From the NCBI GenBank assembly GCA_041694515.1, contig JASMSZ010000054.1:1074-65073 (forward strand): a stretch of 64,000 nucleotides of DNA, read 5' to 3'. The DNA is from Halanaerobium sp. GTDB lineage: Bacteria; Bacillota; Halanaerobiia; Halanaerobiales; Halanaerobiaceae. Position numbers and translations under genes: made by a program. Shown piece after piece: positions 1 to 64,000 of the stretch (the first letter of the stretch is position 1; the number at the start of each line of letters is the position of its first letter). The notes under the pieces are model-generated. The model had not been told where the DNA came from, did not search any database, and saw nothing but the letters and a program-made list of their open reading frames with translations.

Positions 1-790
1 CTTTAGCCTGAATGGTAAAGCGATCAACAGCCTGATGATGATGAATTAGATCAACTATCAACTCAACTGCAGCTTCGGAATCTAAGGCAGCCCCGACAAG
101 TCCAGGCTGCCTGTGGTGCAGTCCGGTCATCGCATTATATAAATGAGTAAAATGATTCATCCCCGCCTGATAGGCCTGCTGAAAATCTTCGTAACTCGCT
201 GCTGAATGACCGGCCGAAGCTGTAATATTATTCTGATGCAGCTCTTTAATTAACTCAACTGCCCCCTCTACCTCAGGTGCCAGAGTTACAATTTCTACTA
301 CATCATAATAATCTCTTAAAAGCTCTGGCTCTGGAGCAGCCAGTTCTTCACTATTCTGGGCTCCAATGTATTCAGGACTGATAAATGGGCCTTCCACATG
401 GGTTCCTAAAACCCGGGCTCCGCTGACACCATTTTTTTTAGCCTGACGGATATTTTCTAAAGCTGCATGAATATCAGCTTCGGCCATGGTCATTGTAGTT
501 GGCAGAAAAGAAGTCACACCATGTTCGGCTAAGATTTCACTGATTTTATTTAGAGCTTCAGGTGAAGCATCCATGGTATCAAATCCACCTCCACCATGGA
601 TGTGAGTATCAATCATTCCTGGAGTCAGATAACCACCTTCAGCATCAATTACCTCCATTTCTGCCTCAGCTTCCAGCTTATAGGAAGCGACCTTTTCTAT
701 TTCTGCACTTTCTTCATTAAAAACTAGAGAACCATTATTTATAACTTTATTTTCGAGAATTATATTCGCTTTTTTTATTAATTTCTTCAT
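1..790 (-). CDS. nagA: N-acetylglucosamine-6-phosphate deacetylase (3' part runs off the window; absent from ORF track)
   Basis: Manual translation from ATG at 790 (SD GAGGTG): MKKLIKKANIILENK...PGMIDTHIHGGGG...THVEGPFI...TLAPE...AGHSAA...THLYNAM...HHRQPG, all NagA motifs. Confidence 0.93.
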   Translation of the reverse strand, partial: MKKLIKKANIILENKVINNGSLVFNEESAEIEKVASYKLEAEAEMEVIDAEGGYLTPGMIDTHIHGGGGFDTMDASPEALNKISEILAEHGVTSFLPTTMTMAEADIHAALENIRQAKKNGVSGARVLGTHVEGPFISPEYIGAQNSEELAAPEPELLRDYYDVVEIVTLAPEVEGAVELIKELHQNNITASAGHSAASYEDFQQAYQAGMNHFTHLYNAMTGLHHRQPGLVGAALDSEAAVELIVDLIHHHQAVDRFTIQAK

Positions 791-820
791 TTTTTTCACC
801 TCTACTTATAATTCACTTAT

Positions 821-3238
821 TTATTCTTCATCTTCATCAGTTTCTGTATCTGCTTCCTCTTCTTTCTCATTAATATCTGTATAATTTTCGGCTTCCAGTT
901 TGGCAAATTCTTCTAATTTTTCTTTAACTGCAGAGTGAATTTCCTCTGCTTCCTGTTTTAACATAATCTCCAATGCCTGATCAATTTCTTCAATACTGTA
1001 AAGGTTAAATTTGCCCTCGTCTACTGCGTCAAGTACTTCCTGATCCAGCATTAAATTATCCAGGTTGCGCCGGGGAATAATCACACCCTGTTCTCCGGTA
1101 AGACCTTTGGCCTGACAGACCTTAAAGAATCCTTCTATCTTTTCATTGACTCCACCAATCGGCTGAACAACACCTTTTTGATTCATCGAGCCTGTAATTG
1201 CAATATCCTGTCGGACAGGAATCTCAGCCAGTGATGAAAGTAAAGCAACTACTTCAGCACAGGTAGCACTATCTCCATCAACCCCGCCATAACTCTGTTC
1301 AAAGGCAATAGAAGCTGTTAAACTTAAGGGAGCATCGTGGGCATATTTACCACCTAAATAACCGGTTAAAATCATAACACCCTTACTGTGAATCCGGCCG
1401 CTCATCTTCGCCTCCCGCTCAATATTAATTACTCCTTCTTTACCTAAATAACTGCGGGCTGTGATTCGTGCCGGGCGGCCAAATCTATAATTACCTGCCT
1501 GATAAACTGAAAGTCCATTAATCTGACCTATTTCCTCACCACTGACATCAAGTAAGAGGTGATCACGATCAATCTGCTCCTGAATTTTCTCTTCTAATAA
1601 ATTGGAGCGTCTTTCTTTTTCATCAATCGCTTTTTTAACAGAACTTGCACTGACAACATCTTCATCAAAGCTATCAGACCAGACATCTGATTCAATTAAA
1701 ATTTCTATAATCTCATTAAATTTAGTTGAAAGTTTTTCGCGATCTTCTGTCAGCCGGGAGCTGAAATCAATCATTGCCGCTACCGCTCCTGCACTAAACT
1801 CTTTTAAACCTTCTCTCTTAATTACTGAGGAGACAAAATCAGCGAATTTATCTATATTTTTTTTGTTTCTTTCCATTTCTGTATCAAAATCTGCCTTAAT
1901 TTTGAATAACTCGGAAAACTCTTCATCAAAATTATAGAGTAAATAATAAATATACGGTGAACCAATCATAATTACCTTCAGATCAAGCTCAACTTCTTCC
2001 GGTTTGAGAGTAATAATCGGTATCCTTCTGTACTGTTCCCCTATATTTTCAACTGTAATCTCCTGGTTAATCAGGGCTCGTTTTAAAGTTTCCCAGCAGA
2101 ATGGATTTGTCAGCAGATCTTTAGCCTGAACTATTAAAAACCCACCATCTGCTTTATGCAGGGAACCACTCTTAATCATTGTAAAATTGGTGGTAATTGT
2201 ACCAAACTGACTCTTACCTTCGATCTTACCAAAAAGATTATAATAAGTAGGATTCTTTTCGTAAATTACCGGTGCACCTTCAGTTTTACTGTTATTTACA
2301 AAAAGATTTATTTGATAGCGGATGAAGAAGTTCCCATCATCCTGCTGCTGCATGGCCATTAATGGATTCTGTGCATTCTGATCATCATTCCGGAATTTAT
2401 CAATATTATCTACAATGTCTTCCTGAACCTCTTCTAAATAATCAACTATTTCCTGACTGTCCTCATACTTATCCTGCAGATGATAGATTATTGGCTGGAC
2501 AACAGAAATCCCTATCTTTTTTTCCAGGGCTGCCAGCTCAGCCTGAGCTTCCTCTTTAATAGAGCGAATCTTCCTCATAACCTGCGAAATCTCAGTCTGT
2601 ATTTCCTGGCTCTCACTGCGAATCCTTTCCTTTTTTTCTTCATCCATATCCTGAAAATTTTCACGGGAAATCGGCTCACCATTTTCATCAATCGGAACAG
2701 GTACCATACCCTGAGAGCTGTTCTGCAGCATAAAACCTCTTTCCCGGGCAGATTCTTCAAATTCCTGCATTACCTTATTTGATTTAGGCTGATATTGATT
2801 TAAAATCTCTTTTCTTTCCTGCTCATATTCTTCCCCTTCAAATGCCCGGGGAATCTCTTCCTGCAGTTCCTCTATGATTTTTTCCATATCATCTTTTAAG
2901 TCTTTACCCATTCCGGCCTGTACCTTCATTACTCGAGGCTTTTCCGGCTCGGAAAAATTAAATACATATAATATATCTTTTGGCTGTTCCATCTCTGCCG
3001 CTTTTTCTTCTGTCATATTTTCAGCATAAGTTGATTTTCCAGTTCCTGATTCTCCTGCCATAAAAATATTATAGCCTTTTTTGCCAACTCTCATTCCAAA
3101 ATCGAGAGAGTCAGCAGCTCTATTTTGACCGATTATTTCTTCATCAATTGCTGAAAGTTCCTCTGTTGTTTTAAAATCCAGTTCTTTTTCATCAAAATTG
3201 TAATCTAAATTAGAAATATCAATTTTATATTTTTCCAT
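821..3238 (-). CDS. Lon-like ATP-dependent serine protease (LonB/AAA_32 type, no transmembrane insert)
   Basis: Walker A GESGTGKS, C-terminal Lon protease domain with GDSATCAE and GGVNEKIEGF; start set at ATG 3238 after GGAG SD. Confidence 0.88.
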   Translation of the reverse strand: MEKYKIDISNLDYNFDEKELDFKTTEELSAIDEEIIGQNRAADSLDFGMRVGKKGYNIFMAGESGTGKSTYAENMTEEKAAEMEQPKDILYVFNFSEPEKPRVMKVQAGMGKDLKDDMEKIIEELQEEIPRAFEGEEYEQERKEILNQYQPKSNKVMQEFEESARERGFMLQNSSQGMVPVPIDENGEPISRENFQDMDEEKKERIRSESQEIQTEISQVMRKIRSIKEEAQAELAALEKKIGISVVQPIIYHLQDKYEDSQEIVDYLEEVQEDIVDNIDKFRNDDQNAQNPLMAMQQQDDGNFFIRYQINLFVNNSKTEGAPVIYEKNPTYYNLFGKIEGKSQFGTITTNFTMIKSGSLHKADGGFLIVQAKDLLTNPFCWETLKRALINQEITVENIGEQYRRIPIITLKPEEVELDLKVIMIGSPYIYYLLYNFDEEFSELFKIKADFDTEMERNKKNIDKFADFVSSVIKREGLKEFSAGAVAAMIDFSSRLTEDREKLSTKFNEIIEILIESDVWSDSFDEDVVSASSVKKAIDEKERRSNLLEEKIQEQIDRDHLLLDVSGEEIGQINGLSVYQAGNYRFGRPARITARSYLGKEGVINIEREAKMSGRIHSKGVMILTGYLGGKYAHDAPLSLTASIAFEQSYGGVDGDSATCAEVVALLSSLAEIPVRQDIAITGSMNQKGVVQPIGGVNEKIEGFFKVCQAKGLTGEQGVIIPRRNLDNLMLDQEVLDAVDEGKFNLYSIEEIDQALEIMLKQEAEEIHSAVKEKLEEFAKLEAENYTDINEKEEEADTETDEDEE

Positions 3239-3320
3239 TCCACACACTCCTTTTAGTTTCAATTATTGAAATTTAATTTTATTATCCCAGAAAATTCTGA
3301 TATATGTCTTACTATATATC

Positions 3321-3347
3321 TTTCGACAAAAAGTAAATATTTCCTGC
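3321..3347 (-). promoter_or_regulatory. Possible sigma-H-type promoter for the Lon-like gene
   Basis: Minus strand GCAGGA-N17-GAAA (gcaggaaatatttactttttgtcgaaa), resembling the Firmicute SigH AGGA/GAAT consensus. Confidence 0.35.
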
Positions 3348-3439
3348 CTCTAAATATACTGCTTGTTGATTTAGATTAGGAAAAAAATACTAATAACAGT
3401 TGAAAACATTTGCTAATTAATATAAAATGAAAATAGAGT

Positions 3440-3457
3440 ATGTTATTTTTTTAACAA
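3440..3457. promoter_or_regulatory. Candidate Rex operator (autoregulation)
   Basis: ATGTTATTTTTTTAACAA matches the clostridial Rex consensus TTGTTAA-N4-TTAACAA with 2 mismatches, just upstream of the rex start. Confidence 0.5.
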
Positions 3458-3477
3458 TATCACTGGGGGTTAAAAAA

Positions 3478-4158
3478 ATGGGGAAAGAAATAAATTCTAT
3501 TCCGGATATAATAATCAGTCGACTGCCGGTATATTATCAGCATCTAAAAAAACTGCAGGATTCCACTAAAGAATATATCTCATCTGAAGAACTGGCAGAA
3601 CTAACAGGGTTCAGCAGTTCTTTGATTCGTAAAGACTTAAGTTATTTTGGTACTTTTGGTCGTAAAAGTTATGGTTATGATATTTTCTGTCTATTTCAGC
3701 AGTTAAATATTATTATGGGATTTAATTATAAGAAAAAAATTATCATCATTGGGGCGGGTCATCTGGGCCAGGCATTAGCTTACAATAAAGGGTATAGAGA
3801 ACGAGGATATCAACTGGTTTCAATTTTTGATAAAAACCCCAAATTAATTGGCCTGGTAATCAATGATATCGAAATTCGGAGTATTAATAATCTGGAAGAA
3901 TTTATAAAAAATAATAAGATCAATGTGGCAGCTTTAACAGTTCCCGGAGCTGCTGCTCAAAAAATAACCGACCGCCTGGCAGCGGCCGGAATAAAAGCAA
4001 TCTGGAATTTTACAGAAGTTCCGTTACAGGTGCCAGATGATGTTTTACTGGAAGAACAATTAATTAATGAAGGTCTCTGTAAATTATCAGTTAAGATTAA
4101 TCAAATTAGGATTAATCATTCTGAGACTACAGAAGACTTGAACTGTGGGCAAAAATAA
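3478..4158 (+). CDS. rex: Redox-sensing transcriptional repressor Rex
   Basis: RLPVYY...ISSEELA...IRKDLSYFGTFG..GYGY winged helix plus Rossmann GAGHLG; likely start ATG 3478. Confidence 0.93.
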   Translation: MGKEINSIPDIIISRLPVYYQHLKKLQDSTKEYISSEELAELTGFSSSLIRKDLSYFGTFGRKSYGYDIFCLFQQLNIIMGFNYKKKIIIIGAGHLGQALAYNKGYRERGYQLVSIFDKNPKLIGLVINDIEIRSINNLEEFIKNNKINVAALTVPGAAAQKITDRLAAAGIKAIWNFTEVPLQVPDDVLLEEQLINEGLCKLSVKINQIRINHSETTEDLNCGQK

Positions 4159-5515
4159 ATTTACCACTTCCTTTTTCTGCTCTCAGCTGATCATCAAAGA
4201 TTAACTTTCCTCGTCTAAAAGTCATAACCGGATAACCTTTAACTGTAAAATCATTATAAGGACTGTATCCGGCTGCAGAATGTAAATTTTCTGCAGTTAA
4301 TTTTTTTTCTAGATTTGGATCAAAAATGGTCAGATCAGCATCGGTTCCCAACTCCAGGGAACCCTTTTCTGGATAAAGGCCGAATATTTTAGCCGGATTG
4401 ACCGAGAGCATCTCTACCAGTTCTCTAATTGTTATCCTATTATTTCTAACTCCTGAACTATAAAGCAGAGGCAGCATTGTTTCGGTTCCGGGAATTCCCG
4501 GCAGGATTTCCAGGCTGGAATCAGACTGCATTTTTTGTTCTCTATTAAAAGCACAGTGATCAGTTGCTACTACCTGAAACTCCCCTGTACTAAGTCCCTG
4601 CCACAATTTTTGATTGTCATATTTATTTCTCAGTGGTGGAGTCATAAAATAAAGCTGGGCCTCGTCTCTCTTTAAATATGAGTTATCGAGCAGTAAATAA
4701 TGAGGAGTAGTTTCCGCATAAATTTGGGCCTTTCTGGATCTTAATTCTCTGACTGCTTCTAAACCTTCTGCCGATGATAAATGGACTATATAGAGCGGCA
4801 TATCTGCTTTCAGGGCCTCTTTTCCCATATCTTTAACAGCTAAAGCTTCCGCAATGCCAGGTCTAATAGCTGGATGGAACTCTGGATCTATTAAGCTTCT
4901 TTTGCTGTAAACTTCTTTCAAATCCTCAATCAGAGCATCATCTTCTGCATGAACCTGAGGCAGAATTTCAATTTCTTTGAGCCGTTTAAAAAGCTCGGAC
5001 CACTGATCCCGCTCTATCATATAACCGACATCTTTGTAGGTGGTAAAAAGTTTGATGCTTGCCAGTCCTAGATCTTTTAGATCAGCTAAGTTTTGGGAAA
5101 TTTTTTTGTTAAAATCCTGTACAACCTGATGAAAATTATAATCAATTATGGAACCACTTGCCTCGTTTTTGCGCTCAGCAGCAGAACGCTTAAAGTCTCC
5201 ATCTTCGGGAAAATCGATATAATCAATTACTGTTGTAACTCCACCGGCTGCAGCTGCTATACTTCCCTGATAAAAATCATCTGCAGTTACAGTTCCCCGA
5301 GAATGAAGATTATAATGAGTATGAGCATCAATGATCCCCGGAAAAATATATTTTCCTTCCAGATCTATGACTTTAAATTCACCTTGTAATTCATCTTCTT
5401 TAAAAAAACCTCGTTTTTCTTCTGCGGCTATTTTGTCTTTCTCAATTAAAAGGTCAGATTTTCTGAGACCTTTATCATCAACTACCTTAGCATTTTTTAA
5501 TAGAATATTTTTCAC
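4127..5515 (-). CDS. hydA: Dihydropyrimidinase / D-hydantoinase
   Basis: PGIIDAHTH, KLFTTY (carbamylated Lys), HAED, VHLS, PPLR and ATDHC amidohydrolase motifs; GTG start with GAGGGG SD. Confidence 0.88.
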   Translation of the reverse strand: MKNILLKNAKVVDDKGLRKSDLLIEKDKIAAEEKRGFFKEDELQGEFKVIDLEGKYIFPGIIDAHTHYNLHSRGTVTADDFYQGSIAAAAGGVTTVIDYIDFPEDGDFKRSAAERKNEASGSIIDYNFHQVVQDFNKKISQNLADLKDLGLASIKLFTTYKDVGYMIERDQWSELFKRLKEIEILPQVHAEDDALIEDLKEVYSKRSLIDPEFHPAIRPGIAEALAVKDMGKEALKADMPLYIVHLSSAEGLEAVRELRSRKAQIYAETTPHYLLLDNSYLKRDEAQLYFMTPPLRNKYDNQKLWQGLSTGEFQVVATDHCAFNREQKMQSDSSLEILPGIPGTETMLPLLYSSGVRNNRITIRELVEMLSVNPAKIFGLYPEKGSLELGTDADLTIFDPNLEKKLTAENLHSAAGYSPYNDFTVKGYPVMTFRRGKLIFDDQLRAEKGSGKFIFAHSSSLL

Positions 5516-5532
5516 TATTTCTCACCCCTCTA

Positions 5533-6224
5533 CTATACTAATTCTATTATCGGAGCTTCAATTCCTGCACCAAATAATTGAAAGTTAAAATTATTAACTG
5601 CTTTACTTGTTTCCACTTTTCCCCGGTGCAGCAGAGTTATGTAATCAGCTAATTTTTTATCTGTCTTCTGTCATGACTGACCATGACAACTGTCATCTCA
5701 GCTGTTACTAAATCAGCAAAATGAGAGTTAAAAAAATGGATGCTTTCTTCATCAAGGTTTGTTGTCACTTCATCTACAAATAAAACTTCTGGCTCAGTAA
5801 TTAAAGCTCTGGCAATTGAAGCTTTTTGTCTTTCTCCACCCGAAAGAGTATGGGCAGACTGATGCAGTAAATTTTCAATTTCAAGTTTTTTAGCTATTTC
5901 TTTAACCTTCCTATCTACTAATTTTGGGCTGCAGTCACGAAGTTTTAAGGGCAGAGCAATGTTATAATACACATTACCTCGATAAAGATAGGGATCCTGC
6001 CAGATTACAGAAAATTTGCGCCTCAGTTTTAAATTCTGCTCTTCTTTATTAATGTTCCGACTCTTATAATAAAACTGTCCTCTGTAATCCTGATTAACCA
6101 GACTTAAAATATTTAAAAGAGTTGTCTTTCCACTTCCATTACCACCAATTATAAAGTTGAATTTATTTTTTAAGACTACAAAATTATCAATATCCAGAAT
6201 AGTTTTATCTCTGCAGACCTTTTT
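5533..6224 (-). pseudogene. tupC: Tungstate ABC ATPase (TupC-like), N-terminus deleted and frameshifted near the 3' end
   Basis: GGNGSGKTT, LSGGE and LFVDE motifs. The ORF stops after SHDRRQIKN, but the shifted frame continues LADYITLLHRGKVE...IELV* to 5533. The ORF-track ATG at 6248 lies inside tupA and has no SD. Confidence 0.75.
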
Positions 6225-7017
6225 ACGGATAAAATAACTGCTTATCATATTTTATATAATTATTTATTAAATTCTGACCCTGCTGAGAAGTTACATAACC
6301 CACAAATGCCATAGCCAGCTGATAGTTTACATGAGTATGATAGGCTGGGTTAATGGGAATAATTCCATAAGGATTAAAAAGAGCCGGATCTCCACTATTA
6401 ACTATTTCCAGCTCAATATCACCACTATAGGCTAGATATGTGCCTCGATCAGCTAAAATATATGCCTGCTGTTCATTTGCCATATTAATACTAGGGCCCA
6501 TGCCCTGACCGCTTTCTAAATACCAGCTGCCCGCAGGAGTTATTCCGGCACTATCCCAGAGTGATAATTCTTTTTTATTGGTTCCAGAATTATCACCACG
6601 AGATACAAATTCTACCTCTGCTGCAGCAATTTTTTCTAAGGCCTCAGCAGCAGTCTCTGTTTCTTTAATTCCCGCTGGATCAGCAGGAGGTCCTAAAATA
6701 ACAAAGTCATTATACATTACATCTCTTCTATTTACTCCATAACCATTAGCAACAAACTTATCTTCAGCTTCTCTGGCATGAACAAAAATAATATCTGCAT
6801 CACCATTGCGTCCAAGTTCAATTGCCGCTCCAGTCCCTACCGCAACTACATCAACCCGCACATTAAATTTTTCTTCAAAAGGCGGCAGCAGCTCATCCAG
6901 TAAGCCTGAGTTTTCAGTACTGGTGGTGGCCATTGTTAAAACTTCCTGGGCGGCTGCAGCTGAACTAAAAATCAGTGTAAAAACTAATATTGTAAAAATA
7001 ATCTTTTTAATTGACAT
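6223..7017 (-). CDS. tupA: Tungstate ABC substrate-binding protein
   Basis: Signal peptide, MATTSTENSGLL, AVGTGAA, SRGDNSGT, YILADRGTY and NPYGII motifs typical of TupA. Confidence 0.9.
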   Translation of the reverse strand: MSIKKIIFTILVFTLIFSSAAAAQEVLTMATTSTENSGLLDELLPPFEEKFNVRVDVVAVGTGAAIELGRNGDADIIFVHAREAEDKFVANGYGVNRRDVMYNDFVILGPPADPAGIKETETAAEALEKIAAAEVEFVSRGDNSGTNKKELSLWDSAGITPAGSWYLESGQGMGPSINMANEQQAYILADRGTYLAYSGDIELEIVNSGDPALFNPYGIIPINPAYHTHVNYQLAMAFVGYVTSQQGQNLINNYIKYDKQLFYP

Positions 7018-7105
7018 AGTAATCCCCCTTATTTATAGTTTAGCTCTTCTTTCTATTTTCTGTTTTGTGTTAAATTTTAGATAGATCAGCTAAAAGTATG
7101 CTCAA

Positions 7106-7140
7106 TAAAAAATAAACTTCCGGCAGACACCGGAAGTTTT
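7106..7140 (-). terminator. Intrinsic terminator, expression platform of the Moco/Tuco riboswitch
   Basis: AAACTTCCGG-TGTCTG-CCGGAAGTTT hairpin followed by a U-rich tail on the minus strand, between the aptamer and tupA. Confidence 0.8.
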
Positions 7141-7168
7141 AAGGCGGATTAACACTAATGCAATCCAT

Positions 7169-7280
7169 TTGATCACTCCTTTCCATTCCGGGAGGCCTAA
7201 ATGTTTCCCTTTAGACCCTATCGGTGCAGCAAGCATTACTTAAAAGTTTTAGCTTAAATGCACTCGGAGTTGTGTGACAA
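7169..7280 (-). ncRNA. Moco/Tuco RNA motif (molybdenum/tungsten cofactor riboswitch)
   Basis: Minus strand ACTCCGAG...TAGGGTCTAAAGGGAAACATTTAGGCCTCCCGGAATGGAAAGGAG matches the conserved Moco motif; it lies upstream of tupA and downstream of a sigma-A promoter. Confidence 0.85.
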
Positions 7281-7291
7281 TTCTTACATTA

Positions 7292-7320
7292 ATGATATTC
7301 ATATTTATGTTTTTTGTCAA
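7292..7320 (-). promoter_or_regulatory. Sigma-A promoter of the tupA leader
   Basis: TTGACA-N17-TATCAT. Confidence 0.7.
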
Positions 7321-7357
7321 GCAGATTAAACTTTAATTCTCTATATTTCTTTAACCA

Positions 7358-7412
7358 TTGACATACTCCCTGCCAATTAAGATGAGCGAGGCTTTCCTGG
7401 CTAAATTCGGTA
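7358..7412 (-). mobile_element. Degenerate IS200/IS605-family right-end remnant
   Basis: Minus strand ...GGAAAGCCTCGCTCATCTTAATTGGCAGGGAGTATGTCAA: a decayed hairpin followed by GAGTATGTCAA, the typical IS200/IS605 right end finishing in TCAA; no tnpA or tnpB nearby. Confidence 0.5.
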
Positions 7413-7426
7413 ATTTTGTTTAAATC

Positions 7427-9091
7427 TTAATAAAGATAAACTCTGGCCTCATAGGGCCTTAAACTGCCCTTCAGCTCAAAACCCGCTTCTTGTTGATAGT
7501 TATTTAAAATCAATTCTGCCTGCTTAATCTTCAGCTGATCATTTAAATCATAGTCAGCATCATTTTCACTGAAGTTTAAAAGCACAAGCAGATTATTTTG
7601 CTCTCCCTGACGCTGATAGGCATAAATGTTTTGATCAGCTTCCAATAAAATATCATATTTACCATAGGCAAAAACCGGATATTTTTTACGCAGAGAAATC
7701 ATTTTTTGATAATATTTAAATACCGAATCATCTGAACTCAGATCTTTTTCTACATTAATCTCCGAATAATTGCTGTTCATCTTTAACCAGGGTTCAGTTT
7801 TAGAGAAACCTGCATATTTGCTGTCATTCCAGTGCATAGGTGTGCGGGCATTATCTCTGGTTCTATAATTGGCGATCTCCAATATTTCCTTTTCACTCAG
7901 CTGATCTTTTTCCTGTAATTCTTTGATATAACCTCTGGTTTCAATATCATCAAAATCAGTTAAGGAGTCAAAACTGATATTGGTCATCCCAATTTCTTCT
8001 CCCTGATAAATAAATGGTGTCCCTCTTAAAGTATGAAGCATTGTTCCCAGCATCTTGGCTGATTCCTTGCGATATTTACCATCATCACCATAACGGGAAA
8101 CAATCCTCGGCTGATCATGATTGCAGAAATAGAGACTGGTCCAGCCGTTATTTTCCTGCAGCTTATACTGCCACTCACTCATTAAATCTTTAAGTTCTGT
8201 CAGATCCCAGTCTGTAATTTTATCCCAGCCTTCTTTGCGGTCAAATTCCAGATGTTCAAAGGGAATAACCATCGAAAATTCTTTTCTTTCTTCTTTAACA
8301 AATTTTATTGCTTCCTCCTTATCAACAAAAGGAGTTTCTCCAACTGTCACTGCCTCATATTTATTGAAAGTATTAGCTGCCATTTCTTTGATAAATTCGT
8401 GAACACGGGGACCATTGGCAAAGTATTCATGACCGGCAAGGCCTTCTTTTTCCCCATCAGGGAAACGCTGATCTTTAGAAATTAGGTTAATCACATCAAG
8501 TCTAAAACCATCTACACCTTTTTCCAGCCACCAGTTGATCATCTCATAAATTTCCTGACGCAGTTTTGGATTTTCCCAGTTTAAATCCGGCTGTTTTGGT
8601 GAGAACAGGTGGAGATAATATTGATCTGTTTTCTGATCATATTTCCAGGCAGAACCACCAAAAAATGCCTTCCAGTTGTTTGGCGGCCCCCCATTTTTGC
8701 CGTCTCTCCAGATATAATAATCCCGATAAGGATTATCCTTACTCTTACGAGATTCTTTAAACCACTGATGCTCATCTGAGCTGTGGTTTAAAACTAAATC
8801 CATAATTAATTTTATATTTCGCTGATGCAGCAGTTCCATCAATTCTTCTAAATCTTCCATAGTTCCAAACTCATCCATTATGGCCTGATAGTCACTGATG
8901 TCATAACCATTATCATCATTGGGAGACTTATAGACCGGATTTAACCAGACTGCATCTACTCCCAGCTGATCTAAATAGTCTATTTTTTCAATAATACCTC
9001 TTAAATCTCCAATTCCATCATTATTGCTGTCCTTAAAACTGCGGGGATAAATCTGGTAAACCACAGCTTCCTTCCACCATTTTTTATTCAT
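7427..9091 (-). CDS. malL: Oligo-1,6-glucosidase / alpha-glucosidase (GH13_31)
   Basis: WWKEAVVYQIYPRSF, DNGYDISDY, DGFRLDVIN, VGETP, NHDQPR and YQGEEIG motifs. Confidence 0.9.
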   Translation of the reverse strand: MNKKWWKEAVVYQIYPRSFKDSNNDGIGDLRGIIEKIDYLDQLGVDAVWLNPVYKSPNDDNGYDISDYQAIMDEFGTMEDLEELMELLHQRNIKLIMDLVLNHSSDEHQWFKESRKSKDNPYRDYYIWRDGKNGGPPNNWKAFFGGSAWKYDQKTDQYYLHLFSPKQPDLNWENPKLRQEIYEMINWWLEKGVDGFRLDVINLISKDQRFPDGEKEGLAGHEYFANGPRVHEFIKEMAANTFNKYEAVTVGETPFVDKEEAIKFVKEERKEFSMVIPFEHLEFDRKEGWDKITDWDLTELKDLMSEWQYKLQENNGWTSLYFCNHDQPRIVSRYGDDGKYRKESAKMLGTMLHTLRGTPFIYQGEEIGMTNISFDSLTDFDDIETRGYIKELQEKDQLSEKEILEIANYRTRDNARTPMHWNDSKYAGFSKTEPWLKMNSNYSEINVEKDLSSDDSVFKYYQKMISLRKKYPVFAYGKYDILLEADQNIYAYQRQGEQNNLLVLLNFSENDADYDLNDQLKIKQAELILNNYQQEAGFELKGSLRPYEARVYLY

Positions 9092-9115
9092 CTTTAAACC
9101 TCCACTTATAATTAT

Positions 9116-10321
9116 TTAGGCCGCTTTTTCTACAGCATTATCTGTTACTTTTTTAATCAGATTATTGATAGTTAAAAATAAAATAAATAAAATCGTTATA
9201 AAAATCGGAATTATCTCCAGAGAAATATTCCTGGCCAGCACTCCTGCCAGACCGGGAAGTAATGCCCCACCCAATCCTGCAGCTGAAATCTGCATTCCAA
9301 TTGTATTTGTTGTATGTTCCTGACCAACCCGAGAGGAAGTACTGGAGATTAGGGCCGGAAAAATCGGTGCAATAGCAATTCCGGTTATCGCAACTCCAAG
9401 CAGTGACAGCCGCTGTGATAAATTGACAGCAACTAAGATACTTCCCAGCAGACCTAGAGCAGCTGCATATTTAGCAATTTTTCGACTCAAAAATTTATAG
9501 GCTAAAAATCCAGCTAAAATCCTGCCTACTGTAAAAGAACCCCAGTAAGCACTGACCCAGAACCCCGCCAGAGCTGTACTGATTCCTCTGGATTCTGTAA
9601 ATAAAGTGTAGCTCCAGTGGCCAACTGCCATTTCTATTCCCGTATAAATAAAAAACAAAAGAATACTCATTAAAGCAGGTAAGTGGGTTAAAGTCTGAAT
9701 CAACTTCATTTCCTGAATCTTCTCTTTATTTTCATCAGATCCGACAGTCTTTTTATTTTTCGGATCTTTCCAGAGAGAAAGAGTTAAAACAAAGATTAAA
9801 GCAAGTATTATCTGGGCTGTACCGACAATCAGATAACCAGTTCGCCAGCTATTAGAATATTTAATACCATTGGCCATAATAATCGGACCCAGTGTAATTC
9901 CTACCCCAAAACTGGCATGCAGCCACTGCATTAACCCTTCGTTAAAATGTTTTTCAACATAGGTATTTAAGCCAGCATCAATTGCTCCTGCGCCCATACC
10001 GGCAAGAACAGCCAGCAGAGGCAAAAGCCGCCAGAATGGAGCTAAAGTATAACCTATCAGAGCCAGACCGGTTGCCAGACAGCTGAGAGCCAGCAGAACT
10101 GCCACTCCAATCTTTTTGATAAAAAAACCATTAAAAAAGCTGGAAAGCAAATAACCTGTGGTTGAGCCAATTAAGATAATTCCCAGAGCATCAAGGGGTA
10201 GAGAAAAACTGCTTCTCATTTCAGGCCAGGCAACACCCAGCAGTCCATCCGGCAGCCCCAGGGAAATAAAAGCAATATAAATTAAAGCAATTAATAAATA
10301 TTTCTTTTTTTGTTTATTCAT
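9116..10321 (-). CDS. MFS transporter (fucose-permease-like)
   Basis: About 12 hydrophobic segments, FISLGLPDGLLGVAWP and GAIDAGLN motifs; likely start ATG 10321. Confidence 0.85.
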   Translation of the reverse strand: MNKQKKKYLLIALIYIAFISLGLPDGLLGVAWPEMRSSFSLPLDALGIILIGSTTGYLLSSFFNGFFIKKIGVAVLLALSCLATGLALIGYTLAPFWRLLPLLAVLAGMGAGAIDAGLNTYVEKHFNEGLMQWLHASFGVGITLGPIIMANGIKYSNSWRTGYLIVGTAQIILALIFVLTLSLWKDPKNKKTVGSDENKEKIQEMKLIQTLTHLPALMSILLFFIYTGIEMAVGHWSYTLFTESRGISTALAGFWVSAYWGSFTVGRILAGFLAYKFLSRKIAKYAAALGLLGSILVAVNLSQRLSLLGVAITGIAIAPIFPALISSTSSRVGQEHTTNTIGMQISAAGLGGALLPGLAGVLARNISLEIIPIFITILFILFLTINNLIKKVTDNAVEKAA

Positions 10322-10382
10322 AATTACACCTTTTCTCTGCTTCAATTTTTTAAAAATATCAAGTCAAATTAAATACTTCTGC

Positions 10383-11378
10383 TTAAGCGGTCTCTCTTTT
10401 AATTAATTTTAACTCTAACTCTTGATGATAAATCTCATTTAACTGGCCGTTAATTGCTTTTAATAAAACTTCAATCGATAGGTGCCCGAGCTGGTACATC
10501 GGCTGCCAGATAGTTGTTAACTTTAAATACTTAGCAAGTTCGATATTATCATAACCAACTACCGCTATATCCTCGGGAGCAGTTAAGCCTTCTTCTTCCA
10601 TAGCCTGCAGGACTCCAATTGCCTGATTATCAGAAGCAGCAAAAACAGCTGCAGGCCATTCCGGCTCAGGTAGTTCTAATATTTCCTGCATTGCCTGATA
10701 ACCGTCTTCTGTATGGAAATCCCCAAATTTAAGCAGATCAGGATTTAAACTAAGATTATTTTTTGCTAATATATTTTTTACACCTTTTAAACGATTGATC
10801 CCATGCTGACTATCTTTAATACCATTGACAAAAGAAATATTTTGATGTCCCTGTTTAATTAAATAAGCAACAGCCATTTCTGCACCCTTAACATCATTTA
10901 AATGAATAGAGTGAAAATCAGTACTATCCTCATCTGCCAAAACTATTGGAATCTCCTCACTCAATAAAGACTGGTAGTCATGTTCGCAAATATCCATAGT
11001 AACTGCTGCAATACCATCAACCTTTTTACTGTGAACAATATCCAGTATTTTATCCATCATCTGCTGATCTTTATCTATTTTATATAAAATTAGATCTATT
11101 CTTTCCTCTTCTAAAGCATCCTGAATACCTTTTAAGACTTCCACAAAAAAGTGATCAATAAATGTGGGAACAATAACACCGACTGCATTTGCTTTCTGGC
11201 TGGCCAGATTTTGGGCAACTTTATTTGGTCTGTAATTTAATTCTTTCATCACTTTAAGAACCTTATCTCTGGTTTCATCTTTTACTTTACTGCTGTTATT
11301 TAAAACTCTGGATACAGTTCCAATCCCAACACCGGCTTTCTCTGCTACATCATAAATATTAACTTTATCTTTTGCCAT
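10383..11378 (-). CDS. LacI-family transcriptional regulator
   Basis: NIYDVAEKAGVGIGTVSRVLN helix-turn-helix, YRPN hinge, sugar-binding domain. Confidence 0.93.
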   Translation of the reverse strand: MAKDKVNIYDVAEKAGVGIGTVSRVLNNSSKVKDETRDKVLKVMKELNYRPNKVAQNLASQKANAVGVIVPTFIDHFFVEVLKGIQDALEEERIDLILYKIDKDQQMMDKILDIVHSKKVDGIAAVTMDICEHDYQSLLSEEIPIVLADEDSTDFHSIHLNDVKGAEMAVAYLIKQGHQNISFVNGIKDSQHGINRLKGVKNILAKNNLSLNPDLLKFGDFHTEDGYQAMQEILELPEPEWPAAVFAASDNQAIGVLQAMEEEGLTAPEDIAVVGYDNIELAKYLKLTTIWQPMYQLGHLSIEVLLKAINGQLNEIYHQELELKLIKRETA

Positions 11379-11387
11379 AACTATTAA

Positions 11388-12209
11388 TTATCCTTTCACT
11401 GATCCCCTCATGACTCCACTAATTATTTTCTTCTGAGCAATAATATAAACTAAAAGCATCGGAAGAAGTGCAAGTATATAGGAAGCAAATGCTAAACTAT
11501 AGTTGGTACTAAATTGTGATTGAAAAACATGCTGAACTAAAGGTAATGTCATACTGGAACGATCACTAATCAATAATAATGGTAATAAAAAATCATTCCA
11601 GGCTTTTAGGGCAGTCAAAATCGCAACTGTTGCATTTATCGGTTTTAAAACCGGGAAAATAATTTTCCAGAAAACCTGCCAGACATTGGCCCCGTCTATT
11701 ATTGCAGCTTCTTCTATACTCCGGGGTAGAGATTTTATGTAACCTACATAGATAAAAACATTTAACGGTAAAGCATACACTATATATAATAATACAAGTC
11801 CATTAAGATTATCAAGGCTTAACATTGACATTTCCTTAACAATTGGCAGCATAATCAGCGGAAAAGGAATAAACATCGCACTAATAAAGTAATAATAAAG
11901 AAATTTAAAATATTTTTTATCCATATTGCGTGCTACTGCATAGGAGACCATTGAATTAACCACCAGTACCACTGCTACTGTTGGAAAAGTAACATAAGCA
12001 CTGTTTTTTAAACTCTGAAAATAATTAGTCATTTTTATTGCTTTAATATAATTGGAAAATTGAAATGAATCTGGTACGGCCAATATTGATTCAGCTAACT
12101 GCTGAGGATTTTTTAGTGAAACAATGAGTGCCATATATAAAGGAATAATTATGATAAATGAACCCAAAAGCAGTAATCCTGTCGCCCACCAATTTGTTTT
12201 TTCCTTCAT
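11388..12209 (-). CDS. Carbohydrate ABC permease (MsmG-like)
   Basis: EAA motif IEEAAIIDGA, WNDFLLPLL. Confidence 0.9.
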   Translation of the reverse strand: MKEKTNWWATGLLLLGSFIIIIPLYMALIVSLKNPQQLAESILAVPDSFQFSNYIKAIKMTNYFQSLKNSAYVTFPTVAVVLVVNSMVSYAVARNMDKKYFKFLYYYFISAMFIPFPLIMLPIVKEMSMLSLDNLNGLVLLYIVYALPLNVFIYVGYIKSLPRSIEEAAIIDGANVWQVFWKIIFPVLKPINATVAILTALKAWNDFLLPLLLISDRSSMTLPLVQHVFQSQFSTNYSLAFASYILALLPMLLVYIIAQKKIISGVMRGSVKG

Positions 12210-13072
12210 TAATAATCCACCTCACGTTTTTGCAGTACTTTTAACTGGAAGAAAGAAATGGCTAATACAACCAATAAGAAAACTACAGCATTAGCAGTCT
12301 GATATGCAAATTCTCCACCCATAAAACCACCATTATAAATAAGCAGAGTAATAGACTCAGTTGCCTGACCGGGACCACCCTGAGTTAAAGCCATTATGTG
12401 ATCAAAAACCATCAAAAAGCCGCGCATTGAAATAACAATATTAATCGTAAGAAATGGAGCAATTAAGGGAAAAGTAATATGTTTAAATTGATTCCATTTG
12501 TCGGCACCATCTATTTTAGCAACCTCATATAATTCATCTGGAACAGTCTGCAGGCCAGATAAATAAAGCAAAATATTAAAACCACTGGAATTCCAGACAG
12601 CAAGAATCACTACCCCAATCCAGGCTAAATTCATATTTCCTAAAATGTTTTTGCTTAAGATTTCTATTCCTAATTGACTTCCTAATTGAGGAATAATAAA
12701 AGTAAAAATATGATTAAATATATAACCAACAACTAAAATACTCAGCATATAGGGAACAAAATATACTGCTCTAAAAGTATTTTTAAACCTTATTTTAGAA
12801 TTGAGTCCTAAGGCAACAAGCAAACTTAAAATATTAACAATGATTGTTGTAACAATAGCAAATTTAAATGTAAAAATGTAGGCATCAAATGCTCTGCCGT
12901 CATTTAATAAATTTATATAATTTTTAAAACCAACAAAACTATAATCACCAAAACCTATATAATTAGTGAAACTATAAAATATACCCTGTAAAGCTGGAAG
13001 GGTATGAAAAGCAAAAAATAATATAAATGCCGGAATTGTCATCCAGTAAAAGACAGACGAAGTTTTTTTCAT
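12209..13072 (-). CDS. Carbohydrate ABC permease (MsmF-like)
   Basis: YSFTNY, ELYEVAKIDGA and LTQGGPG motifs. Confidence 0.9.
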   Translation of the reverse strand: MKKTSSVFYWMTIPAFILFFAFHTLPALQGIFYSFTNYIGFGDYSFVGFKNYINLLNDGRAFDAYIFTFKFAIVTTIIVNILSLLVALGLNSKIRFKNTFRAVYFVPYMLSILVVGYIFNHIFTFIIPQLGSQLGIEILSKNILGNMNLAWIGVVILAVWNSSGFNILLYLSGLQTVPDELYEVAKIDGADKWNQFKHITFPLIAPFLTINIVISMRGFLMVFDHIMALTQGGPGQATESITLLIYNGGFMGGEFAYQTANAVVFLLVVLAISFFQLKVLQKREVDY

Positions 13073-13151
13073 TACTATTTCCTCCCACCTAAAATTAAGG
13101 AGCTCCTCTCGATTATGAGAAGAACTCCTACTTTATTCAAATAAATATCTC

Positions 13152-14369
13152 TTAACGAGACTGTACTTTATTCCATTCAGAATCGAGTTTTTCTAAAAAT
13201 TCTTCCACATTACCTCGATGTAAGAAACCCTGAATCAGGTTTGGAACCTGCATTCCAGATGGATAATAGTGATCAGGAAAAGGTGCAATTTTTCCACTTT
13301 CAAAATATTCTTTTAAATCAACTACAGTAGGGTCATTTTGAAATACATTTTCTACTGCAGAAAAAGTCATCTGCTGATCAATGTAAAATTGAGCGTTTTC
13401 TTTTTTAAGTAAGAATTTAATAAATTTCTCTGCAGCTTCCGGATGATCAGTATTTTTGCTTATTGTTAGAACAGTATCTACTCCCGAAACTAACATGTTC
13501 TCATCTGCATCATTAACTGCTGGCAGAGCAAAAGCACCTAAATTAATGTCGGGGTTTGCTTCTAAAATTGGATTGATTGCCCAGACACCCTGAATGTACA
13601 TAAATGATTTACCATTAGCAAAAGCCTGATTGCCCTGACTGTAACCATAACCAAAAACATCATCCTGTCCATAATCCAGTAACTTATAAATTCTTTCTGC
13701 TACTTTTTGATAACGTGCCTTAAAAGTTGTCTCATCAGCCAGTCTCTGCTTAATAAAATTTTTCCCCTGTAGATTTGCAGCTAATGAATTCCAGGGGACC
13801 ATAATAGTCCAGGCATCTTTAAATGTTAAATAAAAAGGAGTCCCACCATTTTTCTGGATAGTTTCTGCAGCTGCTATAAATTCATCCCAGGTTTTTGGAA
13901 TATCTAAATCCAATTCTTTAAATTTATCTTTATTATATAAAACTGTATTAGCATTTGCTGTAAATGGTACGCCATAGTTAGAATTTCCTTCATGTAAATC
14001 CTGCAGCATTTCTTTATATGCCGGTTGAATATTTTTCAAATAAGGAGCATCATCAAAATTCTTAAAAATTCCTGCATCTGCTATTTGACCATAAGTAAAA
14101 TTCCCTCCGAGACCCATAATATCAGGTATATTGTTTCTGGCCAGTCTTGATCTTAATACCGTTTCTGCATCAGGGACATGATTCTGTTCGATATTGATAT
14201 CCGGATTTTCTTTTTCAAATTTCTCAATTAACCTGTCAAAAGTTTCTACAGCTTCCCGCTTATTCTGGAAAAACTCCAGCTCAACCTCCTGAGCAAAACC
14301 GACTGCACTGAGACCAAAAACCATTAATACTGCCAGTAAAACTGAAATAGTTGGATCTAAAGATTTCAT
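13152..14369 (-). CDS. Carbohydrate ABC substrate-binding protein (MsmE-like)
   Basis: Signal peptide, EFFQNKRE, YGVPFTANA and PFPDHYYP typical of MsmE. Confidence 0.88.
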   Translation of the reverse strand: MKSLDPTISVLLAVLMVFGLSAVGFAQEVELEFFQNKREAVETFDRLIEKFEKENPDINIEQNHVPDAETVLRSRLARNNIPDIMGLGGNFTYGQIADAGIFKNFDDAPYLKNIQPAYKEMLQDLHEGNSNYGVPFTANANTVLYNKDKFKELDLDIPKTWDEFIAAAETIQKNGGTPFYLTFKDAWTIMVPWNSLAANLQGKNFIKQRLADETTFKARYQKVAERIYKLLDYGQDDVFGYGYSQGNQAFANGKSFMYIQGVWAINPILEANPDINLGAFALPAVNDADENMLVSGVDTVLTISKNTDHPEAAEKFIKFLLKKENAQFYIDQQMTFSAVENVFQNDPTVVDLKEYFESGKIAPFPDHYYPSGMQVPNLIQGFLHRGNVEEFLEKLDSEWNKVQSR

Positions 14370-14397
14370 TTAATAAATCCCCCTCTAAATTTTTGTT

Positions 14398-14413
14398 TTG
14401 GAACCGCTTCCAA
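14398..14413. promoter_or_regulatory. LacI-family operator 1
   Basis: Near-palindrome TTGGAACCGCTTCCAA with central CG. Confidence 0.75.
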
Positions 14414-14430
14414 ATAGTTTAAAAATAAAA

Positions 14431-14444
14431 TGGAATCGCTTCCA
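14431..14444. promoter_or_regulatory. LacI-family operator 2
   Basis: TGGAATCGCTTCCA, overlapping the predicted transcription start. Confidence 0.75.
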
Positions 14445-14450
14445 AAAATA

Positions 14451-14479
14451 ATTATAACAGTAGTTTTAAAAAAAGTCAA
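14451..14479 (-). promoter_or_regulatory. Sigma-A promoter of the sugar ABC operon
   Basis: TTGACT-N17-TATAAT. Confidence 0.8.
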
Positions 14480-14533
14480 ACAATTTAATTAGCCAGGATT
14501 TAAAATTATTAATTATTTGGTTTCAACTAAGTT

Positions 14534-15757
14534 TTAAATATATCTAGTCATTATAAATGCTTGATTAAAATTTTTATCTAATAGATAGTCTTTATAATAT
14601 TTGATATTCTTGCGCTTCTTCATTAATGAAAAGAATAACCCTGCATTAGAAATATCACCTAATAAAACAAAACCATTAATCTTATTATTTTTTATATAAA
14701 TTTTTCGCAAAACTCCTTTATCCTTATATTTAATTTCTTCTCCCTCAAGTTTTCCGACCACCATTAGTTTATAACTTAATTCTTTCAGTGAATTTGTACT
14801 AAACTGCTTTTGATATTTTCTTTCTGCTCCTAAGATATTCAGGGCTGCCCTCTGACCATGATTGACTGCTACTGTATGCAGACCGTGAATAGTCATCTCT
14901 CCAGTTACTAAATCTTCGGTCTGAGCTACATCTCCACAGGCATAAATATTCTGATAATTAGTCTGCAGGTATCGGTTAACAGGGATTCCCCAACCGTCAT
15001 TTTCTATTCCACTATCAATTATAAAATCAATATTAGGCTTTACTCCTGTAGCCGCTATATAAAAATCGGCTGTTAATTCCCTGCCGTCACTGGTAACAAG
15101 ACTCTCAACTTTTCGCTCACCGGTAAAGCGATTTCCTTCAGTATTCAGCATTACATTAACACCCTGATTTTCTAAATCTTCGACTACATATCCTGCAGTT
15201 TCTTTGTCTAATAACCGCGGCATTATCCAGCCGCGGCGGTTTAAAATAGAAGGTTTTATCCCAATTTTAGCTAAACATAAAGCTATTTCTACACCTAAAA
15301 ATCCACCACCAACAATTACTGCTGATTTATTTCCCTGACGCGCCATATCTTTTATTTGCTGGGCCCCAAAAATATTTTTAAAATTAGTAATCCCTTTTTT
15401 GTCTGCTCCTTTAACTACTGGTGGAATATGAAGCGAACTACCAGAAGCTATTAATAATCTATCAAATTTTCTTTTTCTATTGTTTTCTGTCAGGACATAC
15501 TGTTTATCAGGATCTACTGCAGCCACTTTTTCTCCTAAAAAACAGTTAAAATCATAACGACTGCAGACATCCTGGCCCTGCCAGTAAAGTAAATTTTTCT
15601 GATCATTAATTAAATATTCTCCTAAAGCTGCTGGAGAATAAGGAGGCACATTCTCTGCCGAAAAAATATCTATAGTTCCCCTAAAGTTTCTTTTTCGCAA
15701 AGTAAGGGCAGCAGTCAATCCTGCTGGCCCTGAACCAATAATCACAATACGCATCAA
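14534..15757 (-). CDS. FAD/NAD(P)-dependent oxidoreductase (FNOR) of the CODH cluster
   Basis: IIGSGPAG, LLIASGS, VGGGFLGVE, ATGVKPN and IYACGDVA flavoprotein motifs. Confidence 0.88.
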   Translation of the reverse strand: MMRIVIIGSGPAGLTAALTLRKRNFRGTIDIFSAENVPPYSPAALGEYLINDQKNLLYWQGQDVCSRYDFNCFLGEKVAAVDPDKQYVLTENNRKRKFDRLLIASGSSLHIPPVVKGADKKGITNFKNIFGAQQIKDMARQGNKSAVIVGGGFLGVEIALCLAKIGIKPSILNRRGWIMPRLLDKETAGYVVEDLENQGVNVMLNTEGNRFTGERKVESLVTSDGRELTADFYIAATGVKPNIDFIIDSGIENDGWGIPVNRYLQTNYQNIYACGDVAQTEDLVTGEMTIHGLHTVAVNHGQRAALNILGAERKYQKQFSTNSLKELSYKLMVVGKLEGEEIKYKDKGVLRKIYIKNNKINGFVLLGDISNAGLFFSLMKKRKNIKYYKDYLLDKNFNQAFIMTRYI

Positions 15758-15771
15758 ACTATCCCCCTCTT

Positions 15772-16671
15772 TTATTCCCTCTCCACTCCAATTAAAGTCC
15801 TATACAGCTCTCTAACTGCTTTTACATAAGGCGTATTCTTTTTTAATAATGGAGCTACATCAGGTTCATTGCGGTAAACACTTTCATCAAAAGGTAGATA
15901 GTGAATATAATCAAAGATTTTTATTTTTTCTCCTGCTCTTTCCATTACTTTATCCTTATCTTTTTCTCCCCGCACTTTATTAACTACTAAATGAATATTC
16001 TCTATTTCTAATTGATCTGCTAACTGAGCTGAGTGTAAAGCAACCTGTACCGCGTTAAAACTTGGCTCCGTAATAATTACAGCATTGCGGAAACCTTCAG
16101 CCAGTGAACGACCAAAATGTTCAACTCCAGCCTGAGTATCCATTAAAATAACTTCATCTTCTCTTAAATTTATATAACCTACAATTGAATCCAGTAATGA
16201 GTTTTCTGGACATAAACATCCTGTAGCTGCCTGAATCACACTGCCAATCACTAATAGGTTAATTCTATCTTTAATATTCATGCCAAATCTATTAACTACA
16301 TCTGAGACATCAGGATTCAAATTGAGCATTGCTCCCCAATTTTCTCCCGGTCTTACCCCTGTTTTTTCTTCAATATAATCTATATTTTCTGAGACAGGAA
16401 CTATTTCGTCAGCTTTTTCTTCAGGAAAACCTAAGGAAAAGGCAAGATTTTGCTGGGGGTCTTCATCCACTGCTAAAACTTGATATTTACCTTCAGCAAA
16501 AAGTTGTGCTAAAAGAGCAGTCAGAGTTGTCTTACCTGCTCCACCCTTACCGGTAGTTACAACTCTAAAATCATTAATAGTTTTATCGGATTCTAAACCC
16601 TCTGCTGCTGAAAAGACTTTCTTTCTTCTTTCTTTTTCCTGTGCTCTAGCTTTTTCTCTATCCTGGCTCAT
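15772..16671 (-). CDS. cooC: CO dehydrogenase nickel-insertion ATPase
   Basis: GKGGAGKTT, GCLCPEN (CxC), DTQAGVEHFGR. Confidence 0.92.
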   Translation of the reverse strand: MSQDREKARAQEKERRKKVFSAAEGLESDKTINDFRVVTTGKGGAGKTTLTALLAQLFAEGKYQVLAVDEDPQQNLAFSLGFPEEKADEIVPVSENIDYIEEKTGVRPGENWGAMLNLNPDVSDVVNRFGMNIKDRINLLVIGSVIQAATGCLCPENSLLDSIVGYINLREDEVILMDTQAGVEHFGRSLAEGFRNAVIITEPSFNAVQVALHSAQLADQLEIENIHLVVNKVRGEKDKDKVMERAGEKIKIFDYIHYLPFDESVYRNEPDVAPLLKKNTPYVKAVRELYRTLIGVERE

Positions 16672-18551
16672 ATACCCAATTCCTCCCTCTGACTCAAGAT
16701 ATGTCGTTCAATCATGCGGGCAGCTATTTTTGGATCAGGCTCAACTGCAAACTTAGCATTAACTACATCTTCCAGTTCATCAGTTAATAAATCAGTAACC
16801 TTTTGACTGCCATTGGTATTAGGTGGTAATCCTACTACTGTATAGAAACCTGAAGCAACAAAATAGGAAGCAATTGTTAGAGCTTTTTGAGCATACCATT
16901 CCGGTGCTGCTCCCGCGGCAGGTAATTGATCAATACCTACATCAAGTGCATTAGCTAATTCACCTGCTAAAGCAAGAATACGCGAACAATCAACACAGGA
17001 TCCCATATGTAGAATTGGTGGTATATTTAAGCTTTCACAAACCTCACGCAAACCATCACCGGCCATTTTAGCTGCTTCGGGAACCAATAGTCCTGCTTTC
17101 CCAGATGCCACAGCAGCACAACCGGTTTCAACCATTAAAATATCTTTCTTCATTAATTCTTTGGCTAAATTAACATGACCATAGTCATGTTGAATTTTAG
17201 GATTACTGCAGCCTACTGAGCCTACAATCCCTTTTATTTTTCCAGAAGTAATTGCATCTATTAATGGTTTAAAACTGCCTCCTAGTTCTTCTTTAATTGC
17301 CTCCACAGAAAAACCAGCTACCATTTCCATTGGCTCACAGGGGATTTCTACTTTCTGAGGATTCCGTTCTTTGTAGGTATCTATAGCCAGTTCAACTATC
17401 TCTGTTGCCGTATCATAAGCATTTTCAGGATGAAATTCTTTATGTACCGCACCGGGAACTTTTGATTTTTCACTGGTAGAGATAACCTTACTGTGAAAAC
17501 ATTTTGCCACCTGTGGAAGAGAAGGAAAAATACATTGATAATCAATAATCATTGCATCTACTGCTCCTGTAGCAAGGGCCAGCTCCTGATTAAGCATATT
17601 TCCAGCCATCGGTATTCCTTTTCTCATCAATAGTTCATTACCTGTACAGCATAAACCGACTAAATTAATTCCTTCTGCTCCGGCAGCTTTAGCTTGATCA
17701 ACCAGTTCCTGATTATTAGCCGCTTTAACTACTACATCTGATAAAACAGGATTATGGCCGTGCAGCACAATATTTACCATCTCTTCTTTTAAAGTTCCTA
17801 AATTAACTGTGGATTGTGTCACTTTAGGTGTTCCAAATAAAATATCAGATAGCTCAGTTGCCATCATTGATCCACCCCAACCATCAGCCAGCGAAGTTCT
17901 TAAACCATGAAGTAACATATTCGTGTAATCCGCCCCTACACCCATGTGAACTCGATGCATAGCTTCAACTACTTCTCGGTCAATTCCCCGAGGCATAATA
18001 CCTGCTTGATTCCAGATCTCTCTTGTTTTTTCTGGAGCTCGATCTGTAAAATCTAATTTTCCTTTAACCATCCCATATTCAGCTAAAAATTGTTCACCCA
18101 TTTCTTTTGCTATCTCTAAATTAGAACGACCTTCCACTTCTATTCCAATATCTTGCGCCACATTTTTTAATTTCTCTGTGTCTAAAAGTTCATAACCCTG
18201 GCTTTCCCCATTTGCTGTTTCATAAAAAGTTTCTAATACTTCACGACCATGATCAGAATGTGAGGCTGACCCAGCTGCCATATCATTTAGCAGATTTCGA
18301 GCTACAATTAAATTAGCATCCGCCCCACAAACTCCCCGCTGCGGTCCCTCTTCAAATGGGTCTACCTGACAGGGTCCCATTTTACATGAATTACAACAAA
18401 TCCCCAGTTGACCAAATCCACACTGCGGCTGCTGTGCTTCTAATCTATCCCAGGCTGTTTCAATATTTTCATCTAAAGTCCTCTTCATTGTCTGTTTTTC
18501 ATCTTCATCTATTGTTCGTTCATCTACTTTTTTATCTATCTCAGTGCTCAT
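16668..18551 (-). CDS. cooS: Anaerobic Ni,Fe carbon monoxide dehydrogenase catalytic subunit
   Basis: QPQCGFGQLGICC..C..GPC, GVCGA, SHSDHG, HGHNP, GLCCTGNE, DYQC, ETGC, HMGSCVD and APEW..QKA motifs. Confidence 0.96.
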   Translation of the reverse strand: MSTEIDKKVDERTIDEDEKQTMKRTLDENIETAWDRLEAQQPQCGFGQLGICCNSCKMGPCQVDPFEEGPQRGVCGADANLIVARNLLNDMAAGSASHSDHGREVLETFYETANGESQGYELLDTEKLKNVAQDIGIEVEGRSNLEIAKEMGEQFLAEYGMVKGKLDFTDRAPEKTREIWNQAGIMPRGIDREVVEAMHRVHMGVGADYTNMLLHGLRTSLADGWGGSMMATELSDILFGTPKVTQSTVNLGTLKEEMVNIVLHGHNPVLSDVVVKAANNQELVDQAKAAGAEGINLVGLCCTGNELLMRKGIPMAGNMLNQELALATGAVDAMIIDYQCIFPSLPQVAKCFHSKVISTSEKSKVPGAVHKEFHPENAYDTATEIVELAIDTYKERNPQKVEIPCEPMEMVAGFSVEAIKEELGGSFKPLIDAITSGKIKGIVGSVGCSNPKIQHDYGHVNLAKELMKKDILMVETGCAAVASGKAGLLVPEAAKMAGDGLREVCESLNIPPILHMGSCVDCSRILALAGELANALDVGIDQLPAAGAAPEWYAQKALTIASYFVASGFYTVVGLPPNTNGSQKVTDLLTDELEDVVNAKFAVEPDPKIAARMIERHILSQREELGI

Positions 18552-19186
18552 GCTTTAGAATCCTCCCTTTTTTTAGATGATGGTAATGGTCCTATTTGGG
18601 CAATCTTTTCCTGTAATTTCTTAAATGATTTAATGTTTTTGGGTATTTCTTTATGATTCCCTCCGCCCCTGATTTGACTGGTTATATTTCTGAATAGTTT
18701 TGTCTGTCTCTGATTACTAAGCTCATTCGCCTCAGCATAAATTAAAGCATCAGTTCTACAGGCTTCTACACAGGCTGGTTTTTTAGCTTCCTGCAGTCTT
18801 TCAAGACAGTGATCACATTTATAAGCTATATCATTACCATCTTCTTCTAGCTGGCGAAAAGCGATAGCATCATTGGGACAAACCATCGCACACATTCCAC
18901 AGGAAATACATTTTTCTGCTTCCACCTGTACTGAATCAAACTCAGAATCATGATAAATTGCATCAATTGGACAGGCATTTTCACAGGGAGCAGGATCACA
19001 GTGTTGACATTTATTAGGAAATGTCATTAAGTCAATTCCCAGACCTACCTGAATCCTTGGTTGAGACTTTGGCTTATCTGTCAGCATTGAATATAAATCT
19101 TTACCTGAAGAATGCTCTACAGCACATGCCATTTCACAATGTCTGCAGCCAACACATCTTTCTACATCTGCAAATACTACTTTCAA
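18548..19186 (-). CDS. cooF: 4Fe-4S dicluster protein CooF
   Basis: CVGCRHCEMAC, CQHCDPAPCENACP, CISCGMCAMVCP and KCDHC...PACVEAC; TTG start at 19186 after GAGGAGG. Confidence 0.92.
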   Translation of the reverse strand: MKVVFADVERCVGCRHCEMACAVEHSSGKDLYSMLTDKPKSQPRIQVGLGIDLMTFPNKCQHCDPAPCENACPIDAIYHDSEFDSVQVEAEKCISCGMCAMVCPNDAIAFRQLEEDGNDIAYKCDHCLERLQEAKKPACVEACRTDALIYAEANELSNQRQTKLFRNITSQIRGGGNHKEIPKNIKSFKKLQEKIAQIGPLPSSKKREDSKA

Positions 19187-19417
19187 TTTCTTACCTCCTC
19201 GTATAATAATTATTATTACTAATTGTAAGCATAATACTATAATTAAATATAATTTTCTTAATTCCTGCAAAAAATTAAAATTTTTTAATTTTTCTGCAAT
19301 TATATATATATAATTTAAAAGTGAGCCAGGAAAATAATTTAAAAATGATGGATAGGTGAAAAAGGTGATAAAATTGAATAAAAAAGCCAGTATTCTTATT
19401 AAACAATTTGTCGAAGA

Positions 19418-19633
19418 TCAATCAATTAGATAAACAGCCTGAGAGTCAGAATTTTCAAGAAATCCAGTTAGACTTTCAATAACTCTTTTAGCTGCTTTCT
19501 TACTTTTAACATAAATCTGGTTATCATCAGCATAGCGGCAGAATTTATAATTGAGTATCTCCAGTTCTTTATCCAGTTCATCCAGTATAATGTTACTAAA
19601 CAATGGACTTAGAGACCCCCCTATGCCAGGCAA
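19418..19633 (-). pseudogene. Group II intron reverse transcriptase fragment (domains 4-5)
   Basis: GGSLSPLFSNIILDELDKEL...FCRYADDNQIYVKSKKAAKRVIES resembles QGGPLSPLLSNI.LDELDKEL..RGH.F.RYADD of bacterial group II intron RTs; the rest of the RT is absent. Confidence 0.85.
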
Positions 19634-19638
19634 ACCTG

Positions 19639-19670
19639 CAAAAACCCTGAAGCTAAAAGCTCCAGGGTTT
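19639..19670 (-). terminator. Intrinsic terminator of the small ORF
   Basis: AAACCCTGGAGC-TTTTA-GCTTCAGGGTTTTT hairpin with U tail. Confidence 0.8.
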
Positions 19671-19687
19671 AATTTTGATCTTTGATT

Positions 19688-19822
19688 TTAGTAGCCGCCC
19701 ATCATATAATATTCCATCAAGGCGCTATTTTTTAAGTTGTCATGTCTCTGATCAGCATCAGACTGTTCGTTAGCCTTAACCTGATCCTTGTGAGTGCGCT
19801 TGTGCTTAAAAATGTTCTTCAT
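19688..19822 (-). CDS. Small hypothetical protein, 44 aa (MKNIFKHKRTHKDQVKANEQSDADQRHDNLKNSALMEYYMMGGY); below the ORF-track cutoff
   Basis: AAGGGGG SD, ATG 19822, TAA 19688; flanked by a consensus promoter and a terminator. Confidence 0.7.
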   Translation of the reverse strand: MKNIFKHKRTHKDQVKANEQSDADQRHDNLKNSALMEYYMMGGY

Positions 19823-19944
19823 TAGTAATGCCCCCTTAATAATTTTGTTAGGGAACATACTCGCTGCACATCTACTTTGTTCCAGAAAATAAGCCCACCG
19901 ACCTAATAATAACTCCGCTACTCACTTTCTGTCGGTTCAGTTAG

Positions 19945-19973
19945 ATTATACTACTTTAAAAATACTTTGGCAA
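19945..19973 (-). promoter_or_regulatory. Sigma-A promoter of the small-ORF transcript
   Basis: TTGCCA-N17-TATAAT. Confidence 0.8.
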
Positions 19974-20014
19974 GAGTTTTGTTAGAATTTTTTCAAAATT
20001 ATTTCTTTTGTTCT

Positions 20015-20428
20015 TCAATATGATAATTTAGTTTCCAGAGAAGAGCTTGCGTCCATTAATTCTGAGTAAACTTTGATATCTAAAACCGGAGTCCCATCAA
20101 TTGCATCCAGTCCGTAGACAAAGAGTTTATTATCTTCTTTTTTTAATAATTTAACTGTTGTAACTCCAATTGGATTGGGGCGCCTGGGACTTCGGGACGA
20201 AAAAACACCTCTTTTAGGCCCTACCCGCCATTCGGAAATTAAATCATAAGCTTCTGTCTGATGCAGGTAATAAACTATCTGTAGATATTCATAATCCTCT
20301 ATTTTATAAAGGCCATCTTCATATTGAGCTTCAATTTCAATAATACTTTCATTATTTTTCATCTCTGCCGGACCTACCGGCTTTTTAAATTTACTCCTAA
20401 CTTTTCCAATTGCAGTAAATTTTATCAT
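20015..20428 (-). CDS. tsaA: TsaA/TrmO-family tRNA methyltransferase-like protein
   Basis: GVFSSRSPRRPNPIGVT and GLDAIDGTPVLDIK; start ATG 20428 after GAGGTG. Confidence 0.85.
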   Translation of the reverse strand: MIKFTAIGKVRSKFKKPVGPAEMKNNESIIEIEAQYEDGLYKIEDYEYLQIVYYLHQTEAYDLISEWRVGPKRGVFSSRSPRRPNPIGVTTVKLLKKEDNKLFVYGLDAIDGTPVLDIKVYSELMDASSSLETKLSY

Positions 20429-20459
20429 ATCAGCTCTCACCTCTGTTAAGTCAGAAATT

Positions 20460-21742
20460 TTAAGTAAATAATTTTTCTGCTGCCTCTTTTTTTAAGAGAT
20501 CATAAACTTTCTGCAGTCCCATATTTTCTCTTTCAGCGATTTCCTTACACTCCTCATATTCCGGAGAAAATTTAATTAATTCTCCTTCATAATAACCGGC
20601 CTTAATGGTTACCTTTCCTAATGAAGAATTCAAATCAAAATACCTGCGCTCCAGACAGCTGCGTTCAACTTCCCGGTGCCTAATACCCAGAGTGGTTGTT
20701 TCTATATAAATAATTTCTTCCAGTTCTTTTCGTTTCTCTGCAGCTGTAAGCACAGTCAGTTTTTGAGCCGGACGATTCTTTTTCATCATAATATTTGTGA
20801 GATAGACATCCTTAGCACCGGCCTCAAACAGTTTCTGGAACAGATAAGAATAAATTTCTCCACTCATATCATCAATATTTGTTTCTAAAATTAAGAGCTT
20901 TTCTTTACTTTTTTTTTAGCCTGATAAACCCGCAGGAGATTTGTAATTTCAAAATCCTTTTTGCCGGCACCATAAGCGATTTTTTCTACCTCAACTTCTG
21001 GCATCTCAATAAATTCTTCTGCCAGAGTTTTAATAATAGCAGCTCCGGTAGGAGTAACCAGTTCTCCTCTAACCCCTGTTGAGTAGACAGGTACACCTTT
21101 TAAAATTTCAATTGTTGCCGGGGCCGGGATCGGAATTCTACCGTGGGCGGCATCCACAAATCCGGTGCCTAACGGTACGGCAGCAGCATAAATATGATCC
21201 GGATTCAGCAGTTCAACTAAAATAGCTGCCCCTACAATATCTACTATAGAATCAACAGCCCCTACTTCGTGAAAATGAACTTCAGCAATTGACTTATTGT
21301 GAACCTTTGCTTCAGCTTCTGCTACTTTTGCAAAAATATCAATACTCAAATCTTTTACTTTCTGGCTGAGCTGGCTCTGGTTGATTAATTCTTTAATATC
21401 ATTAAAATTACGGTGAATCTGATCACTGCTGTGACTGTGAGGAACAGCTCCCTGATGACTGTGTTCATGGTGTCCATGGTGTTCATGATATCCCGCAGCA
21501 GCTTTGTCATTTCCAGCCGCCACATGATCAGGATGAGTCTCATCCTCTAATACAACTTTAAAATCGGTGGCAGTAATTCCATTTTTCTGGACAGTAGAAA
21601 TTTCAATCTCATAACCTGCAAGATTTAACTTTTTTAATTCTTCTAAAAATCTATCCTGATCTACCCCCAGATCAAGCAGAGATGCAATTGTCATATCCCC
21701 ACTGATTCCGGAAAGTAAATCAAAGTATAATATTTTTTCCAT
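20460..21742 (-). CDS. larC: Nickel-pincer cofactor nickel insertase LarC, split in two frames (larC1 20891-21742, larC2 20460-about 20908) joined by a -1 shift at an A9 run
   Basis: larC1: GISGDM, His-rich tract, HFHEVGAVDSIVD, ELVTPTGAA, YGAG. The -1 frame continues KSKEKLLILETNIDDMSGE...MKKNRP...TTTLGIR-like...PEYEEC. Confidence 0.9.
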
Positions 21743-21743
21743 T

Positions 21744-22514
21744 TTATCCTTCCTCTCTTGCTTTTTCTATCTGTAAGTTAATTGTACTGGCCAGATAAGC
21801 AGCACCAAATCCATTATCTATATTGACTACTCCAATTCCACTGGCACAGCTGTTGAGCATTGTCAGCAGGGCAGAAACTCCTCCAAAATTAGTTCCATAA
21901 CCAACACTGGTTGGAACAGCAATTACCGGTTTATCGACTAAGCCGCCGACTACACTGGCCAGAGCGCCTTCCATTCCAGCTACTGTTATAATTACCTGGG
22001 CATCATTAAATTTATCCAGATTGCTGAGCAGACGGTGAATCCCGGCCACACCAACATCATAGAGGCGCTCAACTGAATTTCCAAGAGCTTCAGCAGTTAC
22101 TACAGCTTCTTCTGCAACCGGAATATCCGAAGTACCACCACTAACCACCAAAATTTTACTCTTAGTTTTCTCCAGCTTTTGTTTTTCTATAAAAATCATC
22201 TTCGGCCGCTCATGATAAACCGCCTCAGGTGCAATTTCTTTAATTCTCTCATATACTTCTTCGCTGGCTCTGCTGGCCAGTATATTATTCTCGTGTTTCA
22301 GCATTTCTTTAACTATACCTTCAATTTCCATTAAAGATTTTCCTTCACAGTAAATCACCTCGGGATAACCATTGCGCAGACTGCGGTGATTATCTACTTT
22401 GGCAAAACCAAGATCCTTAAAAGGCAGATCCTTTAACGAAGAAGCTGCCTCGTCTACCTCTATTTCTCCATTTTTAACCTTTTCTAAAATTGCTGTAATA
22501 TCTTCTTTATTCAT
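21744..22514 (-). CDS. larB: Nickel-pincer cofactor carboxylase/hydrolase LarB
   Basis: DNHRSLRNGYPEVIYCEGK, GGTSDIPVAEEA, DVGVAGIHRL, AGMEGAL, VPTSVGYG and CASGIGVVNIDNG. Confidence 0.93.
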   Translation of the reverse strand: MNKEDITAILEKVKNGEIEVDEAASSLKDLPFKDLGFAKVDNHRSLRNGYPEVIYCEGKSLMEIEGIVKEMLKHENNILASRASEEVYERIKEIAPEAVYHERPKMIFIEKQKLEKTKSKILVVSGGTSDIPVAEEAVVTAEALGNSVERLYDVGVAGIHRLLSNLDKFNDAQVIITVAGMEGALASVVGGLVDKPVIAVPTSVGYGTNFGGVSALLTMLNSCASGIGVVNIDNGFGAAYLASTINLQIEKAREEG

Positions 22515-23325
22515 CTTTTCCCTCCAGAATTTCTTTATTCATACTTCCACTTTTATAGGCTGATAAATCTAAGGTAACATATTGAAACCCTAATTTCTGT
22601 AATTTATCCCACAGTTTATTCATTAAGTTTAAATCAAGAATTTTTTCTCTATCAGCTTCCGATAATTCAATTCGAGCCAGATTGTTGTGGTCTCGAACCC
22701 TGAACTGTTCAAATCCATTTCGCCGCAGCAGTTCCTCAGCAATCTCGATTTTTTCCAGTCTCTCTGCTGTAATCGGATTGTTATAGGAAACCCGGGTAGC
22801 CAGACAGGATAATGTAGGCTTATTCCAGGTAACCAGCCCTAAATCTTTAGAGAGCATTCTAATTTCTTTTTTTGTCAGCTGTGCTGCAAGCAGTGGACTC
22901 TTAACTCCCAGTTCCTGTAAAGCTTTACGTCCCGGCCGATAATCACCGGTGTCATCAAGATTAGAACCTTCGACCACTGTTTTACCATCAGCATAATCAA
23001 GAATCTGATTAAAAATTACTTTTTTGCAGTGATAACAGCGCTCAGCCGTATTTTCTACTGCTTTTTCCAGTTCTGCAAGCTCAACTTCTATTTGCTGATG
23101 TTCAAAATTTAATTCCTGCACCAGTTCTTCAACTTCCCTGATTTCTCTATCAGGGACAAAAGGAGTGTTAACCGTCACAGCTTCAAAGTTGGCTCCGGCT
23201 TTTTGAGCTGCGGCCGTTAAAAAGGTGCTGTCAACTCCTCCCGAAAAAGCAATCACAAAAGGTTCAAGCTCCTTTAAGTTATCTAATAATAAGTTGTATT
23301 TGTCATCTGTGGTTACTGTAGACAT
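22507..23325 (-). CDS. larE: Sacrificial sulfur transferase LarE
   Basis: PP-loop AFSGGVDS, RCYHCKK, GSNLDDTGDYRPG, SCLATR and FRVRDH. Confidence 0.92.
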   Translation of the reverse strand: MSTVTTDDKYNLLLDNLKELEPFVIAFSGGVDSTFLTAAAQKAGANFEAVTVNTPFVPDREIREVEELVQELNFEHQQIEVELAELEKAVENTAERCYHCKKVIFNQILDYADGKTVVEGSNLDDTGDYRPGRKALQELGVKSPLLAAQLTKKEIRMLSKDLGLVTWNKPTLSCLATRVSYNNPITAERLEKIEIAEELLRRNGFEQFRVRDHNNLARIELSEADREKILDLNLMNKLWDKLQKLGFQYVTLDLSAYKSGSMNKEILEGKDE

Positions 23326-23357
23326 TTAAATACCTCCTGCTGTTTTATTTTAATTTA

Positions 23358-25214
23358 CTAATGAGTAGGTGGTACAAGTGATTTTTTATCATAACCGATT
23401 AAATCTTTACGCCCGGCCATTTTCAAGGCTTTACGCACTATTTGCTGATTTTCCTTTTTATGATACTGCAGCAGTGCTCTCTGCATTTTTTTGGCTTCTT
23501 TTGATTTTGCTACGTAGACTTCTTCCATTGTCCGGGGATTATAGCCGCTGTAATACATAGCAGTGGCCATTGTTCCTGGAGTCGGATAAAAATCCTGTAC
23601 CTGATCAGGGTGATGATTGATATCTCTTAAATATTCTGCCAGTTCTACTGCATCTTCCAGCCGGCTGCCCGGATGGCTGGAAATAAAATAGGGAATTAAA
23701 TACTGTTCTAAACCAATTTCTTGATTAACCTGATAAAAAGCTTTTCTAAACTTATCAAAAACCTCAATTCCCGGTTTACCCATATAACCCAAAACTTTAT
23801 CTGAAACATGTTCCGGAGCAACTTTAAGCTGACCACTTACATGGTGAGCCGCCAGCTCTTTTAAATATTTGCGGCTTCCTTCATCTTCTAAAAGGTAATC
23901 AAAACGGATACCGGAGCGAACAAATACCTTTTTTACTCCCGGCAGCTTTCTTAATTCTCTCAAAATCTCAAAATACTCTTCGTGATCAACCTCTAACTTA
24001 CTGCAGGGATCAGGGAACATACATTCCTTGCCCTTACACATCCCCCGCGAAAGCTGATCTGAACAGGAAGGTTTGCGAAAATTAGCAGTCGGTCCTCCCA
24101 CATCATGGATATAACCTTTAAAATCATCCATAGCAATTATCTGCTCAGCCTCTTCCACCAGTGATTCTTTACTGCGGGCTGTCATCATTTTACCCTGATG
24201 AAAAGATATAGCACAAAATGAACAGGCACCAAAACAGCCGCGAGAACTGACCAGACTGAATTTAACCTCTTTAATCGCCGGTACTCCTCCATCTCTTTCG
24301 TAAGCAGGGTGATAATCCCGCTGATAGGGCAGTGTATAAATATGATCCAGTTCTGCCTGACTTAAGGGCTCAACAGGTGGATTTTGAACTAAATAACGGT
24401 TTCCATGCTGCTGTACCAGCTGCTGACCTCTAATTGGATCCTGTTCTAGATATTCAATTTTATAAGCATAAGCATACTGCTTTTTGCTGCTCTTTACTTC
24501 CTCATAGGATGGTAAAAGTTCATAATCATATAAAGATTCCAGCTCGTCTGCAATAAAAGCTGTTCCCGGCAGATAATTAATATATTTAATCTCCAGTCCA
24601 GCTTCTAAGTTTTCAGCAATTTTTAAAATCTGTTTTTCTCCCATTCCATAAACTAAAAGATCAGCTCTGCTGTCAAAAAGCAGGGAACGGCGCACACTAT
24701 CATCCCAGTAGTCATAGTAAGCAAAACGGCGCAGACTGGCTTCAATTCCGCCAATAATTATTGGAATCTCTCCATAAGCTTCCCGCAGACGATTACTGTA
24801 AACTATAGTTGCCCGATCCGGACGCTGACCGCTTTCTCCACCTGGAGAGTAATTATCATAACTGCGGTGATTTTTAGAAACTGAATAGTGATTGACCATC
24901 GAATCCATATTACCAGCAGTTACCAGAAATCCGAATTTGGGTTTGCCCAGTTTTTTAAAATCAGCTGTTGATCTCCAGTCAGGTTGAGCAATTATCCCTA
25001 CTTTAAAACCGGCATCTTCTAAGACCCTGGCAATAATCGCTGTGCCAAAAGAAGGGTGATCTACATAGGCATCACCGCTGACAATAATAAAGTCAAGTTC
25101 TTCCCAGCCTCTTTTTCGCATATCATCTTTTGAGATTACCATAAACTGATCTCTTGGGTTTTCTAACTCTTCCTTGTTTTCTTTCTTTTTTAGATCCTGT
25201 TTTTTCTTTTCCAT
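23358..25214 (-). CDS. YgiQ-family radical SAM protein
   Basis: [31 protein letters not shown] and [11 protein letters not shown]. Confidence 0.93.
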
Positions 25215-25423
25215 TTAATTTATCAGTAACTCCTTTATAATTCCTGAGTTCAAAAAATCATTTCTAAAAAAATTTATAATTTTTATAGTTTTAATTAAAG
25301 ACTAAAATCCTATCTCGTTTTTATCCAGGCAATCTACTAACTATTATAGCAGAAAAATACTTCTAAATCGAATTTGCTGCCAAATGATTAATTTCACATC
25401 TTATATCTACTTATTAAATAATA

Positions 25424-25478
25424 AATCCCCTGAGAATTTAAGCTGCATATTAAACCAACTTAAAAACTCAGGGGAATT
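25424..25478 (-). terminator. Long hairpin after nhaC (likely terminator)
   Basis: TCCCCTGAG..TTAAG...CTTAA..CTCAGGGGA inverted repeat. Confidence 0.55.
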
Positions 25479-25533
25479 AAATTTATTTTATTTTTATACC
25501 TAAATTATTTCCTAATTGAAATTCATTATTAGA

Positions 25534-27252
25534 CTACGAAGCTAGATTAGAAAAAAGGAAAATACTGATCATATAAATCAGATAAAACGCCGACGCTGCA
25601 GCAGCAATTTTATTAAAAATCTTCATTTTACTACCTGATTTAATCCCGGCTTTAATTTCTTCAACAGTCGGCATTACCTCAGGCAGACCTTTTCTTTTAG
25701 CATCATATTTATTTAACAAAACTGCTGCAGTTATGGTCAGAATAAAAGCTGTAGTTAATAGAATAACTACCGAATCAATTCCTAAAGCATAGAGTATTAA
25801 AGTAAAAATTGTAACTCCAGCAGCCGTTAAAGCAAAGGGAATCTGTGAACTTACATGATCAATATGATCAGAACCGGCAAAGATTGAAGACATTACAGTT
25901 GTATCAGAGATTGGAGAAACATGATCTCCAAAAATTGCACCGCCAAATAAAATTCCCATCAGAACTGGTACAATACTAAATCCTACTAATTCATAACCTG
26001 TGGAAACAGCAATCGGTGTTAAAATAGCCATTGTCCCCCAGGAAGTCCCGGTAGTAAAGGAAATAAACATTGCCGCTAAAAAGATAATTATCGGCAGGGC
26101 TCTACCCGGTAAGCCAATGTTCATTAAAATATTTACTACATAGTCTGCAGTCCCAACCTGATCAGTTGCATATCCAATTGTCCAGGCTAAAATTATAATC
26201 GCAGCTGCAATAATCATAGTTTTAAAACCATCAATTACTGCATCACTGGCTTCACTTAAGGACATCGTTTTATAAGCCAGAGCTCCGACAAGAGCAAAAA
26301 AGACAAAGGCAAATGATCCATAAAGCAGGGCCAGTGCTATATCAGTCTCCTGAAATGCCTGAGCAATACTAACTCCAGCCTGGTAGCCGTCACCAAGCCA
26401 CCACATCGAAAATACACTGACAGCCAGTAATGAAATGATTGGTAAAAAGAAGTTCATCAATTTGGGATTTATCTGACTCTGCTCACCTACATCAGTACTA
26501 ATATCTGATAAAGCCTCTGCTCCATCTTTCATTAATTTACCTTCTTTACGGGCTCTCCATTCTGCATCGAGCATTGGACCATAATATCTCTGAGTGATAG
26601 CTACAAAGCCAACTGTAAAAAAGGCTAAAAGACAGTAAAAATTCCAGGGGATTGAACGCAAGAATACTGCATAAGGAGTCATTCCAATCTGCTCAGCAGT
26701 TATTCCAGCAGCAGTAAATCCTGCAGCAATCATCGAAACCTGATAACCAATCCAGTTGGAAACCGGGCCAAAGGTTGTCACCGGAGCAGTTGTGGAGTCT
26801 AAGATATACGAATGAGCTTCTCTGGATGTTTTATTTTTGATACTCACATCCCGGGTTGCATTTCCAGTTACAATTGTACTGGTATAAGAGTCGATAAAGA
26901 TAAACATTCCAATCATCCAGGTTAAAATCTGAGAATCCCTTGAAGTTCTAACAGCACTGCCCATCCAATTTTCCAGGGCCAGCACACTTCCCGATTTGTA
27001 AATCAAGGCAGCTCCAGCTCCCATCAGCATAATCAAAATTAAAAATTTAGCATTCCAGGGGTCATTAACTGTATTAACAATCCAGCGCAAAGATAATGAA
27101 GTTGCCGAAATTGGATTCCAGCTGCTAATGATCAAAGCTGCAGACCAGACTCCAGCAAATAAAGAAATAAGTACTTCCCTGGTATACATTGCCAGCAAAA
27201 TAGCCAGCAGGGGTGGGATTATCGACAAAAAACCAACTGTTTCTCCACTAAT
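25534..27252 (-). CDS. Na+/H+ antiporter NhaC-family membrane protein (probable ATT start)
   Basis: Many TM segments, FIDSY, LDSTTAP, SFTTGTSWGT, FGDHVSPISDTT and DHIDHV. The frame extends to ATT at 27252, 7 nt after a GGGAGGT SD. Confidence 0.85.
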   Translation of the reverse strand: MSGETVGFLSIIPPLLAILLAMYTREVLISLFAGVWSAALIISSWNPISATSLSLRWIVNTVNDPWNAKFLILIMLMGAGAALIYKSGSVLALENWMGSAVRTSRDSQILTWMIGMFIFIDSYTSTIVTGNATRDVSIKNKTSREAHSYILDSTTAPVTTFGPVSNWIGYQVSMIAAGFTAAGITAEQIGMTPYAVFLRSIPWNFYCLLAFFTVGFVAITQRYYGPMLDAEWRARKEGKLMKDGAEALSDISTDVGEQSQINPKLMNFFLPIISLLAVSVFSMWWLGDGYQAGVSIAQAFQETDIALALLYGSFAFVFFALVGALAYKTMSLSEASDAVIDGFKTMIIAAAIIILAWTIGYATDQVGTADYVVNILMNIGLPGRALPIIIFLAAMFISFTTGTSWGTMAILTPIAVSTGYELVGFSIVPVLMGILFGGAIFGDHVSPISDTTVMSSIFAGSDHIDHVSSQIPFALTAAGVTIFTLILYALGIDSVVILLTTAFILTITAAVLLNKYDAKRKGLPEVMPTVEEIKAGIKSGSKMKIFNKIAAAASAFYLIYMISIFLFSNLAS

Positions 27253-27364
27253 AATAATTACCTCCCTTTATTATTTTATTACTGCAATAGATTAAATTAC
27301 AGCTTAATTTTATCTAATTTTATGACAATTGTAAAGTAGATGTACAATTTTAATGATATAACCT

Positions 27365-27399
27365 AAAAAAACCCTCTACTGAAAAATCAATAGAGGGTA
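27365..27399 (-). terminator. Intrinsic terminator after the nucleotidase gene
   Basis: ACCCTCTA-N-TAGAGGGT hairpin with U tail on the minus strand. Confidence 0.75.
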
Positions 27400-27462
27400 C
27401 TTTTCTTTTGTTAGTTCGACACTTTTCGACTTATATCGGGAAGCAAGCGGCAGCTGCACGTT

Positions 27463-28977
27463 TTATTTTTCTACTATTCTTGCTTCAGTTTCTGGGGCTA
27501 CAGGAGAATTAGCTTCAATATATTCCATTAATACTTCTTCTAAGCCTCCAGCTTCTTTGACAATTGGAGCATCTTTAAACATTGTGTAGCCATCTCCACC
27601 AGCTTTCATAAAGTCATTGGTAGCTACAGTGTACACTGCATCTGGATCAAGTTTTTCGCCACCAACCCAGACCTGCTGAACTCTATTTCCAGCTTCAGCA
27701 TCACCATCAAAGATGAACTTAATTCCGGAAACCTGGGGGAAAAGACCTTCAGCTGCAGGATATTCGGAAACACCGTGTTCTAAAGCAGCTTTTAGATCAG
27801 CACCACTGAGCTCTATAGCCACTGCAGTATTACCAAATGGTAAAACTGTGATTACTTCACCCTGAGTAATTTTGCCCTGATTAATAGAAGCTCTAATTCC
27901 GCCACCATTAGTAATGGCAGCATCAGTATCTAATTTGCTTCGCATTGCATCAGTTATTAAATTACCAAGATTAGTTTCCCCGGTCCGTACATTACCTCTG
28001 GCTCCATTTAATTCAACAGCAGTTTTACCAACTACCTGAGAAGTAATTGCCGCATTGGCTCTATTAACTCTTCCTACAACTTTTGAAATTATATAATCTT
28101 TTTCAACATCCATAGTATCTTCTCTAGGAATTAAATTGGCTGTTATATTTGATACATCACCATTATTAATTGTCAGATCTACATATCCCAGATATTTAGA
28201 ATATTCTCCAGCCTGAACAATCATTGTTTCATTAACCATCATGCCTTTTTCTATTACGCTGTGGCTGTGGCCGTCAATAATCAAATCAATACCAGAAACT
28301 TCTTCTGCAACCATAGTACTTGTATATTTACTGCCTTCACTAATTCCTAAGTGAGATAGAGCAATAACTACATCTACTTTACTTTCCAGTTCATTGACTA
28401 CAGCATTAGCAGTAGCAATAGGATTTTCGAAGACCAATCCTTCCACATTTTTAGGATGTGTTTTATAGCTGGTTTCCGGAGTTACTAACCCAAAAATACC
28501 AACTTTAACTCCATCATATTCTTTAATTAGATAATCCTGCGTATATGGAATTTCTTTACCATCTTCTCTGCTCAAATTAGCAGCTAAAAATGGGAAATTA
28601 CTCATCTGAGCTAATTCTTTTAATCTATCCTGACCATAATTAAAATCATGATTTCCCAGGGTTAAAGCATCCAGATCCATTAAATCCAGAATATGACTTA
28701 TTGCTTCACCTTCATTTATATTAGCAATTGTCTGCCCGTGGAAAGTATCGCCAGCATCTAAAAACATTACATTTTCCTTTTCTTCTCTGCCCTGTTTAAC
28801 CAGGGTTTCCATTTTAGCATAACCCATGCTGCCTGCATAGTCGTCTTCTTCTACCCTTGAGTGAACATCATTTACATGATAAATTCTCAATTCAACTTCT
28901 TCTGCCAGCACAGTAAAAGATAGAGTCATAACTAAAACCAGAGTTAATAAAGTAATCGATAATTTCTTAAAATTCAC
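27463..28977 (-). CDS. Secreted 5'-nucleotidase / UDP-sugar hydrolase
   Basis: Signal peptide, HVNDVHS, LDAGD, LGNHDF, IDGHSH, ETNLGNL and NGGGIRA; likely GTG start 28977. Confidence 0.92.
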   Translation of the reverse strand: MNFKKLSITLLTLVLVMTLSFTVLAEEVELRIYHVNDVHSRVEEDDYAGSMGYAKMETLVKQGREEKENVMFLDAGDTFHGQTIANINEGEAISHILDLMDLDALTLGNHDFNYGQDRLKELAQMSNFPFLAANLSREDGKEIPYTQDYLIKEYDGVKVGIFGLVTPETSYKTHPKNVEGLVFENPIATANAVVNELESKVDVVIALSHLGISEGSKYTSTMVAEEVSGIDLIIDGHSHSVIEKGMMVNETMIVQAGEYSKYLGYVDLTINNGDVSNITANLIPREDTMDVEKDYIISKVVGRVNRANAAITSQVVGKTAVELNGARGNVRTGETNLGNLITDAMRSKLDTDAAITNGGGIRASINQGKITQGEVITVLPFGNTAVAIELSGADLKAALEHGVSEYPAAEGLFPQVSGIKFIFDGDAEAGNRVQQVWVGGEKLDPDAVYTVATNDFMKAGGDGYTMFKDAPIVKEAGGLEEVLMEYIEANSPVAPETEARIVEK

Positions 28978-29273
28978 AAATTCCACCTCCATATTTTTTG
29001 AAAATTGTTTCTTCTCTTATACATATTATTTGATATGAAAATTGATTTTCCTGCCTCGAGCAAGAAATATTTTCTAAATTAAGTCCAAGTGTATTCTATT
29101 TAAATGCTTTTGATGTGGCAGTCCCTGACAGTTCAAAATTTTGATTTTCATTCAACGACTAAAATTTTCTGTCCAAAAATGTTATAATGTAAATAAATAG
29201 TCTATGATTTTTAAAATTCAAACTCTATAGATAAGATACCCTAAAAGTGAAAAAGTACATTAGGAGGGAAAAA

Positions 29274-30182
29274 ATGAATAATGATTTAACAGCTGTTAAA
29301 GGAATAAAAGTTGGTCATGCCGATAATCAGAAAACAGGTACCGGCTGTTCGGTGATTTTAACTGATGTTGATTTTACAGTTGGAGCAGAAGTCCGCGGTG
29401 GGGCACCTGGAAGCAGAGAATTTGCTCTGACCGACAGCCGGGCTGCAGTAGACAAAGCTAATGCTGTCTTTTTAACCGGAGGAAGTGCTTATGGACTTGA
29501 TGCTGCTGGAGGAGTTATGCAGTATTTAAAAGAAAAAAATATCGGCTTTCAAACCGGAGGTGGAGTTGTACCCATTGTACCTGCTGCTGTTATCTATGAT
29601 TTAGAATACAAAAGCAGTGACTATCCTGATCAAAAAATGGCCTATCAGGCCTGTGTAAATGCTGACAATTCTGCTCAGGAGAACAAAACTATTGGTGCTG
29701 CAGCAGGATCTACCTGTGGCAAAATAAGGGGAATGGAAAATGCCAGCAAAACAGGACTCGGTCATGCAGCTTGCAAAAGTGGTGAGCTTATTGTTTCAGC
29801 GCTGGCAGTGGTCAATGCTTTTGGTGATCTTAAAGATCCTGAGAGTGGAAAAATTATTGCTGGAGCTCAGGATCAGGACGGCAATTTTGTTAATACAGAA
29901 GAAACTATTATTAATCAACCGGAGATTAACCTCGGATTTTTACGCCAAAATACCACTCTAATTGTGGTAGCAACTAATGCTTTTTTAAATAAATCAGAGG
30001 CAAATCGGGTATCTATGATGGCCCACAGTGGATTGAGCCGTACAATTTATCCTGTTCACACCCTTTTAGATGGTGACAGTGTTTTTACTTTAGCCGCCAA
30101 TCAGGTAAAAGCTGATATTAATCAGGTCGGTATTCTAGCTGCTCGAGTAGTTGAAAAAGCAATTTTAAATTCTGCTTTCTAA
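29274..30182 (+). CDS. P1/S58-family (DmpA-like) peptidase
   Basis: VGHA, RGGAPG, GGSAYGLDAA, VPIVPAA, NTTLIVVATN and HTLLDGD; start ATG 29274 after AGGAGG. Confidence 0.88.
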   Translation: MNNDLTAVKGIKVGHADNQKTGTGCSVILTDVDFTVGAEVRGGAPGSREFALTDSRAAVDKANAVFLTGGSAYGLDAAGGVMQYLKEKNIGFQTGGGVVPIVPAAVIYDLEYKSSDYPDQKMAYQACVNADNSAQENKTIGAAAGSTCGKIRGMENASKTGLGHAACKSGELIVSALAVVNAFGDLKDPESGKIIAGAQDQDGNFVNTEETIINQPEINLGFLRQNTTLIVVATNAFLNKSEANRVSMMAHSGLSRTIYPVHTLLDGDSVFTLAANQVKADINQVGILAARVVEKAILNSAF

Positions 30183-30210
30183 ACCTTTAAATTTAATAAA
30201 TAGATTCATC

Positions 30211-30240
30211 AAAAAACGGCCTATTTTTATAGGCCGTTTT
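30211..30240. terminator. Bidirectional terminator between the convergent peptidase and phoU genes
   Basis: AAAAAACGGCCTAT-TTTT-ATAGGCCGTTTT. Confidence 0.85.
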
Positions 30241-30310
30241 CTTAATCTATGCTAGAAATCAAAAATAATTTTCATTTGTTTTTATAAAATCTTCTTAAAA
30301 TCAAATATAT

Positions 30311-30973
30311 TTAATACTTAACTCTTTTACCGGTCACAATAAAGATGGTTTCTTCACCAATATTAGTTGCATGATCTCCTACCCGCTCTAGTGCTTTAGC
30401 TAAATTGATGTGCTGAACTATCTGCTTTACTTTTTCCTTATCTTCTTTTTGACTAATCATTTTAATAGCCTTAAAATAAATATCTTCATAAAGATTATCT
30501 GCTTTTTCGTCCATTCGGCAGGCTGCTTCTGCAAGATCCGAATTTTTGGTGGCAAATGACTCTAATACTACATCCAGCATATCGGTAACAATATCAGCGA
30601 GTTCTGGAATCATTATCAGTGGTTTCATAATTCCATCATGTTTTAATTCAAGTAAAATCTCGGCTATATTAGTTGCCTGATCTCCTATTCTTTCTAAGTC
30701 ATTTGCAATTTTAATCATTGCAATACTAAACCAGGTATCAGCTGCCAGGGGTTGATCCAGGGTTAACAAGCGCGAAACTTCTTCTTCTATTGTGATTAAA
30801 TAGTTATCCAGCACATCATCTTTTTCAATAATTTCATGAGCTTTCTCAACATTCAAATTGTCCATTGCTTTAATAACACTCTGCAGCATTTCTTCTGCAA
30901 CTTCACTCATATCACTGAGATCACTAAGAAGCTGTTCACGCTTTTTTTCATACACCTGTTCCATTGGACTCAC
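30311..30973 (-). CDS. phoU: Phosphate signalling protein PhoU
   Basis: Two PhoU repeats: DQPLAAD...DLERIGDQATNIAE and ALERVGDHATNIGE. Confidence 0.93.
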   Translation of the reverse strand: MSPMEQVYEKKREQLLSDLSDMSEVAEEMLQSVIKAMDNLNVEKAHEIIEKDDVLDNYLITIEEEVSRLLTLDQPLAADTWFSIAMIKIANDLERIGDQATNIAEILLELKHDGIMKPLIMIPELADIVTDMLDVVLESFATKNSDLAEAACRMDEKADNLYEDIYFKAIKMISQKEDKEKVKQIVQHINLAKALERVGDHATNIGEETIFIVTGKRVKY

Positions 30974-31082
30974 TCTCCTCTTTAAATTTAATAAAGTTAA
31001 GTTTATTGATAGATTAATTAATTAGCTTATATTAAAATATTCTTGACAGAGTACTAAAATCCTTCCTATTTTATAATTTAAT

Positions 31083-32120
31083 TTAAGCAAAGATTTCTCG
31101 AGCGGTCTTTTCAATATGTTTTACAGCATAGCGAATATCTTCTAAACTTAAGTCTAAGTGAGTAACAGCACGCAGTTTTCCTTCCAGTCTGCTAACTCTA
31201 ATTCCTTTTTTCAGCAGTTCATCTGCAAATAAATCTGTCTTTCCATCTGCTGCAGAAAAGAGAACTATATTTGTTTCAACTGTATCTGGATCAATTTCCA
31301 GACCTTCCTGATCGGCAATAGTTTCTGCCAGCATCCTGGCATGTTTGTGATCTTCTTTTAGACGAGCAACATTGTGCTCTAAAGCAAAAATACCGCCAGC
31401 TGCAATAATTCCGGCCTGCCTCATGGCTCCACCCAATCTCTGTTTCCAGAAACGAGCTTTTTCTATAAATTCTGCTGATCCAGCCAGCACTGAGCCAACC
31501 GGGGCTCCCAGACCCTTACTCAGATCAATCCAGATCGAATCAAAATACTGTCCGTATTCTGCCGGATCAACTTCTGCCTCAACTGCAGCATTTAACATCC
31601 GGGCTCCGTCCATATGCATTTTTAGATCATTTTCTACCGCGAGTTCTGCTATTTCTTTAATTCTCTGCAGAGGCCAGATTCGGCCACCACCCAAATTAGT
31701 TGTCTGTTCAATAGAGATAACTTTTGTCTGCGGACTGTGATAATCCTTCTCTCTGATAGCTTTCTCCACCTGCTCAGCAGTAAAAATTCCGCCTACTCCA
31801 GCAAGAGCTTTAATTGAAGCTCCTGAAATAACAGCCAGTGCAGCACTCTCATAATGAATAGGATGTGCTGTCTGATCCATTATTATTTCAGCTCCCTGGT
31901 CTGTATGGACAGCAAAAGAAATTTGATTTGCCATTAAACCAGAAGGTAAATAAATTGCATCATCTTTGCCCAGCATTTCGGCAGTCATCCGACAGAGACG
32001 ATTAACACTTGGATCTTCCCCCAGCTGCTCATCCCCAACCTCTGCCTCAGCCATAAATCTTCTCATATCCTGAGAAGGCTTTGTCCCCGTATCACTAAAT
32101 AAATCAACTTTAATTTCCAT
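31083..32120 (-). CDS. ltaE: Low-specificity L-threonine aldolase
   Basis: DLFSDT, VGDE...EDP, PSG.MANQ, HMDGARMLNAA, DLSKGLGAPVGS (PLP Lys) and GGAMRQAG. Confidence 0.9.
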   Translation of the reverse strand: MEIKVDLFSDTGTKPSQDMRRFMAEAEVGDEQLGEDPSVNRLCRMTAEMLGKDDAIYLPSGLMANQISFAVHTDQGAEIIMDQTAHPIHYESAALAVISGASIKALAGVGGIFTAEQVEKAIREKDYHSPQTKVISIEQTTNLGGGRIWPLQRIKEIAELAVENDLKMHMDGARMLNAAVEAEVDPAEYGQYFDSIWIDLSKGLGAPVGSVLAGSAEFIEKARFWKQRLGGAMRQAGIIAAGGIFALEHNVARLKEDHKHARMLAETIADQEGLEIDPDTVETNIVLFSAADGKTDLFADELLKKGIRVSRLEGKLRAVTHLDLSLEDIRYAVKHIEKTAREIFA

Positions 32121-32146
32121 TTTTAAATTCCCCCAATTTAAATTCT

Positions 32147-32180
32147 ATTGTCCTATGTTTCTAATTGTCCTATATTTCTA
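32147..32180. repeat. 17-bp tandem direct repeat upstream of ltaE
   Basis: ATTGTCCTATGTTTCTA / ATTGTCCTATATTTCTA, 1 mismatch. Confidence 0.85.
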
Positions 32181-32278
32181 AAAAAACAGCCGCTAAGTAA
32201 ATGAACTAAAATGGCATCCACAATAACTCATTAGATATAGTTACCTGGTATTATCTAATCTTAATATGGAAAAATAAT

Positions 32279-32602
32279 TTAAAATAAAAATGATATTAAT
32301 AAATAGAAAATTAAACCGCCACTAACTGTATAAAATATGTTTTTTGTCTTATATGCAGCCAGTAGAGTCGGGAAAAAAGCAATTAGAGAAGTATTTTCCA
32401 GGCTTAAATAAAGACTGCCATTTTTAAGCAGTATTGATGGAGCCAGTAAAGCTGCCAGCACAGCCGCCGGAATAAAACTCAGCCAGAGCACAACTTTTTC
32501 AGGCAGCTCTTTTTTACCCAGCAGAGCCAGGGGTAAAAATCTGGGAATAAAGGTTACAAGCACCATCCCGACAATCATCAGCATAAACTTAACTATTTCC
32601 AT
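32279..32602 (-). CDS. azlD: AzlD-family branched-chain amino acid exporter, small subunit
   Basis: VTFIPRFLP...WLSFIPAAVLAALLAP. Confidence 0.88.
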   Translation of the reverse strand: MEIVKFMLMIVGMVLVTFIPRFLPLALLGKKELPEKVVLWLSFIPAAVLAALLAPSILLKNGSLYLSLENTSLIAFFPTLLAAYKTKNIFYTVSGGLIFYLLISFLF

Positions 32603-33317
32603 CGATATACACCCCTAAAAAAGCAGCCAGGACTGTAGCCAGAATGATATTCCAGCTGCCATTAATCGTCAGAGCCAAAAAAAGTGAGGCAAAGGCAGAA
32701 AAAATAGCAGCAATTATTTCACTCCGGGAGCTGATCTGCATAACCAGCAGGACTACAAACATTGCCGGTAAAACAAAATCCAGTGCTCCTCCACTACCTA
32801 AATCAATGAATTCGGTTAAGAAAGCCCCTATAGCAGAACTAAAAACCCAGCCCAGATAAGCTGTAAAGCCCAGGCCGAGAAAATATCGCTGTTTGTTCTT
32901 CTGGCTCTCTATTTTACTCATGGCAACTGCAAAAGACTCATCGGTTATTAAAAAACCTAAAAATGGATAATAATAGAGCGGCAGATTTCTTAAATGAAGG
33001 CTTAAAGAAGCCGATAACAAAAGATGGCGTAAATTTACCAGAAATGTCATGAAAACTATGGCAGCCACTGCTGCTCCAGCAGCTATCATTTCAATGGACA
33101 CCAGCTGGGCAGAACCGGCAAAAACAAAGGCTGACATTGCAGTAGTCTGCAGTGGTGTTAAACCTTTATTTACAGCCAGCATTCCATAAGCAATACCAAT
33201 TGGCAGATAACCCAAAATAATTGGTAGGGCATCTTTGACTCCACTTTTTAAACTTGAATCATTCAATTTAGCAGTTAAATTATTATCTTTATTTATACTC
33301 TCTTCTCTATGCTGCAT
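32589..33317 (-). CDS. azlC: AzlC-family exporter
   Basis: GYLPIGIAYG, VFAGSAQ, VNLRHLL and LITDESFA. Confidence 0.9.
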   Translation of the reverse strand: MQHREESINKDNNLTAKLNDSSLKSGVKDALPIILGYLPIGIAYGMLAVNKGLTPLQTTAMSAFVFAGSAQLVSIEMIAAGAAVAAIVFMTFLVNLRHLLLSASLSLHLRNLPLYYYPFLGFLITDESFAVAMSKIESQKNKQRYFLGLGFTAYLGWVFSSAIGAFLTEFIDLGSGGALDFVLPAMFVVLLVMQISSRSEIIAAIFSAFASLFLALTINGSWNIILATVLAAFLGVYIDGNS

Positions 33318-33396
33318 AAATCAGATCTACTCCTTTAAAAATCAAATCACTTCCTGGAAAAAATCGGATCCCTAAACGGTAAGAGTGCAGGGTACA

Positions 33397-34428
33397 CTAA
33401 TCCAGCTGTCTGGGGTCAAGGGCATCTCTTAAGGCATCACCAAGTAGATTGAAACTCAAAACTGTAATAATAATTGCCAGTCCCGGAAAAATTGACATCC
33501 ATGGTGCTTGAATTAAATATTCCTGACCACGATTTAACATTGTTCCCCAGGCTGCAGTTGGCGGCTGAATTCCCAGCCCTAGAAAACTCAGACCGGCAAC
33601 AACTAGAATTGAAATCCCAATTCTTAAAGTTCCCAGTACAATTAATGATGAAATTGAATTAGGTAAGATATGATTATATAGAATCCGCAGATCACTTGCT
33701 CCCAGAGCTTTAGCTGCAGAAACGTATTCCTTTTCTTTGATTTGAAAAACTATGGAACGAGTTAGACGGGAAAAATTAATTAAACCGGTAACTCCAACAG
33801 CGATTATGATATTGACAATCCCGGTTCCCAGAGCAGATATTATAGCCAGAGCCAGCAGAATAAAAGGGATTGAGTTCCAGATTTCTACTACCCGCATAAT
33901 TATCATATCCGTTTTACCACCATAATAACCGGCCAGCAGTCCTAAACTGACACCCAGACTGGCATTAACTAAGACAGCTGAAAAGCCAACTCCCAGAGCA
34001 ATTCTGGCACCATAAAGAACTCGCGAAAACATATCTCTGCCAAAATCATCTGTGCCAAACCAGTGCTCCAATGAGGGTGCTGAATAGGTCATATTGCTGT
34101 AATCAATTTCAGTTGGAGAATAAGGGGCAATAAATGGAGCCATAAAAGCAGCATAAAAAATCAAAGCCAGCATGACAACTGCAATTTTACCTCCATAACC
34201 TTTATTAAATTCTTTAAACATTTTTGCATAAAGAGCATTTTCCTTTAATTTAAGAAAAACACTATTTTTAAATAATAAAAATAAAAAGAAAACAATTAAC
34301 ATTACAGAAAAACCTGTAGCAAATTTATATTCCAGTCTGCTCCAGATTTTACCCTCTATCAGCCAGTTTTGGTAACTTATATAGATTTGAATTAATAATA
34401 GTATAAATAAAATAATTTTCTTTTTCAA
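33397..34428 (-). CDS. Peptide/nickel ABC permease (DppC/OppC-like) with an extra N-terminal TM hairpin
   Basis: HWFGTDDFGRDMFSR and EYVSAAKALGAS; TTG start 34428 after GAGGTG. Confidence 0.9.
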   Translation of the reverse strand: MKKKIILFILLLIQIYISYQNWLIEGKIWSRLEYKFATGFSVMLIVFFLFLLFKNSVFLKLKENALYAKMFKEFNKGYGGKIAVVMLALIFYAAFMAPFIAPYSPTEIDYSNMTYSAPSLEHWFGTDDFGRDMFSRVLYGARIALGVGFSAVLVNASLGVSLGLLAGYYGGKTDMIIMRVVEIWNSIPFILLALAIISALGTGIVNIIIAVGVTGLINFSRLTRSIVFQIKEKEYVSAAKALGASDLRILYNHILPNSISSLIVLGTLRIGISILVVAGLSFLGLGIQPPTAAWGTMLNRGQEYLIQAPWMSIFPGLAIIITVLSFNLLGDALRDALDPRQLD

Positions 34429-34456
34429 ATTCCAGCACCTCATTTCATTCCTACTT

Positions 34457-35404
34457 CTATTTATAGCTAATCCGGGGATTAATAAAAACATAAATAATAT
34501 CTACCAGCAAATTGACCAGGACAAAAAGAATAGATAAAATTAAAATTGAACCAAAAACCAGCGGCTGATCTCTAGCCTCCACAGCTTTAACCGCCAGCCT
34601 CCCTACACCTGGCCATGCAAAAACAGATTCAATTAAAATTGCGCCTCCAAACATCATAGCCAGCTGGTTCCCAATATTGGTAATGATCGGAATCAGAGCA
34701 TTGCGAAAAGCATGTTTTAAAATAATAACTTTTTCGGAAACTCCTTTAGATCGTGCTGTAACCAGATAATCTTCTTTCATAATATCAAGCATTGAAGATC
34801 TGGTTATCCGACTGGTAGAAGCAATCATTACCGTACTTAAGGCAAAAGCCGGTAAAATTAAGTGACGCAGCCCACTTAAAGTCCAGATACGACCCCCATA
34901 ACCCGAAGAAGGAAAAAATGGAAAATAAACAGAAAATATATAGATAAAAATAATACCTGTAAAAAAAGCTGGTACAGAAATACCAATAGTTGCAATAAAC
35001 ATACTTAAAAGATCAAATAGAGAATTCTTTTTTACCGCAGCTATAACACCTGTTGGAATCGCCACTAAAATCGCAATAATCAGAGAAAGTAATCCTAATT
35101 CAATTGTAGCAGTCAGTCTCCTACCAATAATATTTATTACCTCATCTCCATAATAAATTGAATCTAGTTCACCGGTTATAAAATTTTTAAGCATCAAAAA
35201 ATATCTGACATGAAACGGTTCATTAAAACCAAATTTTTCATTTAGGGCTTCTATGGCTGCCGGTGTTGCGTTTGTCCCCAGCATAATAGCCGCCGGATTC
35301 CCGGGTACCAGCTGCATAATTCCAAACAAAATTAAGGAGACTCCGATCACAACCGGAATTAACCAGAGCAGTCTTTTAATAATATAAGCAAACAAATTGT
35401 TCAC
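34457..35404 (-). CDS. Peptide/nickel ABC permease (DppB/OppB-like)
   Basis: LVPGNPA, EDYLVTARSKG, KHAFRNALIP and ESVFAWPGVG. Confidence 0.92.
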   Translation of the reverse strand: MNNLFAYIIKRLLWLIPVVIGVSLILFGIMQLVPGNPAAIMLGTNATPAAIEALNEKFGFNEPFHVRYFLMLKNFITGELDSIYYGDEVINIIGRRLTATIELGLLSLIIAILVAIPTGVIAAVKKNSLFDLLSMFIATIGISVPAFFTGIIFIYIFSVYFPFFPSSGYGGRIWTLSGLRHLILPAFALSTVMIASTSRITRSSMLDIMKEDYLVTARSKGVSEKVIILKHAFRNALIPIITNIGNQLAMMFGGAILIESVFAWPGVGRLAVKAVEARDQPLVFGSILILSILFVLVNLLVDIIYVFINPRISYK

Positions 35405-35418
35405 CTCTTTCTAAAAAG

Positions 35419-35450
35419 ACTATGCAGATAGTCTCAGCTATCTGCATAGT
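35419..35450 (-). terminator. Hairpin between the binding-protein and permease genes (attenuator or mRNA stabiliser)
   Basis: Perfect 13-bp stem ACTATGCAGATAG-TCTCAG-CTATCTGCATAGT. Confidence 0.7.
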
Positions 35451-35525
35451 AGTTTAAGATAATTAATCTTTTAATCTCTTTCTAAGCTGTCAAAATGATA
35501 ATTCACTTTAAAACTGAACCCACCG

Positions 35526-37070
35526 CTATTCCTTATAGACATTTGCAGTTGGAGTAACTAAGGGGATTATCAGTGAATTACCAGGGTTTAATTCCTGAAC
35601 TTCATCCTGCATTACATAAATTTGATTTGAATGGGCAAGAGGATGGAAGACCAGGTCTTCAATTAATACTTTTCTTAATACTTTCTGATATAACTCTTCT
35701 CTTTTGGCCTGATCGGAAATTGATCTTGCTTCTTCCAACCACTGATCTACCTGATCATTCTCATAAAAAGCTCTGTTTAAAGAACCATCAGATTTAAAGA
35801 ATCTATATAACCAGTAATCAGGATCAGGATCAGAAACAAATCTCAAGAAAAACATTCCAATTTCACCCCGGCCCAGCATATCCCACATTGTGCCAAATTC
35901 CATAGCATTTACTTCTGCAGTTAAACCCGCCTGATTTAATGCAGTTACCATAGCTTCTGCAGTCTTGACCTGATTCGGACGGCTATTGGAAACATATACC
36001 CGAACAACATAATCTTCTGGAATCACACCAGCTGCTTTTAATTCCTTAAATTTCTGAGCTGCTGCTTCTGGATCAAAACCAACCGCATTTTCTTTCAAGT
36101 ATTCTCTCTCTTCCGGCCAGAGTGTTGGAGGCAGCATTGAATATGCCCTTTCTCCCAGGATTCCAAAAATCTGAGGAATCATCTGGTCAAACGGAACAGC
36201 CTGCAGTACAGCTTCTCGAAATTTACGTTCATTAGTGGGTACCATGTCAAAATTAAAACCTAAGAAATTAATACCTGCCCCCGCAGCTGTTTTAACTTTA
36301 AAATCCGGATTGTTTCTAAATGATTCCAGCTGACCAACATCAAGATTCACTCCAAAATCAATGCCTCCACTGCGGAGTTCCATTGCCTGAGTTGCAGATT
36401 CTGGAATAGGTCTAATCACCAATTTTTTGATGTTAGGTACCTTATCCCAGTGATCCTGATATGCAGATAGGACTATCTGATTTCCAGGATCCCATTCTTC
36501 TAACTTAAAAGGACCTGCACCGATAGGATTTCTTCCCAGTTCCTCATCCCCAACTTCTTCTGCATATTCTTTGGGAATAATTCCAAAAGTCATACCCAGC
36601 ATAAAAGGAGCATATGGTTCATTTAAAGTAAACTTAATTGTATAATCATCAATTACTTCAATTGATTTAATTGATTCAATTTTAGCTCTTAAACCAGAAC
36701 CATATTCTGGATCCAGAATCCGCTGATAGGTATATTCTACATCTTCAGCCGTCAATTCCTGACCATTATGGAACAATACACCTTCTCTTAACTTAAATGT
36801 ATATTCCATTTCATTCTCAGAAATCGTCCAGTCTTTAGCAATTCCTGGAACAATCTTATTTGACTTACCATATCTCACTAAACCATCAAAAATTAATGAG
36901 GCTACTCTTTCATTAACAGAAATAGTAGTCTCCCCGGGATCAAGATTACTCACCTCATCCTCTATCCCCATTACAAACTCTTCGGTCACCTTTTCCTGTG
37001 CCTGAGCAGCAGAAAACATCGAAACCATAAATAAAGAAACCAATAATAAAACTAAAAATTTATTTTTCAT
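35526..37070 (-). CDS. Family-5 ABC substrate-binding protein (DppA-like)
   Basis: Signal peptide, NLDP, IFDGLV, GVLFHNG..LTAEDV and PIGAGPFKL; start ATG 37070. Confidence 0.92.
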   Translation of the reverse strand: MKNKFLVLLLVSLFMVSMFSAAQAQEKVTEEFVMGIEDEVSNLDPGETTISVNERVASLIFDGLVRYGKSNKIVPGIAKDWTISENEMEYTFKLREGVLFHNGQELTAEDVEYTYQRILDPEYGSGLRAKIESIKSIEVIDDYTIKFTLNEPYAPFMLGMTFGIIPKEYAEEVGDEELGRNPIGAGPFKLEEWDPGNQIVLSAYQDHWDKVPNIKKLVIRPIPESATQAMELRSGGIDFGVNLDVGQLESFRNNPDFKVKTAAGAGINFLGFNFDMVPTNERKFREAVLQAVPFDQMIPQIFGILGERAYSMLPPTLWPEEREYLKENAVGFDPEAAAQKFKELKAAGVIPEDYVVRVYVSNSRPNQVKTAEAMVTALNQAGLTAEVNAMEFGTMWDMLGRGEIGMFFLRFVSDPDPDYWLYRFFKSDGSLNRAFYENDQVDQWLEEARSISDQAKREELYQKVLRKVLIEDLVFHPLAHSNQIYVMQDEVQELNPGNSLIIPLVTPTANVYKE

Positions 37071-37104
37071 TATACTTCCTCCCGTATAATATATTATAAT
37101 TTTC

Positions 37105-37869
37105 TTATTTTCTAGCCTGACCAACAAATTCCACAAAATCTTTAAATAATTTTAACTGAATCGGATCTTTAGCGGCCATCATCTCTGGATGCCACTGGAC
37201 ACCTACAAGATAAGGATAATTAGGATCTTCGACTCCTTCTACAAAACCATCTGGAGCCACCGCAGATACTTTTAAACCTTCACCAACTTTATTAACTGCC
37301 TGATGGTGATAAGAGTTTACCGCAACTTCATCACCAGCGAAAATTTTAGCCAGGCGAGTATTTTCCTGAATATCAACCTGGTGAGTTTTATAATACTTGG
37401 GCACCATTAGAGCCATATGCGGTATCTTACTGTCAGCATTGTTTCCACAGACATCAACCTTTAAAGAACCACCATAATGAATATTTATCAGCTGAAAACC
37501 CCGGCAAATCCCTAAAATAGGTTTTTTCATTTCCATTGCCATCTGCAGAATTTTAAGCTCCCAGAGATCACGCTTAGGCGAAATATTCCCCAGATATTTT
37601 TGAGGATACGAATTATATAAAGCCGGATCAATATCACTTCCTCCAGGTAAAACAACACCATCAGCCTCAGCAAGAAATTCCTTAATATACTGATCATCTT
37701 CTCTTCTTGACTCAAGATAGGGCATAATTAGAGGTATAGCACCTGCCATACTCAATGATTCAGAGTAATCCTGAGTTATCAGTGAAAAATCTACTCCCTC
37801 AAGTTTATACTGTTCTCCCATTTTTTCTGTGGGAATTTTAAAAGATATAATTAAAATTTTTGGATACAT
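37105..37869 (-). CDS. Gamma-glutamyl-gamma-aminobutyrate hydrolase family (PuuD / peptidase C26)
   Basis: LPGGSDIDP, LGICRGFQ (nucleophile Cys), VNSYHHQ and GVQWHPE. Confidence 0.9.
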   Translation of the reverse strand: MYPKILIISFKIPTEKMGEQYKLEGVDFSLITQDYSESLSMAGAIPLIMPYLESRREDDQYIKEFLAEADGVVLPGGSDIDPALYNSYPQKYLGNISPKRDLWELKILQMAMEMKKPILGICRGFQLINIHYGGSLKVDVCGNNADSKIPHMALMVPKYYKTHQVDIQENTRLAKIFAGDEVAVNSYHHQAVNKVGEGLKVSAVAPDGFVEGVEDPNYPYLVGVQWHPEMMAAKDPIQLKLFKDFVEFVGQARK

Positions 37870-37912
37870 ATTTTTCCTCCATCCAAATCTATATTTTTGA
37901 ATATCCACTACT

Positions 37913-37927
37913 TCTAAAATTTTTAGA
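37913..37927. promoter_or_regulatory. Candidate operator downstream of the puuD-operon promoter
   Basis: Perfect inverted repeat TCTAAAA-T-TTTTAGA. Confidence 0.35.
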
Positions 37928-37946
37928 TGGACATTTTATATGAGAA

Positions 37947-37975
37947 ATTATATCAATCTTTAGTAAAATTGTCAA
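37947..37975 (-). promoter_or_regulatory. Sigma-A promoter of the puuD-dppABC operon
   Basis: Perfect TTGACA-N17-TATAAT. Confidence 0.85.
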
Positions 37976-38004
37976 TTTTAATTTTTATAACATCCTGAGC
38001 CTAA

Positions 38005-38319
38005 TTAGGAAATTGTCTGGATGAAAATATCTATCTGTCCACCACAGACCCATCCGATTTCTGCTGCTTCTTTACGGGTTAAAGTAAGTTTCAACTTTTC
38101 CGATTTTCCTTTTTCTATTAACTCCAGAGCTTTTTCTATTACCTTTTTTTCGTCCTGACCGCCGCCAATACTGCCGAAAATTTCCCCGGCTTCGGTAATT
38201 ATCATTTCGGTTCCGGTATTGCGTGGCGAAGAACTTTTGGCCTGAATTATAAAGGCTCTGGCCAGTTTAAGATTCTCTTTTTTTAGTTTAATGATTTCTT
38301 TTAGGATTTCTTTCTTCAC
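38005..38319 (-). CDS. Stand-alone XdhC/CoxI domain protein
   Basis: SSPRNTGTEM, GSIGGG..E and GWVCGGQIDIFI. Confidence 0.85.
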   Translation of the reverse strand: MKKEILKEIIKLKKENLKLARAFIIQAKSSSPRNTGTEMIITEAGEIFGSIGGGQDEKKVIEKALELIEKGKSEKLKLTLTRKEAAEIGWVCGGQIDIFIQTIS

Positions 38320-39104
38320 TACTTATCCCTCCTAACAGCAATAATCTCTGCTGCAATCGCCACAGCTATCTCTGCTGGTGTTTCACTACCGATGTCCAGA
38401 CCTATTGGAGCGTGGACTGCATCCAGTTTTCCCTCGGTTATACCATCGTCTCGCAGCTGATCGTAAACAGTTTTGATTTTGCGAGAACTGCCAATCATAC
38501 CCAGGTAGGATGCTTCAGAATTAATTACATTTTTCAGGACCTGATAATCATGCTGATGGCCTCTGGTAACAATCACTAGATAATCGTTTTCTTTAATTTT
38601 AGCACTGGCAAAATAATCACTGTAATCCAAAAGCAGCAGCTGATCGGCTGTAGGAAATCTATCATAATTTAAAAACTCTTCTCGATCATCGACAACTGTA
38701 ATTCTAAAATCTAAAAGGCTGCAAATTTTAACCAGCGGCTCAGCAATGTGGCCGGCTCCAAATACTGTCAAATGTGGTTGATCAACTACAGGCTCCAGAA
38801 AAATCTCCAGTTTATTATCCTGATCTAAATTAATTTCTTTCAGCTGAGAATCTATATTCTTTTTTTCTCCCAGTTCCAGAATCTTATTTTTCAAATCTGT
38901 ATTTAAAAAGAACTTCTCCAGCTCATTTTCCAGCTGATCAGAAGAAAACTTAATTATTCCCTCCTCATCAAATAAAAACATCTCTCCCAGCAAATTTTGC
39001 GATATTTCTTCACTATCAATACCAGTTAAGACTGCTGTCAGTATTTTTTTATTCCCCTGTAATTCGTCAAAAACTTTTTTAAAGAAATCTTCCATTTCTA
39101 CCAC
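38319..39104 (-). CDS. XdhC-family protein (C-terminal Rossmann domain)
   Basis: VFGAGHIA, VVDDR, VTRGHQHD, YLGMIGS and HAPIGLDIGSETPAEIAVAI. Confidence 0.9.
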   Translation of the reverse strand: MVEMEDFFKKVFDELQGNKKILTAVLTGIDSEEISQNLLGEMFLFDEEGIIKFSSDQLENELEKFFLNTDLKNKILELGEKKNIDSQLKEINLDQDNKLEIFLEPVVDQPHLTVFGAGHIAEPLVKICSLLDFRITVVDDREEFLNYDRFPTADQLLLLDYSDYFASAKIKENDYLVIVTRGHQHDYQVLKNVINSEASYLGMIGSSRKIKTVYDQLRDDGITEGKLDAVHAPIGLDIGSETPAEIAVAIAAEIIAVRRDK

Positions 39105-39261
39105 GTCCTTTCGTTACGAAAGTTTAAAGCACTAGTTGTTTTAATAATGATCAGTAGTTCTAAATCATGAGGTTATTTTTACTCACTTTTTTATTATTTT
39201 CTCCAATAGGTAGTCTTTTTCCTGCATCAAAAGCTGATTATTTCTGTATCCACCAGGTCAA

Positions 39262-39615
39262 TTATTTTCCTAACTTCTGCTTAAATTCCTGATCAAAATA
39301 CTCATTTTCTAACTTTGAAAGACACTCAACAGCCTCTTTTCTAAATTTAGAAAACTCTTCAGTTAAAATTCGACCTTTAACTGTCAGTTCTGAACCCCCA
39401 CCACTGCTGCCGCCTACTTTTTTATCCAACAATTTAAAACCAAGTCTTTTTTCTAATTTTTTAATCAGCTTCCAGGCCTGACTGTAGGACATATTTATTT
39501 CTGCTGCAGCCTGTCTTAATGATCCTAACTGATCAACCAGTTCTAAAATTTGACAGGGGCCATCTCCAAAAAGACGCTCATCTTCTTCCAGCCACAATTT
39601 ATAATTTAAGCGCAT
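39262..39615 (-). CDS. ModE-like winged-helix regulator (no TOBE domains)
   Basis: FGDGP...GSLRQAAAEINMSYSQAW...GGSSGGGSELT. Confidence 0.85.
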   Translation of the reverse strand: MRLNYKLWLEEDERLFGDGPCQILELVDQLGSLRQAAAEINMSYSQAWKLIKKLEKRLGFKLLDKKVGGSSGGGSELTVKGRILTEEFSKFRKEAVECLSKLENEYFDQEFKQKLGK

Positions 39616-39681
39616 TTTTTCTCCTTTCCGATAGATATCAATCTCTATCAGGATTGAAAATTTGCTGATCTATTGTAACTC

Positions 39682-40317
39682 CTAATTGGTTTTTAGTTTA
39701 AAATTATTACTTCTGTATTTTTGATATAGTTCTTTAAAATCCAGGTCAACAGTAATTTCTTGATAGTCAGAGGGATAACGATAAATTTTTTCTGGTACTA
39801 GATCAAACAAATTACGCAGTCCAGCTTCACCTTCAAGTTTTAAAACAATTTTTCTAAATTTATTTTTTATGAGTACCGGGTGGCCTTTTTGTCCCTGGTA
39901 CTCAGGTAGAAAAATTTCTGCTTCAAGTTCTAAACATTTTTGATAAAATTCACTGTATATCTCAGGCCCAATAAATGGCTTATCTGCCAGGGTAAAAAGC
40001 AGATATTGATTTTCTGCTGGCAGCTGGGTTAGTGCCTTTTTAACTGAAGACATCATCCCTTTTTGATAATCATCATTTTCCACAATTTTAAGAATTCCAT
40101 TTTTCAACTCATTCCTGTATTTTCTCAGCAAATACTTTTTGACTTTTTCCTTTTCAGCACCAACTACAACTTTCAGCTCCTCATCCACAATTTCTGCTGC
40201 CAGCAGATTATCAATAGTTTTACCAAGTATAGTATTCTCCTCTTCCCAGTCCAGAAGCTGCTTTAATTCACCCATTCTTTTTGCCTCTCCGGCCGCCAGA
40301 ACAACTGCTGTCAGCAT
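39682..40317 (-). CDS. MocA-like molybdenum cofactor nucleotidyltransferase
   Basis: VVLAAGEAKRMG..KQLL, GMMSSV, ADKPF and GHPV. Confidence 0.85.
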   Translation of the reverse strand: MLTAVVLAAGEAKRMGELKQLLDWEEENTILGKTIDNLLAAEIVDEELKVVVGAEKEKVKKYLLRKYRNELKNGILKIVENDDYQKGMMSSVKKALTQLPAENQYLLFTLADKPFIGPEIYSEFYQKCLELEAEIFLPEYQGQKGHPVLIKNKFRKIVLKLEGEAGLRNLFDLVPEKIYRYPSDYQEITVDLDFKELYQKYRSNNFKLKTN

Positions 40318-40319
40318 AA

Positions 40320-41750
40320 TTAAGACTTCACCGGAACCCAGACAGAATAGCCTTTTTCTGCTGTACCTTTTACTTTAAATTGCCCATTTGCCTTACCATC
40401 AGTTTTAACTTTTTCTTCAATATTGCCTGTATAATCATAATACTCTGTATCTGCCTTACCTGAGTTAACCGTTTTTTCTATAATTTTTCCATTTTCATGT
40501 TTGGTAATCATCATTACCAGTCCACTGCCGGGATGATCCTGATCACCACTGCGAATATAAGAATAAGTATTTTCATCATTAGACTCACTCTCATAAGCTT
40601 CCCCATAGGCAAATTTTTTGCGGGCTTCAATTAAGTTGTCAATTACCTTTTTTAAGCCAAAATGATGATAATCCTTCCAGAACACTTTGGGCACTCCATC
40701 TTTACGCATTAAAATATAGCAGTATGCCTGCAGCTTTCTTTGAGCAACAGCTTCTGTAGGATATTCACTTTCTTCATCTCTTTCTGTATCATGATTTTCA
40801 ATAAATGTTATAGCCCGATGTTGATAACCCTTTCTGTTAACCAGACCTTTTTCTCCCATCCAGCGCAGATCTAAATTTCCATGCATCAGCTCTATAAATC
40901 TTTCTCTTAAAGGAAAATCAAAAACATGTAATTTCGGATGATCAATTGCCTCTAAATAGTCAACTAAAGTATCAACATCATTAATCCAGGCTTCTCCAAT
41001 ATAAAATAATTCTTTCTCTGAAGACTGATCTGTCTTTTCTATAAAATCATAAATCATGGAGTTATCTACATGTTTGCTGGCATCAAAACGAAAACCATCG
41101 AATCCTATTTCATTAATTATCCATTTACCCCAGTTGATAGTATCTTCTCGTACAGCCTGGTTTTGATAATCCAAATTAGCCCCCATCAGATAGTCATCAG
41201 CAAAAGAATTATCCCATTCTTTTGTATTAAAAAGCATCTCCCCTGCCTCTTGAGTCAATTCATTCCAGTCTGTTCCATCAAAGCAAATCCAGTCTAACTT
41301 TAAAGAACTGTATTTATTATCCCGACCTGGAAAATTAAATTTTGTCCAGACTTCTGCCTCAGAACCATCTTTTAATTTTACTTTTTCTTTTTCATCAGCA
41401 CCCATTCGGTGATCCAAAACTGCATCATATAATAATTTTAAATCATATTTATGCAGCTCATCTACAGCCTGCTGCAGCTCTTCTCTAGTTCCATATTTTG
41501 TTCTTTTAGCCCCTTTTTGCTCAAATTCTCCCAGATCCCAGAGATCATAGGTGCCATAACCAACATCATCAACACCAGCAGCTCCTTTATTTGCAGGAGG
41601 AAACCAGAGCAAATCAAAACCTGACTCTGCAATCTCTTCTGCCTGCTCAGCCAGCAGCTGCCATAAATTTACCTCTTCCGGATATTCTTCTGCATATTTG
41701 CCGGTATTCATCTCCCAGTAAAAAGTCTGTAAAATAACAGGATTCTCCAA
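40320..41750 (-). CDS. Cytoplasmic alpha-amylase (GH13_5)
   Basis: DVGYGTYDLWDLGEF, DYLMGANLD, DGFRFDASKH, IGEAW and FIENHDT; no signal peptide. Confidence 0.92.
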   Translation of the reverse strand: MENPVILQTFYWEMNTGKYAEEYPEEVNLWQLLAEQAEEIAESGFDLLWFPPANKGAAGVDDVGYGTYDLWDLGEFEQKGAKRTKYGTREELQQAVDELHKYDLKLLYDAVLDHRMGADEKEKVKLKDGSEAEVWTKFNFPGRDNKYSSLKLDWICFDGTDWNELTQEAGEMLFNTKEWDNSFADDYLMGANLDYQNQAVREDTINWGKWIINEIGFDGFRFDASKHVDNSMIYDFIEKTDQSSEKELFYIGEAWINDVDTLVDYLEAIDHPKLHVFDFPLRERFIELMHGNLDLRWMGEKGLVNRKGYQHRAITFIENHDTERDEESEYPTEAVAQRKLQAYCYILMRKDGVPKVFWKDYHHFGLKKVIDNLIEARKKFAYGEAYESESNDENTYSYIRSGDQDHPGSGLVMMITKHENGKIIEKTVNSGKADTEYYDYTGNIEEKVKTDGKANGQFKVKGTAEKGYSVWVPVKS

Positions 41751-41939
41751 TGTTAATCCTCCTCAAGAATAGTAATTAGCTCAAATACCCTATGTTTGAA
41801 TTGTCTAATAATTTTAAGTAAAAACTTCTGCTTATTAATTATTTTATCATAAATTGAAGCATTTTTACATTAATTTCAATTGATAAAATAAAAAATCCCC
41901 TCTACAGGAGATTTCGACATAATCTGACAGGTTCACGGT

Positions 41940-41981
41940 GCGCGAACATAAATGAACAAAAACATTCATAAACGTTCATAA
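41940..41981. repeat. Four 10-bp-phased half-sites in dyad symmetry (GAAC-N6-GAAC-N6-ATTC-N6-GTTC)
   Basis: gcgaacataa atgaacaaaa acattcataa acgttcataa. Confidence 0.6.
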
Positions 41982-41986
41982 AAATT

Positions 41987-42015
41987 AAAACCCCGCCCAG
42001 AACCCTGGACGGGGT
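41987..42015 (-). terminator. Terminator of the csp gene
   Basis: ACCCCGTCCAG-GGTT-CTGGGCGGGGTTTT on the minus strand. Confidence 0.8.
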
Positions 42016-42045
42016 AAGTTGTCTCAGTTTATACAGTTTTAAACT

Positions 42046-42249
42046 CTATAACTTCACAACGTTTTCAGCTTGTGGACCGCGGTCGCCTTCAACGATTTCG
42101 AATTCTACTTCCTGGTCGTCTTCAAGTGTCTTGAAACCTTCGTCCTCAATAGCTGAGAAGTGTACAAATACATCGTCGCCATCTTCTCTTTCAATAAAAC
42201 CATAACCTTTTTTCGCGTCAAACCATTTTACTTTACCTGTGTAAATCAT
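42046..42249 (-). CDS. csp: Cold-shock protein
   Basis: [29 protein letters not shown] and GPQAENV. Confidence 0.97.
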
Positions 42250-42322
42250 AATTAATTCATTCCCCCTAGGAATAATTCTATATTTGGGGTTCGTTCAGTT
42301 AAAACTCCACCCATCGATAGTG

Positions 42323-42351
42323 ATTATACCATAAGAAAAAAACCATTTCAA
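42323..42351 (-). promoter_or_regulatory. Sigma-A promoter of csp
   Basis: TTGAAA-N17-TATAAT. Confidence 0.75.
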
Positions 42352-42390
42352 GGGTTTATTTTTGACAATTTATTTCAAATTCAAAATATT

Positions 42391-44925
42391 TTATTCCAGG
42401 TCTCTATAGAACTTAACCATATCTCTGCCTGCACCTTTGGCAATATAAAGGGCTGTATCTGCCTGTTTAATTAATCGCTCAGCAGAATATTTCCCTTCCC
42501 CATTAACCGCCACTCCTATCGAAACAGTTATTTTTAATTTTTCACCTTCAAAATCAACTTCCAGATCTCGTATTTTATTCATTAAACGGCTGATTACTCT
42601 GGATAAAATGCTCTGATCAACTACTTTAAAATAAATTACAAATTCTTCCCCACCATAACGGGCGACAATATCATTTTCTCTGATTTCTGACTGTAAAACT
42701 TCTGATAATTCTCTTAAAACCTGATCTCCAGCCTGGTGACCGTACTGATCATTAAAATCTTTAAAGTTATCAATATCCATTATGGCAACTGAATATTTTT
42801 CTCCATCTTTCTGCTGCAGCTGCTTATGGAAATAGGAATGATTATAAAGATTGGTCAGGCCGTCAGTAACCGATAATCTTTTTACCTTATGATGGTTTAA
42901 AGCATTTCGAATGCTGACCCGAATCTGATTGGCCAGAGTTCTGATAAACTTTTTCTGATCTTCATTAATTAACTGCTGGTATTTGGACTGCATTGCATAA
43001 AGAATTCCCTGGTAATCATTTAAATTAATGGGGATGGCAATTAAAGTCTCAATATTTTCAAAAACATCAACCTCATTTTCTATCAATATTTGTTCTGAGG
43101 CTGCAATATCTTTATAGTGACCTTTTAAGTAGAAAAATAATTCACTTTTTGCCTCTACATTAATATTTTTCATCATCTTTAACTTGTTATCTTCCTGTTT
43201 AAAAATTACTGCAGCTGACATCCCCATTGTCCCCACTATTATATCAAGTATGCGCTCATAAAGCAGATCTAAGTCCAGAGTTGAATAAAGAAAGTCAGAA
43301 GTTTGCTCCAGAGTTGAGAGGCTGGCTAAGTTTCGCTCCAGACTTTCATATAAAATTGCTTTTTTTAGGTAATTCGGAATCTGCTCTATAAAAAGATGAT
43401 TTTTTTTAATGTCATAAAGATCTACTTCATTACTTAAAATTATCATTAGAGCTTCTACTTCTTCAGCCAGGGGAATTAAAAATGCATTTTCAAAACCCAG
43501 AACATCTTTTTTGCTGATAATCTTTGTCGGCCGCTCCTGCCAGAATTCTTTAAATGCATCATAGGCTTCAGCTCCCAGATTATCATCCAGATAAATTTTA
43601 ATTAAATTTTCGGCTTCCTCAATTATTATTCCACCACTATAATCCTGCTCCTCAAAAATCATTTTAAAAAGGATAGCAGCAGTTTCCTCAACCTTATGAT
43701 TACCGGTTGCCCGATTGGCTTTCCTCATTTTATTATTAATCATTTCCAGCTCGGAAACTACTTTTTTGGATAAGTAAAAAAGATGCTCAGTTTTTACATC
43801 CGGTTTTTCTGTATCAAATTCTATTTTCTGATGTACAACCTCATTCTTTTCGCTTAAATACAGAACAGTAGTTGTAATATTTAAATACTCAAATCTATTA
43901 TCTATAATTCCATACTCTCCACCCGAACAAAAACCTGCCTTGGGAGCAGGAATAACTTTAATTTCTTCACTCAAACTGGAATTAAGTGATTTTAAATATC
44001 GGTTTCTCCCGGTACAGGAATAAACAAATGAAAACTCAGGATAAAAATCAAGATTTTTCTGCAGCCGCATTGAATTAGAAAGGATTTTATTTAAACTGCC
44101 GTAAGAAATTTTAACCTGATCACCAGTCTTTAACTCACCCGAAAACTTAATACCATCCCCCACAACCTCAGTTGCAGAACGTGCATTTTGAAAGCCTCTA
44201 TTTAAAAGCAGCGGAAATTCTGCTGCAGCTGCAGTAGGTAACTTATCCTTAATATCCTCTCCTAAAAATTCGGAATAAACCTGAAAAATATTCCTGCCAT
44301 CAAGCTCATATACTACCTGGTTTTCAGCCTTTGTAATTTCCATTTCTCTACTAATACTGTCCCAGCCCATACTGTAATTCCATTTAGCTTTCAGCTGGCT
44401 GCCGTTAAGAATCAGAGCCAGACTGCCTTTTTTGATTATTCCATTTTTATCAAAAAGATAGCACTGCTCATTTTCTCCACCCGGGTTGGCCTGACCGCCT
44501 GCAATTACAGGTATAGTCTCCAGTTTATTAAGTTCTTCGACTAGTTGATCTCCATTTGTATATTTTTTATCAGAAAAAATTATTATTGCTTTAGTATCAG
44601 CTTCTACTGCTTCCATTATTTTTTGGGCATTTTCCCGGCTGCTCAACTCACTTTTCAGCAGTTTAAAACTACTTTTTTCAAAGAGCAGTGCTGCTGCAGT
44701 TATTGTATTCAGGTTAACTTCATTACCAAAAATTATCTCTTCTGCACTGACCCCAATTAAAGTGGATAGGGGTAAATAGCGATTAAAGGCAGATATTATT
44801 TTCTTATTCACCGTTTCAGATTTAGCTGAAAAAATCTGTACTACCTGAGCAGGTGAATCTTTAATTTTTTTGAAAAAATTTACTAGCTCATTTGAACTCT
44901 GACCTTGTATTGTTTCTACCTGCAA
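42391..44925 (-). CDS. FIST-GAF-GGDEF diguanylate cyclase
   Basis: N-terminal FIST (IAGGQA, YELDG, YSCTGR, GEYG), GAF-like middle region, TDGLTNLYNH, MDIDNFK..ND.YGH.AGD, and RENDIVARYGGEEF with RxxD I-site. Confidence 0.9.
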   Translation of the reverse strand: MQVETIQGQSSNELVNFFKKIKDSPAQVVQIFSAKSETVNKKIISAFNRYLPLSTLIGVSAEEIIFGNEVNLNTITAAALLFEKSSFKLLKSELSSRENAQKIMEAVEADTKAIIIFSDKKYTNGDQLVEELNKLETIPVIAGGQANPGGENEQCYLFDKNGIIKKGSLALILNGSQLKAKWNYSMGWDSISREMEITKAENQVVYELDGRNIFQVYSEFLGEDIKDKLPTAAAAEFPLLLNRGFQNARSATEVVGDGIKFSGELKTGDQVKISYGSLNKILSNSMRLQKNLDFYPEFSFVYSCTGRNRYLKSLNSSLSEEIKVIPAPKAGFCSGGEYGIIDNRFEYLNITTTVLYLSEKNEVVHQKIEFDTEKPDVKTEHLFYLSKKVVSELEMINNKMRKANRATGNHKVEETAAILFKMIFEEQDYSGGIIIEEAENLIKIYLDDNLGAEAYDAFKEFWQERPTKIISKKDVLGFENAFLIPLAEEVEALMIILSNEVDLYDIKKNHLFIEQIPNYLKKAILYESLERNLASLSTLEQTSDFLYSTLDLDLLYERILDIIVGTMGMSAAVIFKQEDNKLKMMKNINVEAKSELFFYLKGHYKDIAASEQILIENEVDVFENIETLIAIPINLNDYQGILYAMQSKYQQLINEDQKKFIRTLANQIRVSIRNALNHHKVKRLSVTDGLTNLYNHSYFHKQLQQKDGEKYSVAIMDIDNFKDFNDQYGHQAGDQVLRELSEVLQSEIRENDIVARYGGEEFVIYFKVVDQSILSRVISRLMNKIRDLEVDFEGEKLKITVSIGVAVNGEGKYSAERLIKQADTALYIAKGAGRDMVKFYRDLE

Positions 44926-45040
44926 TTTTTACACCCTTCCACCAAATAGTCTTTATCTTTTAAAAATTATTTAAGTATTTAAAAAATTACCTACACTTAA
45001 TTGATTTCTCTCTTTATTTACAAGTTCCTGCAAATTAGGA

Positions 45041-45074
45041 AAAAAATAAAGGAACTATCATTATGATAGTTCCT
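45041..45074 (-). terminator. Terminator of the nrdD-nrdG-small ORF operon
   Basis: AGGAACTATCAT-A-ATGATAGTTCCT hairpin with TTTATTTTTTT tail. Confidence 0.85.
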
Positions 45075-45132
45075 CGGCAATAGTTGATAGTTATAATTAG
45101 ACAAATTTATAAGTCTAAATATTTTATTCAAT

Positions 45133-45261
45133 CTATTCTTCATCATATTTAAAAGTCCTGCGGTCTTTAAATTCTTCTTTTTTTCCTTTATTCCATTCAG
45201 AAACTGGTGACAGATAACCAACAACTCGCGAATAAATTTCACACTTTTGTTTTTTAGCCAT
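45133..45261 (-). CDS. Stand-alone 42-aa glycyl-radical segment of class III RNR (MAKKQKCEIYSRVVGYLSPVSEWNKGKKEEFKDRRTFKYDEE); absent from ORF track
   Basis: GGGAGG SD, ATG 45261, TAG 45133. YSRVVGYL.PV..WN.GK.EEF.DR is the canonical NrdD C-terminus carrying the radical Gly. Confidence 0.9.
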   Translation of the reverse strand: MAKKQKCEIYSRVVGYLSPVSEWNKGKKEEFKDRRTFKYDEE

Positions 45262-45350
45262 TTTTAAACCTCCCTAACTTATTATGATTTTGCTGCCTTC
45301 TTTTCCACACTGAAAATAGACAGCTGCCGGCAGCAGTGCCAGCTATATAA

Positions 45351-46049
45351 TTAGTCTCTTATTTGAACATTTTTAAGATATTTTTCTGCAGCTAACTTGA
45401 ATTGTTCCAGTTCTGAAGGTGCAAAAGAGCGCTGATCTCGCAACCCGGGAGCGAGAGTATTTACCGGCCTGAAATTTTGAATATAATATTTTTCTGCACC
45501 TTTAATTTGCTGAGCAATCTTTTTTATCTCTTCTTGATTATGCAGTCCTGGAACAACTGTAGTCCTGAACTCATAATTTAAATCAGATTTGATTATCATT
45601 TCAACTGAACTTTTGATATCTGAAATCAAGCCGGCTGGAGCCAGCTGTTCATAACTGGCCCAGCTAAATTTGATGTCAACTGCCAGATAATCTATTAAAT
45701 CTGCCTCAATCAACTTCTGCAGCTTCTCAAAATTGCTGCCGTTAGTATCCAGTTTGAGCAGCAACCCATGCTCTTCTTTTATTTTAAGCATAAAATCTTT
45801 TAAATCAGACTGCAGCAGCGGCTCCCCTCCCGTAATTGTAACTCCATCCAAAAGATTTTGCCGCTGCTCCAGAAAACCGAAAAAATATGATTCCGGCATC
45901 AATTCTTTGCCCTCTGACAGGTTGAATGGAATCAGCTGCCTGTTGTGACAATAAGGACATTGAAAATTACAGCCCTGAGTAAAAACAACAGCTGATATCT
46001 GGTCCGGAAAATCAATAACCGAAGTTTTCTGCAGTCCTGCCAGCCGCAT
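45351..46049 (-). CDS. nrdG: Anaerobic RNR activating radical SAM enzyme
   Basis: DFPDQISAVVFTQGCNFQCPYCHN, ITGGEP, KLDTNGS and YEFRTT. Confidence 0.93.
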   Translation of the reverse strand: MRLAGLQKTSVIDFPDQISAVVFTQGCNFQCPYCHNRQLIPFNLSEGKELMPESYFFGFLEQRQNLLDGVTITGGEPLLQSDLKDFMLKIKEEHGLLLKLDTNGSNFEKLQKLIEADLIDYLAVDIKFSWASYEQLAPAGLISDIKSSVEMIIKSDLNYEFRTTVVPGLHNQEEIKKIAQQIKGAEKYYIQNFRPVNTLAPGLRDQRSFAPSELEQFKLAAEKYLKNVQIRD

Positions 46050-49000
46050 CTAATTGACACCACTTTCTGCTTTAATTTTTTCTTTATTATTTTTTTTAAC
46101 TTCTGATTCTGCTTCACATTTAGGGCAGTACTGATGCTCTCCCGGCAGATAACCGTGAACCGGACAGATGCTGAAGGATGGAGTCAGGGTATAATAAGGA
46201 AGTTTAAAATTTTCAGCAATTCTTTTAACCAGCTTTTTAGTGGCTTTAATGGAGTCTATTTTTTCTCCCAGAAATCCATGAAGTACCGTACCCCCAGTAT
46301 AAAGTGACTGAAGTTCATCCTGCAGCTCTAAAGCTGTAAATATATCATCAGTTAAGCCCACCGGCAGCTGAGTTGAATTAGTATAATAGGGATCTGCATC
46401 TTCTTTTACTACCCGCTCCTGATTGGCAGCAATTATCTGATTACCAAACTTTTCTCTGTCCAGGCGGGCAAAACGATAGGCTGTACTTTCAGCCGGAGTT
46501 GCTTCCAGATTATACAGATTATCTGTTTCTTCCTGATACTGCTGCAGGAGCTCTCTCATCTTTTCCATTACTTCTTTAGAAAACTGCTGGCCTTCTGGAG
46601 TTGAAATATCCTTACCCATAAAATTGAGGAGAGCCTCATTCATTCCGTTGAGACCAATTGTATTAAAGTGATTTTTCCAGTACTGATCAAAGCGCTTTTT
46701 TATATCTTTTAAATAAAATTTTGCGTAAGGATATAATCCCTGCTCAGTTAGGGTTTCCAAAACTTTGCGCTTAACTTCTAAACTTTCTTTTGCCTGATCC
46801 ATCAGATAATAGACCCTCTCCATAAATTCTTCTTTAGTCTGAGCCTGATAACCGATCCGGGGCATGTTTAAAGTTACCACGCCTATGCTGCCTGTCATCG
46901 GGTTAGCCCCAAATAAGCCTCCTCCTCTTTTGCGGAGCTCTTTGTTATTAAGACGCAACCGACAGCACATACTCCTTGCATCTTCAGGATCCATATCCGA
47001 ATTGACGAAATTGGAATTATGAACAACCACATTATTTTTTAATGTAAATAAATGATTTTTACTATTAACATGAATGTCAACAGTTGATATTTCTTTTTTT
47101 ATATTTGTTAAACTTTTTATTTCTACATAATTATTTGTTTCTTTAATTTTATTTACAAATAAATATATTCCATCTGTATCTTTTTTTACTCTAAATATAT
47201 CCTTCTCCTTATATTGACGGAAGTCTTTACCAAATTCGTTTAATGACTGTTTTTTTGTTATGATCTTATCTCCTAAATTAGGTTTGTTGCTATCTTTTGC
47301 TATTAACCTGCAGGCTTTTCTTGTTATTGAAAATCCAATTTTATCTTTAAAAATTTTTATATTTTTTTCTCCATGAATTCTAATCTCCCCATACTTTTTC
47401 CTTGAAGACTTATAATATGCTGCTATTCCAAGAAACATTAAAAGTTCTAATACCTGTTGTAATAACTTTCTATTTTTAAGAGTAAGAGTAATAATAGGAT
47501 TCCCACTATTATTTATTGAAATAGATCCATCAGTATCAAATAGTCCTCTTAATAATGCTCCAATTTCTTCATCATTTCTTTTATATATAATTTGGGGTAT
47601 TTCTTTTTCATCTCCTCTTCCAAATTTTAATCCTATATGTTTCAAAAATTCTTTTAAAATTTTTGAATTTACAGTTACATCCAGACAAGTCTTACTGCTT
47701 CCAGCTTTTGAAATTGAACTATCTAAATCAAATTTATCATTGATAGTCTTTACAAAAAAATCTATAATTTCACTATCATTACTGGTTAAACGAATAGAGT
47801 TCTTAGTCTTTGATAAATAGCCATCTCCTAACAATTGACCAACCATTTCAAATATGTCTTTATCTAGTTTTTGAGGTATCCTTATATCTTTCAATGTAGT
47901 TTGAAATCTATTGGGTTCATAATTAAATTTTTTAATTATTTTCCTTTCTCTATTTCTAATTCTTAAACAATAAAAATCATCAATCTCATTTTTATTTAAT
48001 TTTTCAAATCTTATCTTTTTTCCTGATTTATCAATTATATCAAAAAGATGATGATTCTCATATGATAGTATAAACCCATTTTCAAAAACAATTTGTTTAC
48101 CATATTCCTGCAATTTATCATTAAGTGTTAAGTCTTCAGCCTTTTTTAAACCATTATCTGTAGGAAATTTATGATTCTTAGAACATTCAATTTTCTGTTG
48201 TTTTTCTGTAATTATTTTAATATATTCTTTATGATTATTTTTAAATAAATTAGTTATGCTATAAAAATTACCATCATCACCTAAAACTTTATCTTTACTG
48301 ATATTAATATTTTTTAATTGTTTGGATCCTTTATCAGTTATGATAAATGTATCTTCACTCAAACAAAAATATGGTATCCCGAATTTTGCTGTCATTTCCC
48401 AGACCGGATCCAGTTTTTCATTTTCCCACTCAAAGTCCTCAGTTATGTTGTAAGTAGGAATCGGAAAAGAAAACATTCTGCCCTTGGCATCACCCTCCAT
48501 CATCAATTCAGCAAAGGCTTGGTTAAGCATATCCATCTCCTGCTGAAATTCTCCATAGCATTTTTCCTGATACTGGCCACCAATTATAACCGCCTGATCT
48601 TTTAAATAATTGGGAATCTCGAGGTCCATGGTGATATTTGTAAAAGGACTCTGAAATCCAACTCGGGTCGGCACATTCATATTAAATAAAAATTCCTGCA
48701 CTGCCTGCTTAACTTCTTCGTAATCTAGGTTATCATAGGCAATAAATGGTGCCAGATAGGTGTCAAAATTGGAAAAAGCCATTGCGCCTGAAGCCTCTCC
48801 CTGTAATGTATACATGAAATTTACAATTTGTCCAAGTGCTGTCTTTAAATGTTTTGGGGGAGCACTTTCAATTTTGGTTGGAACTCCTCTAAAACCAGTC
48901 CGCAGTAACTCCTCTAAATCCCACCCACAGCAGTAAACACTCAAGTTACCCAGATCATGAATATGTAAATCACCACTGCTGTGCAGTTTGGCAGTTTCTT

Positions 49001-49460
49001 CCGGATAAATTTCCTGCAGCCAGTATTGACCTGTAACCTCAGAGGCAATATAATTATTTAAGCCCTGGAGCGAATAACTCATATTGGAGTTTTCATTTAC
49101 CTTCCAGTCACTGCGGTCTAAATAATCGTCCATAATGTTAACCGCATCTGCAAATAATTTTTTGCTATCCCGAAGTTTGCTGTGCTGTTCCCGATAGAGA
49201 ATATAAGCCTTTGCAATTTCGGCATATCCTTTTTCAATTAAAACTTTCTCGACTAAGTCCTGAATCTGTTCAACCTCTACAGTTCCACCATTTTTAAAAA
49301 AGATTTTCAGATAAGATAAAACCTCAGCTGTTATTTCTTCTGCCACCTCATCATTTTCCTGGTCAACTGCCTCAGCGGCTCTTGCTACCGCGCTTTTGAT
49401 CTTTTCTGCTTTAAATTCAACTTTTTTACCATCTCTTTTTTTTACATAATCTAAAGTCAT
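46050..49460 (-). CDS. nrdD: Class III anaerobic ribonucleoside-triphosphate reductase, intein-containing and lacking the glycyl-radical C-terminus
   Basis: ATP cone (VKKRDG), HIHDLG, YCCGW, FPIPTYN, SMCCRL finger loop, TGSIGVVTLN, EATPAE and CPVHG..CPKC Zn site; ends ...AESGVN without an RxxGY motif. Confidence 0.95.
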   Translation of the reverse strand: MTLDYVKKRDGKKVEFKAEKIKSAVARAAEAVDQENDEVAEEITAEVLSYLKIFFKNGGTVEVEQIQDLVEKVLIEKGYAEIAKAYILYREQHSKLRDSKKLFADAVNIMDDYLDRSDWKVNENSNMSYSLQGLNNYIASEVTGQYWLQEIYPEETAKLHSSGDLHIHDLGNLSVYCCGWDLEELLRTGFRGVPTKIESAPPKHLKTALGQIVNFMYTLQGEASGAMAFSNFDTYLAPFIAYDNLDYEEVKQAVQEFLFNMNVPTRVGFQSPFTNITMDLEIPNYLKDQAVIIGGQYQEKCYGEFQQEMDMLNQAFAELMMEGDAKGRMFSFPIPTYNITEDFEWENEKLDPVWEMTAKFGIPYFCLSEDTFIITDKGSKQLKNINISKDKVLGDDGNFYSITNLFKNNHKEYIKIITEKQQKIECSKNHKFPTDNGLKKAEDLTLNDKLQEYGKQIVFENGFILSYENHHLFDIIDKSGKKIRFEKLNKNEIDDFYCLRIRNRERKIIKKFNYEPNRFQTTLKDIRIPQKLDKDIFEMVGQLLGDGYLSKTKNSIRLTSNDSEIIDFFVKTINDKFDLDSSISKAGSSKTCLDVTVNSKILKEFLKHIGLKFGRGDEKEIPQIIYKRNDEEIGALLRGLFDTDGSISINNSGNPIITLTLKNRKLLQQVLELLMFLGIAAYYKSSRKKYGEIRIHGEKNIKIFKDKIGFSITRKACRLIAKDSNKPNLGDKIITKKQSLNEFGKDFRQYKEKDIFRVKKDTDGIYLFVNKIKETNNYVEIKSLTNIKKEISTVDIHVNSKNHLFTLKNNVVVHNSNFVNSDMDPEDARSMCCRLRLNNKELRKRGGGLFGANPMTGSIGVVTLNMPRIGYQAQTKEEFMERVYYLMDQAKESLEVKRKVLETLTEQGLYPYAKFYLKDIKKRFDQYWKNHFNTIGLNGMNEALLNFMGKDISTPEGQQFSKEVMEKMRELLQQYQEETDNLYNLEATPAESTAYRFARLDREKFGNQIIAANQERVVKEDADPYYTNSTQLPVGLTDDIFTALELQDELQSLYTGGTVLHGFLGEKIDSIKATKKLVKRIAENFKLPYYTLTPSFSICPVHGYLPGEHQYCPKCEAESEVKKNNKEKIKAESGVN
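47016..48365 (-). mobile_element. Intein (450 aa) with LAGLIDADG homing endonuclease in nrdD
   Basis: Begins CLSEDTFI after extein GIPYF and ends VVVHN before +1 Ser (SNFVNSD). Block B SKNH; LAGLIDADG motifs MVGQLLGDG and LLRGLFDTDG; visibly more AT-rich than the flanks. Confidence 0.95.
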
Positions 49461-49576
49461 TTCCTACCTCCTGTTTTCGAACTAATGTTTGCTTATGCTA
49501 ACTTATTTCTCGATTCATTTAAATAATCCTGCTTTAAAAAATAGAATTTAGAAAAACTGCTAATAAAATGAGCAAT

Positions 49577-49613
49577 AAAAAATCCCCTTCGCTTGCTGCT
49601 CACGAAAGGGAAT
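49577..49613 (-). terminator. Terminator of the cobalamin riboswitch expression platform
   Basis: TTCCCTTTCG-TGAGCAGCAAG-CGAAGGGGA-TTTTTT on the minus strand. Confidence 0.75.
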
Positions 49614-49807
49614 AATAATTAAAGTTAGTTGTCAGAATTTTATTTAAAATCAGCTCGTTATACTTAAGCCAGAATAAGCTGCAGTCTCCTCCAATTTAGC
49701 TAAAGGCTTTTAAAAAAATTACTGCTGCCAGCAGTTAAATAAATCAAACTTAAATAAAATCTGCTCTAACACCCCCTCATGACCCGTGAGTTGCTGGTGT
49801 TTATAAA

Positions 49808-49990
49808 TAAAGGCAGGTCTTCCGGCTCAGTTCAGTTAATAATCAGCCTTCCCAGTTTCCCAGTGGCAATTTTGATTATCTTTAAACCTTACGGCGGCGG
49901 GACCGCAGAGGTTTTTCACCTCTTTCCCGTTTTAATTCAGTCAGTTATTTTCGCTATTAACGCCAAAATAGTGACTGAAACCCTTATTTA
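49808..49990 (-). ncRNA. Cobalamin (B12) riboswitch upstream of nrdD
   Basis: AAACGGGAAAGAGGTGAAAAACCTCTGCGGTCCCGCCGCCGTAA...GCCACTGGGAAACTGGGAAGG...AGCCGGAAGACCTGCC (B12 box). Confidence 0.95.
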
Positions 49991-50125
49991 AAACTATTCA
50001 ATTTTTTTTACAATTTAATTTTACATTATTTAAAGCCAAAAAACAAATAGACTTTTACTTCTCACCTGTTCTAACTGCCAGTTATCTTAAACATACCTGA
50101 TTTTTTAAACACAGAAATAAAGAAA

Positions 50126-51226
50126 TTATTTATATTTTTCCAGCTCAATTAAATCATCAACCTTTTTGATATCCAGGCCTGGATTTTCAGAAATCATAAT
50201 TTCCGGGCCGGAAAAGGTAATTCCACCCTGAACCGGATCTTTTTTTAAGAGTCCCGGTGCATCAAGATCAACCCGACTGATATTCTTTTTCGCTGCTGCC
50301 AGATGAGCTGCTGCAGTTACAGAAACTTTTGCTTCCAGCATACTTCCCAGCATAACCTCAACTCCATAGGCTTCAGCCAGAGCATTAATTTTTAAAGCAT
50401 TATAAATTCCTCCACATTTCATCAATTTAATATTCAGCAAGTCACAGGCACCCATTTCTAAGAGTTCTATACAGTCTCCAGCTGTAAATAAACTCTCATC
50501 TGCCATAATTGGAGTTAAAACATTCTCCCGAACAAACTTTAAACCTCTTATATCTGCAGCCTTAACAGGCTGCTCAACAAATTCTATTCCCAGATTTTCG
50601 GCTTCAAGTTTTCTAATAACCCGAACAGCTTCTTTGGCTTCCCAACCCTGGTTGGCGTCAAGTCTAATTTCTACATCAGGCCCTACAGCCTCTCTAATAG
50701 TTCTAATTCTTTTTAAATCAAGCTGGCTGTTTTTTCCAACCTTAAGTTTTAAGCTTTTATAGCCTTCGCTCAGCGCCTGAAGTGCATCTTTTTTCATCTC
50801 CTGAGGAGAGTTAACACTAATAGTCAAATCTGTATAAAGCTGATTACTGTAACCTCCTAAAAGTCTGAAAAGCGGGATTTGATATGATCTGGCATATAAA
50901 TCATAGACAGCCATTTCTACAGCTGCTTTAGCACTGTAGTTATTTACGGCTGAAGCTTCAATTAAATAATGAAGTTTTTCTAAGTTTTCTATCTCCTCTC
51001 CCACAAGAAGATCTTTTATTTTGCCAGAGATTAGAGCGGTTATACTTGCTGAAGTATCCCCTGTTATCACAGCAGTCGAAGGTGCTTCTCCAAAACCCTT
51101 AACACCTGCTTCACCTTCAATTATTACTATAACTTCTTCTGCAGTATCAGCTGATCGGACTGCGGTTTTAAAAGTTTTTTTTAAAGGCACATTAAGCTTA
51201 TATAATTTAAGATCAGTAATTTTCAT
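50126..51226 (-). CDS. ykfB: L-Ala-D/L-Glu epimerase (enolase superfamily)
   Basis: FKTA, GFGEA, LKLKVG, RLDANQGW, EQPV, ADES, NIKLMKCGG, GSMLE and DLDA. Confidence 0.9.
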   Translation of the reverse strand: MKITDLKLYKLNVPLKKTFKTAVRSADTAEEVIVIIEGEAGVKGFGEAPSTAVITGDTSASITALISGKIKDLLVGEEIENLEKLHYLIEASAVNNYSAKAAVEMAVYDLYARSYQIPLFRLLGGYSNQLYTDLTISVNSPQEMKKDALQALSEGYKSLKLKVGKNSQLDLKRIRTIREAVGPDVEIRLDANQGWEAKEAVRVIRKLEAENLGIEFVEQPVKAADIRGLKFVRENVLTPIMADESLFTAGDCIELLEMGACDLLNIKLMKCGGIYNALKINALAEAYGVEVMLGSMLEAKVSVTAAAHLAAAKKNISRVDLDAPGLLKKDPVQGGITFSGPEIMISENPGLDIKKVDDLIELEKYK

Positions 51227-51268
51227 TTCATTTCCTCCTGAATAAAATTAAATATTTAAATTTAAAAA

Positions 51269-52645
51269 TTATAATAATAATTTTCTACCCAGCCTTAGTG
51301 ACTCCAGATATGTCTGGGCACCATTTTTAAAAAGCTGCTCGAGCTCCATAATAAATACTCCCCTGGCATCAACACTCTGCAGTTTATCATTTTTTAGCTT
51401 CCCATAGCCAGCAGCAGCATGAATAACATAATCTTTTTTATCTTTTCGTCCCAGATAAATCATCACGTGTCCCTCCAGATAAAGGAGATCACCTGCTTCC
51501 AGCTCTGCTATAATTTTTTTCCGTTCTTTTGTTGAGCCAGCCAATTTAAAATCAGGACCTGCTGCAATTTTTTCCTGAGGTAAACCTGTATCTCTGGGCA
51601 GCTCAATTCCTACTGTTCTATAAATATCCATTACAAAGCGCGAACAATCCCTTCTCTGCCAGATTCCTCCCCAGCCATATCTTTCACCAAGCATTTTAAA
51701 AGCCTGCCTGACCAGATTTTTTCTGCTGTAAGTTAAAAAGCCATGCTTTAAATCTCTGCTAAAAGCAATAATTCCTCTCCTGAAATAAAGTCTGGAATTG
51801 CGGTCCTTTGCCGGCAGCACAATGTGATAAGCTGCTTCCGCATCTTTAAGTTCTTCCCTCTCCTTATAAGCTGAATTACTCAGCCAAAAATCGTTTAGGA
51901 GAGCTATTCTATCTCCCATCTGAAAAAGTCGTCTCTGAGATTTATCTGAACAATAATAACTTTCTGTTTCAACCCAGCTTCCTGTAACCATTAAAAAATC
52001 TTTAGTTTCTAGATAACTAAAGGCCTGATTTCTACTCGCGGCAAAGGCAATATTTTCTGTTTTAATCCACCCCTGAAAAAGTTTTGCCTGAATAAATAAC
52101 CATTTTTGATTAATACTCTTATGTAAAATTAAGACCGGAGTTCCCAGAGACAAAGCTGTTAGCTGAAAGCTGTCCTGTTTCTGAGAATTGATATTTGCAG
52201 TATAAAAATCTGCAGCTGGATAAGCTCTTAAATTTGACCTTTTAATTAAAACTCCTGCATAAATCTTCTGGCTGGAGCCTTTATTTTTCTGTAATTTTTC
52301 GAGATTAAGCCTTTTTATTATTTCATTTTTTTTGACTCTTGACATCTTCTTTAATTCTAAATTGTAATAATCTGAATTTAAAAGTTTATTTGTTTTTGAA
52401 CAAAGGGATATTTTTTCATATATTTCTTCTCTACTTAAATATTCAGGAAATTTCTTTAAATCACAATAATATTTTTCCTTCTCCAGAGCTTTAGCTCTTT
52501 TAAAAGCAAGCTGATTAAATTTTTTTATATCTGCAGCTGACATCAACTCTGCTGCAGAATCATTTTCAAGCCAGTACTTATAATCAAGCATTTCTTTTTT
52601 TACTGCTGGAGCCAGTCTGATAAATTCGGTTTTTTCCATCGACAA
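51269..52645 (-). CDS. SH3/NlpC-P60 gamma-D-glutamyl endopeptidase (YkfC-like), no signal peptide
   Basis: LGERYGWGG..RDCSRFV, LPRD and GHVMIYLG catalytic motifs; SH3-like N-terminal region. Confidence 0.85.
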   Translation of the reverse strand: MSMEKTEFIRLAPAVKKEMLDYKYWLENDSAAELMSAADIKKFNQLAFKRAKALEKEKYYCDLKKFPEYLSREEIYEKISLCSKTNKLLNSDYYNLELKKMSRVKKNEIIKRLNLEKLQKNKGSSQKIYAGVLIKRSNLRAYPAADFYTANINSQKQDSFQLTALSLGTPVLILHKSINQKWLFIQAKLFQGWIKTENIAFAASRNQAFSYLETKDFLMVTGSWVETESYYCSDKSQRRLFQMGDRIALLNDFWLSNSAYKEREELKDAEAAYHIVLPAKDRNSRLYFRRGIIAFSRDLKHGFLTYSRKNLVRQAFKMLGERYGWGGIWQRRDCSRFVMDIYRTVGIELPRDTGLPQEKIAAGPDFKLAGSTKERKKIIAELEAGDLLYLEGHVMIYLGRKDKKDYVIHAAAGYGKLKNDKLQSVDARGVFIMELEQLFKNGAQTYLESLRLGRKLLL

Positions 52646-52658
52646 TCTCCCTTCATTA

Positions 52659-53543
52659 TTAATGATTTTTCATTTTTGGATCAAGTGCATCTCTTAAACC
52701 ATCTCCAAATAAGTTAAAAGCCAGCACAGTGTAGGCAATTGCAAGCCCCGGAAATAAAGAATACCAGGGCTTGGTTCTCAAATACTGCAGTCCATTATTA
52801 ATTATTGAGCCCCAGCTTGGAGTAGGTTCCTGAGCCCCCAGACCTAAAAAACTCAAAGAAGCCTCTGCCATTATTGCAGAAGCAACTCCCATGGTAAAGG
52901 TAATTATAAGTGGAGCCAGACAATTGGGAAGTATATGTTTATAGATAATCACAAAATCATTGTTCCCCAGAGCCTTTGCAGCTTCCACATATTCTTTTTC
53001 CCGATGTGTCATAAATTCACTTCTAATAATCCTGGCTGTTCTGGTCCACCAGACTGCCCCCAGTGCCAGAAAAACATTGATCAACCCAGGCCCGAGGGCC
53101 ACCATAATTGCTATCGTCAGCAGTAAACTTGGAAAACTCATTACAATATCAACCAGCCTCATAATTATCATATCAACTTTACCACCATAATAACCGGCCA
53201 GTGAGCCCATCACGGTTCCAATTGTTATCGAAACCAGCTGCACAATAACTCCCACACTAATTGAAATTCTGGAGCCATAAATTATTCTGCTCAATAAATC
53301 GCGACCATAATAATCTGTTCCCAGCCAGTAATCAGCTGAAGGAGCTTTTAAAATAGCACCCAAATTAATCTCATTTGGATCATAAGGAGCCAGCAGAGGA
53401 GCAAATATAGCAACTAATATAAAAATGCAAACCATAATTAACCCCAAAAAAGCCGCTCTATTTTTTCTAAGTCGCTTCCAGCTGTCAAACCATAAACCTC
53501 TACTTAAACGTTTTTTACTATTTTCTTGCCCAGTTCGTAACAT
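52659..53543 (-). CDS. Peptide ABC permease (DppC-like)
   Basis: YWLGTDYYGRDLLSR, EYVEAAKALG and LSFLGLG. Confidence 0.92.
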   Translation of the reverse strand: MLRTGQENSKKRLSRGLWFDSWKRLRKNRAAFLGLIMVCIFILVAIFAPLLAPYDPNEINLGAILKAPSADYWLGTDYYGRDLLSRIIYGSRISISVGVIVQLVSITIGTVMGSLAGYYGGKVDMIIMRLVDIVMSFPSLLLTIAIMVALGPGLINVFLALGAVWWTRTARIIRSEFMTHREKEYVEAAKALGNNDFVIIYKHILPNCLAPLIITFTMGVASAIMAEASLSFLGLGAQEPTPSWGSIINNGLQYLRTKPWYSLFPGLAIAYTVLAFNLFGDGLRDALDPKMKNH

Positions 53544-53559
53544 TTAATACCTCCCCAGC

Positions 53560-54495
53560 TCAATCGTAAGTAATCCGTGGATCAAGCATTACATAAAAAA
53601 TATCCACAATTAAATTAACAAAAACAAAAATTAAAGCACCTACCCAGACACAGCCGGCAATAACCTGAAAATCCCTCTTTTTTATTGCACTAACTAAATA
53701 TCGTCCGAAGCCGGGCCAGGCGAAAATTGTCTCAGTTAACACTGAACCATTTAATAAAGAAGCAAAGTTCAGACCGACAACAGTTACAACCGGTATCATA
53801 GCATTTCTCAAACCGTGTTTCAAAATAACAGTAATTTCCTTTAAGCCCTTGGATCTGGCTGTTCTGATATAATCCTGGCTGATAACTTCTAACATAACAG
53901 ACCGGGTATAACGCGCTAAAAAAGCTGCAAATCTACTGCCAAGGGTAACTGCAGGCAGAATTAAATGTTTAATATTAAAAGCTCCTTCTCCCATTCCAGA
54001 AACAGGAGTCCAGCCGAGAGTCATTGAAAATAAATAAATTAAAAGCATTCCAAACCAGAAGACTGGTGTCGAGATAAAAAATAAGGCAAAGCTCATTGCC
54101 AGGTGATCAATCCAGGTATTTTTAAAAACTGCAGATATTACACCAATTGTAACTCCCATAATTGTAGAAACAATAACTGCAGCCAGAGCGAGTTTAAAGG
54201 TATTGGGGAGTTTCTGTTTTAGAGCTTCAGTAACCTCCACTCTAGATATGTAAGAACGACCAAGGTCACCTTTTAAGGTTCGTGTTAAATAACTAAAAAA
54301 TTGACTGTACCAGGGAGCATCAAGATTAAGCTCCGAACGCAGGCGCTGAATAATATCATCTTCAGCGTGCTGCCCCAGCATTGTCAGCACAGGATCTCCT
54401 GGCACTAAGTACATCAGAACAAAGGTCAAAAACAAAACTCCCAGCAGCACCGGAATAATCAATAATAATCTGCGAATAATATACTGCAGCACCAA
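53560..54495 (-). CDS. Peptide ABC permease (DppB-like)
   Basis: LVPGDPV, QDYIRTARSKG, KHGLRNA and ETIFAWPG. Confidence 0.92.
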   Translation of the reverse strand: MVLQYIIRRLLLIIPVLLGVLFLTFVLMYLVPGDPVLTMLGQHAEDDIIQRLRSELNLDAPWYSQFFSYLTRTLKGDLGRSYISRVEVTEALKQKLPNTFKLALAAVIVSTIMGVTIGVISAVFKNTWIDHLAMSFALFFISTPVFWFGMLLIYLFSMTLGWTPVSGMGEGAFNIKHLILPAVTLGSRFAAFLARYTRSVMLEVISQDYIRTARSKGLKEITVILKHGLRNAMIPVVTVVGLNFASLLNGSVLTETIFAWPGFGRYLVSAIKKRDFQVIAGCVWVGALIFVFVNLIVDIFYVMLDPRITYD

Positions 54496-54581
54496 ATCAC
54501 CTCCATCTTTAAATTTAAAATAGCTGCCCCCTTACTAAAAGAGATACGAGGACAGCCATCTATATTGCCTGGTCAAATTAA

Positions 54582-56159
54582 CTAGTCCTGATATTCCGCC
54601 TTTACATCCTGATCTATCCACCAGGTTAACAGCTTATCTGCACTGTACATTTGATGATAAAGATCTCCTTTTATCCAGGGCTGTTTTACATAAGAAGTAC
54701 TTGTATGATATAGATAAATATATGGATCCCCTACTTCTTCTGCTATTCTAATTATCTCTTTTGATAATTCTATTCTTTCCTCACTGTCAGTTGTTACCAC
54801 CATCTCTTCTAAAATAGAATTTATTTCTTCATTATTAAAGGGAATTCTATCTGTTGTATAAAGAGCATTCAGGAAATTATATGGATCTGCATAATCAGCC
54901 CACCAGGATAAATAATAGGCAGGAGCATTACCATTTTTAACAGTATTATAGAAAACACTCCAGTCATTTTTAATGAGATTAACCCTAATTCCTACTCTGC
55001 CAAGCAGTGCCTGGATAACTCCTCCAATTCGAACAGAGGTGCTGCTGTCGCTGACCCAGATATCAAGATCAAATCCATCAGGATAACCCGCCTCTGCAAG
55101 CAGTTCTTTTGCTCTTTCTGTATCACCTTTAATTTCAATATCTGTTCCGCCGGGCATACCTTCTGGAATTGCATCATTAGCTGCTACATAATGCGGAAAC
55201 AGCGAATGAGTAATTGCCTCACTGTTGATAGCATAATCAATCGCTTCCCTGACCTCCGGTTTATCCAGCGGCTCAAAGTCGCTATTTAAGGCAAGATAAT
55301 AGGTAGAAAGGTCAGCTATAGTGGTTATATAATCTGTCCAGTCTTCATTATTTATCCAGCGCTCTCTTTCTTCATTAGGGATCACAGTTCGGTCCAGATT
55401 ACCTGCTTCAAATTCAGCAATGTCAGTCAGCGGCTGTGGAATGACCCTATAGACAACCTGATCCACATAAGGTCTACCTTCCCAGTAATTTTCATTTGCT
55501 TCCATAATTAGTTTGTCATCATGTTCCCATTCTACAAATTTAAAGGGACCTGTTCCCACAGGATGCTGGCTGAAATCCTCCCCATATTCTGCTGCTAGAT
55601 CCTCATTAACTATTAAACCATAGGGAAGAGTCAGATGAGTCAAAAATAGTCCAAAAGGTTTGTCCAGTTCAAAACGAACTGTATAATCGTCAACAACACT
55701 AACCCCACTTAAGCCATCACTTTCTCCAGCAAGGGCAGCTTCTGTGCCTTTAATCATCGGGAAAACCCAGGTTCCAGGTGATGCAACTTCTGGATTATAA
55801 AGTCTGTCAAAAGTATACTTTACATCCTGAGCAGTAAATTCTCTCCCATCATGAAATTTTACACCGCTGCGCAAATTGAAAGTAAAAACCTGGTTGTTAT
55901 CAGATACCTCCCAGGATTCTGCCAGGGCGGGCACTACCTTATTTGAATAAAAATCAAATCTGACCAGCCCATCATAAAATTTAACAGCCATCTCTCCAGC
56001 ATCAAATCCAGAGGCATAGGCTGGATCAAGTGTATCCCAGTCAGTATCATTACTCAGATAAAGTGTTCCTCCATACTCTGCTTCTTCCGCCATCAAAACC
56101 GGACTCGACAACAAAATCACCAATAGAAAGAATATTGCCAAAAATTTTGCTTTAATCAT
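54582..56159 (-). CDS. Family-5 peptide ABC substrate-binding protein (DppA-like)
   Basis: Signal peptide, TLDPA, YDGLV, GVKFHDG..FTAQDV and PVGTGPFKF. Confidence 0.92.
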   Translation of the reverse strand: MIKAKFLAIFFLLVILLSSPVLMAEEAEYGGTLYLSNDTDWDTLDPAYASGFDAGEMAVKFYDGLVRFDFYSNKVVPALAESWEVSDNNQVFTFNLRSGVKFHDGREFTAQDVKYTFDRLYNPEVASPGTWVFPMIKGTEAALAGESDGLSGVSVVDDYTVRFELDKPFGLFLTHLTLPYGLIVNEDLAAEYGEDFSQHPVGTGPFKFVEWEHDDKLIMEANENYWEGRPYVDQVVYRVIPQPLTDIAEFEAGNLDRTVIPNEERERWINNEDWTDYITTIADLSTYYLALNSDFEPLDKPEVREAIDYAINSEAITHSLFPHYVAANDAIPEGMPGGTDIEIKGDTERAKELLAEAGYPDGFDLDIWVSDSSTSVRIGGVIQALLGRVGIRVNLIKNDWSVFYNTVKNGNAPAYYLSWWADYADPYNFLNALYTTDRIPFNNEEINSILEEMVVTTDSEERIELSKEIIRIAEEVGDPYIYLYHTSTSYVKQPWIKGDLYHQMYSADKLLTWWIDQDVKAEYQD

Positions 56160-56226
56160 TTAATCTTCTCCCTTCTTCTTTAAGATCAGGCTGAGAAACC
56201 AAAATAATTATCCCCAACCTGACCCT

Positions 56227-56255
56227 AGTATAGTTATTTAAAAAAGCTTTGTCAA
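56227..56255 (-). promoter_or_regulatory. Sigma-A promoter of the dppABC-ykfC-ykfB operon
   Basis: TTGACA-N17-TATACT. Confidence 0.8.
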
Positions 56256-56307
56256 TATAAGTTAGCAATATTTTACTGTATAGCGGTATTTTTATTTAGC
56301 AGTATTT

Positions 56308-57105
56308 TTATTTTTTGGCCACTACAGAACCAAAGTAAAATAAAGCTGCTGTAATAATAATCACCGCTCCCGAGGGCAGATCATAATAATAAGAAAAAGT
56401 TAAGCCGCTGAAAGAAAAAATAAGTCCAAAAATAACAGCCAGCCCCATGATTTTTTTCAAGTCATCTGTATACAAGCGAGCTGCTGCCGGAGGTGCTGTT
56501 AACAGGGCAATGACCAGTACTATCCCGACAACTCTAATTAAAATTACTATTGCAAGAGCAATCATCACAAATAAGAAATTTTCTAAAAGATTTGACTTAA
56601 CACCAAGAACTCGCAAAAATTCCTCATCAAATAAATAGGCTTTCCAGTAATTAAAAAGACTGCTGATAGCTAAAATCATAAATATAGTTAAAGCTGCCAT
56701 CAGCCAGACATCCATTCTGCGAACTGTTAAAATATCTCCAAATAAATAAGAAGAAATATCAGGTGGATATCCCGGAGTAAAACCAATAAATAAGACACCC
56801 AGGGCCATTCCTAAAGACCAGAACATTCCAATCAGAGTATCAGAACCGGTTCCGATTTTACGACGAATAGAGGCAATAGCCAGTGAGGCTGCAACTGCAA
56901 AACCAAAAGCTCCATAAATTGGTTCAATATTTAAAAGATAACCCAGTCCAATTCCGCCAAAGGAAGTATGGGCAATTCCGCCACTCAACATTACCAGTTT
57001 TTTCTCAACAATAATTGTTCCAATTAAACCACAGGCAATACTGGCCAGGACTGCTGCAAAAAAAGCATTCTGCATAAATTGATAGTTTAAAATTGCATTA
57101 ATCAT
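56308..57105 (-). CDS. znuB: Zn/Mn ABC permease
   Basis: GIAHTSFGG, YLFGDIL and LLTAPPA; likely start ATG 57105. Confidence 0.9.
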   Translation of the reverse strand: MINAILNYQFMQNAFFAAVLASIACGLIGTIIVEKKLVMLSGGIAHTSFGGIGLGYLLNIEPIYGAFGFAVAASLAIASIRRKIGTGSDTLIGMFWSLGMALGVLFIGFTPGYPPDISSYLFGDILTVRRMDVWLMAALTIFMILAISSLFNYWKAYLFDEEFLRVLGVKSNLLENFLFVMIALAIVILIRVVGIVLVIALLTAPPAAARLYTDDLKKIMGLAVIFGLIFSFSGLTFSYYYDLPSGAVIIITAALFYFGSVVAKK

Positions 57106-57871
57106 TATTTTCCTCCTCTCCATGAGGGGCAAATACATGGTGAGGATGGCCGTGAGCAATTAAATCTACCGGACAGCCAAAAACCTGTTCTGTTGTCTCC
57201 TGGTCCAGATATTTATCACCATGATGATAAAGCTTTTCGTTTAAACAGGCCAGAGTATCAAAATAAGAAGAAACTGCAGCCAGATCATGGGTTGCCACAA
57301 TAATTGTTTTATCCTCATTTAATTTTTTTAACAATTCGTAAATTTGGGAGGTAGAGCTGGCATCAACATTTGCGGTTGGCTCATCTAAAAGCAGAATCTC
57401 AGGTTCGACAGCCAGTCCTCTGGCAATCAAAACCCGCTGCAGCTGACCTCCGGAAAGTTTACCGATCTGTCTATCTTTAAGCTGGAGCAGGTTTAGCTGA
57501 TCTAAAACTGCCTCAGCCTTATTTATATCTTCCTTTTTATACTGATGAAAAAATCTGACCCTGCCCCCCAGCCTGGCCGTCAGGACAACATCCAGAACAC
57601 TAATTGGAAAATCACGATCAAAATTAGAGATCTGAGGCACATATCCAATTTTATCAACTGCCTGGCTGAGAGGATTTCCAAAAACTTTGACCTCTCCTGC
57701 CTCAGGTTCAATTAAGCCCAGGATAACTTTTAAAAGTGTGGTCTTCCCTCCACCATTAGGACCAATAATTCCTAAAAAAGCACCCTCTGCAACCTGAATA
57801 CTAATTTCTCTTAAAGCAGGTATTTTACCATATTTAACTGAAACATCTTTCAATTCAACTGCATAAGCCAC
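57098..57871 (-). CDS. znuC: Zn/Mn ABC ATPase
   Basis: GPNGGGKTT, LSGGQLQR, LLDEP and His-rich tail HGHPHH. Confidence 0.9.
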   Translation of the reverse strand: MAYAVELKDVSVKYGKIPALREISIQVAEGAFLGIIGPNGGGKTTLLKVILGLIEPEAGEVKVFGNPLSQAVDKIGYVPQISNFDRDFPISVLDVVLTARLGGRVRFFHQYKKEDINKAEAVLDQLNLLQLKDRQIGKLSGGQLQRVLIARGLAVEPEILLLDEPTANVDASSTSQIYELLKKLNEDKTIIVATHDLAAVSSYFDTLACLNEKLYHHGDKYLDQETTEQVFGCPVDLIAHGHPHHVFAPHGEEENND

Positions 57872-58818
57872 TACTGATCATCTCTTTCCGCAAGTACAGC
57901 TGCTATTTTTTCTGCCATTACTTTTAAGTTATCGAGGTAATTGGGAGCTAAGGGATTGAGCTGTATAATTTCTCCACCGAGTTCTTCGGCAGCCGCTCTT
58001 GCCCTGCTGCTGTCAATTTCTGCCTGATAAAAGACATTTTTTATTCCCTGCTGCCGGGCATACTTTATAATTTCCTGAAGATAACGGGGACCGGGCTCTT
58101 TACCTTCTTTTTCTATTGCCAGCATTTCTAAACCATAATGTTCAGTAAAATATCCAAATGAAGGATGATAAACCAGAATTTCCTGGCCCTGATATTCCGC
58201 TAATAATTCCCGGTTTTCCTGATCCACAGCAGTCAGTTTTTCTAAATATTGTTCTGCGTTTTCTTTAAATTCCGCTTCATATTTGGGCAGGATTTCTATT
58301 AACTCATCTCTCATTATTTCCACCATCAGACTAACTCTGGCTGGAGAAAGCCAGATATGAGGATCTCTGCCTCCCTGATGACTGTGTCCATGATCATCAT
58401 TTTCATCCTCCTGATACTCATCCTCAGCATCTTCCCCGGCTTTTTCTTTATCTCCAAAATAACGGTGAGGATATTTTGATTCAATTCTTTCAAATAATTT
58501 TACAACTTTAAGCCCTGACATTTCTTCTGCCCGGGGCAAAATATTCTGCATATCTGCAGGTACTCCCATCGAAAAATAGATGCTCGCTTCATTAAAGGCC
58601 CGCATTTCTGCAGGTGAGGGAGCATAATTAGAAGGACTAAAGCCCCTGGGAATCATTTCTACAGCCTCTACCCTGTCACCTGCAATTGCTTCTACCATCT
58701 CCAGCTGGGGTACAATTGTTACAGCCACTGCGGCTTCAGCTGCAGCTGCAGAAAAAGATCCTGCCAGAAGCAGTATTAGTATTATAAAAAGCAAAAATAA
58801 TCTTTTGCTCGAACACAT
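57871..58818 (-). CDS. znuA: Zn ABC substrate-binding protein
   Basis: His/acidic loop HGHSHQGGRDPHIWLSP, YHPSFGYF and NPLA. Confidence 0.9.
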   Translation of the reverse strand: MCSSKRLFLLFIILILLLAGSFSAAAAEAAVAVTIVPQLEMVEAIAGDRVEAVEMIPRGFSPSNYAPSPAEMRAFNEASIYFSMGVPADMQNILPRAEEMSGLKVVKLFERIESKYPHRYFGDKEKAGEDAEDEYQEDENDDHGHSHQGGRDPHIWLSPARVSLMVEIMRDELIEILPKYEAEFKENAEQYLEKLTAVDQENRELLAEYQGQEILVYHPSFGYFTEHYGLEMLAIEKEGKEPGPRYLQEIIKYARQQGIKNVFYQAEIDSSRARAAAEELGGEIIQLNPLAPNYLDNLKVMAEKIAAVLAERDDQ

Positions 58819-58840
58819 AAAAATCACCTCTTTCTATTTT

Positions 58841-61800
58841 TTAAATAATATTTCTCAGCAGTAACTGGAGCACTCCAAAAATACCGCCAAACCAGCCGTA
58901 CTGTTTTAAGTGAGCAAAATATTTGCCGGCAAAACTATCAAAAACTTCTTCTATTTCCGCCGGATTCATTTTCCTGACTTCAGCAGCTGTTAATTCTTTT
59001 AACTCCAAACTTTTAAGCAGAGCTTCCGAATTAGCCTTAAAGCTGTCAACACCAGCTTCTACAAATAAAGCCAGCAGATATTCCAGACTTTCTCTATTCA
59101 TTTCCTGTTCCAGAGTCTCAGCTAACTTTGTAATCTCCTCTGCACCTGTATTAACAAACAGCTTATTTACCTCATCAGTTTTTAATAATGAAAGTAAATT
59201 TGACTTAATTTCTGCAAATATTTCAGCATCAAACAAATCTGGATCAATTAACTGGATTTCTTGCAATAGGCTTTTTAATTCCTGGTTAATTATTTTTAAA
59301 TCAACTGTCTTCAGCAGCTGCAGAGTCTCTTTTTTAATATTTTCTGCTGTAAATAAGTCTTTCAACAACAGTAGAATTTTCAATTTTTGCTCCAGGTTAA
59401 GCTGCTGCTTAATAAATTTTTCCACTGCCTCAGCTCTTATTTCTAAATTGAGAGACAGCAATTCCTGCTTTTCTTCTTTAAATACTAAATCAGTCAGCTC
59501 AGCCAGCGGCTGATCACTTAGATAAAGCACTTCGGTTAACAGCTCAGAACCCTGATCAGTACTAACAAAGTTCTTTAATATCTGATTCAGCTTTAGACTT
59601 TCCGCTGCAAACAGCTCTTTAGATGCCAATTTTTCCAACAAATTAAAATAAAGTTCTGCTAATTTATCTCTTTGATCAACAGAATATTCATTTTGAAATT
59701 TATTAAAAACACGCTTAACCACCGAATCCACAAATTCATCCAGATCAGCCATATAAATAGCGCCGGAGATCAGAGTATTTTTAAGCACTCCTCCCTTTTT
59801 CTCCTTTTCATTTTCTATAATTTCGTCTTTTTTGAAATTAATTAAACGAGCAATATTCTCCTGCTGCTCAAAAAACAGATTTAAAGACTGATCCAGATAG
59901 TAATCAGAATCCTGCTTCAATAATTTTAGAGAATAATTCTTTAAATCAAATTCTAATTCCCTATCCAGCAGCTGTGGTGCCAGGAATTTAAAGAAGGGAT
60001 AAAATTCCTTATTTTTAAGAAGCTGTTTCAGCTGACTGGAGTTTAGATTAATTTTATATTCACCATTTACAAAAACTGACAGCTGTTCCAGACTAAATCC
60101 AGAAACAATCCGGGATTCCACTTCTGAAAGAAAATTTTCTTCCTGACTTAAATATTTTTCAACTGCAGCTCTAAAATCAAGGGAGTCCATTTTTTGAGTC
60201 AGTAAGTTATTTATTTGTTTCCCCAAAGCTCCAACTAAAGCTTTAAAATCAGCTGCCTCCACTTCCGATAAAAGCTGGTCCATGTTATTTAGGGAAGACT
60301 CTGCCAGCATTTCATTTTTATCTCTCAGCAGTTCAAAAAACTGCTGATAATCACTGGCTGCAAAATATTCCAGTGTTCTCCCCTTTATTTCGGAGCGATT
60401 ATTTTCTATAATTTCTGCTGCTGAATTGGCTTTAAGCAGTTCTTTTTCCACAAACTTACCCATAGAATCAGCAAAACGACTTCTGTTTTTGGCAACAACT
60501 CCCGGTGTAAAGGGGATTCTGGCTCCCAAAATATTTTTCTCCTGATAGGGATGAAAAATCATCCAGATTGCTAAAACATTGGTCAGCCAGCCCACTCCAC
60601 CATATAAAACAGCAGAACTTAAATAATCAACCCAGACTGGTGAGGCATTAAAAATTGCAGTTTCGGCTCCACTGAGCGAAAAGATAATCCCTGCAGCCGC
60701 TCCCAGGAGAGCTCCTAAATAAGTAATCGGTTTTAATTCCTGCCCCATAAAATCTTCGATAGCTGTCTGAACTTCCTGATCAGAAAGTTGATGTAAATTT
60801 GCAGATGCTGCCTGAGCTACCTTACCCTCCAGAAGCTGAGGTAAATTATTATAAAAGAAGGCAGTGATTGATTCAGTTAAGTCTGCAGCAGCATTCGGAT
60901 CATCCTGAAACAAACTGTATAAAGATTTAATTCCTTTATCACTCAGCTCTAACTGCAGCTGAGTGAGATAGTTTTCTATTCCATTTTTAAATTTAGGTCC
61001 AGAATTATTAACTTCTTTATTTAAAAGTCTGAAGAAGTTTTGATTAAGATAAGCTGCCCCCTCTGCTGCCAGAAAGTTCTGTTCTGACAGCAGTCGGTAA
61101 ACTTCTCTGGCAATTTCATCCTTTTTTAGAGCAATTTTTTCCTGACTGAGCAGCTCTTCCAGTTTTAGCTCCATTAAATAATCTATCAAAATCTCAATTG
61201 AGTCGAAATCACTGCTAATTTTTTCGAGAGAAGTAAAGATCAGCTCAACAATTTTATCTGTCAGCATTTCTTCGGCAAAAATTTCTTCTGAGAAAATTTC
61301 AATTATTTTTTGATCTTCATACTGCTGATAAAACTCCAGCACTGTTTTACCCATACTTTCTATAATTTTATCCAGATCAATTTTCGGTAGAATTTTATTT
61401 ATTCTAATTTCTTTAATTTGTGCTGTCAGCCCAGCAGCCAGTTTTTGATCATCAGAACTTAATTCTGCTGCTAAATAATCTTTAAGATGAGTCAGCGGCA
61501 GACCATACTCCTCTATGTTTTCTTGATATTTGCTGTAAATTCCCTGCCGACTCATTGCTTTAAAGCCTGTACTTGCTTCAATCTCTTCCTCAACTGCCTC
61601 CAGAATCAGATTATTTAACTCAGATTCTTCCGACTCCAAAAATTTCAGCAAATCAGTTTCTGCAGTATAAATAAACTTAGATAACTCCTGTTTTAAATCT
61701 GATTCCAGTTCTTCTGTAAAAAAATCATCTACAAGCAATTCCGAATTATCCAGTTCAATTTTCAAATTGACAAGTATTTCTTTTAAAAGATCATGCAGAT

Positions 61801-62593
61801 CTGAACTGAATAAAATTTTCTCCAGCTCACTGCTGTCTTTGATCAGATCGGAAATTTTAAGTTTTTTAATTTCAGCTAATATACTCTGACTGATTTTTTC
61901 TAAATTAAAAAGCTGCCTCATCTCAGTTTTAAAATCTTCTTTTTTAGACACTTCTAGATTCTGATAATTGTTCCTAAAATACTGTGCAATCTCCTTAACC
62001 AGCTTTTTCAGCTGCAGCTGACTTTCTTTATTTAAAAGCTGAGATAAATTTTTAGCTTTCAGCTGTTCATAAAAACTGAGAAGTAAATTTTCCACGCTTT
62101 CTGCAGCTTCTGCTTTATTTATTACTTTACTAAAAACTTCCTTCAGCAGTTTTTGCTGTCCGGAATCCGAAATTAATTGATTCAGCTCTTGCTTTTCTAA
62201 TTCTTTACTGCCTGCTGCCAGGAACTCTACTCCGGCTCCTGCTGCAGCTGAGCTTAGAAGTTTAAAATTTTCTTTCCAGCCAGGAAGTTCTCCCAGCTTA
62301 AAATTGCCACTGCGCTGTTCCAGATAAATATTCAAAAAGTCAGCCAGACTCTGGTGGAAATTCTGCTTGAATTCCGGTCGCGAAAACTCCTCTTTTAATG
62401 TCTGATGATTAATCAGATCTCTTTCTACCAGAGTAGAAATACTGTCAATAAACTCATCTTTGGTTTTAATTACCACTCCCCCAAGTGGGCCGTACTCTTT
62501 GAAAATCATTTTTAAGGCCAGATTATTGGTTAAATAGCCGGTTACTGCTCCTGTACCTGCTGCTGAAATAATTGCTAAAAGATCTAGAACCAT
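58841..62593 (-). CDS. Giant tandem DUF445-family protein (two complete DUF445 units)
   Basis: Twice: N-helix GYLTNNLALKMIF / GWLTNVLAIWMIFHP...PFTPGVV and C-helix ELKPITYLGALLG / HLKQYGWFGGIFG, flanking long acidic helical regions. Confidence 0.8.
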   Translation of the reverse strand: MVLDLLAIISAAGTGAVTGYLTNNLALKMIFKEYGPLGGVVIKTKDEFIDSISTLVERDLINHQTLKEEFSRPEFKQNFHQSLADFLNIYLEQRSGNFKLGELPGWKENFKLLSSAAAGAGVEFLAAGSKELEKQELNQLISDSGQQKLLKEVFSKVINKAEAAESVENLLLSFYEQLKAKNLSQLLNKESQLQLKKLVKEIAQYFRNNYQNLEVSKKEDFKTEMRQLFNLEKISQSILAEIKKLKISDLIKDSSELEKILFSSDLHDLLKEILVNLKIELDNSELLVDDFFTEELESDLKQELSKFIYTAETDLLKFLESEESELNNLILEAVEEEIEASTGFKAMSRQGIYSKYQENIEEYGLPLTHLKDYLAAELSSDDQKLAAGLTAQIKEIRINKILPKIDLDKIIESMGKTVLEFYQQYEDQKIIEIFSEEIFAEEMLTDKIVELIFTSLEKISSDFDSIEILIDYLMELKLEELLSQEKIALKKDEIAREVYRLLSEQNFLAAEGAAYLNQNFFRLLNKEVNNSGPKFKNGIENYLTQLQLELSDKGIKSLYSLFQDDPNAAADLTESITAFFYNNLPQLLEGKVAQAASANLHQLSDQEVQTAIEDFMGQELKPITYLGALLGAAAGIIFSLSGAETAIFNASPVWVDYLSSAVLYGGVGWLTNVLAIWMIFHPYQEKNILGARIPFTPGVVAKNRSRFADSMGKFVEKELLKANSAAEIIENNRSEIKGRTLEYFAASDYQQFFELLRDKNEMLAESSLNNMDQLLSEVEAADFKALVGALGKQINNLLTQKMDSLDFRAAVEKYLSQEENFLSEVESRIVSGFSLEQLSVFVNGEYKINLNSSQLKQLLKNKEFYPFFKFLAPQLLDRELEFDLKNYSLKLLKQDSDYYLDQSLNLFFEQQENIARLINFKKDEIIENEKEKKGGVLKNTLISGAIYMADLDEFVDSVVKRVFNKFQNEYSVDQRDKLAELYFNLLEKLASKELFAAESLKLNQILKNFVSTDQGSELLTEVLYLSDQPLAELTDLVFKEEKQELLSLNLEIRAEAVEKFIKQQLNLEQKLKILLLLKDLFTAENIKKETLQLLKTVDLKIINQELKSLLQEIQLIDPDLFDAEIFAEIKSNLLSLLKTDEVNKLFVNTGAEEITKLAETLEQEMNRESLEYLLALFVEAGVDSFKANSEALLKSLELKELTAAEVRKMNPAEIEEVFDSFAGKYFAHLKQYGWFGGIFGVLQLLLRNII

Positions 62594-63633
62594 TTTTTCC
62601 TCTTAAAATAAACTAATTGGATTACAGCAATCACCAGCATTAAAAACATTACAGCAGGATAGGCCAGCTCATGTTCTAATTCCGGCATATATTTAAAATT
62701 CATACCATAAACTCCGGCAATAAAAGTCAGGGGGATAAAAATTGTAGAAATTACTGTTAAAAACTGCATGACTTCGTTCATCTTGTTGCTTTTATTGGAA
62801 AGATAGATATCCAGCATACTTGACAGCATATCCCGGCTGACATCAATCTCATCCATCAGCTGTCCAATATGATCATAAACATCACTTAAATAGTAATCTG
62901 TTTCTCTTTTTATTAATGGCGATTCTACTCGATAAAGATTACCAAAGATAGTATTTAAAGGCCAGATAGTCTTGCGCAAAAAAACTATTTCCTGTTTCAA
63001 ATCCTGAATAATCTCTAAAGTATCAGGTCCTGTTTTAGCAGCAACAACTAAATCATCCAGTTCCTCTAAAACTTCTTCGTTTCTTTCTAGAATGTGAAAA
63101 TAATTATCTACTATTGAATCCAGTAAGGAATAAAATAAATAATCAGCTTTCTTTTTTCTGATCTGTCCTTTATTTTCTTCAATCCTAATTCGAACAGGAT
63201 TAAAATCATCACCTCGAGCTTCCTGAAAAGTAATAACAGTGTTTTCCAGCAAAATTAAACTCACCTGTTCTGACTGAATATATTCTCCCTGATAACTCAG
63301 CATATCTAAAATTGTTATAATGTAATCATCAAACTCTTCCTTTTTAGGCCGCTGGCGGGTATTTGTAATATCTTCTAAAGTAAGTGGATGTAAATCAATC
63401 GATTTTCCCACTTCTTTAACCAATTCCACATCATGAATTCCAGTAATATTAATCCAATTGACATAATCTTCTTCCAGTAATTCTAACGAAAAATCTTCCA
63501 CTGTTTTTTTCTCAATAAAATCTTCATTAAACTGTATTAATTCAATTTCGGCATCTACTTTTTTTTCAATCCCGTGTAAAGTTCCGGGTGTATGCCCAAT
63601 TTCACTTGACTTAACTCGCGAAAATTTTCTCAT
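62584..63633 (-). CDS. corA: Magnesium/cobalt transporter CorA
   Basis: IGHTPGT, HPLTLEDI, N..MQFLT and YGMNFKYMPEL signature. Confidence 0.95.
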   Translation of the reverse strand: MRKFSRVKSSEIGHTPGTLHGIEKKVDAEIELIQFNEDFIEKKTVEDFSLELLEEDYVNWINITGIHDVELVKEVGKSIDLHPLTLEDITNTRQRPKKEEFDDYIITILDMLSYQGEYIQSEQVSLILLENTVITFQEARGDDFNPVRIRIEENKGQIRKKKADYLFYSLLDSIVDNYFHILERNEEVLEELDDLVVAAKTGPDTLEIIQDLKQEIVFLRKTIWPLNTIFGNLYRVESPLIKRETDYYLSDVYDHIGQLMDEIDVSRDMLSSMLDIYLSNKSNKMNEVMQFLTVISTIFIPLTFIAGVYGMNFKYMPELEHELAYPAVMFLMLVIAVIQLVYFKRKKWF

Positions 63634-63724
63634 TTGACCCCTCCTTTATTAAAGTATCTATTTTTTAGCAGTTTTGCTTATAAAAGTAATTATTTTATTC
63701 TATTTTAATTAAGAATCATTTTTG

Positions 63725-63907
63725 ATATCCACATTTTGTGGATAACTTGTTGATAACTACAGGTTTTAATCCACAATTTTTGTTGATTAATTGTTAACAA
63801 CTGTGGATAAAACACCTGTTTTGTTAGTAACTTGTGGATAACTATCTATTTAAACCTACTTATCCACTTAACTTTAAGATTCCAGAAAAGATAAAAATTT
63901 ATCCACA
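63725..63907. promoter_or_regulatory. DnaA-box cluster
   Basis: Perfect TTATCCACA boxes (either strand) at 63737, 63802, 63833 and 63899; 1-mismatch boxes at 63725, 63748, 63767 and 63860. Confidence 0.85.
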
Positions 63908-64000
63908 ATTTGCGGGTCAAAAACTTTTCCCCGATAGTGATTGAATTCTCTAACTATTTCTTTTTCCTCCAGTGCACCAAAATAATACTTATTTTTGGAA
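63874..64000 (-). CDS. 3' end of a probable HD-GYP domain protein (gene starts beyond the window)
   Basis: Manual translation ...ALEEKEIVREFNHYRGKVFDPQIVDKFLSFLES*, resembling the HD-GYP G..FDP.IVD.FL C-terminus. Confidence 0.6.
   Translation of the reverse strand, partial: SKNKYYFGALEEKEIVREFNHYRGKVFDPQIVDKFLSFLES

Follow-up and report, generated by a model that had tools for sequence, protein, structure and literature searches.

A class III ribonucleotide reductase locus of Halanaerobium with its glycyl-radical loop encoded as a separate 42-residue peptide

Glycyl radical enzymes have been described with the radical glycine on the large catalytic chain, and in the multi-subunit members of the group it stays there as well. 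Small autonomous radical proteins are, to our knowledge, known only as spares of pyruvate formate-lyase. Aeromonas phage Aeh1 has a split class I NrdA, with two genes for the catalytic subunit of its ribonucleotide reductase (RNR). What the split class II enzyme NrdJa/NrdJb of Pseudomonas aeruginosa shares with the locus presented here, going by the account that cites it, is an RNR catalytic subunit divided between two genes, whose products have to assemble (Crona et al. 2015, cited in PMC9669993). Both systems belong to another class and are cut at another point, and neither is known to set the radical-initiating element apart on a mini-subunit; here, a 42-aa radical carrier is separated and the intervening gene is the activase.

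The one-chain NrdD enzymes and their NrdG activases, represented by T. maritima (4COI/4U3E), phage T4 (1H78) and Prevotella copri (8P23), share with this locus the ATP-cone, the NRDD barrel, the SMCCRL motif, the Zn ribbon, the YSRVVGYL loop and an adjacent NrdG2-type activase. In T. maritima NrdD, the Zn motif is CxxxHx6CxxC and the SCCR motif is considered likely to move into the active site (PMC4493059). In the present locus, by contrast, the chain ends behind the Zn ribbon, and the glycine loop comes as a 42-aa product of its own, encoded after nrdG. GrcA (YfiD) of E. coli is, like this product, a small stand-alone protein with a glycyl-radical loop, one that is presumably charged by the cognate activase and works in trans (PMC13450708). 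However, GrcA duplicates the terminal part of an enzyme that is itself complete, and restores that enzyme once it is damaged; the peptide described here is much shorter and belongs to the NRDD family, not to the PFL-type Gly_radical family. Small accessory chains also occur in the glycyl radical enzymes benzylsuccinate synthase (alpha-beta-gamma) and 4-hydroxyphenylacetate decarboxylase, with its small subunit (PMC13450708); here, it is the small chain that bears the presumed radical glycine. A 2026 review states that spare parts outside pyruvate formate-lyase are 'yet to be determined' (PMC13450708). No description of a split class III RNR was found in the searchable literature, and a literature search found no Halanaerobium paper mentioning this class III RNR.

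Two complementary pieces of NrdD around nrdG

The window, a stretch of 64,000 nucleotides from Halanaerobium sp., carries on its minus strand, in this order, nrdD, nrdG, a 42-codon ORF and a terminator. The nrdD gene (46050..49460) encodes a 1136-aa precursor, which after intein removal leaves a body of 686 aa with an ATP-cone (aa 5-94 of the product in a Pfam profile search), an alpha/beta barrel and a Zn ribbon. The barrel profiles match above their cut-offs, with 591 bits for PF13597 (cut-off 26.2; E 2.4e-177), 507.8 for TIGR02487 (326) and 1019.7 for NF006126 (548). The PF13597 match covers only positions 1-533 of 562, and TIGR02487 is covered only to 549 of 581. The C-terminal glycyl-radical loop (RVxGY) is absent from the body, the reading frame of which ends in ...CPVHGYLPGEHQYCPKCEAESEVKKNNKEKIKAESGVN and the stop codon TAG. 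The preliminary description, in which NrdD stops after its Zn site without a radical motif, is borne out by these profile limits.

Within the barrel, the two Cys codons of the SMCCRL finger-loop motif (46962..46967) were read directly from the sequence. These cysteines match the SCCR motif of T. maritima and presumably include the thiyl-radical cysteine, a role that the match suggests for this enzyme too. The last conserved element of the body is the Zn ribbon CPVHGYLPGEHQYCPKC (C-x2-H-x9-C-x2-C; 46116..46166), aligned through CPVH...CPKC with ...CEDGHAFYGERCPVCG609 of T. maritima NrdD; the pattern CP.HGY...C..C is found in 32 of the 32 split bodies listed. Behind it stands a charged tail of 21 aa, EAESEVKKNNKEKIKAESGVN (46053..46115), that is specific to split forms. 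Such tails are 1-29 aa long, with a DEEMGY-like start in the nrdD-peptide-nrdG layout and in Synergistota and an EAE.. start in Halanaerobium, against just 3-5 residues between C..C and CEVYSR in one-chain relatives.

The small ORF (45133..45261) translates as MAKKQKCEIYSRVVGYLSPVSEWNKGKKEEFKDRRTFKYDEE and is preceded by the Shine-Dalgarno sequence GGGAGG (45269..45274), 7 nt 5' of its ATG. It matches PF13597 at positions 530-562 of 562 (E 6.3e-11, 42.1 bits, cut-off 26.2) and TIGR02487 at 549-579 of 581, which is exactly the missing tail that had been assigned to it. Since the body ends and the peptide starts at the same profile positions, the two pieces abut, with neither gap nor overlap, and complement each other. 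PF13597 is the single Pfam match of the peptide, and the same search found no homology to the PFL-type Gly_radical family. When the pieces are mapped on T. maritima NrdD (4COI), the alignment of the body runs as far as CPVCG609, and residues 4-37 of the peptide take up positions 610-643. The cut falls between G609 and K610, immediately behind the Zn ribbon and ahead of the Gly621 loop. Gly15 of the motif YSRVVGYL (codon 45219-45217) thus corresponds to the radical Gly621 and is the presumed radical glycine. A tryptic peptide of this small protein is VVGYLSPVSEWNK. Relative to one-chain NrdD, the body gains its 21-aa tail and the peptide a 6-aa leader before the aligned part, and the residue after GYL is Ser or Thr in split forms but Arg in one-chain relatives (GYL[S/T]P vs GYLRP).

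Between the pieces lies nrdG (45351..46049), the ATG of which directly follows the nrdD stop codon. It encodes a 232-aa radical-SAM activase of the NrdG2 type (TIGR02495, E 6.5e-58, 195 bits against a cut-off of 131; Radical_SAM and Fer4_12 matches), so that the cognate activase is present immediately downstream of nrdD. The gap from nrdG to the peptide gene contains only a weak 5-bp hairpin, and the sole strong terminator comes 58 nt 3' of the peptide stop codon (45049..45075), with a 12-bp stem, a 3-nt loop and a T run. Its fold z-score is -4.99, and 0 of 200 shuffles fold equally well. Judged by this structure, the terminator is probably the end of an nrdD-nrdG-peptide operon, in agreement with the earlier placement of the ORF after nrdG and ahead of the operon terminator, and no separate promoter for the peptide gene is evident at the locus. 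A frameshift artefact was likewise dismissed in the preliminary description; an assembly or sequencing artefact, by frameshift or misjoin, is refuted by the presence of the whole of nrdG between the pieces and by the same layout in complete single-contig genomes and dozens of independent assemblies, which leaves it next to no probability.

The nrdD gene is also interrupted by a LAGLIDADG intein of 450 aa (47016..48365), inserted about 20 residues before the SMCCRL finger-loop motif. LAGLIDADG_3 matches twice and intein_Nterm scores 22.4 bits, while Intein_splicing stays below its cut-off. The features of a cis-splicing intein are all found, namely Cys1 (CLSEDT...), a terminal His-Asn (...VVVHN), Ser+1, an endonuclease domain and an intein-less allele. 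In this last (L007), FGIAYF and SNFVNSD are contiguous in a 686-aa NrdD with 99% identical exteins; another locus (L005) has an intein at the same site. With a cis-splicing intein already in the gene, one may ask if protein trans-splicing or ligation turns the translated body and peptide into an ordinary one-chain NrdD. The intein signal in Pfam and NCBIfam is limited to aa 366-815, however, the 21-aa tail and the 6-aa leader are far too short for the halves of a split intein, and the tail varies from 1 to 29 aa in relatives, all of which makes such joining most improbable.

Distribution, conservation and selection of the split form

The genome, 95.8% complete, holds one nrdD, one peptide gene and no one-chain NrdD, and the peptide is its sole copy of the glycyl-radical loop. 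In the order (Halanaerobiales by record titles), NrdD is present in 64 of 72 genomes and is split in all 64, with no one-chain NrdD among them. Their body matches all end at or before profile position 538, and in at least 51 of the 64, single-contig genomes included, positions 530-562 are found about 0.8-1 kb further downstream, in a separate frame of 41-79 aa. In the wider phylum, by contrast, positions 1-562 stand in a single frame in most of 166 NrdD-bearing genomes. Among 80 named loci, 38 have the nrdD-nrdG-peptide layout seen here and 13 have nrdD-peptide-nrdG, 21 are one-chain, and 8 hold a lone peptide. The synteny first described for a single locus is therefore shared, with a split that is order-wide and reaches beyond the order.

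In a tree of the bodies, those of the nrdD-nrdG-peptide layout group with Synergistota in a single clade (SH-aLRT 98), which is nested in a more inclusive split clade (93) of the gene order nrdD-peptide-nrdG. One-chain forms fall outside, and the nesting implies that the split has persisted through long diversification. Both pieces are under purifying selection. For the body, dN/dS is 0.04-0.05 against Halanaerobium relatives; for the peptide, pN/pS is 0.14 at a pS of 0.85, with synonymous sites near saturation and with a lean toward conservation, because the sequences in this test were picked by a motif pattern. Among 30 stand-alone homologues, 15 columns are invariant, and the invariant Ser, Arg, Leu and Gly are each encoded by 4-6 different codons. 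Most homologous small ORFs have their own ATG and a nearby GGAGG-like site. The small ORF, at first described as unannotated, does have counterparts in databases, where stand-alone peptides of 40-72 aa make up at least 200 clusters under the names 'hypothetical protein' or 'anaerobic ribonucleoside-triphosphate reductase'.

The genome also encodes a class II-type RNR of 806 aa, with a similar gene in 66 of the 72 genomes of the order. NrdD is therefore not the sole reductase, and its function is not forced by necessity. This gives room for a decaying or silent locus, with an inactive, truncated NrdD, a small ORF that is no more than a remnant, and all deoxyribonucleotides made by the class II enzyme. 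Against such decay, which we regard as very unlikely, stand the selection values of both pieces, frames that are intact in 64 genomes of 20 genera, start codons that are retained, with Shine-Dalgarno-like sites in most, and an intein kept with intact splice junctions.

Lone copies of the peptide gene and supply in trans

Peptide genes also occur alone. Of the best 80 peptide matches in viral contigs, 44 are small ORFs that stand alone, neither nrdD nor nrdG being present in flanks of 2.5 kb or more on both sides, and a further 27 are lone with short flanks. Two phage contigs (L085, L086) have the order endolysin-holin-peptide-TerS-TerL-portal, with a peptide 87-89% identical to that of the window, and two genomes of the window's genus contain relatives of their terminase DNA, at 67-78% identity. 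Bacterial MAGs hold lone extra copies too (L034 beside L058 in one MAG, for example).

Such copies, above all those between holin and terminase, are a hint that the peptide could be a consumable part. In that case, the free peptide would be charged by NrdG, bound loosely and swapped after O2 cleavage at the radical glycine; cheap repair would keep the split, and phages would add copies to keep the host enzyme armed during infection. The principle is demonstrated by GrcA for pyruvate formate-lyase (PMC13450708). Yet what the lone phage copies show is a supply of the peptide in trans by another gene, not turnover or repair, and the genome's single peptide gene sits in the operon, before the shared terminator. 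Halanaerobium species are, moreover, strict anaerobes. We hold a consumable peptide to be unlikely, though less so than decay. The analogy with GrcA drawn in the preliminary description fails at its defining point, as the genome lacks a full-length enzyme that the peptide could rescue.

A proposed two-subunit reductase and its significance

The product of the locus is probably a class III RNR of two subunits, with the peptide as a regular, required, radical-bearing part and no spare, because no complete NrdD exists in the genome. The preliminary description had suggested an obligatory trans-acting radical subunit, and this remains the best reading of the comparative evidence, given a real split, a single copy of the loop, wide conservation and purifying selection on both pieces. 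We infer that the chains assemble non-covalently, that the radical forms on the peptide and that the enzyme is active.

In the mechanism we propose, nrdD, nrdG and the small ORF would be read as one transcript ending at the terminator. The NrdD precursor would excise its intein to give the body with ATP-cone, catalytic barrel with cysteine finger loop, and zinc ribbon, and the remainder of the glycyl-radical domain would come in trans from the 42-aa peptide, with the YSRVVG15YL loop entering the barrel as in one-chain enzymes and the C-terminal part lying on the surface. NrdG, with S-adenosylmethionine, would take a hydrogen from Gly15, and the radical may then pass to the finger-loop cysteine, whereupon ribonucleoside triphosphates would be reduced. 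As a counterpoint, a non-covalently held chain of 42 aa must exit the barrel to reach NrdG.

If true, the two-subunit reading would mean that an enzyme ranking among the oldest in the synthesis of DNA precursors occurs naturally in a two-subunit form. There would be a practical use as well, since a 42-residue peptide can be synthesized with isotope labels or altered residues, so that radical transfer, oxygen damage and the installation of the radical by NrdG could be studied directly. Should the peptide be consumable after all, this would be the first glycyl-radical spare-part system outside pyruvate formate-lyase, and the first with a part that is always supplied in trans. In annotation, thousands of 'truncated' nrdD genes and 'hypothetical proteins' of 40-70 aa would become halves of one enzyme, and the lone phage copies would become a recognised auxiliary gene class.

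A probable operon with the glycyl-radical loop on a gene of its own

The nrdD precursor gene (49460-46050, reverse strand) is a 1136-aa ORF, which profile searches identify as a class III ribonucleotide reductase (RNR) through Pfam NRDD (E 2.4e-177) and NCBIfam NF006126 (1019.7 bits), with an ATP-cone at residues 5-94. Profile coverage stops early, at position 533 of 562 in NRDD and 549 of 581 in TIGR02487; the C-terminus reads ...CPVHGYLPGEHQYCPKC, followed by a charged tail of 21 residues, and no RVxGY motif was found in the translated ORF. The TAG of nrdD is immediately followed by the ATG of nrdG (46049-45351, reverse strand), a 232-aa ORF for the activase (TIGR02495, E 6.5e-58). Beyond an interval containing only a weak 5-bp hairpin, a 42-aa ORF (45261-45133, reverse strand) encodes MAKKQKCEIYSRVVGYLSPVSEWNKGKKEEFKDRRTFKYDEE, which includes the tryptic peptide VVGYLSPVSEWNK. 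This peptide matches NRDD above the cut-off (E 6.3e-11) over positions 530-562 and TIGR02487 over 549-579, and since these positions complement those of NrdD, it is exactly the part that the body lacks. The sequence GGGAGG stands 7 nt upstream of its ATG, and a terminator with a 12-bp stem (45075-45049, reverse strand) lies 58 nt past its stop codon. The preliminary description had placed the end of NrdD after the zinc site, without a radical motif, and had taken the small ORF before the terminator, with its own ribosome-binding site, for the missing tail; both statements hold, the second through the profile match to the NrdD C-terminus.

Near the operon, no regulatory RNA was found (the single Rfam match is below threshold) and no NrdR box (one pattern match elsewhere is at chance level). 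The neighbouring 844-aa ORF (42391-44925, reverse strand) ends in a GGDEF-type domain with the motif RYGGEEF, as read from the translation only, and is likely a diguanylate cyclase.

A LAGLIDADG intein of 450 aa, running from Cys1 to His-Asn and followed by Ser+1, occupies precursor residues 366-815 (47016-48365, reverse strand). The locus of Halanaerobium saccharolyticum MA284_T2 (L007) carries an intein-less allele, a 686-aa NrdD with the junction FGIAYF|SNF and exteins 99% identical, so the mature body in the window has 686 aa. The intein is unrelated to the cut. A rejoining of the two pieces by trans-splicing is contradicted by the junction itself, where intein halves are absent. Among near-identical strains the intein varies, being present at IPYF|SNF in the window and in a further locus (L005), and missing from L007, which reads IAYF|SNF there. 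Other genomes of the order hold NrdD frames of up to 1556 aa, with breaks at no fewer than three further places in the profile (about 157, 250-263 and 471-506); interrupted at several positions, nrdD is an intein hot spot in the order.

The cut within the glycyl radical domain

In an alignment with Thermotoga maritima NrdD (4COI), the body runs through CPVCG609, peptide residues 4-37 correspond to 610-643, and Gly15 of the peptide falls on the radical Gly621. The match of the body came from a PDB search with a 320-residue query; the last 109 body residues alone gave nothing. In the T. maritima enzyme, the Zn ribbon (CxxxHx6CxxC) follows the last barrel strand and precedes the C-terminal glycine loop, and the buried glycine has to shift outward for the activase to reach it (PMC4493059). 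The glycyl radical domain of Prevotella copri NrdD passes from the Zn site to the buried loop and then to a surface tail (PMC11226230). The cut in the window therefore runs through the glycyl radical domain, with the ribbon (C-x2-H-x9-C-x2-C) kept on the body and the loop and surface tail making up the peptide. One-chain relatives, which carry the loop on NrdD itself, read CPKC-xxx-CEVYSRVVGYLRPV across this region. Compared with them, the split form has an extra body tail and a short peptide leader, and nothing is missing.

Cys7 of the peptide (45241-45243) is a fifth cysteine beside the four-ligand zinc site, and it is invariant in 30 stand-alone peptides. It could be a zinc ligand that bridges body and peptide. 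However, the body already holds a complete C, H, C, C set, as does T. maritima NrdD, where the position of Cys7 is Val, and most one-chain relatives have the fifth cysteine too (CPKCxxxCEVYSR).

Spread, history and selection

At 95.8% completeness, the window's genome contains a single nrdD and a single peptide gene, and a one-chain NrdD is absent from it. Across the order (Halanaerobiales, as judged from record titles of the nearest loci), NrdD is present in 64 of 72 genomes, and every body match in these 64 stops at or before profile position 538. In at least 51 of the 64, single-contig genomes included, a separate frame of 41-79 aa covering positions 530-562 follows about 0.8-1 kb further downstream. 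The split also occurs in other genomes of the same class; in the rest of the phylum sample, a single frame covers positions 1-562 in most NrdD-bearing genomes. Stand-alone peptides make up at least 200 clusters in the protein database, for example from H. hydrogeniformans, Iocasia and Halarsenatibacter, under the names "hypothetical protein" or "anaerobic ribonucleoside-triphosphate reductase".

We classified 80 named loci, retrieved with the peptide alignment. The order nrdD-nrdG-peptide of the window recurs widely (38 loci, from Halanaerobiales, Orenia and many Synergistota). The order nrdD-peptide-nrdG was found in 13 loci of Patescibacteria, some MAGs labelled Gammaproteobacteria and one Halanaerobiales MAG; 21 loci are one-chain (Omnitrophota, Planctomycetota and others), and 8, from various MAGs, have a lone peptide with neither nrdD nor nrdG in the flanks examined. 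The preliminary description had argued against a frameshift artefact; an assembly error as the source of the split is excluded by the whole gene that stands between the pieces and by the same layout in many independent assemblies.

In a maximum-likelihood tree of 49 bodies (quick search, midpoint root), the nrdD-nrdG-peptide loci form one clade (SH-aLRT 98), whose sister is a locus with the peptide in the middle. Both lie inside a split clade (SH-aLRT 93), with the one-chain forms outside; a Lentisphaeria locus is an independent split. That locus (L082:4201-4635, from a MAG) sits on a long branch beside a one-chain form from an archaeon; its nrdD and nrdG are separated by two peptide-like stretches, and its radical loop reads GYFRP. 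The simplest history would be one old cut past the Zn ribbon and a single later rearrangement that brought nrdG in between the two pieces, after which the three-gene cassette spread between Bacillota and Synergistota, an order of events that we infer.

A third gene order is seen on a 7.6-kb contig (L089:3232-6437), where the peptide ORF comes first, 30 nt ahead of an nrdD body that contains an intein, and nrdG was not found. Nucleotide identity between the window and L007 is 94-100% in the nrdD exteins, 77-79% inside nrdG (45351-46049) and about 92% in the peptide gene, a mosaic which suggests recombination inside the operon. An apparent NrdG-peptide fusion, a 352-aa frame in one locus (L016) and one genome (G042), was ruled out, as the frame spans a 100-base run of N.

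Both pieces are under purifying selection. For the body, comparison with H. kushneri gives a dN/dS of 0.041 and comparison with H. saccharolyticum 0.054. For the peptide, pN/pS is 0.14 at a pS of 0.85 (25 core codons, 35 stand-alone genes picked by motif pattern, a choice that favours conservation). Four to six different codons are in use for each of the invariant residues Ser, Arg, Leu and Gly, and in most cases the small ORF starts with an ATG of its own near a GGAGG-like site. These selection data on body and peptide contradict a silent relic. The loop reads GYL[S/T]P in 35 of 35 split peptides and GYLRP in 17 of 17 one-chain relatives examined, and the tails of split bodies begin with a shared DEEMGY-like stretch, seen in the decayed form EAE.. 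in Halanaerobium. Since the split clade arose once, the GYL[S/T]P motif and this tail start may be marks of the clade rather than adaptations to the split.

Lone peptides in phages and the working of the enzyme

Among the best 80 matches in IMG/VR, 44 are small ORFs on their own, flanked on each side by 2.5 kb or more without nrdD or nrdG; a further 27 also stand alone but have short flanks, and the remainder comprises 7 one-chain and 2 split forms. Two of these viral contigs (L085 and L086) share the order endolysin-holin-peptide-small terminase-large terminase-portal-minor head protein; their peptides (L085:1345-1458, L086:25-138) are of the split type and 87-89% identical to that of the window, with no nrdD or nrdG nearby, and DNA related to that of their terminases, at 67-78% identity, occurs in two genomes of the window's genus. 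GenBank phages gave only three weak matches, two of which coincide with annotated anaerobic RNR genes, the third being in an unannotated record. A phage with the peptide alone must depend on the body and NrdG of its host, and the peptide is thus a module that another gene can supply. The lone phage copies fit an exchange of the peptide; turnover or repair does not follow from them. The wider proposal, that the peptide is exchangeable as a cheap repair after oxygen damage, seems improbable to us.

Many lone peptides on other IMG/VR contigs (L091-L164) are of the one-chain type (GY[LIF]RP), some with N-terminal extensions that bear CxxC pairs (e.g. L128, L129, L139, L146, L148); the one-chain-type peptides could be true spares for hosts with a one-chain NrdD. 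Lone split-type peptide ORFs also occur on bacterial MAG contigs (L034, L042, L043, L045, L047), with neither nrdD nor nrdG in the sequence examined around each, which for most extends about 4.5 kb to either side. The L034 peptide is an extra copy, since the same MAG has a complete nrdD-peptide-nrdG locus (L058).

The window's genome also encodes an 806-aa class II-type RNR (G000:C112:7752-8111; L004:898-3318), and a similar gene is found in 66 of the 72 genomes of the order. NrdD is therefore not the sole reductase, the argument that it must work as the only RNR is rejected, and the case for its function rests on conservation and selection rather than necessity. The N-terminus of the 806-aa protein is ATP-cone-like, its C-terminal end is rich in Cys (CETGACPVR), and it carries an NPCAE motif. 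It scores only 33.8 bits on Pfam Ribonuc_red_lgC, and this low-scoring type recurs throughout the genus; other families of the order have a class II-type RNR scoring about 340 bits.

On the evidence of sequence comparison, a class III RNR of two subunits is the probable product of the locus. The peptide and the spliced body would join non-covalently, NrdG would install the radical on Gly15 of the peptide, and the radical would then move to the finger-loop cysteine of SMCCRL, with catalysis as in the one-chain enzymes. Assembly, radical formation and activity of this enzyme are predicted in this way from its genes. The core of the first interpretation, an obligatory trans-acting radical subunit, has good support from comparative evidence.

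The window's enzyme has all the family features of a one-chain class III RNR except the glycine loop on the same chain. The analogy with GrcA/YfiD, drawn at the outset, stands in one respect, a small autonomous carrier of the radical loop, and fails in two: the peptide lacks PFL-type homology, and there is no complete enzyme for it to rescue. In class II, split RNRs have already been published (PMC9669993). According to a 2026 review of glycyl radical enzymes, formate lyases are the only ones with known spare-part proteins, and whether others exist is yet to be determined (PMC13450708). No description of a split class III RNR was found in the searchable literature, which mostly excludes subscription journals. 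The split form, apparently undescribed, is a real and conserved variant of a well-known enzyme.

Follow-up and report, generated by a model that had tools for sequence, protein, structure and literature searches.

A conserved cluster of DnaA boxes upstream of a metal-transport operon in Halanaerobium: a candidate origin-proximal site for gene control and DnaA buffering

Introduction

In bacteria without SeqA and Hda, DnaA-box clusters outside the replication origin are thought to be a main restraint on re-initiation. Experiments on such clusters have centred on a few models, among them Bacillus subtilis, Escherichia coli and Streptomyces coelicolor. The E. coli locus datA needs IHF and promotes the hydrolysis of ATP-DnaA, and the E. 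coli sites DARS1 and DARS2 have a positive role since they reactivate DnaA. The core of a DARS site has opposed boxes. We know of no DARS-type activity described in Firmicute-like bacteria, or of any outside Proteobacteria.

In B. subtilis the DnaA-box clusters (DBCs) are located at yydA-yycS, ywlC, ywcI-vpr, sda, gcp-ydiF and trmE-jag (Okumura et al. 2012, PMC3245932; Smith & Grossman 2015, PMC4447404). These six extra-origin clusters regulate neighbouring genes, deletion of all six leads to early initiation, and a single cluster restores control best when it is near oriC (PMC3245932). Such clusters have been called usual near oriC in Firmicutes and Actinobacteria, where they occur by different genes in each species (PMC3245932). 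The Firmicute origin itself is bipartite (Pelliciari et al. 2021, PMC8287927), and a DnaA box combined with DnaA-trios is the described unwinding module of these origins (PMC8287927).

Here we describe a cluster of DnaA boxes in a draft Halanaerobium genome of 2.34 Mb (35% G+C, 156 contigs). It lies in a stretch of 64,000 nucleotides, contig C54:1074-65073, which was analysed as a whole and is called the window below. Like the B. subtilis clusters it is intergenic, has many consensus boxes outside oriC, is origin-proximal in complete relatives and belongs to a Firmicute-like genome that encodes YabA. It is also located immediately upstream of an operon, although the promoter in this case is a consensus match only. 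By analogy, the dual role shown in B. subtilis, with control of neighbouring genes and restraint of initiation, would be expected for the Halanaerobium cluster. Where B. subtilis has six clusters, Halanaerobium has one dominant cluster, and its partner is a metal-transport operon. Bacillus clusters occur by different genes per species (PMC3245932), whereas locus and geometry in Halanaerobium are fixed across the genus and largely across the family. The near-invariant spacers set it further apart from the Bacillus clusters. With datA the locus has in common that it is a single main extra-origin site with about five high-affinity boxes, near oriC and replicated early. There is no sequence relationship with datA, which lacks such a link to a promoter, and inspection of the Halanaerobium cluster by eye revealed no exact IHF consensus. 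The kind of element is thus already known, but in this bacterial family it is apparently not yet described; a literature search found no relevant published work linking Halanaerobium and DnaA.

Results

Boxes and setting of the cluster

The cluster consists of four perfect and four one-mismatch copies of the DnaA box TTATCCACA between positions 63725 and 63907 of the window, which amounts to eight boxes in 183 bp (Table 1). No perfect box occurs in the remaining 63.8 kb of the window. The original prediction of four perfect and at least four near-perfect boxes in about 185 bp was thus accurate, and it had also correctly placed the cluster next to an AT-rich stretch (63660-63724, 85% A+T) and between the end of an HD-GYP gene and corA. 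Across the whole draft genome (2,338,875 bp) 65 boxes are perfect, and boxes that deviate from the consensus by no more than one base number 877, a density of 0.375 per kb. At this rate some 0.07 boxes are expected per 183 bp, against the eight observed. A Poisson estimate from the genome rate gave a probability of finding at least eight of ca. 1e-14 per site and ca. 3e-8 across all genome start positions. With a box density so far above the genomic background the original prediction stands on this point. At least five boxes within 250 bp were found at three loci of the genome only, which are the present cluster and two clusters flanking dnaA on contig C63. The 9-mer consensus of the cluster also makes up the genome's own oriC.

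Boxes 1 and 2 form an inverted, head-to-head pair with an offset of 12 bp and together give a near-perfect 9-3-9 palindrome. The two ends of the cluster differ in setting: box 1 overlaps the −35 hexamer of a candidate promoter and box 8 is part of a coding sequence.

Table 1. Features of the DnaA-box cluster and its surroundings. Positions refer to the window unless a contig is named.
Feature	Position	Strand	Description
DnaA box 1	63725..63733	+	ATATCCACA, 1 mismatch; overlaps candidate operon −35
DnaA box 2	63737..63745	-	perfect TTATCCACA
DnaA box 3	63748..63756	-	TTATCAACA, 1 mismatch; offset from box 2 by +11 bp, head-to-tail
DnaA box 4	63767..63775	+	TAATCCACA, 1 mismatch
DnaA box 5	63802..63810	-	perfect
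DnaA box 6	63833..63841	-	perfect
DnaA box 7	63860..63868	+	TTATCCACT, 1 mismatch; peripheral, less conserved
DnaA box 8	63899..63907	+	perfect; within 3' coding end of PAS-GGDEF-HD-GYP gene, encoding ..IVDK..
Two weak box-like sites	63781..63800	-	plus-strand letters TGTTGATTA (2 mismatches) and TGTTAACAA (3 mismatches)
Weak box-like site	63822..63830	-	TGTTAGTAA, 3 mismatches; 11 bp ahead of box 6
Palindrome TTGTTAACAA	63791-63800		spacer before box 5; invariant within Halanaerobium; not retained in g13 and g12
Inverted repeat AAAACA-CC-TGTTTT	63809..63822	.	between boxes 5 and 6; invariant in the genus
Left-edge motif	63701..63724	-	genus consensus AATAATCATTTTTG; abuts box 1
Candidate sigma-70-type operon promoter	−35 63731-63726; −10 63707-63702	-	−35 TGGATA (inside box 1), 18-nt spacer, −10 TAAAAT
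corA leader	63634..63700	-	AT-rich; 45% mean pairwise identity; absent in species without corA
corA	62584-63633	-	Pfam CorA, E = 5e-63; starts left of cluster
DUF445 gene	58841-62593	-	1250 aa; overlaps corA stop; multiple DUF445 stretches (Pfam)
znuA	57871-58827	-	ORF and Pfam
znuC	57098-57871	-	ORF and Pfam
znuB	56308-57159	-	ORF and Pfam
PAS-GGDEF-HD(-GYP) gene	3' end 63874..64000	-	611 aa; extends past window; right of cluster
Plus-strand operon	2-6 kb right of cluster	+	putative sensor-regulator pair and putative transporter
Bipartite oriC	G000 C63:8760-8801 and 10449-10841 (L001/L071)		outside window; box clusters on both sides of dnaA

Conservation in the Halanaerobiaceae

A 441-bp query of the locus was compared with 18 Halanaerobium species genomes and the locus was found in 16 of them. 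The two genomes without a match are 63% and 74% complete, and the DUF445 gene is missing from them too. Five strong boxes are present with at most two mismatches in 18/18 Halanaerobium genomes examined, and the box offsets of 0, +12, +42, +77 and +108 are the same throughout the genus. Individually, box 1 has at most one mismatch in all 18 Halanaerobium genomes and keeps its position in the sister genus g13. Boxes 2 and 4 each stay within one mismatch of the consensus in 16/18 genomes and within two in 18/18, and box 5 occurs in 18/18 and is retained in g13 as well as in a further genus, g12. The remaining boxes vary more: box 3 is found with at most two mismatches in 14/18 and box 7 with at most one in 10/18 Halanaerobium genomes. 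Box 8, present in 13/18, is missing in genomes G009, G008 and G013, and its loss coincides with a replaced or divergent PAS-GGDEF-HD-GYP gene.

The mean pairwise identity of the core (63725-63841) across the genus is 0.87, with 0.97 for the boxes and 0.79 for the spacers. Elsewhere at the locus it is 0.45 in the corA leader, 0.47 just after box 6 and 0.675 in neighbouring coding DNA. For the oriC clusters, compared in 15 of the same genomes, values of 0.76 and 0.82 were obtained. The core is thus conserved to a level equal to or above that of oriC and is under purifying selection. The presence of the cluster in close relatives likewise leaves the original prediction unrefuted.

The genes around the cluster are less stable. 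In G008, G013 and G016 corA is lacking and the cluster directly precedes the DUF445 gene, and in G009 and genus g13 a cation-diffusion-facilitator gene takes the place of the HD-GYP gene. Though flanking genes were gained, lost or replaced, the cluster is always found upstream of the (corA-)DUF445 operon in the Halanaerobiaceae genomes examined. This includes the two further Halanaerobiaceae genera in which the module was detected, g13 and g12. Both have the box 4-35 bp-box 5-31 bp-box 6 spacing, with the 31-bp offset between boxes 5 and 6 constant across all three genera, and g13 has the inverted pair. In three other families of the order the DUF445 homologue is not preceded by the cluster. 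The metagenome-assembled genome G015 contains two diverged copies of the locus (C151:487-933 and C25:5504-5951). They probably represent two strains binned together; the bin has 5% contamination.

Fine structure of the core

Between the boxes we found weak box-like sites. The sites TGTTGATTA and TGTTAACAA are 11 bp apart and lie 21 and 10 bp ahead of box 5, in a spacer that is nearly invariant within Halanaerobium. At the weak site before box 6 the letters TGTTAGTA are retained in g12 too. When the weak sites with two or three mismatches are included, sites in the TGTGGATAA orientation start at 63737, 63748, 63781, 63792, 63802, 63822 and 63833, with steps of 11, 33, 11, 10, 20 and 11 bp. Because these steps are multiples of 10-11 bp, the same-orientation sites all point to the same side of the DNA helix. 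A distance of 42 bp separates the two boxes of opposite orientation at 63725 and 63767. The spacing is suggestive of a phased DnaA array, with the number of weak sites just modestly above background (three phased sites against about 1.3 expected by number, at a background of 1.4% per position per orientation).

The spacers also contain two palindromic elements (Table 1). The inverted repeat AAAACA-CC-TGTTTT is retained with a CA centre in g13 and is lost in g12. Binding of a second factor, a DNA bend and a preference of DnaA for certain flanking bases are candidate roles for this repeat. A 23-mer, TGTGGATAAAACACCTGTTTTGT, is identical in all 18 Halanaerobium genomes, and its exact matches among 185,579 species genomes are confined to Halanaerobium. 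The invariant spacers, the AAAACA-CC-TGTTTT repeat above all, are not accounted for by DnaA boxes alone.

Left edge and adjacent operon

The left-edge motif has a mean pairwise identity of 76%, against 45% in the leader, and is retained in g13 and g12. The candidate promoter of the operon was obtained as a consensus scan match that scores no better than shuffles of the region. A TAnAAT-like hexamer at the −10 distance is present in ca. 10 of the 18 genomes, as read by eye from the alignment. The candidate promoter is not common to all species because the DUF445 start abuts box 1 in some; about 20 nt separate box 1 from the DUF445 ribosome-binding site in G008 and G013. A Fur/Zur box at the left edge (AATAATCATTTTT) was considered as well. 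The site in the present genome (G000) has five mismatches to TGATAATNATTATCA. This reading was dropped because TGATAATNATTATCA, when up to two mismatches are allowed, turns up 162 times in the AT-rich genome. The sites in G008, G003, G002 and G013 are nearer to that motif and could still be Fur/Zur boxes. A terminator scan returned the box 1/2 palindrome as its single plus-strand match and nothing convincing after the right-hand gene, and an Rfam E-value scan of 63300-64000 gave sub-threshold chance matches only.

The genes of the corA-DUF445-znuACB operon (56308..63633, minus strand) are tightly packed or overlapping. The 1250-aa DUF445 protein is translationally coupled between corA and znuA, and its gene is the most constant partner of the cluster. 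DUF445 homologues of about 1250-1440 aa are encoded in 47 of 72 Halanaerobiales genomes. In g13 (L058 in G044 and L059 in G043) a conserved small ORF of 24 codons takes the place of corA between the cluster and the DUF445 gene. Its product is MKNKINCRFILLNDLTGDLFNGYK or MKNNNFCRFVIIKNIKGVLKNGCK, depending on the genome; the ribosome-binding site is strong, and the ORF overlaps with the start of the DUF445 gene.

Chromosomal position in relatives

In one complete congener the locus is 153 kb from dnaA, an angle of 21 degrees, and in a second it is 218.6 kb away, an angle of 34 degrees. The locus is on opposite sides of dnaA in these genomes and the operon is co-oriented with replication in both. 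Groups of at least three perfect boxes are found only at oriC and at this locus in the two complete congeners; the locus has two in G008.

Some other box arrangements were noticed. An isolated inverted pair of perfect boxes, 36 bp apart, occurs mid-chromosome in G009 (C1:1555427-1555471). Two complete genomes of other Halanaerobiales families have two tandem perfect boxes 20 bp apart on the terminus side, at ca. 173 and 193 degrees: L094 (G023:C1:1236400-1238600, at ~1012-1079) and L095 (G036:C1:2091800-2094100, at ~1018-1102). Each pair has a dif-like site nearby, at a distance of some 15-40 bp (TTGCGCAAAATGTGTATTTTACGAAG for one pair, TTTCGCAAAATAAGTATTTTGCGAAG for the other), and a third box follows about 200 bp further on. 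The best dif-like palindrome of the present genome (C34, ~39717-39746) has no adjoining boxes.

Comparison with the replication origin

The only genuine dnaA of the genome is on contig C63, in the order gyrB-recF-dnaN-dnaA facing rnpA-yidC-jag-mnmE-mnmG, and the GC skew at this gene flips cleanly from about −0.25 to +0.22. The dnaA-dnaN spacer contains an AT-rich tract followed by TAGTAGTAATAGTAGTAG, GGGC, TGTGAATA and TGTGGATAA, with six TAG/TAA DnaA-trios, a GC cluster and tandem boxes, and so corresponds to the unwinding module known from Firmicute origins (PMC8287927). The box positions of this oriC are conserved across the family. The corA-side cluster resembles such a bipartite origin in that it uses the same 9-mer, has a similar density and conservation, and contains an inverted pair like that in the cluster upstream of dnaA. 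It differs in that it is without trios, GC cluster, conserved AT-rich element, skew reversal and dnaA/dnaN, all of which are found at the C63 oriC.

The original prediction had noted that no dnaA flanks the cluster and that there is no clear run of DnaA-trios. Both statements hold: the 75-kb contig carries no dnaA, and no TAG/TAA trio run of three or more is present in C54 64500-65200. Near the homologous cluster in 18 relatives no run of four or more was found. The other Bac_DnaA Pfam matches in the genome are weak AAA+ matches only. One of them, of 249 aa on C128, had been taken as a candidate Hda-like protein and proved to be IS21 IstB beside IstA. This IS21-family IstA/IstB pair is at C128:12641-14495 (L002 102-1956), and IstB is the second-best Bac_DnaA Pfam match of the genome.

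The T-run after box 4 (ATT TTT GTT) would satisfy the most permissive trio criterion in print, which asks for three 3'-NAN-5' repeats no further than 16 bp from a box (PMC8287927). In DNA of 74% A+T this rule has no discriminating value. A conserved AT-rich unwinding element is likewise lacking at the locus. The 85% A+T stretch is only 45% identical in the genus and is missing in species whose next gene begins some 35 bp away from box 1 (G008 and G013). Since the corA leader is unconserved and disappears together with corA, it is not a DNA-unwinding element.

The GC skew gave no support for an origin at the cluster either. Values of about −0.2 were found on both sides without a lasting reversal, and a reversal was seen at dnaA on C63. 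A positive skew occurs only 2-6 kb to the right, where it coincides with a 4-kb plus-strand operon of three genes, and it then returns to between −0.17 and −0.29. Almost all genes of the window had been noted to point away from the cluster, in agreement with a fork moving from right to left. This argument fails, because minus-strand genes are found to the right of the cluster as well, so that a fork passes through the site and does not start there. We conclude that the cluster is not a replication origin.

We also considered whether the cluster arose by duplication of part of oriC. When it was aligned locally with the two oriC clusters, only the inverted box pair was recovered, with a score within the range of shuffles. 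In a global alignment of the box 4-6 module with C63 10606-10700 the score exceeded all but 3 of 500 spacer shuffles. This resemblance is suggestive, and we claim no paralogy.

Discussion

The cluster fits the B. subtilis DBC kind on every feature that can be tested with sequence data, and we therefore read it as an origin-proximal DnaA-box cluster. The explanation that we prefer, to which we assign a probability of roughly 0.55, is that this non-origin, B. subtilis-type cluster would gate the adjacent promoter and buffer DnaA. DnaA would assemble on the array, in a process that is probably cooperative and favours the ATP form. Boxes 1 and 2, at the left end, appear to overlap the probable −35 of the promoter of (corA-)DUF445-znuACB, so that DnaA occupancy would gate the operon. 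With its many boxes the platform would also retain a pool of DnaA at a distance from oriC. The locus, 150-220 kb from dnaA in the complete relatives, would be duplicated soon after initiation and would then buffer DnaA. Occupancy by DnaA, the direction of any effect on the promoter and any effect on initiation timing are inferences. YabA, a DnaA regulator of Firmicutes, is encoded in the genome, and control of DnaA in this organism is therefore probably of the Firmicute type. Among the three readings put forward in the original prediction, a titration or regulatory site and a DnaA-controlled promoter survive every test run and are not mutually exclusive, and the unusually placed origin is rejected.

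The main rival is a pure transcriptional operator for (corA-)DUF445-znuACB that has no measurable effect on initiation, which we consider possible though doubtful. The strict tie to one operon in three genera agrees equally well with titration and with a simple operator function: the cluster is directly upstream of the DUF445 operon each time and its other side is variable. The overlap of boxes 1 and 2 with the candidate −35 would also agree with an operator. Furthermore, families of the same order keep DUF445 without the cluster, which makes the tie lineage-specific and like regulatory rewiring. However, five to eight boxes over 110-180 bp with invariant spacing far exceed the needs of an operator, and so does conservation at or above the level of oriC argue against one. 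In the two complete genomes, moreover, there is no other major cluster outside the origin, and this one is origin-proximal whichever replichore it is on. Also against a pure operator, the B. subtilis clusters that serve as operators restrain initiation too (PMC3245932).

A wider proposal is that the cluster serves all Halanaerobiaceae as a replication-control device. At a single site of the datA or DARS kind, DnaA would form a fixed higher-order complex together with a second factor bound to AAAACA-NN-TGTTTT, and this would couple a Mg/Zn-uptake operon with a giant DUF445 protein to the replication cycle. We put this forward tentatively and regard it as rather unlikely.

Improbable, in our view, is a DARS-like positive element, in which the inverted pair and a third box drive nucleotide exchange on ADP-DnaA and so stimulate initiation. 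When compared with the three-box core of DARS, the cluster offers an inverted pair and one further box. Box 3 stands beside the head-to-head boxes 1 and 2, in loose resemblance to the E. coli core, and the two share a compact core, oppositely oriented boxes and conserved flanks that hint at accessory factors. The same inverted pair occurs in the oriC cluster upstream of dnaA, a point that may be taken in favour of such an element. Against it, most of the conserved boxes (4-6) are outside the pair. There is neither homology nor sequence similarity to DARS1 or DARS2.

It is very improbable that the 9-mers are bound mainly by another protein that reads a box-like or palindromic motif, with DnaA binding incidental. 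This idea draws on the near-perfect palindrome of boxes 1 and 2 and on the two further invariant palindromes in the spacers. Against it, exact matches to the complete 9-bp DnaA consensus occur as single boxes in both orientations, and the boxes are the best-conserved columns and are built from the 9-mer that also builds oriC. The boxes are retained across genera and the spacer palindromes are not, TTGTTAACAA being confined to the genus and AAAACA-CC-TGTTTT lost in g12.

Finally, a second or alternative origin is hardly tenable: an oriC-like box density, the adjoining AT-rich stretch and a T-run that passes the loosest trio rule (PMC8287927) are outweighed by the lack of trio runs of three or more here and of four or more in 18 relatives, against six trios at oriC, an AT-rich stretch that is unconserved and missing in species without corA, a skew of about −0.2 on both sides (bar the 4-kb plus-strand operon) against the clean reversal at dnaA, and the complete bipartite oriC elsewhere in the genome.

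Conclusions

The origin-proximal DnaA-box cluster that we prefer as an explanation calls for some caution in annotation, because origin predictors that rely on box density might report a spurious second oriC in Halanaerobium genomes. With one dominant cluster, a small genome, a frozen geometry and conservation at or above the level of oriC, this genus is a good comparative case. It allows the question which box order, spacing and spacer features matter for the assembly of DnaA away from the origin to be addressed by comparison. For the organism itself, the proposed arrangement predicts that a metal-uptake operon with an uncharacterised DUF445 protein of 1250 aa would be part of the DnaA regulon.
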